The position numbers and the translations under genes are program-made. From NCBI GenBank assembly GCA_001642005.1, contig LWCA01000174.1, positions 1 through 44,445 on the forward strand: a DNA stretch of 44,445 bases, read 5' to 3'. Source of the stretch: Intoshia linei. Lineage: Eukaryota > Animalia > Orthonectida. The stretch's first letter is position 1. Each line of letters starts with the position of its first letter. Below the pieces are notes generated by a model, which worked only from the letters and a program-made list of their open reading frames with translations, was not told the DNA's origin and searched no databases. Positions 1 through 44,445 of the stretch are shown piece after piece.

Positions 1-103
1 TAAAAGTTACTAGAAACCTACATAATATCTTTTAATGCTTTTATTAATACTCAAGGAAATAAGACTCTAAGTCTCCAACCAACAGTATACCCTATCTTCT
101 AAA

Positions 104-199
104 CAGGGGACTTATTTTTTTTATCGCATCGCTCGAAATTTTAAAGGCCTCCGGCCCTTTGCTTAGCCCAGGCCCACGAAGTGGCTTAAGACGGCTCTG
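104..199. mobile_element. hAT-type MITE remnant in last intron of MRPL22
   Basis: GC-rich island starting CAGGGG and ending TTAAGACGGCTCTG (reverse complement CAGAGCCGTCTTAA, a typical hAT MITE terminus); no clean TSD. Confidence 0.45.
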
Positions 200-355
200 G
201 TCTTAAGGCAAAAATGATAAATGGAAGATAAAAGTGATAAGAATGTATGAAATACGATTGCAATTTATTATTTACCTAACAACTATCGTAATGTATGTTT
301 TTAAAAATGAATCGCTAAGTTAAGTTAAAACCCTGTATTATATTGTATATTTTAG

Positions 356-573
356 AAAGTTCTTTTGTTAGACCAGGAGTAATTGTTGGTGGTCTTATGA
401 AAAGAATGGGACCACGGTACGATGTAATTAAATACCGATATTGCCACTATTTTCTACGTCTTCGTGAAGGCAACCCACCACCGCTTTACCATGAAAATAA
501 ACCTAGTGCCAAAAAGTTATATACCGAATATATAGACCAGCTCCGTAGTAAAAGGATTTTGAATGAATTGTAA
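356..573 (+). CDS. MRPL22: Mitochondrial ribosomal protein L22, last exon (5' exons outside window)
   Basis: Acceptor tttag at 351-355. ESSFVRPG...RYCHYFLRLREGNPPP...YTEYIDQLRSKRILNEL* matches the metazoan MRPL22 C-terminus (YCHYFVKLVEGPPP...EYIQQLRSRTI). Confidence 0.85.
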
Positions 574-2313
574 ATTTTTTTATTTATTAAATTTTAAAAA
601 ATTATTGTTTATCTGTAAATAATATGATCAATAGATTATATCAGTGATTCCTAAACGGGTCCACTGACCACAATCGATCCGTATAATTTTCTAAGGGTCC
701 GGAAATATTATAATATTTTTTACATTGAGTATTCTATTACAAATTTAATTCTCAGAAATTCGGCATCTAACAATAAAGAACACAAATGAGCACTTTATTT
801 TCTAGCATTTTGCAAATACAAAATTTGTAGCTGAAAAAATATTAAATTACATTATACCCAGAATTTAAAAAAATAATTTTCTATTGTAGAAAGCTTTCAT
901 TTTATATGTACAGAAAAAATTTTATCTCAGAAATTAGTAATTTAAATTATTTTTATTACAAAATTGGCTTGTAGTGTCTTAGAATTAACCCCTTAGATAA
1001 CACTGTACGACAAATTTTAGACAAACTCAGTGAAACTTTCGCTATATGTAAGTTAATTAGTATACATCTTTTTTTAAAAAAAATTTATTCATTTGAAGAT
1101 AGAGATTCGTTTTAAGTGAGGGTCAAAGTTTTTTTTGAAGAAGTACCTTATGCGTGAAGTCAATTTACAATTAATATTGTTTTTAACAAATGATAAATTT
1201 GATGGGTAAATATATACCTATACCTGTATAAAAAAAATTTCATTAATTATTTAATTATCTCTAGATTTTGCGCACCATCGACAAACTAAATGAAATTAAA
1301 ATTTTCTGGATTAACTACTATTACACTTAAAATCATGTTTTTCGGTTTACCATAGATCAATCTTGTTAACTATCAAGAATGCAATTGATAGACATAAATT
1401 CCATATATTAAGATATAGCATGTATTAATTAAAAATATATGTTAATAAAAATAAATAACAATTGGATACATATAAAATCTATTTTTATACAACTCCACCA
1501 AACAAAATCACAATTATATTTAATCATCGACATCTTCCAAAGCCCCTTTCATCCATCATTTAGTTTTATGGAATTGTTAACATTTTTCGTCCAACCATAT
1601 ACCACAATTTGACGCAAAGAAATTAAAATCACATTCCAGATGATGCATTTTTATCTGTAAAAACAGTTCTTTTGTTGGTATTTTATCAATAACTCTTCGA
1701 TTAAATCCATGTCATTGTCTTATCATTTGTTACCAAAAAAATATAACATTTTTCAATGCATTAAATGCATCTTTTTGTTCAGGATTAATATTAAGGGTAG
1801 ATATTTATTTTTGTAATGAATTAGATAGCACTTGGGAATTATGGTTGATGAATTGATTAATTTTGTCATGAGGCCCACAATATTCCTTAATTATGATTGG
1901 TACAACTGTATTCAGTTAGAATGTTATAATATTTTAATATACATATCTATTTGTTATGAGTAATTAAAATTAAATTGATTCACAACAAAATAGAAACGCG
2001 CTATTTGTTTAAATTAGGTTACAAGCATACTGATCATCATGGTATTACGAAATTTTTGACTACATTCCATATACAATTCCATTTCATATATCAATGACAA
2101 CTAACCATAATGATAGCACACAATTTCAACTGCACAATACAGTCTTAAACTAGTTAACTTCTTATGCTGGCAACAAATATATCTATTTGTATTGTGCCAT
2201 TAACTTACTAATACAATTTGAATAGACGAATATATAGATTTTAGTAATTTTTAAATACAATACCCTACATATAAAGTGGAATTTGAGTAATATTTAAATC
2301 AATTTAGATCAAA

Positions 2314-3941
2314 ATGCGAAGATCAACTAGATCAAGATCAAATTCTGCTAAAACACCACGTTCCCAATCGAATTCTAGAATTTTAAAATCAATTGAACCA
2401 ATTTTAATAACTGATTCACCAGAAAAGCCAATTCGTGCGAGACGTCGTTCCAGGAAGAGTAGTCCATTACCAGTCGTAAGAAAGGTATTTTCAGTTATTT
2501 TATAGTTTTTATTTTTTATTAGAGGACTAGATCAAGATCAAAAAAAAAAATTATTGTGCCTACAAAGAAAAATGACACTCCAATCAAAAAAAAGAAAGAG
2601 ACTGTAAATACAACACATGAACTAATACGATATATAATTAAATGTGCGTCATTTGACGTTAGATGGATATTTTCATTAATTCTTATTGAGTATGTGGTTA
2701 CACGTGGAAAATCAAGTATGCCGCTATCATATTCTAAATTCTTTGATTTATTCACATGGAAATCTCATGCTTACGTTGGTATACTTATTGTGACAACTTT
2801 TATTCTATCTATAATCCCTTTTGGACACAAAGTATCAGCGGTTTTGCGAAATGGGAAACGTCAGCATTTTGTATTGAACGGGTTAATTGTTTATAAAGTA
2901 ACAATCTGTGGAGTTCTATATTGCTTTTATTCAAATTTAGTTCGTCCATCATATATAATGGATAATTTGAATCAAATTCAAACGGCAATGTATATGTATG
3001 CTTTTGTTATATCTTGTTTTCTCTTTGTGTTTTACAGGAATAGAGATGTACCATCAAAATCAACAGTAGACATTTCATCGTCTAAAACAGCGAAACTTAT
3101 CGGTTGGATGGAAGGTTTTGTTAATGGATACGAATTGAACCCCCAGTGGTTATCGGTAAATCTTAAACTGTGGTTGATGAATCTTTCAATGATTCTTTCT
3201 TCGTGTGTGGCACTGGCTGTGGTATTTGATGTTTGGTCCAAAACAAAAATTACCGACATAAAGAACGTTTCCATTGATGACTTGTCAGTATATCTCAACT
3301 GTCTTAGCGTACTGATTATGTGCGCCATTTTTGTCAATTTTAACAAATGGATTGTTTACACGTACGGCATAATGTCGAGTGGACTGGGTTTTGAATTTGT
3401 AAACATTTTCGTATTTATCACGCACGTGGGTTATCTGAATTTGCCATTAATACATTTATATTTTTATGGATCAAATCGTTGTCTGTGGGCAATTGTTGGT
3501 GGTTTCATGGTGTCAGGTAAATGTAAAATATAAATTTCTTTATTTTTTTTAGTGATTGGATTAAGCACCATGTTGAAAGCTAACCTAGAAAAGTACAATA
3601 TCAAAACTCGATTAATGAGCCATGAATCAAAAAACATTATCGGCTCGGGCGCACGTAGGCTGTACAGTGGAAGTCTTTGGGGTGTAGTTAGACACCCCAA
3701 CTACTTGGGAAATTTAATATTTTATATTGGATTGAGCATGCATTGCCGTAATTTTTAAATTATTTTTAATTACTATGCTCTAGAACTCAGCATTATCCCA
3801 TGGCTATTACCATTGTATACAATTTTAATTGTTATCAAGTGTATATCACGAGTTGAGGAAAGTAGTAAATCAAGGCACGGCTCGAATTGGGTGGAATATT
3901 GCAGACGAGTGCCGTTTAAATTAATTCCTGGACTTTATTAG
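2314..3941 (+). CDS. LBR: Lamin B receptor-like / ERG4-ERG24 sterol reductase family protein with N-terminal RS-rich region
   Basis: Exons 2314-2484, 2523-3516, 3553-3747, 3784-3941; introns 38, 36, 36 nt, all GT-AG and frame-preserving. RS-rich N-terminus, many TM segments, GYELNPQW, SGSLWGVVRHPNYLG and terminal YCRRVPFKLIPGLY* motifs. Confidence 0.85.
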
Positions 3942-3985
3942 ATTTTAATACTGTAATGTTATGTAATGATTTAATGTAATAAATT

Positions 3986-4589
3986 TTAATTGTAATTTTT
4001 CATTTTCATGGCATAAAATAGATACATGAAAAAAACAATTACGGATATAAATGTGTGGGTAACTGATAGGTAATATCCAATTAATAATGAATCTGGTGAT
4101 GAATTGAAGTGTATATGGTAGAGTATGTATCCATCAAAAAAGAACAAAAAATTGGCCGCCATCGAACAAATTACTAAATTTTTACATTGCTAAAATAAAC
4201 GTTTTAAATATTTACCTGCACATAAAGATGTTAAAGGATATATAAATATGTGACGTGAAAATTTTTTCCCGGTTGCTGTACGGCAAATCAATAAAATTAA
4301 AAGCTTGACAAATATTAAAAAGGATAGGAAGTAGAACGATTGAGATAATATAAAATAAACTAAATGTATTATTAGAGGCATTATAATTTATACTGGTTCG
4401 GGTGTTTTGAACTTCATAATTATCGTTATAAAACCAAATAATTTGTTTTCCTCTATGCTGTACCCATAAACCGTCGTATATTGTCATATCTAATTTTACA
4501 ATCTTGCGCCATGATGACATAAAAACAGATGTAATATTTACACCCAGCAGGCAAAACTGTAACAAATTTAGTATATTGGCCAACAACAT
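3986..4589 (-). CDS. Claudin/PMP22/EMP superfamily tetraspan membrane protein
   Basis: Exons 4589-4394, 4359-4216, 4173-3986 (introns 34 and 42 nt) give one open frame with 4 hydrophobic segments, W...DGLW in loop 1 and IGYYL before TM4. Confidence 0.7.
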
Positions 4590-4716
4590 TTAAATTGAAT
4601 GTATATTTATTTATAATTGCAAATGCTGTGCTAAGGATAATTAATTTGATAGTGTTCAAAGCAGATTCATTTTTCTAGATTCTGAAATATTTTGCGCAAT
4701 TAAATCTTGAAAATGT

Positions 4717-7700
4717 TTATTTACAATTTGAAAATCCAATAGTCTCATAATTAAATCCAATTTTTTTCATTTTTGCTGGATTTAGTATTATTCGACCATC
4801 AAAAATGTAGGCCGGTTTTTTCATATTGGAGTATATCTTTGAATATTCATAATTCTACATTTCAAAGATTATAATCTAACTAAGTTGACTGTTACGTACT
4901 ACGTCAAAACAGCACCTAGCTCTGCCGAGGGCACATCTTTATTTTTATTATACCAAAAAAATATATTCACGTTGAAAATCCAAGTTAAAAATCCTACTAT
5001 TCACTATTATCAATCCTTTAAAAGAGTAGTTCCCAAACTTGTTTAACTTGTTTTATATAACATTATTTACTTTAAAGTGAATTATTCCATCTTAATTTTG
5101 TTTTAACATTTTCAAACATAATATAACTTTTTAACACATTTAATGTAATTTTAGTGACCCGGGTGCTAGCACCTGCGGTTAAAAAACTGTGATATAAGAT
5201 ATATAAGCATTCAACATCACACAATACTAGGATTTGTAAATATTAATTGTAGTTCATCAAACCCTCAAAAAGGTATTTTTCAAGAATATTCAAAAATGTT
5301 TTTTATTTAATCAAATCAAGTGGTCAATATGTATAATGTACAAGGTCTATTTTTGAAAGTCTTATCGAAATTGTAAATATTTAATTAGGTATACATCAAA
5401 GTTACCTTAAATTCATCCCACGCAGTGCAAATTATAACTGCATTGCTTTTAAATGTAGCTTGTTCGATGTTTTGACATATTTCAACTATACAATACATTC
5501 ACATTATTTTTAAGTCCAATATAATTGTTTACATCAGTGTTTCCCAAAGTGGGCGATAGCGCCCACTTGGGGACGCTAAGGGGGCACTGAGAATTTTTAT
5601 AAAATTATAACAAATATGTCTTATCTACTATTTCATTTTTCAAAAGCTCATAAATAAAATAGGATTTTTATTGGCCAAGAAGTATGTTGATTTGGGTAAA
5701 AATTGGAATTCTGTCATTCTCGGACAAAAAAAAGATTAATTTGGACGGTCCTAAAGGATTCCAGTTTTATTGGCATGATTTGAGAAGGGAGAAAGAAGTT
5801 TACTGTACTCAGGAAAGCGGAGGCGGATTTGTAATGGTGTGAAGAGTATTTTTTCACAAATGAAAATCGAAATTGGCAATTCTGAATGGAAATCAGAACT
5901 TTGAAGATTATATATTTACCTTATCTGAGACTTTACTTCTATTTGCTCACTATCATTATAATACCGAGTATATTCTCAAACAAGATAATGCTCCAATTCA
6001 CACTTCTCGTAATGTAAAAGCATGGTTTGAAGATAACTGTCAATGTAATGGAGTGACCGTCGAAGTCTCCTGACTTAAACCTAATTGAAAATTTATGGGG
6101 CATTTTGGCAAGGTCCGTATATAAAAATCACAGGCATTTAATAATGTTGATCAGCTGACTTAGTTTATATTAAAATAATGGGAAAATATCCATCAAAATG
6201 TTATTCAAACCTTTGTGACTTAGATAAAGAATAGACGTCTTGAAGTTATGGTGAATAAAGAAGGAAAACCAGATTATTAAATTGTATATAAAGTATTTTT
6301 ATTTATTGGACCGATGTTTATTTCGCGGATAATTATTGACTTTGTGTGATAACGTTACATAGGACCTATGTTATTACGACCACTGTAATTGAAAGAGGAT
6401 TTAGTGGGGTTGTAAATATTCTAACTAAAAAGAGAAATTGAATAAAAATTAAAAAATGTAGTGATTTCAAACTTTTTCTTTCTAACATTAAATTTCCTGA
6501 TATCGATAACTTGTCACAGGCTCATCAACCTCAGGGTACTCATTAATTTTATACCGATTTATATAACTAAATATGTTATATTGTTTATAATATCTTTTTC
6601 CTTTAATTTTCATGAAATCATGCGAAACTTTTAGTGGTCTGCTATTTCTACTTCACTACTTCAATTGGTATCTCAATATTTAATTTATTATAATCGAAAA
6701 GGTTTATTTAATTTATATTGATTGTATTCATTTTTTATAGGGGGCGCATCATTTGAAAATTTTATAAGGGGGCACTGGAAAATAAAAGGTTGGGAAACAC
6801 TGGTTTATATATTTATTAAAGTTTACTTGATTTTGTATCTTCATTCAAATGTAAATCTCTGAATCTCATTTAAACATGACAATGAATTACAATAATACCT
6901 TATAATGGTTGTATTTTCTACTTTAGGGTCATAAATTGACAATATAGCACCTTCTTCTAAAAAATCTTTGCAAATATTTATTGCGGGAGAATTCCTATAA
7001 TTTATACCATATACTATGTAGTGTAATCTAGTAAATTTACCTTGTATCTGTTGTGTTTGGTTTGAACGCAAATCCTAATATTGCAAGTTTTTTTTTATAA
7101 ACATTATTGAACATGGTCTTGATAATTCTAGACACAAAATTGCATTGCTGATAATCATTAATGGTGATAATTGATTGCCAGTAATTGGCAATTTCAAATA
7201 GATTTAATGATTCGCAAAGGTACACTAGATGCATGATATCTTTTTTAAAACAACTTCCTCCAAATCCTATCCCTGCATTCAAATAAGATGATCCTATTCT
7301 TTTGTCTGCTCCAATAGCTTCAGCGACATTTTTAACATTAGCACCAGTTTTTTCACATAAGATGGAAATTGCATTTATACTGCTAATTCTTTGTGCCAAA
7401 AAAGCGTTAGCCGTCTTAAATTGTATTGAAAAATATTTTTTTAATTGTGGAAAAATGAGGCCCATTCTACAAAATTTTAGTGATTGTTCAAATTTTGAAT
7501 TCAATCTTAGCGTCCAGGTGTACAATATACAATTTACATATCAATTTTATAAATTTGGTTCGAGCTTATTTATTTTTAAAACTATAAATATACCCTTTTT
7601 TTCGTGGATTTTATTTATGTTACACTGTACAACACTCAAAAAACCAGGCACAACAAAATATATATTATTAAACTCTACGAAAAATTTGGTGAAAAATAGT

Positions 7701-10258
7701 ATAATTTTTAAAGGTCAGTTAGATCTAGTTTTTGAAGGACAGACAGATTAAAAATAACCAATAATAATGGCGTTGTCATTTAAAATCTATGTAAATAAAT
7801 TAAAGTTCTTTTAGATTAATATGAGTTTTTCGTGTGTTTGTCAGTTTTTATGTATTAATGATTATTAAATGTAGATGTATTAAAGCTACACTTTAATTGG
7901 GACTAAAGTTGGTAACAAGTATACATAATTTTATGGAAAAATCCAACAAGAACAATGGACTCCAAACAAATGTTGTGCATTGTTACAGGCATGTGATGAA
8001 TAACAATAAATTTTTCGATTCACCCGGGTTTGGTCTTCACCTAAATCCAGTGATGATTGTTATTTCTGTTATGTCACAGAAAACACCAAATTGTCATAAA
8101 TAAATTAATAATTTTTTTTAAATATAAATGTACTTATTTTTAACGCTTTATAGATTTTTTTTGAGATGTAACCAGATTTTCATTCCTAATACAGTATAAA
8201 GTACACATTTTGGGGTACCTAGTATATATCAAAATGTTCTGCTGTTTTCAAAAAAACCAATTTTTTTTTAAAAATTAAGGTAAAAGTCCGGGCCAAATTT
8301 TTTATCAGAATATGTTATATAATTATATGAAATTATATTTTTAAAAAGTCACAAAATTGAATTTAACATTAACTTGAATTTAACTTAATTCTATATATTA
8401 CATATAAATATGTATATAAATTTCCATATATATACACTTTAAAAATGAAATATCTTAAGATTACGATCTAATCAGATAGAATCACAAACATCTATCGAAT
8501 CCTGACAGTGTTAGCTAAGCCATAAACTAAATTTTGTTTTGCTCTTATAAAATTTTTCCGAAAATTTTGTACCGTGTTAAGTATGTTTTTAAAATTAAAA
8601 TATTAATTACCCTAAATATAAATGAAAAGACCTATTTAAGTTACTTAATTTGATGAGCATAATCAATGTATACTTAAAATGCTTAAAATACGAAAAAAAA
8701 TTGACGAAAATAACATTTCGAAAGAGTACATGATTATAATTTTATAAAATTGAAAATCAATCGAAAAAGTAACGAAAATTTTCAAAAAAGTTAAAAAAGT
8801 TTCAATTGGTGCCCTAATTATAATGCATTAAATTTATTACCAATTTTGATAATTCTGTGGACCAAGTATCACCAGTAATGATAAATTGTGGGTCTATCCA
8901 CATAGCATAAATGTTCACTATATAGTTAATAGCTAGTTTTCCAGATTCAGTTGTATGATCTCCACCAACTAATACTCTGTCAGGATATAAAAGATTGGTT
9001 ATGGCATTTCCTAAAATTTTGATATATGAAATATATTGCAAAAATAGAGTTAGGCCATGTCTGATAATTCCAAATGTGATGATTCAGGTTTAAATGCCTT
9101 ATTTTAATATGATTGAAACAGTATAATAACTCTTAAATCTTTACTGATATAAAAGTATTTGTTTGTGTGTCTGTTTTTATTGAATATTAATTGAATGAGA
9201 AAAAAAGACTGAATTTTAACAAACACAAATTCCCAGTCAACGTGTCGAGGGTGATTTTTTATCGCAAGTTTTATTTTTAGAAATTAAATTATTCAAGGTC
9301 AAATTAAACCAAATTATTCTTTTTAAAAAAATCTAACGAGACATAGAATTTAAATGATAAATTCAATATAAATTCCGATACAGATTTTAAAATCATGAAC
9401 ATTATAAATTTAATTTTTATATTTTTTTATATTAAATAATTTGGGAAGCACTCCTTTAAAGGATTGATAATAGTGAATAGTAAGATTTTTAAGTTAGATT
9501 TATAACGTGAATTCATTTTTTTGGTATAATAAAAATGTGCCCTCGGCAGAGCTAGGTCCTGTTTGTACGTAGTACATAACAGTCAATCTAGTAATATATA
9601 AAATGCCCTACAAATACCTTCAGCCATAAATTCAGGACTGGAAATGACATCAAATTTAAATTCACTTGAATTTTCTGTATTCAAAATAAATTTAATTGCA
9701 TGAGCTGATCCAACTGGAACAGTACTTTTTTCTACTACTATCATATCACCACTTGCATATCTGGATATGGACCTTGCACAATTTTCTAAAAAGCTTACAT
9801 CTGGAGCTCTACCCTAAAAGTGGTATATTCTCAAATTAAAAAATAATAATTTACCATTCCATGACCCCTGGCTTTGATGGGAGTATTAACTGATATGAAA
9901 ACAACATAGCTTTGTTTAATAGCCAGTTCCATATCATTCAAGAAATATAAATTTTTTCCGCGACATTTATTAACGATTTCATTTAATCCAGGCTATATTA
10001 ATGAGTTTAAATAAATAGATACATAATAAGAAAGTTATAAAAAAGTACTTCATAAATTGGTAAATTATCGGAATTCCATTGGCTAATTTTTTCAATATTT
10101 ACATCAACAACATATACATTATATTGAGGACATTTTAGTGCGATTACAGCAGCTGAAGGCCCGCCGACATAACTATATAGTATATAAAATATTTATTAGG
10201 CGTAAATATACCCAGCACCGATAAAACAAATGTTATTAGAGCGGTTAATTTTTGACAT
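4717..10258 (-). CDS. UGDH: UDP-glucose 6-dehydrogenase
   Basis: 10 exons: 10258-10212, 10172-10049, 9992-9855, 9813-9618, 9010-8841, 7414-7041, 6994-6899, 6858-6827, 5485-5406, 4854-4717. Motifs [42 protein letters not shown], catalytic [32 protein letters not shown]. Confidence 0.97.
4880..5045 (-). mobile_element. Helitron-like 3' fragment (inverted copy of 9440-9591)
   Basis: ~160 bp near-identical to the reverse complement of 9440-9591 (gactgttacgtactacgt...cctagctctgccgagggcaca...atcaatcctttaaa...ttcccaaa). Confidence 0.65.
5535..6802. mobile_element. hAT (Buster/Charlie-like) MITE carrying a nested Tc3-like relic
   Basis: TIRs CAGTGTTTCCCAA (5535) / TTGGGAAACACTG (6802); 8-bp TSD GTTTACAT / GTTTATAT. 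Confidence 0.9.
5690..6385 (+). pseudogene. Degenerate Tc1/mariner (Tc3-like, DD34E) transposase with right TIR
   Basis: Frameshifted motifs [49 protein letters not shown]. Right end ...GGACCTATGTTATTACGACCACTG then TA at 6386-6387. Confidence 0.85.
9138..9591 (+). mobile_element. Non-autonomous Helitron-like element in UGDH intron 4
   Basis: A|TCTTTACTGATATAAAAG...TTTGTTTGTGTGTCTGT 5' end; subterminal hairpin CTGTTTGTAC-GTA-GTACATAACAG; terminal CTAG|T at 9588-9592; no TSD. Confidence 0.65.
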
Positions 10259-11332
10259 TATACAGGTATCTTGTAATTTAACAGAAGGTGAACTTATTGT
10301 CAGAATATATCATTTAGAAATAAAAATGTTTTAGTAACAGTAACAATAATACACATTTTATTGCAGTAATAAATATTTCAGTGATACAAAGTGCAATGTA
10401 GTTATTTAAACGTATGAAAGGAGTCCCTTCAAATCACACATCGACGATCGATATACAATTCGATTATGACATTACTATATGAATTATCGATCGGAAACTT
10501 ATTAAAATTAAATTTTAACTTTAAACGTAAAAATTGAGAGTTAAAATTTAAAATCAAAAATTTTGCATTAACTGACGATTTAAAATTTAACTGACGGCAA
10601 GGGATTTTTAATCTTTTTTATATAACTATTATTATTACCTTAATTAAGGCTTAACTATTACTATATTAGTCAGATCATCCTTTATGAAGGTCTTTAAAAG
10701 TTTACCGTCTAGCCGGTACCAAAAGATTTTATATTATTTTTACGACTTGTAAAAAATTTCAAATCATAGTGAAAATATTTTTGAAATTCACGAAAAGTGA
10801 TGACCAAGCCTATCCAAACGGTTTCACGAATCGATTAATAGGTCGTGATAAATTATCAACCTTTAAAATGTGAAATAACCAAGAAATGAACTTTTTCTCA
10901 AAGTCAACCAAAGATGATTAGTAATCATTGATTGCATGAATTTTTATTTCTCAAAGTTTTAAAGAAATGTATGACAAAATGGCATTTTTTTGAAGAAACC
11001 TTAAAATCTTCAACAGCCTGCAGTATTGGATACAATAAATTACCTCTACAATATTCATGTATATAATATTTATTTATGTATATAACGAATTTTTTAAATT
11101 ACGGTCTGCCAAAATTTATATGAAAATAAATTAATACTAGTTTTGATATTTTAACGTTTAATTTTGTTTTTTTCGGTCTGGAAATATCCATTATAAAGCT
11201 CCCAGATATGAAAAATATATTTGTGAAATTTTGAAAACATTTGTTATCGTTTCTCATTAACAAATATTAATTAAATTAAATTGATATTATAGTATAGAAA
11301 TAGTAACTAACAATAATAGAATATGATTGAAA

Positions 11333-14300
11333 ATGACTTATACACTTCCGAATAATATCAATTTTGGTTATTTGAAAAAAATATACGGCGGACACTCTGA
11401 TAGCACTCCTCATGATGCAATGAATTTGAATCATGTATATAATGCATATTATCAATACCGTGGAGGTTTATTAAAAACTCAGGTATAACTTTTAAAATTA
11501 AAAATTGGCCTGTACAAACTTTTAGATCCAACAAGCCATGAAATATACATGCGCAGATGAAATGTTTGTATATGAAAGTGAATACATGAATTTAATAGCA
11601 GAATTGGAACGTAGATATTATATTATTCGTGAAGTCGAATGGGAATTTAAAATGTTGGATTACTGTAATGTAAACAACATTACACTAGAAGATGCCAAGT
11701 CATTTTTAATTTATTTTTATAATTTTAGATATAGATGGCTAGCAAAAAGGACTCATGGTAAATTTTTTTCGGAATATGCATGGGATACGTTTTTATCAAA
11801 AAGGACATTCCCTTTATCCAGAGTAACTTTCGAACAATTACAGATTTTTCTCTGTTCTATTCCGTCTTACAAAGATCATCCAAGTTACTTTTATTAACGA
11901 ATTTTAATTTTTTTTAGTTGAAGTAAGATGCATTTTTATTTTAATAATATTGTAACATTGCACAGGTTGTTAAAATCAAAAAAGTCAAATTAATAGGTAA
12001 ATTTTATTTAAATTTTTAACCTCTTAACACAAATTTTTATAGAAAAGGTTAAAAAGGTAGATCCAATAGTGGTACAAGTTGAAGAACATATACCTGTACC
12101 AGAAATAAAAGAGGATATAAAAGAAAAGATATTACCGCCTCCCAATGGTTTTAACTTTAAAATTTAACTATAATTTCAACAGGAGAATCCGATTATCAAA
12201 AATCTTTACGAGAAAAATTACAACTAGCTATCGAATCTACAAATGAATCTGAAATTCAAAAATGTGTTAAAGATTGCTTGGAATCGGGTATATCTAAAAA
12301 CGATCAACAAATAGAAGAAGCAAATTTATTACTGAAACAGTTTGATTTGGCCAAAAGTAAAAATTATGAATATTTTTAATAATTTTAAAAATTTTAGAAT
12401 TAAGAAGTGGCATTGATCAAAAAAGTATAAAAATACTTGAAGATGCAATAGATAAAGTACGTCATTATGGTCTAGAAAATAACATGTCGAAATTAATGGA
12501 AGAAGCGATAAACGTATTGATGCAATTAAGAAGACTGGAAAGAATCAGGGCTGAAATATTAAAATTGACACAACCTACAGTTGCAGAAATTAAAAGTTAT
12601 AATAAACCACCAGAAGCTGTTCATCAAATTATGATTGCTACTTTTACATTGTTAGGTCATTCTGTCCAAGAAACAAAGGTATTGCATTAATATAGTGTTA
12701 TTCACTTTCGAAAATAAAATGAATGATAAGATGTATGATACATATTATATAATAATCTAAAAATGGATCTTAAATTAGATGAGGACTTCGAACTTCGGAG
12801 TCCGAACCTTGATATTTTAAGAAATGTGATAGATTTATTAAAAATGTACATTACAGTGTGTATTTAGATTTGGAAAACCGTGCAAGCTCTAATTAGTAAA
12901 ACCGGGAAAATGGGTTTGAAAAGACGATGTTTAGGTTGTGAGCCAGATAAATTATTGGAAAAAAATGCAATTGCAGCTAAAAAAATTATTATAAAATATG
13001 ATCTTGATGAAATAAGAGATGTATCTGCTGGAACAGCGACATTCTATTTATGGGTAAATTATCAACTTTTTTTTTAAATTGAATCATTACAGTCTAATTC
13101 CTCGTTAATGAAAATTTTTTAAACTAATGAAATATAATGAATTTCATCATTTATTTGTACAGTGATTGGGAAACCAATTTTAACTGTTTTAAAAAATTCA
13201 AAATCATATACTCCCCCTGATAATTTTTATATATTATAAGTAATGTAATTTAATTATGCATGTGCTCAATGAGTATTGCTAGTAAAATTAGGTTTATTTA
13301 TTTCTATTTAAGACTAATCGACATTTACATTTTAAACGCAAGGTTTACTTATTATTTCGAAGCTTTTTTTCTACCTTTACTGGATTTTTAAAATAAAATT
13401 AATGAAACATTTTAGCAATTTGAAATGTATTATTCCATTATTTTATATACTCCACAAATAGTATTAGTAGTTTACCAGTAGTTTAGAATTAAGTCAAAAT
13501 ATAAAAACATGAATAATTATTTATTATAAAAATATTAAAAAGAGAACCTTGAGCTATGATTATGATATAATAAATTTTTGATGTTTACTAAATTTAATTT
13601 GATATCATTTAATATTTAGTATAATTGATTAATCCATTATTATAAAAATATATACAAAATTTTTGTGGCCCTTATTTTATGTTGTTCCAAATAGAATTTT
13701 TTTCGATGGACCCGTTTGTAAACTCTGGTATATAACATATTATATTCGGCTTTGTCTTAATGCATTTGTTAATATATAATTAATTCTAAGCATTTTTTTT
13801 AATTTTTTTGAAGCTAACTGACTGTGCTTGATAGTTGAATTTTTTTTTTTGAAATTTTGACTATCCTAATAATGAATCATGTTTTTGATTGGTATAATCG
13901 CACATTCCAAGTTTTCATAAAAATATTTAAAGTTTTGATCAATTTAGGTTAAATTTTAGCCATAATTCTTCAAGTACAGTCAGTATTTTTTTATAAAATA
14001 TTTATTTTCTATTAGTAAAATTAAAAAATTGACGAAAAGAATGATAAACACATGATCAAAAACAAGAAAAGTATATTAAGAATTTTTTGATTTACCTTTA
14101 TCAATTCAATTTTTAATTAAATTCAGGTTTAAAATGTTTGCTTGTAGCTTGAATTAAGTTTATTAGATTTGTTTGCTATACATACTGTACTATTATCTTT
14201 GTATTATCAAGTATTAACTATGGGTAATTTTATTTTGTGATTAAATCATAAACCCCTAAAAGTTAATGTACTTGAGAAAAATACGTAGTTTGTTAATCGG

Positions 14301-14434
14301 GAATTTTTCCGTTAATTAGAAATTAGACTGTATTATATATCAAATATTAAATTTATGATTAGGCCATGACAATGATAGAGGAATATGATTTCTCCAAAGG
14401 TCTTCAAATTAAAGATGAAAAAAATCAAAATTAA
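11333..14434 (+). CDS. Uncharacterised protein: degenerate EF-hand-like N-terminus, Lys/Glu/Pro linker, helical region, C-terminal dynein heavy chain stalk microtubule-binding-like domain
   Basis: Exons 11333-11482, 11526-11883 (may contain an in-frame 30/36-nt intron from 11699), 11918-11922, 11966-11996, 12043-12147, 12183-12356, 12398-12678, 12868-13053, probable last exon 14363-14434; one continuous frame. AEIKSYNKPPEAVHQIMIATFTLLG...WKTVQ...VSAGTATFYLWAMTM. Last exon less certain. Confidence 0.75.
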
Positions 14435-14793
14435 ATATTGAAAATAAATTTTATTTGTACGATATGTGGAATAATTATAGAAAAAACAATGCACATTATA
14501 ATATTTATTCCGCGTACATTTACTGTACTACCTTGTTCTCTCCTTTGTGAGTTATATGTATGTCTTGTTTTTTTTGCCAAGAAACGGATTTTTTTCATGA
14601 TTCAGTAAATATAAAATAGTATGACTTAAAACTATCAATTTATGTTCAAATTGAAAAGTATAAATGTATACAATTATTCTAAAAAATCATAAACATTAGA
14701 AAATAGAGATTTTTAATATTTTCATTTTTTATATTAAACATTCACCCATTAAATATTATATAAATATGTATAAAGAATAATTTATTTTATTAG

Positions 14794-15795
14794 CATTTTA
14801 ATTGCAGCACCTCTTTGGGTTTTAAAAAAATATGAAGGTAAATGTTATTTGTTATAAATATATTTTAAAATGTTCACGTTTTGGCATAAAAGGTTTTATT
14901 AAAATGGTTTTTACCATTTACTGAGTAAGGGTTTTCAATTTGTGAGAAAAATATTTTATTTACATGTTAGTTATTGTTTGTTTTGAATGTGTAAAATCTG
15001 GGTCCCAAACAAAGTTCAAATTATTATTTTTTGAAAATTGATAATGGGGTTTATATTTAAAATATATACTCAATTTGACATATTCTAGTCAATTTGGTGT
15101 TTTGAAAATTATTTTTATATATATTGTCGATTTGTATCGATCAATAGTAAATATGTGACATCGGTTAAAAAGTTGTAAACTATTTTAAAATCATTTATCA
15201 TTATTAATTTAATTTCATGTGGAAAATCAATTTATTAATGTCATTAATTTTAATTATAGAATATGAAATTGAGGGAACTGTAAATCATATTTGTATGTAA
15301 AATGTAAAAATGCCTTTTTTTAAATATTACAGCAAAATAATAACAATAATTCAATTTGGTATACCTTTAATTATACTGATTTACATAAGTATTTCAATTC
15401 TCTCACTAATTTTCAAAAGTTTTAAATGGAGGAGTACAAGAATAAAAAAACGAAACAGTAGTATTAAAAATAAATTGCCTGTGAGTAGATTTCAATATTT
15501 AAAATGTAGTTTCAAATCAAAGATGGTTATAACAAAACGACATTACAAGTCTATTTTGGTGTTGGCATTAATAGTACTGATTTTTATAATCTTGTGGCTT
15601 CCCATCAATGTTATAAATATCTTGTATGATTACAATATCACCTTAGAATACAACCAATGGGTAATTTCTACGTGTCACATGTTGGTATAATTGTCTGCTT
15701 TTATACACCCTATTATATATGGATGGCTAAATGTGGAAATGAAGGATAAATTTGTCAGAATTTTTAAATGTTGTGTTATAGTATCCTACAGATAA
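14794..15795 (+). pseudogene. Rhodopsin-class (NPY/NPF/prolactin-releasing-peptide receptor-like) GPCR pseudogene, TM4-TM7
   Basis: Exon 14794-14837 (ILIAAPLW) and exon 15260-15795 with QFGIPLIILIYI (TM5), FIILWLPINVINILYD (TM6), CHMLV*LSAFIHPIIYGWLN (TM7). In-frame TAA at 15298-15300 and 15688-15690. Confidence 0.75.
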
Positions 15796-15839
15796 ACATA
15801 TATTATTATAAAACATTTAATAATAAATTTAAAAAATAA

Positions 15840-17221
15840 TTATTCATTTAAATCTTTTATTTGCGTAATATATAGTTTTTTCTAAAAAAATTAATTTTTT
15901 TAAATTATATTAACCTCCAAATGACATCTATATGTAATGGGATAAATTGTTTCATCTTGACTTAGAAAATTGTTAAAACGATTATCTTCCGATTTGTACT
16001 TATTAGTGAGTAGTTTCTAAATACAAATTAAATTTACATCTTTTTAATAGGATAATCTTTCTACCATTTAAAATCAAAATAATGTAATATGTAATCAAAA
16101 TCTTATAATTTATAAATATTAATAATAATAATAATTTAATAAACTTCTAATAATTTATACCAAAAAAAATATCATTTATTAAAAAATTTAAAAACAATTT
16201 AAAACATTTTTATATTTTAGTTTGATAATAGGAGGGACCAAAGCATATATTATTTTTATAAAAATAATTAAAAAATAGTAAAATAAATATTTAACTTTTA
16301 AAACTATATAAAATTATTAAATTCACTTAGTCAATTTCTCATGACAATTAAATATTATTATATAATTTCCCTATTATCATCTGTACCTTATAGCACATAT
16401 CAAGAACTTTGAATGCATCAGTGTTTTGATTTTCATTTTTTAATACTTTTTTTCCATCTTGTATCGCAGATTCAATATTATTTAAATTATAATGAATTTG
16501 ACTCCTCCGTATGAAAGCTTTAGTATAACATGGGTTTATACATATAGATTTATTTATATATTCTAATGCATTTTCATCCCTAATTTAAATAAATTAATTT
16601 TTAAATTTTGCATTTACTTTTCAAGTTTCATGTAAACTAAAGCCATGTTTGCTAATGAAATGTAATCTTTTGTATTGAGTTCAATTGCATTGGAATAGCA
16701 TTTTACGGCATCTGTAAACATACCAGTTTTAACCAATTTGTTTCCCTATAAAATTGATAATCATTTATAAAAAATAAAAAATAAACCATATTTTTAAATT
16801 TTATAGATTCTTTATATTTGTCACTTTCCAATTTATAATGATTTACACATTTCTCGTCCATTTCTGATGTAACTTTATCCTAGTTTAAATTTTTTAAAAT
16901 TATTACGTTCAACATTGTACCGCGTCATATTTATCCCACTTTTTATAATCAGTTGATGTAGTCTTACTTTTTTGTTTTTTAATTATTTTACATTTTTCTT
17001 CTTTAATTTTACAAGTAATGCTGGGTATTTTCTAAACTTGTATACATTTCAATAAATAATTTCTTAGATACAATTTTATTATTGTTTCTCAGTGCTTTCG
17101 CATGCTCGTCATCAAAATTTAAGGATTCGGCCCATTCGGATACATTTGTGACCATTTTGACAACATTTTTTTGATTTTCTTGTAAATTATTTTTTAATTT
17201 TAGCATATCATAGGCATCCAT
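15840..17221 (-). CDS. RPAP3: RPAP3/Spaghetti-like TPR co-chaperone, short form
   Basis: N-terminal LKNNLQENQK..VSEW, DYKKWDKYD motif, one 3-TPR clamp (KNMGNKLVKTG..AVKCYSNAIEL..LANMALVYMKL..YTKAFIRRS). Terminal exons 16016-15915 and 15881-15840 inferred. Confidence 0.7.
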
Positions 17222-17605
17222 TATGTTGGTTATTTATTGTTACCTATCCTTTATATATAAACATTTTGTACTGTTAACAACCAAGTATTATTTATTTATC
17301 ATAACAAATGTAATATAGTAGTTACATTAATGTTGACGAATTTTCAATAAATAGTATTGCTCCAAAAGTTAATCATATAGTATTAAATTTTATTAACAAT
17401 TTTTCATACCTTGCTAATTAAATTATTTAAAAAAAGAATATGGCCATGTAGAGGATTGACAAACTATCAAACTTGCTAATTGTAGAGATGATGGCGTATA
17501 AGTAAATTAGTAACACATGAAAAATTTAATAATTTGTAACAAATTATATTTTTACAATACTTTTTAAAATATGAAATTTTGTACAAACGAATTTAATAAG
17601 AATAT

Positions 17606-20600
17606 TTAGGTAGAATTTTTAAGGTAGAATAAAATGTATGCAGCTGAAGACTAAAAAAATTTAAAATAAAAATTAAATTTATAAACCTGTATTTTATTAT
17701 CTCCATTAAAATCGTAAATTTCATCATCATTCAAACTATACCAATAGTTATTTGATTGACAAAATGAAGTATCTAAATCAATTATAATTATTTATGTTTA
17801 AAGCGTCATACAATGGCCGGTATTAAGAGTTCCAAAATGATTGACAACAGCTATCAATGTGTATTTTTGATAATTATTATAATTTGTAGATTTTAATGGT
17901 TCAAAGTCATTCAATGGAAAATCTATATAATGTCCCAATTTGATAGTTAATTTTTTAATCAACGAAAATTCGAATCTATCAATTTAAATCAATATATTTC
18001 ATATTACCTGTTTAAATGTATTATTAAAAGTGTTGGAAGTTGGGGAATGGAAATGTGTTTAGTTGCATCTCTTTTTATATTACATTTACTGCAAACCCAA
18101 CCACATTCTTCTTTGCTGAGATGTTCACTTTCCAGAAAAGCATCCATGCAATCCTAATCAAATAGATAATATATTCATTAGTTTATAGAATTTAGTCATA
18201 ATAGACCAGCGGTTTCCAACATACTTCACAGTTGGTACCCCTAAACTGAAAAAAAAAAAAATTGGCACCCCATAATAATCCAAATTTAGTGTAACTATGA
18301 CACAGTATCAATTAAAAAAAATTGTTTTAAAAATTGTTAAAACTACTTGACCAATAATAAATATCTAAAAAATCGTTAATGATTAAACTGACGAAATAGA
18401 GACGTACATTTAATATGCAAACTTAAAATAGCAGAGACTATCAAATAAACGTAAATACACAAGGAACTAAATATATTATTACAAATTAATTTTCTATTAT
18501 TTTTGAGAATTAAAAAATATCTATAATTTATGAGTCACAGTATCAGACGAACGGGTACCTCAAAATAATTTATGGTGCTCCTTAGGGGTCCTAGTACACC
18601 ACATGGGAACCGCTGTAATAGACCAAGGAATCGCAGGTTTCGACATTTTTAAAGGGCTTACCACATAAAAAACAATTTTAAAACCAAAACGTGCGTTGCG
18701 TTACGTTGTGTTGTGAAACCCAAAACCCCTTAATCCTGAACACGTCACTAATGTAATATTTATATTTTTTTATTATATATTGATCCTTAAATCGAAAATT
18801 CTAGATTAATTTTCACATGGCAGCTTCAATGGTGTAATTAAAAAAATTATTAATTTCAAACATACTTATGGCGAACTACCAGTTCGGAACCTACCGTATC
18901 CGAGATCCCTCGGTAGAAGGATTTCGACGAAAGTTTTTTTAATGGAACCTTTAATTTACTAAATTGAGCAATTAATAAATAAAAATAAATCAATTTAAAT
19001 TAAATCAAAAAATTCTTGAATATCAACTAATTTGTGTGTTAAAAATAAAATGTCAAGTCAAGAGTCTTAGAGAGGTAAATAAAATTATATGACACTATAC
19101 TTCATTTACAAATTTTTTTACAGGGCTATTTTATATTTTAAGGGTGGCCACAAGCTTTCTAGGTTCTATTCTGGAAATATATAACTATCGAACTAAGTTA
19201 AATCATTACATATATTATATTTAATCCACATAAAAATTATTCACGTTATTCAGTAAATTTTCACTTCATTTTGATAAAATGATGTTTACGTTCACTAATA
19301 ATAATAATAAATGAACGATAATGAATAATATTCTAATGTAATATTATTGTTTTAAAAAAGGTTATTTTATTCAAAATTTTTGTTGTAGATCACTTTGGGA
19401 ACCACTGACCTACATAATGTATGAAAAAAATTAATTACTTGTAAGTCAGGTTTGTTGGTTTTTACAGCAGGCAACGTTAGAACGTGAAAATTACTAATAC
19501 TAAATGATTTTTGATTACAAAATTCACATTTAATTGTAGACGCAATTTGACCCTAATAAAAAAAATAATTAACTGTATAGTATAATACGTTATTATATAT
19601 GTGTAGTATATTGTTGAGATGATTATATAATTTATTTTTCATCACTCTATTTTCGTCAAAAATAAGGGTAATAATTTACTGTAATAAACTAATTGTTGAC
19701 CCACATATTCTATAAATCCAATTATTTAAAATAAATATTAAATTATTTGAATTTTAATTCAACATTAAATTAAATTAAAATTCTTACTTACAAATAAGTT
19801 TATTTTCACCATGAAACGACAATTTACCTTTTTTAAACAAAGAAACATCCCTAGAATTTTATAAGAAATGATAATGCTATACCCAGTTAAAACACATAAC
19901 AAATTTCTATCTGACAAAGTGACGTCTTTACGGTCAAACAAACACTTTAGTATTCATTTTTTTTTATTTCGAAACTATTTTATTAAAACAAAAACTTTAA
20001 AATAATTAACTGTCCTTTTTATAACGATAATACCAAAATAAAATTTTGATGTGATGTCTCAAAATTTTTTCATCATTAAAATAGGGTCGCGCGTGAAAAA
20101 GGTTAAAAAGCGCTGTTCTAGGATATGGTTTCTCAAACGGGGAGTTCCAAGTTCTCAAGGGGTCTCGAGAAGTTGAAATTATTTATATATTTAATAGGGA
20201 GGGGTCACGAGGTGCACAATATTGACAAGATCTGTTCTAGACAATTTCCAGAGGACATGGGTTCTCAACCTATTTTTATGGGAAGACCATATTTCACTAT
20301 ATCCATTTGACCATGTGCAATAACAAATCTAAAATGAAATGAAAATTACTAAAATTATAACCAAAATGACAAAAATAATGAAATAATCATATTTCTGAGA
20401 CAAATATTACGGTAATAAAACCATTTTACTCTTAAAGATAAATATATTTATTATTCATCTAATAATCCTAAAAATAAAATAAATTACCATGACGAATTTG
20501 GTAATAAAAGAAAATTCTTGATCGAGACTGTGTTTCATCAATACTTTAGAAGCTTCAGATAAATTCAGTTTACTTATATCCGGAGTTTTTTTATTTACAT

Positions 20601-23478
20601 CATTAGATACGCACTATAATTAATACTACATTTAATTTATAAATTTATCAAAACAAAATATAACATTATCAACCCTAATAATTGATTAAAATCATATACA
20701 AGGAGCGCTAGCCAAATTTATTTATTAAAATATATATTTGCGTTGACCTTACCACTTACTGTGTTGATATCAGCTGGCTATATAAATTCATACCTGACAC
20801 AAGGTCGAATTGGACAAGATAATATTAAAAAAAAATAAAAATTTAGTACAATTAAGCCAAAACGCCAACGTTATGGTACAGATTCTGTACGACATTGACA
20901 GTGTTGTTGAAGATTTTTTCTTATGCGACCCTGACCAATAATATTTTCGCTGCCTTACAACATTTAAAAAATAAATTACTTTTTTAATCTCAGAATGAAT
21001 ACTATCAAGCAAATTGGTCAAAAACTCGTGAGAATCTTGCTGTTGAAACCCTTCGAAATTGGTGAATTTTTTTGAAAAAAGATTCTAAAAATCACAAATG
21101 TTATATTACAAAACTATTAATAGTATCATTACTTTAAATATAATAGCTTGTGCAGTAATACTAGAATTTGTAGCTTTTTCTTTATTAAGCTCTTTAAATA
21201 AACCATGAATAGTTTTAGTAATATAGGCGCCATTAATTTCCCTAAAGTATATATATTTTATTAGATAATTCAACAAATATTACCTGTCAAATTCTACCAT
21301 TTCAACACCACGTACAAACATTTTGACGAAAAAAAGGGATTGAATAACACTATTCATGTAACAAGAATTTCCTAAGTTGTCTATTCCTTTATATTTATTT
21401 GTCTATATAATATTGTAAAAAACCAATATAATTAATTACGCAATGTGCTCCAATTCCATTGATACATTTTGCAGTAGGCAATGCAACTTTTCTAAATTTT
21501 CAATAATTTATAATTTTTAAAAAAAAACGATTTTGATCGTTCAACAGCTGAAGCGTTTATATGCGAAACGTTTGTGTACCTTTTTGAGACATCTGTCTTA
21601 ATATTAGTAAGATCTGGTGATGATGTTGACATGCTTTTTAAATCTATACAAATCCATTAATGCTAAAATATAAACAGTATACTTAAATTACTATTGGTAG
21701 GAACCACTTTTTGAACCGATGATAATTCACCATCTACTCCATTAGCCTAAAATATAAATAACCAAGCAACCCGAGTCTGGTAAATTTTTATTGAAAATTA
21801 GATCAATAAAAATTGATCTAATTTTATAAAAAACATCTAAATAACAAAAAACTTTAAAAGTAGATCAAATGTTTTAATAACTGTAGACATATCGACCTAT
21901 AGATACAAAAACGATATAACATTTCGCCATTCCACATTTTTGACACTTGATCTACGCAGTTAGAAAAGAAAATATTAATCATCAAGAAAAATTTTTTGGT
22001 AATTTTTGTTTTAGGCAAAGGGTACCCCTTTGAACCAAGACTTGAAAAATTATAATAAGTAAAAATGAACTAATTTTTATTAACCAATCAATACATCCAA
22101 TGTTAATTATAGTGATTAGTATTTCCCTCTAATTCGCATAATTCACGTAATTGACAGTATAAAATAATAACATATTGAAAACCTGAATCATGTCTAACTG
22201 CAACTTAGGTTTATTATCCCTTGAAAATGTTGGCACAATTTGTTCCTTATATTCTCTAAAATTTCAAAAACGTGTTAAAAAAGACTTACACTTTTGTGAC
22301 ACTTGGTTGTATTTTTGGGTATACATTATTAAAAGTAACACCATCAATTTGAGAATTAATGACTACTTTGTGTTGCATTTTTGAAACACGTGAAGGAAAG
22401 CTTTGACATGTCTTAACATAACTACCCTTCGGCACCATATGTTCAGTTAAATCCACTCTATTCGTCTCTGCCGGATATCTACTTACCCACTTTTTATAAC
22501 CACCATTCAAAATTTTAACATTTACTTTTATTTGATATGCAAACTAAATTTGTTGAATTATTTCACATTAAAATAAAACCGTTATAAATGCTTTTTTGAG
22601 TTTTTCGATACGATCAAAACACAAAATATCATTGGGAAAATCGTAATCAACAATAACAATATATTTAAAACTATTCAAATTTCGCATAATGACTTGTTCT
22701 TCCTTGTTGTTGTTTGCTTTAATATCCATAATAGTCATACTAAATATTATATACGAATTAAATAAAACTTTACCCAGCCTTGATGATTGCAGCATCAATT
22801 ACAACAACATTTTTAAAATTCATGAGAGGATAGTTTATTTCGGATTTTAAGTCAAAATCAACATCAAAAGAATTTGAAACTTCAAGGATAACAATATTTT
22901 CATCATTTTTGATTGCTTTGTGTAAATCAATCGGTTCAATATTTTCTACGGTACCTAAAAATAAATAAACTGTTATAATATAAAATACAATTTTTTTCAG
23001 AAATTTTTCGTTCCCTTTGTATTTTGGTAATTTTGTTTTGTTGTAAATTTTGACTGTCTTGTTCTTTCAATTTCATTTTCAAAACTTCTAAAACCTTAAA
23101 AGCTACATTAATCATTTCACTATGACTTCTTGTTATTTCCTAAATTATATGTTATTAGACTTTACATGAAAATTTATCACTTGGTCATTAAGACAATTTA
23201 CGTATTCTAAAAATGTGTACAATTTCTCAAAAGCTTCTTCATAACAATTGTTTTTTTTTGCATCCATACCTAAATTAAAAGTAAATTTTTTATATAAAAA
23301 CAAACCCTTTAAAAATATTTCTTCTAAATGTTTCTTTTTTCTATAAAACTCATGTATATTAAAATAATCATATTAACTACTTTTTAATTGAAATATTTCG
23401 AAAATCGCCAATTACACTTTTCATTTTAGTATTAATTTTGTCAACTATCAGTGTGTGAGTACTCTCCGATTGTGTCAT
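17606..23478 (-). CDS. USP8: Ubiquitin carboxyl-terminal hydrolase 8-like (MIT-like, rhodanese, USP domains)
   Basis: Multi-exon gene. Rhodanese ILNGGYKKWVSRYP; SSPDLT; Cys box GIDNLGNSCYMNSVIQ; QQQDSHEFL; zinc CEFC and CSKC; LPTLLIIHLNRF; His box VVNHFGTLNTGHY; WYSLNDD; AAYILFY. Confidence 0.9.
18207..18615. mobile_element. hAT (Buster-like) MITE
   Basis: TIRs CAGCGGTTTCCA / TGGGAACCGCTG; perfect 8-bp TSD TAATAGAC at 18199-18206 and 18616-18623. Confidence 0.92.
20124..20234. mobile_element. Short degenerate hAT MITE abutting another MITE right end
   Basis: Flanked by TTCTAGGA / TTCTAGAC; left end TATGGTTTCTCAAAC; preceded by AAAGGTTAAAAAGCGCTG (ends 20115); a third left end CATGGGTTCTCAACC at 20256. 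Confidence 0.6.
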
Positions 23479-24648
23479 TTATATATTTTTTGTTATTTCA
23501 TACAATACATTTTACAAAACAAATATAGTCAACTTTATTTTTTGATAAATTCAATTTTTCTATATTTTTGTATATTCTTGGATAGCATTAGTAATTAACA
23601 AATATCTTGATATTTCTGTTATATATTATATAGGACAATTTTACTTCAATTCGTTATCTGAAATTCCATGTATAAATAATGGCGTATTTTCAAATTAAAA
23701 TGTTTTGTGACAATGATTTTTTTTGTTTTCTGATACAATGCTCTGTGACTACTGCAATTTGGAACCTTGTAATATCTTTAATTTGATATGAATATATTAA
23801 TATTGATTTACATGATTGAAAGTTTATTAGGGTGCAAAATCTGATTTATAATTGAAAATCTTGATAAATTTGTAACATGTAACGCTAACATGAACACTAC
23901 AGTAAATGTCAGATTTTAGGAAGATTCAATACATTTTGTACAATACAATACAGTAATATTTTCATGATACATTTTGTGAAATATCTCAATTATGAAGAAT
24001 TTATTTGTTTTAAATTCTAGGACTTTTCATTTTCAAAAAAATGGTAATTTGTTGTAAGATTTACGATTATGTTGGTGATTTTAAAACTTTCACTGGTGTT
24101 ACAACTTAAAAATGTTTTAAAATTTTCATTCTCTCGTAATGACTGAATTAATGTATTGATATTGATTGAGTATTGTATGTATTTGTATTGTATTGTAACA
24201 AACATGTCAATTGATTTGATAAGTTGAATGTATTGTATTGATACACAGGTTTAATTCAATTTTTTCATGGGTAATCGCGAAATTTGTTCTAAAAAAATAC
24301 CATTTTTTTTTGCGTCGCATGCACAGTAACGTACCAAATATAATTTTCCCATAGAATCCTTCAGGATCAAAAACCCAATTCCCCTTTTTTTTTTAAATCA
24401 AATCTAAATTAAAATTAAGAAACAATTTTATTTTACTATTTTGTAAATTTAATTTTTTAAAAAATTTATGTGACTTATTCTAAAAAAATACCATTCAATA
24501 TACAGTAGGTCTACTGAGTAGGGCATCATTTCACTTAGAAATCAGTTGTAGCATAATTTTTTTTTAATTTTGAACATTTTGCCTGCCTCGACTTCAACAT
24601 TTTGAAAATTAAGTTTCATAGATATTAATATTATCTTTTTATTATAAA

Positions 24649-24825
24649 TAGAGGTGGAAATTATGGGAACAACACAACACAAGCTCAAAAAAAATTTACT
24701 TAATACTCAACACAATACTCAAGCTCAAAAAATTTTTTGCACAATACTTAACACAATACTCAAGCTTGAAAAAAAATTTTGCACAATACTAAACACAAAA
24801 TTCATTGTGTTTTGTGCCACCTATA
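24649..24825. mobile_element. hAT (Ac-like) MITE with ~40-bp internal tandem repeats
   Basis: TIRs TAGAGGTGG / CCACCTATA; TSD ATTATAAA / ATTATAAG; about three copies of AACACAATACTCAAGCTCAAAAAATTTTTTGCACAATACT. Confidence 0.8.
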
Positions 24826-26867
24826 ATTATAAGACTTATATCTAAAAATTTATGCAGAATTTTCAATATTAATCATTTAATTATTAAATAATTGAATTAT
24901 AATAATTATTATTAAATTATCAACTCTATGCGAAGATGTTAAATATTTCATGGATACACGGATATATCCCATCATCTCAATACAGAAATTGGGACCTTTA
25001 TAAAAAGATCGATGGAATAATAAAGCAAATTATTTATTAAAATATTATTTGTTAGGTTCTGACAGATCTGACATCGTTGTTGATGCATGTAAATTTGTTA
25101 TCAATGAATGGTTCACTTGTAGAAGAAAAACAGAAAATTCAAAAGCTATTACAAATCTTGGTAGGTAAATCATTAGTGTTTCAATAAAAATGACATGTTA
25201 CTACCTTATTCTCTCAATGTGGATGTTACCAATTAAATTTGTGAAAGATTTCTTGGATATATAAAAAAATTTCTTGACCGTAACATTGTAGATAGATAGA
25301 AGCAAAATTACTTGTAAATTAATTAAATAAATTTTTAAATTTGAAATAATAAAAATAATTGTTTCCATTATTAATTATTATTTTTTAATGAAAATAAAGT
25401 ATTTCCGTTGTTTCCCCTTATTTTAATTAATTAAAACAGAAACTAATAATAAAAAACAACTAAACTCACCTTTCACGAATCTGCGTAAAATTTTACATAT
25501 CTTTACATAATTTTTATGAAAATTAATCGATTATAACAAATACAGTTCAATTTTTTAGCTCGGCTTCTAGAGAGTTCATACTACTTTTTTTCATTAATAT
25601 GTATTTAATACGTAAATAACTGAATTTTAAAATGGCACACTCATATTTTCATGGTTAAAATAAATTTTTTGTTATTATAAATTTTGGAATTTTTAAATTT
25701 GACCGATATTACAAAAAAACCCTTTTTATGAAAAAACCATGTGGGGTTAAATATTAAATTTTAAAACCTTAAAAATGAAAAAGGCTAAATTTTTTTACTA
25801 ATTTTTTTTAAAAATATATTTTCTAGGGGTTTTTAAGTAGGCTCTTCAACGTGGTATAGGGTATTTTCAATAAAAATCATTTTTAGTAAAAAACGAACAG
25901 CCCTAATATGCATAGATTGAAAAATATTAAAATTTTGATTCAATAAATAAAGATTCTAAGCAAAACCTGATACAGTTTGTGGAAGATCATAGAAGAAAAC
26001 ATTCGAAAACCACATTATGAAAAAAAATAAATTTTATAAAAGCCTTGACCGGGGCAGGGCAAATTTTTATAATTTTGAAATTTTTTTTTGGTATGTTCCT
26101 ACTTATACAAAATGGAAATGGTATGCAAAAATAGTTTTTGAAATTAAAAAAAAACACTAAAATGAACCACCCTAATATACAGTTAAAAAATATTTTGGGT
26201 AATATCAAAATAAGTACTATAATCTGGGTAATGTAATAAAAAAGGTTGGGAAACACTGTTTTAATAGAAATAAATAACTATTGAAATTAAGTGAAGTATA
26301 CAATGTATTCATTAATATATAATTTCTTCCGCTAACTGGCACTTTTGAAACGTTGATTTATGGTGATCCACAGCAAAAAAAAAGTTGAGAAACATTCCTA
26401 TAAAGTACTTAGGTTGAAATAGTTATGACTTTTTAAAAAAATATGCGTTTGTACAGGAATAGCTGTTTAATTTTTATTTATAAAGAGTCACGAATAAAAT
26501 AAATCATCTAAATTGAACATAGACTGAACAAAATATGAAAAACGACAGATATAAACATTGTTTATTACACAATGATGAACATTTCTTACTTGGCTTTTTT
26601 AAAACGTTTTGTTTTTATTTTATTCGAAAACATTTTCAGTCCGCCCTAGTGAAAAATATGGAAACCTCTTTAAAATTGAATTGATACAGATATTTTTAAA
26701 TGGTTGCCAAACTTAAGTATATGAAATATTAACATGAAGGATAAATTATATATTTATCCATAAGAAAAGTAAATATTGATATTGAGATTCAAATTAAATT
26801 TAAACTTGATATAAATGAATATTAAAATTATCCTACCCTTTTTTAATTTAATATTTTTATATCAAAG

Positions 26868-29800
26868 TATATCTGAATGTGATGTTCACATCGAAAACAT
26901 TTTAAAAAACAAAACGATCCTATATAAAGGTTAACATTTATTACGTAAACAGGTTAAATATAAATAATACACAAGAGTTGTTGTATTATATATATTTTTA
27001 TTCATTTCATACATATTAAACTATATTTGAACAGTAATTGATGCGATAGGAAAACCACCATCGGGTATTCAATATGGTCAATTGTATTGGTATGGTTCTT
27101 TTGAACAATGTGATGAGTTGACTCACACAGAAAAAGATTATCAATTTAAATATTGTCACGTTACCTTTTACATCAGTGAGCTTGTATAAAAAAAATTTGT
27201 AATCATTAATACTTTTTAGAATTTTCCTTTAATAGGAATTTGCATACCAAAGAGTTGTATTTCTAAAGTACAAAAATATGCAAATAAATTAAGGAATCAT
27301 GTAGGAACGTATAGTAATTTTTACGAAAAATTGATTGATTTAAAAATTTTATATAGTTGAAGTTAATTGTATTCCAGATCCTAACCATTACAAAGACGAA
27401 TCTTTTACAAGAAAGTTTTTCAAGTAATTAAAAATTTTTATTTTAAATATTTAATCGTAGATACTTTTTTATAACGTTTATAATATATCAAATTATAATG
27501 ACGATATGCGATTTTTTACAACGTTACGTTTTTACTGGAGGTTATTTTGTTATTTATTATTAAAATGTATGTATTGAATTGTATTATTATTATTTATAGA
27601 GGTATTCATTAGTGTAATTAATACAGGAATTAAGATGATTTGCTATAAAAATCCTTGAATTAATTATTTGGAATTTTATAAAATAATCTATGCCAAGGGG
27701 TTAGGTTTTTCATAGAAAGTATCAGTTTAAATTTTCTAAGTATCATACAAATTTATTCGAATTTATCCAATTAAAAAAGTAATAAACAGTGGCACGTGTA
27801 TCTCATAATTATGAAATATTATAATTATAATATTATATTATATATAATATTAATCAGAATAATCGATTCCTCGTTGTTTATGCCGTCAATATACACCACA
27901 TCAGTACTTACCTTTGTTACCCTTTTGCAATGTTCATGTTAATGTATAATACTACTTTTATGTATTTTATTTTTAGTTAAAAAAAATCGTATTGTAACAG
28001 CATGTTCAATTATTTCTAACATGGAAAATATTCTATACCTTCGACCTCATAATGAAGATTCACCTCAAATAACGTGCATTGAAGGTATGAAATCCTTTGG
28101 AGCAATGGGAATCATGTACGGACATTACATATTGGATGTATTAACGTCTTCTCGTAAATATTAATATTTATTAATTTATCATTTTTTAGCTAATCCTTTA
28201 TCAATTGCAAAATATTTGGGTCATCCATTAAGTCTTTTACTTTTTTCAAATTATTATATTAGCGATTGTTTCATTGTTATGTCGTACGAAACATTATTAT
28301 ATATATATAGTTAAATCTCTATAAAATTTAGAAGCTTTTTGGTTTCTTATTTGCTCTTGAAGAATTTAAATAAAGTAAAGTCCATCAGAAAAGCAAACTG
28401 GATCATGTATTATGTGGGAAGATTTATAAGGTTCCTTAATTTTTATATTATAATGTATACATAATTATATAAACAAATAAATTCAATAATAAAATGTTAC
28501 ATAAAAATGCCATTATCCACAATTACCAATCCTTTAAAAGTGTAGTTCCCAAACTTATTTCACCAGGGACCCGTCATTTCACGTTAAATTAAATTTAAAG
28601 TGAATATGTTAAAGTTGTATTATAGTAAGTGTATAAGTGTATGTAAGTGGTATAGTAATGTTATAGTTAAAGTGAAATTTAAATTTAAATTTGTTACACT
28701 TAATTTTATTATTTTAATAAAATAGTGAATATTCTTAAACCCAACCATTTTTACTAAAAATCCCCTTTTACCAACCCTTAAAAGAAAATCCACTTTTATT
28801 AATCCCTAAGGGAAAAATTTATTTTCACAAACCTTTAAGTCAAAATTCCAATTTTATCAAGCTTTAAGGAAAAAATCAAGTTTTATCAATCCATAAGGAA
28901 AAATTCAATTTTACCCTCCCTAAAATAAAAAAATCAGTTTTACAAAACCTTTAGGAAAAATTCCTGTTTTACTAACCCTTAAGTGAAAAAATCAGTTTTA
29001 ACTACTCTTTAGGGAAAATTCTACTTATACTAACCCTTAAGGAATTAATCCACGTTTACAAACCCTAAAACTGATTTTTTTCATTTTTAGAGTGGATAAA
29101 ACTGAATTGTTCCTTTTAGGGTTAGTAAAACGTATTTTTTCATTTTAGGATTGGTAAGACTGAATTTTTCCCTTAAGATTGTGTAAAACAGGAATTTTCT
29201 CAAAAGGGTTGGTAAATTTTGATTTTTAGTAAAAATGGTTGGATTTAAGTAAAAATTATTAAATTTATGTAAAAATAGTTGGATTTAAGTAGACACCCAA
29301 TAAAATAGTTACCAAATAAAAAAATGTATACTAAAATGTTTTTTTGACTGTGAAGGGGATACTTTGTAAAATTGAAAAATTTTGTGTGTGTTAACTAAAT
29401 ATAACTGTATAAGCTGTAATTTAGGAATTTTCTTTAAAGAAAAAGAGTAATTTGTGGTTTTGATTATGAAGATGTAAGTTTCAGAGGTTGAGATTTACGA
29501 AAATATTAATGATTTTTAAAACGCTTCCCCAAAATTTTTGTTTTTTTAAATTCTAGAATTCATTTTATTTTTTAGAAAAAGAATAATTTGGGTTTTTGAT
29601 CATAAAGGACACAATTTCTGATACTTATTCAGATTTTATTTTTACGATAAAACCTAATTCCCGAAATACTGTATTAAATTTTGGTTTTTTTAAATTCTAG
29701 GACTGTTAAATTTTTAATTAAACGATAATCACACAGACATTCAATTTTATGTAAATAAATAATTACATGTATAGTTTAAAACTCTATTATTATGGGGTTG

Positions 29801-32800
29801 CTGAATCACATCCATAGTTTTGATTTATGTAAATAACTTAAAAAATCTAAAACTTAACATGCTTTTTATTCCAAATTAATTTTTTTGTAAATTTACAACC
29901 CTATTGGTGTGTAAAAATATATTTAAAAAATGATTGAAAAATATTAATAGTAAATATTATTTATAGATTATTCCCACTATATTACATAACAGTGATTTGG
30001 TCAGATTATTTTATGAGTTCTATATACTACGGAATACGATTCGGTGCATACCAAGAAAGAAAGTAATCAGTATATTAAATATAAATACAAGTTATTATTG
30101 TTAGACAAAACTGTGATAAAAATTCTTGGAAAAATTACCTGTTTATACAAAATTTTTACGATGATAATAATGAACCCGTAAATTTTATACATTTATAATA
30201 TATTTAAATCTAAATGTAGTGTTTACGTTATTTGTGGTATATTGCTGTAGATTTACAATTATATCTGATTGCTCCATTTTTTGTAGCATTATTGTACAAG
30301 TAATTTTTTAAACATTATACTATTTGTATAAAAATCTAAACTAATTAAATTTAGAATTTGATTAATGAGGGTCAGTTACATGAGATTTTGTTTTGGACCA
30401 TAACAATAATTTTTTATCTTAAATATACAGCTTTTCTTTGCAAAATCTTATACAATACTAAAAATTTTCAGTAAGTGGACACCGGATATAAAATGTTTAC
30501 GAGTTTTTATCTGATTGTAAGCAAAATTCAATTTGATTGATAATTCAGTAATAACTGATTATAGTTTTGTCTAATTGAATTTCAATTTTATACAATTTAA
30601 AATGATTAATTGACTTTAAACCAACATAAAGTAATAGTTTCATAAATCTATGTGAAAATAATTTCAAAAAAAGGGTCATTTGTGGTTTTGACTATGAAAA
30701 TGTAATAATAATGATTAATGATTTTAAAAAGAGTCATGTTGGTTTTTGTTCATTATGATCTGAATTTCTAAATCAAATTATTCCAAAATATCGATCAGAT
30801 GAAATTCTTATTTTCTGTATATTATGAAATGGTAATTGCATTGGTCATAAAATTTTCCAAAAATAAGAAATTTTCCAACATTACATATCAATAAATAAAA
30901 ATAGTAGGCTTTCATGATTGTAGACTTGGAACATGTGGTCCCTATCCTTCTGTACGGTTCTGCTCGTCCCTAATTCACTAATGACTTGAAAACTCCGTCC
31001 GCTCTTAGTATATATGTTATGATTGCTATTAGTTGCATCGGTCATTATTTTTCATTTTTTTTGATTTTTATTATAATCAATCATTATTTATATATCATAT
31101 ATTATTTACTATATAAAATTTTGTAAAAGTTATAAAAAATTGTAGAAAAAAGAAATTTGGAATATTTGTTTCGATTTTGACAATTTTAGCAATTATAGGA
31201 CGATCTCTATATTATTCGTATACTTTAGATTTGACGATAGCTGTCATTCATAAAATTGCCGTTCCACGTGGAATGTAGGTATGTATGAAAACATATTTTA
31301 TTTCTTTTAGGTTTCAGATGTTGAAACACCTATATTATCCATGCTGGTCTCATTTACATTCATCTGTTTTGGGTATATTGACTGGATATGCCGTCTATCT
31401 GTATAAAATAAAAAAATATGCAATATTTTCAAAGGTTTTAAATTTACTGATAAAATTTTGTATAATTGAGGGTCGATAATCATTGTCAGCGGATAACAAG
31501 TGGTCCTTTGAATGATTTTAGTGGTATTTAGGTGGATTTTAGCAAAATTCGAATTATTCGTAGAAATATTTATAATATATAACATACTTTGTATATATAC
31601 ATATTATGTTAAACCAGCGGTCCCAAATGCAGGTCCTTGAAATCTTTTACCGGTCTGTAGAAAATGTTTTCGAAAATTGAAATTGATAAATATTATTATC
31701 AAATTTAAAATAACTTATTTTTTTAAATTTATTTTATTAACTTCGTTTTGGTGGTTCGTGATAAATTTATAAGTAAATTATTTTATTTTTTTTGTATGAA
31801 AATTTTAAATATGATTTTATGCAATTTTTTTGTACACAAATTTTAATGGTTTAAATGTTTTAATTTTAATTTTGTTTGTTTCAGTTTATTTACGCAAGTA
31901 AGATGCGTAAAGTTTTAAAAACATCAATTATATTACAGTTATTCGAAGATTAGATTTTATTGCAAATTTGACTTTAGAAATTGAGTCTTTTAATGAAAGA
32001 CTTTCAAAGTAAAAAACACAATTATCTTCTTAAATGAGACGTGTGTTTTTAAAATGTACAATGTACAGTGTACATTAGGGCTATTCCAATTAGGAATTGT
32101 TTTTGAAATTTAAAAAAAACATATATAGATAATAATCTCCATTTAATTTGCTGCGGAATGATATAATGTTTTTTATTTTCGTCACAAAAAACCCCCGCGT
32201 CTTTTCCTTTTTTTGTTTTTCTAACATTTTTCATTATAAAAAAATATGGCAACATTTTTCCACTTAGTTGCGATGCATTTTTATAATTTTAAGATATAAC
32301 ATAGATCATGTGACACTAATCATATTAATCAAAAAAAATCAATAAAAAATCTTTATTTTAGACACAGTTCACGGACAAACTTTTTGTCATTTTTAAAAAA
32401 ATTATATAATTTCATAAGACATGAATTTATATGAATTAGGTCATTATATTTTAAGTGTTTCTATTCAATTATTTTTTAAGTAGTACAAGTGTATTGTAAA
32501 ACAATAATTTTGTAAGTTAATAATATTACGAGTAAAACGAATTTAAAAATGATAAAATTTAATTCATTAATTTTGTGAATATACTGTTATTTCTTATTTA
32601 TTTTTTTACATAAGTGGATTTTTACATAGAAAATTTATACGAATTTATATTAAATTGAATTTAACAAACAAATATGAATTAAATTTGTTTATACATAATT
32701 TGTAGTTTTTGAACATATATTTTCAACATAAATAGTTAATTTGCTAACATTAATTGATGCCGAAAATGATCTTTCACAAATTTCAATAGTCATGATTATA

Positions 32801-33704
32801 CCGCTTGATTTAACAAAATATGAAAATGTTTCGGACATTTCTTGTAAACTTTCAAATTATGATATCATTATGCAGCAAATTAAGCGGCGTTTATTTTCTA
32901 TATATCATTAAGTATATTATTTTTATATTAGAAAAATGGAATAGCCCTAATGTACATTCTGATACATGTACCGATTTTAAAACTATGTACATTGTAAATT
33001 TCAATTTCAAAAACTTATATCATGATCAAAAAAAAACATTTTTTTTGGAAAAGTATTTCATAAATTATATTTTTGTAGGAGTTTACTAGTAAACTTATAA
33101 TTATAATTGAAATGTGAATAATCTTTTATACGTATTAATTACAGATTAATATTTTGAAATAGAATACAATAAGAATAATGTGGATTTTAATTATTTTACT
33201 TGCATCAATTACGTATTATTTATCCATTGATACATTACGGAATCAACAAACAAAAATATTCAGAACTAATTTCAATACGTTTATTCCATTAATTTTTTCT
33301 ATGTGTACTGCTTGGATAATTTTTACATGTTCCACGAAAAATGCTGGTAATTGATATTTTTATGATATATTATAAAAATATATAAATAATAATTAGAGAT
33401 TATTAACGACATGTTATCTCTTGGGGTGTTTAGAATATTAGGGAAAATGTCGTACACAGTATATTTGGTACACCCAATATTATATCGTTATTATTTTTTT
33501 GCTCAAATTGAACCATTCTACATGGATGTTTACACTCATGTAATTTTATTTTTTTACTTTACATGTGCCATTTAGTATAATATTTATTTTGGATTGGTTG
33601 TAGCAAGTTATTTGCTATCATTTATTGTTACAGCGTCAGTGGAATTGCCAATTTATAATGTAATAAAGTTGATAATTTCATCAAAAAAAGAAAAATTATC
33701 ATAA
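26868..33704 (+). CDS. Nose resistant to fluoxetine-6-like O-acyltransferase (NRF + Acyl_transf_3 domains); 5' end unresolved
   Basis: IDAIGKPPSGIQYGQLYWYGSFEQC (NRF domain); ITCIEGMKSFGAMGIMYGH; ISDCFIVMS; GRFIRLFP; CLRYLWYIAVDLQLYLIAP; LGKMSYTVYLVHP; SVELP; stop TAA 33702-33704. Junctions checked were in frame. Confidence 0.88.
28734..29248. repeat. Foldback-like element made of ~30-bp subrepeats
   Basis: Terminal inverted pair TTAAACCCAACCATTTTTACTAAAAATC / GATTTTTAGTAAAAATGGTTGGATTTAA. About ten forward TTTTACYAACCCTTAAGGAAAAAAT-type units, then about four inverted units. Confidence 0.75.
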
Positions 33705-33776
33705 AATTATGGTAGTAATAAAAATTATTTTTTTATTTTGTCTCTATTAATGTATTCGTACATTTTCTGTATAAAC

Positions 33777-34247
33777 CAGTGCTTCTCATGGGGGTGAATA
33801 CTAAAATTTTAGATGATTGGGGTGAATAGGGGGTGAATAATAAATTTTTAACATATTTTATTCAATTTAGTCAAATATGTGAAAAAACCAAAATTTTACC
33901 AACCGTTAAAAAAAAATCCCTTTTTACCAATATTTTTTTGAAAAATCCAATTTTATCAAAATTTTATATTGGAAATCTCTCTATCTGATTCCAAAAGAAA
34001 AAACCAAATTTTACATGTTTCGTGTACAAAATTGACTTAACCCTTTCATACATTCAGTTTAACCAAATTTCAAAATCGAATTTTTTTTTAAAGTTGCTCA
34101 TCTAATTGATATTCTAATTAATAAATAAATTATGGCAATCATAATTACTGTATTTTCTGTATTAAATTGTGTATTTCTACACAATTATGACATGTCATAA
34201 TAATTGTTTTATTGGGGTGAATGTTCAAAAAAGTTTAAGATCCACTG
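33777..34247. mobile_element. hAT (Buster-like) MITE
   Basis: Termini CAGTGCTTCT / AGATCCACTG; perfect TSD GTATAAAC at 33769-33776 and 34248-34255; repeated GGGGTGAAT subterminal motifs. Confidence 0.9.
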
Positions 34248-34312
34248 GTATAAACAGTTTATTTATGTATTACATTTATTATTTAAATTTTCCGATTACT
34301 AATCTTCAACTA

Positions 34313-34471
34313 CTATAAAATTAATCTATTAATTTCCTTTCCACGGTCCTGAACCAGAGCCGAGGCCACCGAAACTGAAAAATAAGCCACTAAATAATTT
34401 CCAATACGACGCGTAGTATCATATAATCCTATCCACCTGTCCAAGGCATTTGCCAAATGTTGATTTGGCAT
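34313..34471 (-). CDS. Small (52 aa) putative single-pass membrane protein, possibly ATP5MK/DAPIT-like
   Basis: ATG at 34471 in aaaATG context; GC content exon-like against AT-rich flanks; hydrophobic NYLVAYFSVSVASALV. Confidence 0.4.
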   Translation of the reverse strand: MPNQHLANALDRWIGLYDTTRRIGNYLVAYFSVSVASALVQDRGKEINRLIL

Positions 34472-35440
34472 TTTAAATTTGACACATAAAATAGTTATGA
34501 AATTCAAGAATGTATTTATTATAATTATTTTAATAATGTTCAATTTGGTTCAATAAAGCAACAATTTTATAAACATTTCGTCGTGGTCCCCTCGACGAAA
34601 GACAAATTTGGTGTCGCTACGATACGTTCTTCACGTCTTCAAATAATGTAGGTAGTTGTAATGTGACCTGACTTTTTCATAAAAAATTGAGAAATTCTTT
34701 GGTCATTTTATTGTTCGAGATAAAATTGTGTGTAGTATACGGTTCATCGTTTAACCATTGTCCATCTCTTAACAAAAATATTTTAAAATTGACTAAACTG
34801 ATTGACATTTTGCCATATAAAATATAAAATATTTTAAATATTCTTAAAGAATAGAATAATTATACTTTATTTATTAAGACGGTTTTAGACAAAAATTTTA
34901 TTTTGGTTTACACATATAGTTTCATGTATCACGTTGCATGTCCAATTCTCCTTTCCGTAGCTATTAATCAGTGAACGAGTGCAATTTATATTAAAGCAAA
35001 TTCCTTTAAGTGGAAATATTGATTAATTCCATCTGCCTCATAAATTGATTATAGTCGTCAAATAATATTCAAATAATTGTGTCATAAAATTGTACAAAAT
35101 ATATATTTTACTTTGACGGTGTCTAAACGTGCATTGCAACAAATTTATTATCGATTTTTAATAACAATGTAATAAAATATTGATTATTAATTCTCTTGCT
35201 ATGTGGCGTAAATAGATTTGCGCTCCCTAGGCTAACTTTAAAATAATTTTATCAAGATCAATAATCCAATTTTAAATATAATCAACAATGAAACCAAACA
35301 GTTTTCATTTTCTATAAAAGTGTAGTTTCAAGATAATCGTCCATTGTTGTGTCATTCGTGTTTTTGTTGTACGTGACACATTTGTTGTAATTGTATCACA
35401 ATATTAATTATATAAAATTATCGTTTCTTGCCATTTCATA

Positions 35441-38400
35441 ATGAAAACTGGAAAAGACCTCGAAAAAAATGGAAGTTCCTCAGAAAGAAAATTGTTTATC
35501 GGAATGCTGGGAAAACAAATGACTGAAGATGAAGTAAAAAATTTGTTTAAAACTTTTGGGAAAATTGAAGAGTGTACTATCCTTAAAGATCACAATGGAG
35601 TAAGTAAAGGTAAAAATGACAAAAATTGGCATAAAATTATGCACATTTAGGGTGCGCATTTGTTAAATATCTCAAAAGACAAGAAGCTTTTCTTGCCATC
35701 AAAAGTTTACATGGCAGTCAGACTATGATGGTAATTTGGTCATTCATTTCATTTACATGTTAAAAAAATTTTTTTCATTTTCATCATGGCTACTTTACAT
35801 AATAACGTAATAATAATTAACATTGTAAGCATTCAAATGTTAATTACAATATAAAATGTATTCAAATTAAATTATAAGCTGCCTATATTATTCAAATTAA
35901 ATGTATACTTCATAGGGGGCCTCCTCAAGCTTGGTTGTTAAATTTGCTGACAATGATAAAGAACGGCAAATTCGTAAAATACAACAACTTACTAGTGCAG
36001 TCGATATAGGACAAAATAATTACGGCGTGTTTAATCCTTTAATTACAGGATTTTACCCGGGCGCATATCAGGTTAATTTACCATTTATAATTTTAATGAA
36101 AATAGTTTATACAACAACAAGCCATGTTGGCTGCTTCAATGACTGGTCAAACTGGTACCAATGGATATACATCAAATTTATCACAATTAAATCAAAGCAA
36201 TTATAACAGTAAATTTAAACATACATTAATTAATAACATTTCTATTATAATACATTCAATATATAAAAATTTAGTGCAATCTATCGGCAATTATCCCTCC
36301 GTCAATACAAGAAATCCCAGTGCTTCCGATATTTATTCAACATATCGTATATTTTAAATTAAATATTTACTACATGTAGGATATAAATTTTATACTATAA
36401 TTAATCAATATCTAACAATATGATGTAACCTGATGAAATTTAAGAAAATAAACTTTTCTGATATCCCCATATAAATAATGTATAGGGGAACTCACTGGAT
36501 TAATGGAAATGACACGAATCAGCTGAATTTAATTTTTGAAACCTTTTTTAAATTCAACACCCTCAAAAAAGTAAATAATGTCTTAGAGTGTATAATGTGG
36601 TGTAAATGGTCCTCTTATTCGACATGATATAAAAATTCATTTAATTTCAAAAAAATTTTAGTAAAATTGTATTCCATTTTCCAAAATGGTATGTGGGAAT
36701 TAATTTATCACTTATCACAAGATTTTTTAAATTTAGATTTATTATCAATACAATTAATTATAATTTGTTGCATTGTGTAAATTCTGTAAATCAATAAATC
36801 AATGTTTTTTAACGAGTAGTTTGATAAAAATTCGACAAATGTCTAAAAATTTATATGGATATGACAAATATATTATAATTATCATTTTTCTAGTTTTAAT
36901 CTGTCTTTTAGTAATACAATTATACCGATACGTTTTGGAGTATCGGAATATTTTTAAAAATTTTTAAACTACAGTATACTTTGTTTAAAATTCACTAATC
37001 GCTTATTGGAAATATTTATTTACAACTAAACATGTATGTAATAAACAATTTAAAAAATAATTATACACGGTAATTTCTGCTTAAAAAGGAAAAATCTTCA
37101 TTAACATACCATTTCTTTCTCATGTACAAAAATTCCTTTAATTTTTTTGTTTTAATTCTATAATCAAAGAATAAAATTAAAAATAATCAATTTTCTACGA
37201 TTATCATTAGTATGTAGATAATAAAACTAGTTTTTATTTTTGGCCTAAACAAACATTTTAATCCTGGATTAAAATTAACAATTACGTGGAAAACGGAAAT
37301 TAACAAAATGTTAATAAAATTGTATATTTATTGATTTTTTAACATTCTGTTTACGTTTATTTTCATTTTACAAACTACATAAATTTTTTATAAAAAAAAA
37401 TACTGACTGTTCTTGAAGAATTTGTTACTACGTTTTATTTATCTAAAATAAAAAAACATGTAATAATAATGTATTTCCTTTCCATTTAAAATTTTTTTTA
37501 ATGAGAATATGATATGTACGAGTAACAAATTTACAAAATATAATATTGGCAAAATAAAAAATCAACTTTTTATTGAAAAGTTCATTAGTGAGGAATTAGC
37601 CTGCATAATACAGTTATCGGTTATATAATTAGCCAAATTATTTAAAGTCACTACATTAGTAAAATATAAAGAATATTTTTTACTTTTTAATTATTACATT
37701 TAAAACAAAATTGATTTATTATTATGAATAAATGTTCATTTTTTAATGAATCGGAAAATTGCGAACAAAATGTACGTGAACAGGCAAGCATCCGAGATAA
37801 TTGTTCTATGGTAATTTTAGAACCATTTACGGATCAGTTCATTATATTATAAAACATTAATATATTATTACATTTAGCATATAACATGTATGCATCATTT
37901 GGTCAAAATATGTTTCAAACACAAATATTAAAGACAAATCCATTATTAAACAAAATGAATTTGGCTTATAAATGCAATTGTATGATTATTAAATTATTAC
38001 TGATGTGTAAAATATTTAGTTGTTTGTGGGCCCGAAGGTTCAAATTTATTTATTTATCACTTACCACAAGAATTTGGAGACAATGAGCTCGCAAATATGT
38101 TCATGATATATGGCAGTGTCATCAGTGCAAAAGTTTATATTGACCGTGCTACTAATCAAAGCAAATGTTTCGGTATGTAAATATTTACATTTTATGAAAT
38201 CCTGTATAACTAAATGATTTGACCAATGTTCCCAAATCGCCCCGTTAAAAAATTGATAAGAAAATATTTCAATGAGATGGGTCCATACTTTGAAATTTTT
38301 GTGAATACTTCAAATGGCATACGTGTATTTTTAAAATTTAGATAAAATGTTTTAAGGTTTTGTAAAGTAGGATTTTATGGATTTATAGTAGGATAATATA

Positions 38401-38557
38401 TAAATCATATATACAATATTTCATATTCTACTTAGGATTTATAAGCTTTGACAATCCTCTCAGTGCTCAAAAAGCAATAAATGCCATGAATGGGTATCAA
38501 ATTGGGATGAAACGATTAAAAGTACAATTAAAAAGACAAAAAGAAAATGTGTATTAA
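35441..38557 (+). CDS. CELF3-6 / UNC-75 / Bruno-3-like RNA-binding protein (RRM2 + RRM3)
   Basis: [21 protein letters not shown]|CAFVKY..LHGSQTM|[16 protein letters not shown], Gln/Asn-rich linker, [34 protein letters not shown]|[25 protein letters not shown]. Confidence 0.93.
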
Positions 38558-38750
38558 GTATTTTACCTTTTATTGTTTAAGGTTGTTGTTATTTGTTATC
38601 AGATATTCATAATCAATAAATTTTTAATTTAAATATTTTTAGCTAAAATTGTCAACTGTAATTTAATTTTCTAAATTATCCGTTATTGAACAAAATAATA
38701 CAAGAAAATAAAAACTAAAATTATTTACATTTTCTGTGCAGTTTATTATT

Positions 38751-39143
38751 CAAGGCTCAGCAACCCTAAATTTAGTCATACATGGAAATTTTGAACAAAT
38801 AATTATCAGAGTGGACCATGTAGATCCAAAGGCCCATGAAATATTTTGGGAGTGACAGGATAAATTATAAATTTAAAGGTTTCATAAAATTTTTTTTGTA
38901 TTTACAGTATTTATTATGATAATAACAAGGGGTCCCGCATAATTAATGTAATTTTTAATTTGCTTCTTATATTATAATGCATTATAAATATAATGCGCTG
39001 AAAAAGGTTGAGAACCGCTAAATGAAACTGCTTATTTCAGTAATTTTGTATTTGATAAAATTTCTTAACGAATGAGTTTTTAGTGAGACTGATAAATGTA
39101 ATATTAAATTACTGGTTCGTTGTAAAAAAGTTTGAGAACCCCG
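38751..39143. mobile_element. Cluster of degenerate hAT MITE ends
   Basis: Left end CAAGGCTCAGCAACC (38751); right ends AAAAAGGTTGAGAACCGCTA (39020) and AAAAAGTTTGAGAACCCCG (39143). Confidence 0.55.
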
Positions 39144-39994
39144 GCGTGGAAGATCAATATACTTGTAGATGTTACTGTTACGGAGTTACATGTGAAATAC
39201 TCAAAAAATTATTTAAATCATTTAGTTAATTTTTAATTTAAATACAGATAATTATATTATAACAAGTTATTAATGTTACTAAATTTACCACCCATAGAAT
39301 CAATAATTCTCTTAAAAAATTTTAATACTTTGTATGTTAATTTTAATGATTTTAAAAGCTTGATCAGATTGTGTATTTTTTATCATTCTAGGACTGGTTT
39401 GATTTAAAAAAAGGATAATGGGGGTTTTAAACCCGTAATATGTAAGTTTCTGAGATTGAAATTTACTTTACCTTCATCCGTAAAAAAATGTAATAGAAAT
39501 TTGGAATTTTTATAGTTCAAAGACTCTTTGTTATTGAAATAAACGATAACAAACACATAAAGAGTTTTATATAAGTTAGAATATATAAACTGATAAATTT
39601 AATCTTGACAAATATCGGTTAAATGGTGACGCACTTTTGTTCCAATTCGGTTGATCTATAAATTTTTATATTAATTGATTATGATAATAAATCAAAATAA
39701 TTATAATATTGGATAAATATGTATAAATTGTGAATCACCATCCTTTACTGAATATTTTTTATTTTAAAAAAAAAAATTTTTATCTAAAACTTTTTATGCG
39801 TGCAGAAATAATTATTTACCTATAAGTTTAATGTCATATAATTTATGACTTTAGTGTTATTATTTTATAAGCTCATAATTAGATAATTAACAACGTTAAC
39901 AAAACCGGAAACATAATGATGTAACTTTAGAGAGACCACTGATCAATGATAAATTAATGATAATAAATGATCATTGATCATTTATTAAAAGTAT

Positions 39995-42900
39995 TTATTT
40001 GGTACAATATAAAAAAATTTTGGGCTTAGCTAAATCAGGGTTTATTAAACAACAAGCAATCCTACGGTGGGATTCCTACCACTTAAATAAATTGAATAAT
40101 GCAAATATACCAATATTTCAATTAATTTATCGTTGTATTTATTTTCAAAGGTTTTTAATGAAAGACATCGCAAATGCAAATTTTCAAAATTTTCATGAAC
40201 AATGTCGGATATCTGAATAATGTGTATAACAAATAAATTAAATATACAATTTCATCCGATACATTGGATACTTTATTACTACTTTTGTATGCTGCAATGA
40301 CTGGTAAAAAATATTGATTAATTATTCTGAGATTATCCATCGAATTGTATATATAAATGTTTTTACTGTTTTTAATAAGGCATGATTTCTTATGAACTAA
40401 ACATGATATATTGTATAGTTTGCAAATAACTACATATCTGTAATAATTGTTCAATTAAAGAAGGACACTTTAATATATTAACATAAAATGTTAAATAATC
40501 ATCAACATGGTACAAGAAATGGTCTCCATACTGTAAAAATGTGGTCAAAATATTTGAAATCTAAATATTTAAATTAATTAACATCTAATTATAAGTTACA
40601 TTTTCAATTAAAATCAAAGCTTCATTACTTACAAAACAATTTTCATTTTTAACAAAATAAGCCAACATAATAAAACAACCTAAAAATATAAATACAACTA
40701 CAAGACTAAAATATACTTTTCCATAATATATTCCATTCAAATATCAATCTTATATCATTTTTTTTCATGTATATTAAACAATTTTGTAAAATTTGGGTAC
40801 ATTTTCTATAAATAAAAATAATTTAAAATTCAATGTACATATTTTATATAAATGCATTATATAATTACAATTATAGTTGTAATATACAATACAACATTAA
40901 TTATAATTAATCAAGTACAAGATATTAAACTTAATATTTTTAAGTTAAATACAAATAGGATTATCACAAATGGGAGAATCGACACTGATAATAACATTGA
41001 ACAACACTCAAAAAACTATCTCACTACAAAAAAAACGTTTTTATATATTTGGTAGTTAAAAAAATGTCGAACAATATTTTTAATGGGGTCCGTACATTAT
41101 TTTAATTGGGAACCACTGGTATACAGTTATTTCCAGTTAATATACAGAAATCGATACCCTCACGATCAACAAACCACTTTGGTATTAATTTTTTTATTTG
41201 AACATTTTTTTATTAAAAAAAATTTGAAATAATTAATGGTCATATAATTTAAAAAAAATAATTATTCTTAAACAGTTTATTAGATTTAATATAATATATA
41301 AAATTTCAACCTCAGAAATCAATATTTTCTCGGTCAAAAATAACTTTACATACATTATCAGCCAATATTGTTCAAATTTATAAATTAAAATTAAAAATGT
41401 AAATATTGATCCTACAATTTCAAAAAAATATAAAATAAAAATTAGTTAGATAGTCGTTAAAAAGTTGCAAAATGACATACTGTCTAATAATAAAAAATAC
41501 ATTAGTAATTCATAAGGTACCAAACGTGACAAATTAGATACGAAAAAATTGCAAATTATATCTAAATAATAATAACTAATAATACGATACAATGAACCTA
41601 TTAAACAAAAAATGATGGGAACAGTTTCTTTTCTCACCACTGAAACATTTCGTGATTTCACCTAATTTTGAAGTATATAATAAAATGTTATGTATTTACG
41701 CCTTTAATATATAAATTGACATCAAATACAAAATTCACATTGTGCAAAACTTCAATCAAATAATTATCCTAAAATTGATTAACCATTCATAAAAAATGTA
41801 AATAAAATAGAAATTACAGATAACATAACCGATATAATTTCAAGGCATAAATTAACTATTAATATATTTTCATCCGCTGATTTATATGAAATTATTAAAT
41901 TGTTTTAATCATATAATACCTCGAATATATTGCATAGTTATAGATAGATATTCAATAAATATGGACAAAAGGCTTGATCTTTTAGGGACTGAATAATATA
42001 ATTTTAATAAATAAACATTAAACCATCATTATGAAAAAATGTGGCATCTTCTGGAATTTCCTAGTAAAAATTACACAAAATTATTAAGTTTAATACGCAA
42101 TGTATTCGAAATATAAAATTCCGGTTCAAGTATAGGAGTTCGTAAAATAAAATTAAAATGCTTGTCATGTTACTAAAAACATATAAAATATCATCTAGAT
42201 AAAATTACAAGCATATTTTTATATTTTCATTTTGAAGGTTCAGAATAGATGAGCCAATCTAAAATAATATATTTTATTAGCTACATTTACTCAAAAATAA
42301 AATAATTTATTATTAATTGTTAGAAATGAATAATACAAATAATAATAATGTAGAGTTCAGTAAGAATATTTAGATATGTAAATTGCAAATGATTTTATAT
42401 AATTGAAGATATAATTAACCATTATATATTATAATACACATTTATAAATGACACCGTTTTAGCAAAGGGTATACTTTATCTCACGATTACTGAATAAATT
42501 CACCACCAAGGAGTTTAAATAAAGATACCATGTTTGTAATTGAAGAAATGATATTTTTTTTGCATCCAATCTTTTCAACATTCTTTCTTATTAAATGTTA
42601 TTATTAATGATTAAATATTTATTACTTGTTAAATGTGTAAATTGTATGCGCTATAAGATTCAATAAAATCTAAATATATAATACACTTTCTCGGAGATTA
42701 TAAATGTTAATTAATAATATGTATGTTAATACATAATTATTAATTAAGTTATATAAAAATAATCTCTGGACCACAAAAATTTTAAATTTACGACTTTGGG
42801 AAAGTGGAGACTTCACTGTATATTTAATTCACTCAAAAACTTTTTAAAGATCCATGTAGTTTTGTATACTTGGGAAAATGACGAAAAAGTATGGCAGCCG

Positions 42901-43225
42901 CTGAGTGATTTATATATCAATATATTATCTAAAAATACATTTAATGTATCGTTTTCATCCAATAATGATAAGTACATAATTACTCGATTTGAATACTAAA
43001 TTACAATAAATTTATAAACAAAACCGAAACCTGATCATTTTTAAATTGCAAAACGAATATAAAAATATTAATTATCAATGATAAACGAGTAGGTGTACAA
43101 ATTGCCATTTCCTAAAAAAAATTAAAATTTAATATTAATATAAATTATACATCAATAAGGAAATGAATAAGTTTATCAGTAAATATGACCGTTAAAATTG
43201 TTGCTTCAAAATCTGTCAAATTGGC
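39995..43225 (-). CDS. ARMH3: Armadillo-like helical domain-containing protein 3 (C10orf76/DUF1741); 5' exons unresolved, likely extend beyond 43225
   Basis: Spliced peptides SSLLSIFIEYLSITMQ, IRLIFEWNILWK, FLQYGDHFLYHVDDYLTFY, MDNLRIINQYFLPVIAAY..SNVSDEI, DIVHENFENLHL parallel remembered ARMH3 motifs (FLKYSSIVMQ, VRLHYTWRELW, FITYGDTFL..YDELYY, NIRAIINHFNPKI, VVRANYDTLTL). Confidence 0.75.
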
Positions 43226-44037
43226 CTAAAATATATAATAGTCATTAAAATACATGTACATTGTACAATGTTAAATTTTTTTATTATTATGTTATTTTGA
43301 CTAAAGGAATTTTATCTAGAAATGATAATTTAATTGGCAAAGAGAATTTTCTCACATTTTATAAATACTTTTTAAATATTTTTTTGTAATATATTTTAAA
43401 ATACTGAAAAAACTTCAAGTGTAGATTTTTAACACGCTACACACATTTTGCCATCACGCATATCCTATAATCACATGCGATAAAAGGTTTATGAATTAAA
43501 TAATTGAAAAAAAATTCATACACATCCAATGTTATATAACTACTATTTGATTCTGAAAAATTTCAACTTTGTCACAGAAATCAAAAAATTTTTCTTGTAA
43601 AATTTTTTTGATAAAGTTAAATAAAATTAAAGTGGTTTTATAAAAAGATCATTATATAATAATCTATAAATATAATTAGTACTTGCAATTTCTCAAGAAA
43701 TTCGATAAAATTTTTTAAAAAAATATGCGTTACAAATGTTAAATATTGAATCCAAAATCATTCTGCAAGGTAATACAGTATAAGCCCATTTTGGGATTTT
43801 TTACCTTTTTTGAAAAGTGGCCCAAAAACTGACATGTAATGATATAATTCTGTTATCTATTAAATTAATTGAACAATAATATATAATAGTTAATCTTAAT
43901 GTTATTCAGATTAAGAAAGTTGATGAGGTACATTAAGGTGTCTCATGGGTATTTAGAAAAAATATCCTTGGGCTTAAAATTATAGATTTACTAAAATAAT
44001 AACTATTGTAAAATATTTTCGGCCAACTCCTAACGGT

Positions 44038-44348
44038 AAAGTTAGCCTGACCATTCAAAGTTTTCTATATATATACTATATACAAAATTAAAACTGAACT
44101 TTATTTTAACGGAAATTGGCGTTTGACCTTTTAAATGTGGTACTGACTTCATAATATTATTCTCCGGGTTTAGTTATACTGTTTATTTTTTAAAATTTGT
44201 TTCTAGCTCAATTTTTTTGGATTTTATTAACGATTTAATTTCTCGAATTTTATTTTACATTGTTTAAATTGTATTAATATAATAAAGTTCAGTTTTAATT
44301 TTGTATATAGTATATATATAGAAAACTTTAAATGTTCAGGCTAACTTT
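44038..44348. mobile_element. Long-TIR MITE / palindromic element
   Basis: ~68-bp near-perfect inverted repeat at 44038-44105 and 44281-44348 (AAAGTTAGCCTGA...AAAACTGAACTTTATT). Confidence 0.8.
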
Positions 44349-44445
44349 AATATTTGTTGAAATGCATTAATATTTTGGAAATATCATTTTTTACTTGATC
44401 ACTATTATACCTAAGGATGTTCAAAAATATAATTTTTCATTTTTT

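What the first reader, a model, noticed from the sequence alone, without database searches (positions are those of the whole stretch)
11333..14434. Stand-alone dynein microtubule-binding-like domain fused to EF-hand-like repeats
Seen: one spliced frame ends in ILKLTQPTVAEIKSYNKPPEAVHQIMIATFTLLG-(x)-WKTVQALI-(x)-DEIRDVSAGTATFYLWAMTM. Known: this matches the dynein heavy chain stalk tip (L..L.K.DI.E.KS...PP..V..V..AV..LLG...W...SxAA..LC.WV.AM), which normally sits inside a >4000-aa motor. Here there is no AAA domain; the N-terminus instead has degenerate EF-hand-like segments (WEFKMLDYCNVNNITLEDAK, VTFEQL). Inference: a motor-less, possibly Ca2+-modulated microtubule tether or a competitor for the dynein binding site, perhaps ciliary. 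Retention in a compact genome suggests function.
Basis: partly seen in the sequence, partly recalled or inferred. Interest (0 to 1): 0.8.

Follow-up and report, generated by a model that had tools for sequence, protein, structure and literature searches.

The report
Motor-less protein with dynein microtubule-binding domain
This small Intoshia linei gene encodes a non-motor protein whose tail is a true relative of the dynein motor's microtubule-gripping tip, joined to a degenerate EF-hand head, and it belongs to an unstudied family found across marine invertebrates.

Summary
Window 11333-14434 (+) is one 8-exon gene of the orthonectid Intoshia linei, annotated as hypothetical protein OAF70210.1 (415 aa). 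That annotation misses the last exon.

- **C-terminal domain.** The last ~130 residues are homologous to the dynein stalk-tip microtubule-binding domain (MTBD). Profile-profile comparison with Intoshia's own dyneins gives 98% probability, E 8.6e-14. The family profile's best PDB hits are dynein MTBDs (E 4e-5 to 4e-6). The AlphaFold model superposes on solved MTBDs (Z 13.9, rmsd 1.7 Å over 119 residues; a domain-only orthologue model gives Z 17.4, 1.6 Å over 132).
- **No motor.** There is no AAA module in the protein or the locus.
- **N-terminal domain.** Residues 1-158 have an EF-hand fold, but the Ca2+ ligands are degenerate in Intoshia.
- **Family.** The EF-hand / charged spacer / helical repeats / MTBD-like architecture occurs from sponges and ctenophores to amphioxus and tunicates, named only "trichohyalin-like". 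No vertebrate, arthropod or nematode member was listed. The same C-terminal module also ends KY/hillarin-like transglutaminase proteins, a CLCA-like protein and proteins with predicted transmembrane segments.

Microtubule binding is inferred, not shown. Three of six yeast dynein contact residues are kept and one is charge-reversed. I found no description of this in the held literature.

The parts
11333..11482 (+). Exon 1 (aa 1-50): first EF-hand-like helix-loop-helix, with a degenerate loop
   Evidence: ATG preceded by an in-frame stop two codons upstream. Matches P0001. Helices 11-24, 32-42 and 48-58 in the AF2 model.
11526..11698 (+). Exon 2a (aa 51-108): EF-hand-like domain, holding WEFKMLDYCNVNNITLEDAK (EF3 equivalent)
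   Evidence: Family profile hit on 11523-11879, E 1.9e-34. Followed by a 30-nt GT..AG intron, 11699-11728, as in the annotation.
11729..11883 (+). Exon 2b (aa 108-160): end of the EF-hand-like domain, including VTFEQLQIFLCSIP
   Evidence: Conserved in orthologues as VSFAEIEVxLCNIP. My first model, which spliced this out at 11823, was wrong.
11918..11996 (+). Optional linker exons, unresolved: 5-nt microexon 11918-11922 plus exon 11966-11996. They would replace the annotated 159-nt intron 11884-12042 with three introns of 34-46 nt.
Evidence: The frame is kept and 13 aa are added to the disordered linker. Orthologues cannot decide; RNA data are needed.
12043..12147 (+). Exon 4 (aa 160-195): K/E/P-rich disordered linker
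   Evidence: pLDDT below 50 for residues 159-194. The linker is 47 aa here against a median of 196 aa of E/R/K-rich spacer in orthologues.
12183..12356 (+). Exon 5 (aa 195-253): first ~45-aa helical repeat
   Evidence: Family profile hit, E 6.9e-8. Helices 198-213, 216-228 and 236-260, pLDDT above 94.
12398..12678 (+). Exon 6 (aa 253-346): second helical repeat, CC1-like helix (from about 12487), then MTBD helices H1-H2 with the K-P-P motif
   Evidence: 342 database hits at E<=1e-3. Profile hit 4e-39. Aligns with H1 of Intoshia's own dyneins.
12868..13053 (+). Exon 7 (aa 347-408): MTBD H3-H6, with the invariant W348, K364, R365 and S399 and the basic loop GKTGK..LKRR
   Evidence: Profile hit 6.9e-28. 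Invariant columns. Donor GTAAAT at 13054.
13054..14362 (+). Intron 7 (1309 nt), swollen by a repeat element flanked by 27-nt inverted repeats (13088-13114 and 14306-14332)
   Evidence: Inverted repeat I1, 81% complementary. Pieces 70-85% identical to 13 other places in the genome. The gene's other introns are 30-189 nt.
14363..14434 (+). Exon 8 (23 aa plus stop): end of H6 and the short CC2-like helix, AMTMIEEYDF...; missing from the public annotation
   Evidence: Orthologues continue after the conserved W with A[TIS][TA]M[IV]EE. MIEE occurs once in all six frames of the window, here. AG acceptor in phase 0. By itself too short for a significant HMM score.

Best explanation
The gene encodes a ~431-aa non-motor protein built as a two-ended tether.

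Shown:
- The C-terminal ~130 residues are an evolutionary relative of the dynein heavy-chain stalk tip. They form a short CC1/CC2 helix stub carrying the six-helix MTBD.
- The N-terminal ~158 residues have a four-EF-hand-like fold whose Ca2+ ligands have decayed in Intoshia.
- A disordered charged spacer and two ~45-aa helical repeats lie between them.
- The protein is the single-copy Intoshia member of a family conserved across Metazoa.
- The MTBD-like part is its most conserved region.

Inferred:
- The MTBD-like domain docks on the acidic outer surface of microtubules at or near the dynein site, using the conserved H1 glutamate and arginine/lysine, the H3 lysine and a family-specific basic loop (GKTGK..LKRR).
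- Because no AAA ring or long stalk can shift the coiled-coil registry, binding would be constitutive rather than nucleotide-gated.
- The EF-hand-like head would hold a partner protein, in Intoshia probably without Ca2+.
- The protein would then link that partner to microtubules at a distance set by the spacer.
For: Homology:
- hhalign of the family against Intoshia dynein stalk tips: 98.1%, E 8.6e-14.
- The family C-domain HMM hits three Intoshia dyneins at 27-32 bits across H1-H6.
- PDB sequence search has DNAH6 and yeast or mouse dynein MTBDs as best hits.

Fold:
- The AF2 model of P0001 has pLDDT 86.5.
- VIA gives Z 13.9, 1.7 A over 119 residues to the human inner-arm dynein MTBD, and Z 11-12 to five other MTBDs.
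- A domain-only orthologue model (pLDDT 89.7) was searched against 48,161 PDB representatives. The top five hits are dynein stalk/MTBD entries, Z 13.1-17.9. Only 10 chains reach Z>=8, and unrelated folds score 5.9 or less.
- All but one of the listed Foldseek hits (ranks 1-50) are dynein MTBD/stalk structures or chains of dynein-containing axoneme entries.

Selection: the MTBD-like part is 54% identical (median) to orthologues, against 30% for the EF part and 25% for the repeats.

Microtubule-facing chemistry:
- The yeast E3122 equivalent is E in 48/48 sequences, R3124 is R/K in 48/48, and R3152 is K in 41/48.
- K357, K360, K364 and R365 are basic in 48/48.
- Net charge is +6 (family median +4), against +1 to +4 for Intoshia dynein MTBDs.

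Context:
- The same module ends cytoskeleton-type KY/hillarin-like proteins.
- It also lies C-terminal to the predicted (hydropathy-scan) transmembrane segments of CLCA-like, single-pass and multi-pass proteins.
- This fits an intracellular docking module.
Against: - No binding experiment exists.
- Three of the six yeast salt-bridge positions are not kept. K3117 is Q in 46/48 sequences. R3159 is G in 47/48. The position two residues before the invariant H6 serine, which I equate with R3201 by motif analogy, is D in 47/48.
- Pfam MT does not detect the Intoshia protein.
- Radial-spoke chains 7jtk_C and 7jrj_I also match the fold. Their molecule names were not checked, and their radial-spoke position suggests they do not bind microtubules, so fold alone does not give function.
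- The AF2 models resemble the unbound or low-affinity MTBD structures best (3err 1.6 A, against 3j1t 5.3 A). This is expected for a model without a ligand.
Confidence: 0.55

Rival explanations
1. The MTBD-like fold has been re-used as a protein-protein interaction module that no longer touches tubulin. The protein would then be a scaffold for some other partner.
For: - Half of the dynein contact residues are replaced by near-invariant non-basic residues (Q311, G356, D397), which looks like selection for a different surface.
- Radial-spoke chains 7jtk_C and 7jrj_I match the fold at Z 7.8-12.1. Their identity was not verified, but their radial-spoke position suggests they do not bind microtubules.
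- The module is attached to very different proteins.
Against: - The invariant H1 glutamate and the basic H1 and H3 residues are exactly those that contact tubulin in dynein.
- The domain is as basic as real MTBDs, or more so.
- Another fold match, 9ya2_L, is a chain of a Toxoplasma intraconoidal-microtubule cryo-EM model. It is probably ICMAP2's globular domain, which PMC12819142 resolves bound to the outside of the microtubule; the chain identity is inferred from residue range and size.
Confidence: 0.3
2. It binds microtubules mainly to compete with dyneins for the intradimer site, acting as a brake or regulator of axonemal or cytoplasmic dynein rather than as a tether.
For: It has the same fold and part of the same contact set as dynein. 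The organism keeps many dynein heavy chains, with 24 PF12777 hits in the genome.
Against: Nothing specific supports this. The conserved EF-hand head, the spacer and the fusions to enzymes and membrane proteins argue for linking rather than simple blocking.
Confidence: 0.1
3. It is a Ca2+ sensor whose EF-hands switch microtubule affinity.
For: EF-hand fold. Pfam EF-hand_6/_7/_1 hits in 22, 13 and 9 of 48 orthologues.
Against: - The hits are marginal, about 25 bits, at the cut-off.
- Loop position 12 is Q in the family.
- The Intoshia EF1 has no loop aspartates, and EF3 lacks ligands at positions 3 and 5.
- The Intoshia protein has no EF-hand Pfam hit.
Confidence: 0.1
4. It is a dynein gene fragment, a pseudogene or an annotation artefact.
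For: None beyond the motif resemblance. The public model does have a wrong 3' end.
Against: - The reading frame is intact across 8 exons with GT..AG introns.
- The four larger exon blocks (2, 5, 6, 7) are hit colinearly by the family profile.
- Orthologues with the same architecture occur in at least ten animal phyla.
- The C-domain is 54% identical to orthologues.
Confidence: 0.02

Closest known systems
Dynein heavy chain stalk tip / microtubule-binding domain (Pfam MT, PF12777; e.g. PDB 3ERR, 6KIO, 8I3J, 6RZA)
   Same: Six-helix H1-H6 domain on a short antiparallel CC1/CC2 stub. Shares the motifs L-x-x-x-[IV]-x-E-I-[KR]-S-x-x-x-P-P, the W at the start of H3, and S-x-x-A-x-x-x-x-x-W in H6. 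Profile-profile E 8.6e-14. rmsd 1.6-1.7 A.
   Different: No AAA+ ring, no ~15-nm stalk and no linker; the whole protein is ~431 aa. It has a 3-residue insertion with a conserved basic GKTGK..LKRR loop. Three of six tubulin-contact positions are changed. It scores below the Pfam threshold in 47 of 48 members.
Unnamed metazoan orthogroup annotated 'trichohyalin-like' or 'EF-hand domain-containing protein' (e.g. Lottia LOTGIDRAFT_227829, Aplysia, Lingula, Branchiostoma, Nematostella, Sycon, Mnemiopsis)
   Same: Same order of EF-hand-like head, charged spacer, two helical repeats and MTBD-like tail. Intoshia is a single-copy member.
   Different: The Intoshia spacer is cut to 47 aa, against a median of 196 aa. 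Its EF loops are more degenerate.
KY (kyphoscoliosis peptidase) / hillarin-like transglutaminase proteins of invertebrates, a CLCA-like protein, and proteins with predicted transmembrane segments that carry the same C-terminal module
   Same: They share the helical repeat plus the MTBD-like domain at the C-terminus (E 1e-25 to 1e-41 to the orthologue domain). One oyster protein has three copies.
   Different: Their N-terminal parts are unrelated (Transglut_core plus Ig-like_KY, CLCA plus VWA, or predicted TM helices). None was found in Intoshia.
Toxoplasma intraconoidal-microtubule chain 9YA2_L (probably ICMAP2's globular domain) and radial-spoke chains 7JTK_C and 7JRJ_I
   Same: Non-dynein chains whose solved structures match the domain model (Z 10.5, 2.9 A over 124 residues; Z 12.1; Z 7.8). 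The first is a chain of a cryo-EM model of the microtubule with its bound proteins.
   Different: Only fold similarity at 9-15% identity, with no sequence signal. Chain identities are inferred, not verified. The spoke proteins are probably not microtubule binders, judging from their radial-spoke position.
Calmodulin and penta-EF-hand proteins (sorcin, calpain domain VI, grancalcin)
   Same: The N-terminal 158 residues superpose at Z 8-10 over 113-146 residues.
   Different: 4-10% identity. No canonical Ca2+ loops in Intoshia.

Membership tests
Dynein MTBD / stalk (Pfam MT, PF12777) | Scores above the Pfam gathering threshold (24 bits) | tested here: not met
   No hit for any exon, for the locus in six frames or for P0001. 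1 of 48 orthologues passes, at 26 bits.
Dynein MTBD / stalk (Pfam MT, PF12777) | Detectable sequence homology to bona fide dynein MTBDs across H1-H6 | tested here: met
   hhalign 98.1%, E 8.6e-14, 112 columns. PDB profile searches 4.3e-5 and 4.4e-6. 27-32 bits to Intoshia's own dyneins.
Dynein MTBD / stalk (Pfam MT, PF12777) | Six-helix bundle at the tip of an antiparallel coiled coil | tested here: met
   Z 13.9, 1.7 A over 119 residues (8i3j) and Z 11-12 to 6l4p, 6kjo, 6kio, 6rza and 6rzb. Domain-only model: Z 17.4, 1.6 A over 132 residues (3err), with a clear gap to unrelated folds.
Dynein MTBD / stalk (Pfam MT, PF12777) | Embedded between AAA4 and AAA5 of a motor longer than 4000 aa | tested here: not met
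   The protein is 415-431 aa with no AAA Pfam hit. Flanking genes leave no room for a motor.
Dynein MTBD / stalk (Pfam MT, PF12777) | Conserved tubulin-contact residues (yeast K3117, E3122, R3124, R3152, R3159, R3201; PMC7042235) | tested here: inconclusive
   Kept: E316 (48/48), R/K318 (48/48), K349 (41/48). Changed: Q311 (46/48), G356 (47/48, with K/R357 next to it), D397 (47/48, with R396 next to it). The H6 mapping is by motif analogy.
Dynein MTBD / stalk (Pfam MT, PF12777) | Binds microtubules | not testable with these tools
   Needs co-sedimentation, TIRF or cryo-EM.
EF-hand Ca2+-binding proteins | Paired helix-loop-helix fold | tested here: met
   Model residues 3-164 match calmodulin, troponin C, sorcin and calpain PEF at Z 8.4-10.1.
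EF-hand Ca2+-binding proteins | Pfam EF-hand profile match | tested here: not met
   None for P0001. 22 of 48 orthologues match EF-hand_6 at about the cut-off.
EF-hand Ca2+-binding proteins | Canonical 12-residue loop (D1, D/N3, D/S/N5, G6, E12) | tested here: not met
   The Intoshia EF1 region (YGGHSDSTPHDAM) has no loop. EF3 is DYCNVNNITLED. Orthologues have Q at position 12.
Metazoan EF-hand / spacer / MTBD-like orthogroup ('trichohyalin-like') | Colinear homology of both the N-terminal and the C-terminal domain | tested here: met
   N domain E 1e-24 and C domain E 7e-42 to the Plakobranchus orthologue. The four larger exon blocks are hit in order by the 48-sequence profile.

The most novel reading that the evidence does not exclude
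Early in animal evolution the dynein stalk tip was copied out of a motor gene. It became a free-standing, mobile microtubule-docking module and so a new class of non-motor MAP domain. Today it anchors EF-hand adaptors, KY/hillarin-type transglutaminase-like proteins and several membrane proteins to microtubules at the dynein footprint in most marine invertebrate phyla. It was lost in vertebrates, arthropods and nematodes, which is why it has gone unnoticed.
Probability: 0.4. Interest if true: 0.8.

Novelty: new variant of a known kind. Interest (0 to 1): 0.68.

Why it matters
To my knowledge, the dynein MTBD is treated as a part found only inside dynein heavy chains, where its microtubule affinity is set by sliding of the long stalk. 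This is own knowledge, not tested here.

A conserved family that keeps the MTBD and a stub of the stalk but has no motor would give three things:
- a natural "registry-locked" MTBD for studying what sets affinity;
- a candidate new family of microtubule tethers, and possible dynein competitors, in ciliated marine animals;
- an example of domain escape from a giant motor gene.

It also gives a function lead for dozens of proteins currently named "trichohyalin-like", "caldesmon-like" and similar, and for the C-terminal ends of invertebrate KY/hillarin proteins. For Intoshia, the gene survived extreme genome reduction with its spacer trimmed but its MTBD-like domain 54% identical to other phyla, which argues for a needed role. 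On the practical side, the public Intoshia annotation lacks the last exon.

Tried and rejected
- **My first gene model.** It used a donor at 11823 and an exon at 11966-11996. It was wrong: orthologues show that VTFEQLQIFLCSIP is coding.
- **Pfam on single exons** gave only noise hits: RusA, Phage_TAC_15 and DUF2838.
- **PF12777 in six frames** over the genome found 24 dynein pieces but not this locus.
- **phmmer of single exons** against Intoshia's own dyneins was weak, best E 0.003 in a tiny database. Only profiles gave significance.
- **Foldseek with the whole 415-aa model** gave no E<=0.001, although all top rows were dyneins. A domain-only model was needed.
- **A PrgX_C_TPR hit** (18 bits) and weak 14-3-3 matches for the helical repeats were judged non-specific.
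- **Exon 8** cannot reach a significant HMM score on its own. It is accepted on the motif, phase and uniqueness argument.
- **Literature.** Searches for PF12777, MTBD-like domain, dynein-like MTBD, and Intoshia plus dynein found no description of such a protein. The radial-spoke paper (PMC7855293) is not held, so the identity of chain 7jtk_C stays unverified.
- **Pseudogene or dynein-fragment reading** was rejected on conservation.
Full report
**What is there.** The window is AT-rich (about 25% GC) eukaryotic DNA from a 41.6-Mb, 3520-contig assembly. An exact database match identifies the organism as the orthonectid Intoshia linei and the gene product as OAF70210.1 / A0A177B7W0, "hypothetical protein A3Q56_02029", 415 aa (P0001).

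- The annotated exons are 11333-11482, 11526-11698, 11729-11883, 12043-12147, 12183-12356, 12398-12678 and 12868-13077. They reproduce P0001 exactly.
- The introns are 43, 30, 159, 35, 41 and 189 nt, all GT..AG.
- My own first model spliced out VTFEQL. Orthologues proved this wrong.

**How the spliced model was handled.** I searched the model exon by exon, by reference. The full 431-aa model that includes the last exon has no reference, so the joined step was left out: that model was never searched or folded. The database protein P0001, which a tool returned, stood in for it. In a script the annotated exons were concatenated only to check that they equal P0001.

**The 3' end.** The annotation reads through the donor GTAAAT at 13054 and ends ...FYLWVNYQLFF.

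- Orthologues continue after the conserved W with A[TIS][TA]M[IV]EE.
- The window has AMTMIEEYDF... at 14363, directly after an AG and in phase 0.
- MIEE occurs once in 88,886 six-frame positions of the window, exactly there.
- Intron 7 (1309 nt) is swollen by a repeat bounded by 27-nt inverted repeats. Pieces of it recur elsewhere in the genome.

**Is the C-terminus a dynein MTBD?** Single-sequence tests are weak or negative.

- Pfam finds nothing in any exon, at the locus in six frames or in P0001.
- phmmer of exon 6 against Intoshia's own dynein loci gives only E 0.003, although it always aligns the same L..x.EIKSxxxPP motif.

Profiles settle it.

- Exon 6 alone finds 342 proteins at E<=1e-3 in 1.84 billion.
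- From these and a word search I aligned 48 orthologues (A1).
- The best PDB hits of A1 are dynein MTBDs: DNAH6 at E 4.3e-5 aligned from H1 to H6, and yeast dynein at 3.4e-4.
- A broader alignment, A2, gives yeast MTBD at 4.4e-6.
- A C-domain HMM hits three Intoshia dyneins at 27-32 bits over the whole MTBD.
- hhalign of A1 against seven Intoshia dynein stalk tips (A3) gives 98.1% probability, E 8.6e-14, over 112 columns.

**Structure.** AF2 of P0001 with A1 has mean pLDDT 86.5.

- VIA-align puts residues 293-415 on the human inner-arm dynein-d MTBD at Z 13.9, rmsd 1.7 A over 119 residues. Five other MTBDs score Z 11-12.
- A domain-only model of a sea-cucumber fragment (P0151) has pLDDT 89.7 and pTM 0.81.
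- That model, searched without pre-filtering against 48,161 PDB representatives, gives dynein stalk/MTBD entries as its top five hits: Z 17.9, 17.4 (3err, 1.6 A over 132 residues), 15.1, 13.7 and 13.1. Only 10 chains reach Z>=8, and unrelated folds score 5.9 or less.
- All but one of the listed Foldseek hits (ranks 1-50) are dynein MTBD/stalk structures or chains of dynein-containing axoneme entries.

**The rest of the protein.**

- Residues 1-158 fold as four EF-hand-like helix-loop-helix units, at Z 8-10 to calmodulin, troponin C, sorcin and calpain PEF.
- Of the 48 orthologues, 22 hit EF-hand_6, 13 EF-hand_7 and 9 EF-hand_1. The scores are marginal and mostly fall on the first hand.
- Intoshia itself has no EF-hand hit, and its loops lack the ligand residues. 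The family as a whole has Q at loop position 12. Ca2+ sensing is therefore doubtful here.
- Residues 159-194 are disordered. This spacer region (P0001 154-200 equivalents) is 47 aa in Intoshia, against a median of 196 aa of E/R/K-rich sequence in orthologues. That explains the "trichohyalin-like" names.
- Residues 195-282 are two ~45-aa helical repeats with no Pfam family.
- The MTBD-like part is the best conserved: 54% median identity, against 30% for the EF part and 25% for the repeats.
- The gene is single-copy in Intoshia.

**Distribution.**

- The same architecture occurs in molluscs, brachiopods, nemerteans, annelids, bryozoans, hemichordates, echinoderms, amphioxus, tunicates, cnidarians, sponges and ctenophores.
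- No vertebrate, arthropod or nematode protein appears in any list, including a search restricted to the C-domain. This is suggestive, not proof of absence.
- The C-terminal module, with its preceding repeat, also ends KY/hillarin-like proteins (Transglut_core plus Ig-like_KY) and a CLCA plus VWA protein with a predicted TM segment before the module.
- It also ends single-pass and multi-pass proteins with predicted TM segments (simple hydropathy scan), including one from a bdelloid rotifer. One oyster protein has three copies.

**How it probably works.** The yeast MTBD binds tubulin through K3117, E3122 and R3124 (H1), R3152 and R3159 (H3) and R3201 (H6) (PMC7042235). I mapped these through the HMM alignment, whose numbering is self-consistent for five of the six residues.

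| Yeast residue | Family equivalent | Frequency |
|---|---|---|
| E3122 | E316 | 48/48 |
| R3124 | R/K318 | 48/48 |
| R3152 | K349 | 41/48 |
| K3117 | Q311 | 46/48 |
| R3159 | G356 (K/R357 adjacent) | 47/48 |
| H6 arginine position (by motif analogy) | D397 (R396 adjacent) | 47/48 |

- A family-specific loop, GKTGK..LKRR, adds basic residues: K357, K360, K364 and R365 are basic in 48/48 sequences.
- Net charge is +6 in Intoshia (family median +4), against +1 to +4 for Intoshia dynein MTBDs.
- I therefore favour, at about 55%, constitutive docking on the acidic microtubule surface, with the EF-hand head holding a partner.
- The main rival, at about 30%, is that the fold now binds something else.
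Matches to radial-spoke chains (7jtk_C, 7jrj_I) argue that fold alone proves nothing.

**Novelty.** Searches of the held literature found no description of a non-dynein protein with a dynein-type MTBD. The nearest paper describes a non-motile dynein heavy chain, DNAHX, which is still a full dynein. Pfam has no family for the module. I rate the finding a new variant of a known kind: a known domain in an undescribed, motor-less and mobile context.

Noticed in passing
window 13054-14362: Intron 7 is 1309 nt, while the gene's other introns are 30-189 nt. It holds a 27-nt inverted-repeat pair (13088-13114 and 14306-14332) and segments 70-85% identical to 13 other places in the genome. This looks like a TIR-type transposon remnant inserted in a small intron.
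   Followed up: partly
window 13054-13077 and 14363-14434: The public annotation OAF70210.1 reads through the exon 7 donor and ends VNYQLFF. It misses the conserved last exon, AMTMIEEYDF....
   Followed up: yes
window 11699-11728 and 11884-12042: There is a 30-nt GT..AG intron in the annotation. There is also an alternative reading of the 159-nt intron as three 34-46-nt introns around a 5-nt microexon (TTGAA, 11918-11922) and a 31-nt exon (11966-11996). Both readings keep the frame and neither can be decided without RNA data.
   Followed up: partly
window 7040-7525 (-), 2556-3530 (+), 15310-15687 (+): Neighbouring exons encode a UDP-glucose/GDP-mannose dehydrogenase central domain (E 7e-28), an ERG4/ERG24 sterol-reductase-like protein (E 1e-6) and a rhodopsin-family GPCR piece (E 6.5e-7, just under the cut-off).
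   Followed up: partly
PDB chains 9ya2_L, 9e5c_2e, 9fqr_Xl, 7jtk_C, 7jrj_I (not in the window): Chains in solved axoneme, conoid and radial-spoke structures, apparently non-dynein, match the MTBD-like model at Z 7.8-12.1. The Toxoplasma paper that deposited 9YA2 never mentions a dynein-like fold. Chain identities were not verified.
   Followed up: partly
P0002 (Pinctada imbricata, 1437 aa); P0096 (Branchiostoma, 1480 aa): A KY-like oyster protein carries three tandem copies of the repeat plus MTBD-like module. An amphioxus CLCA plus VWA protein has a predicted TM segment (887-905) and then the module at 1350-1472.
   Followed up: partly
G000 contigs C2808, C394, C490, C2101, C3117, C2238, C2248 and others: The reduced Intoshia genome still holds many dynein heavy-chain stalk regions, with 24 PF12777 hits. 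Several are in long uninterrupted open frames.
   Followed up: no
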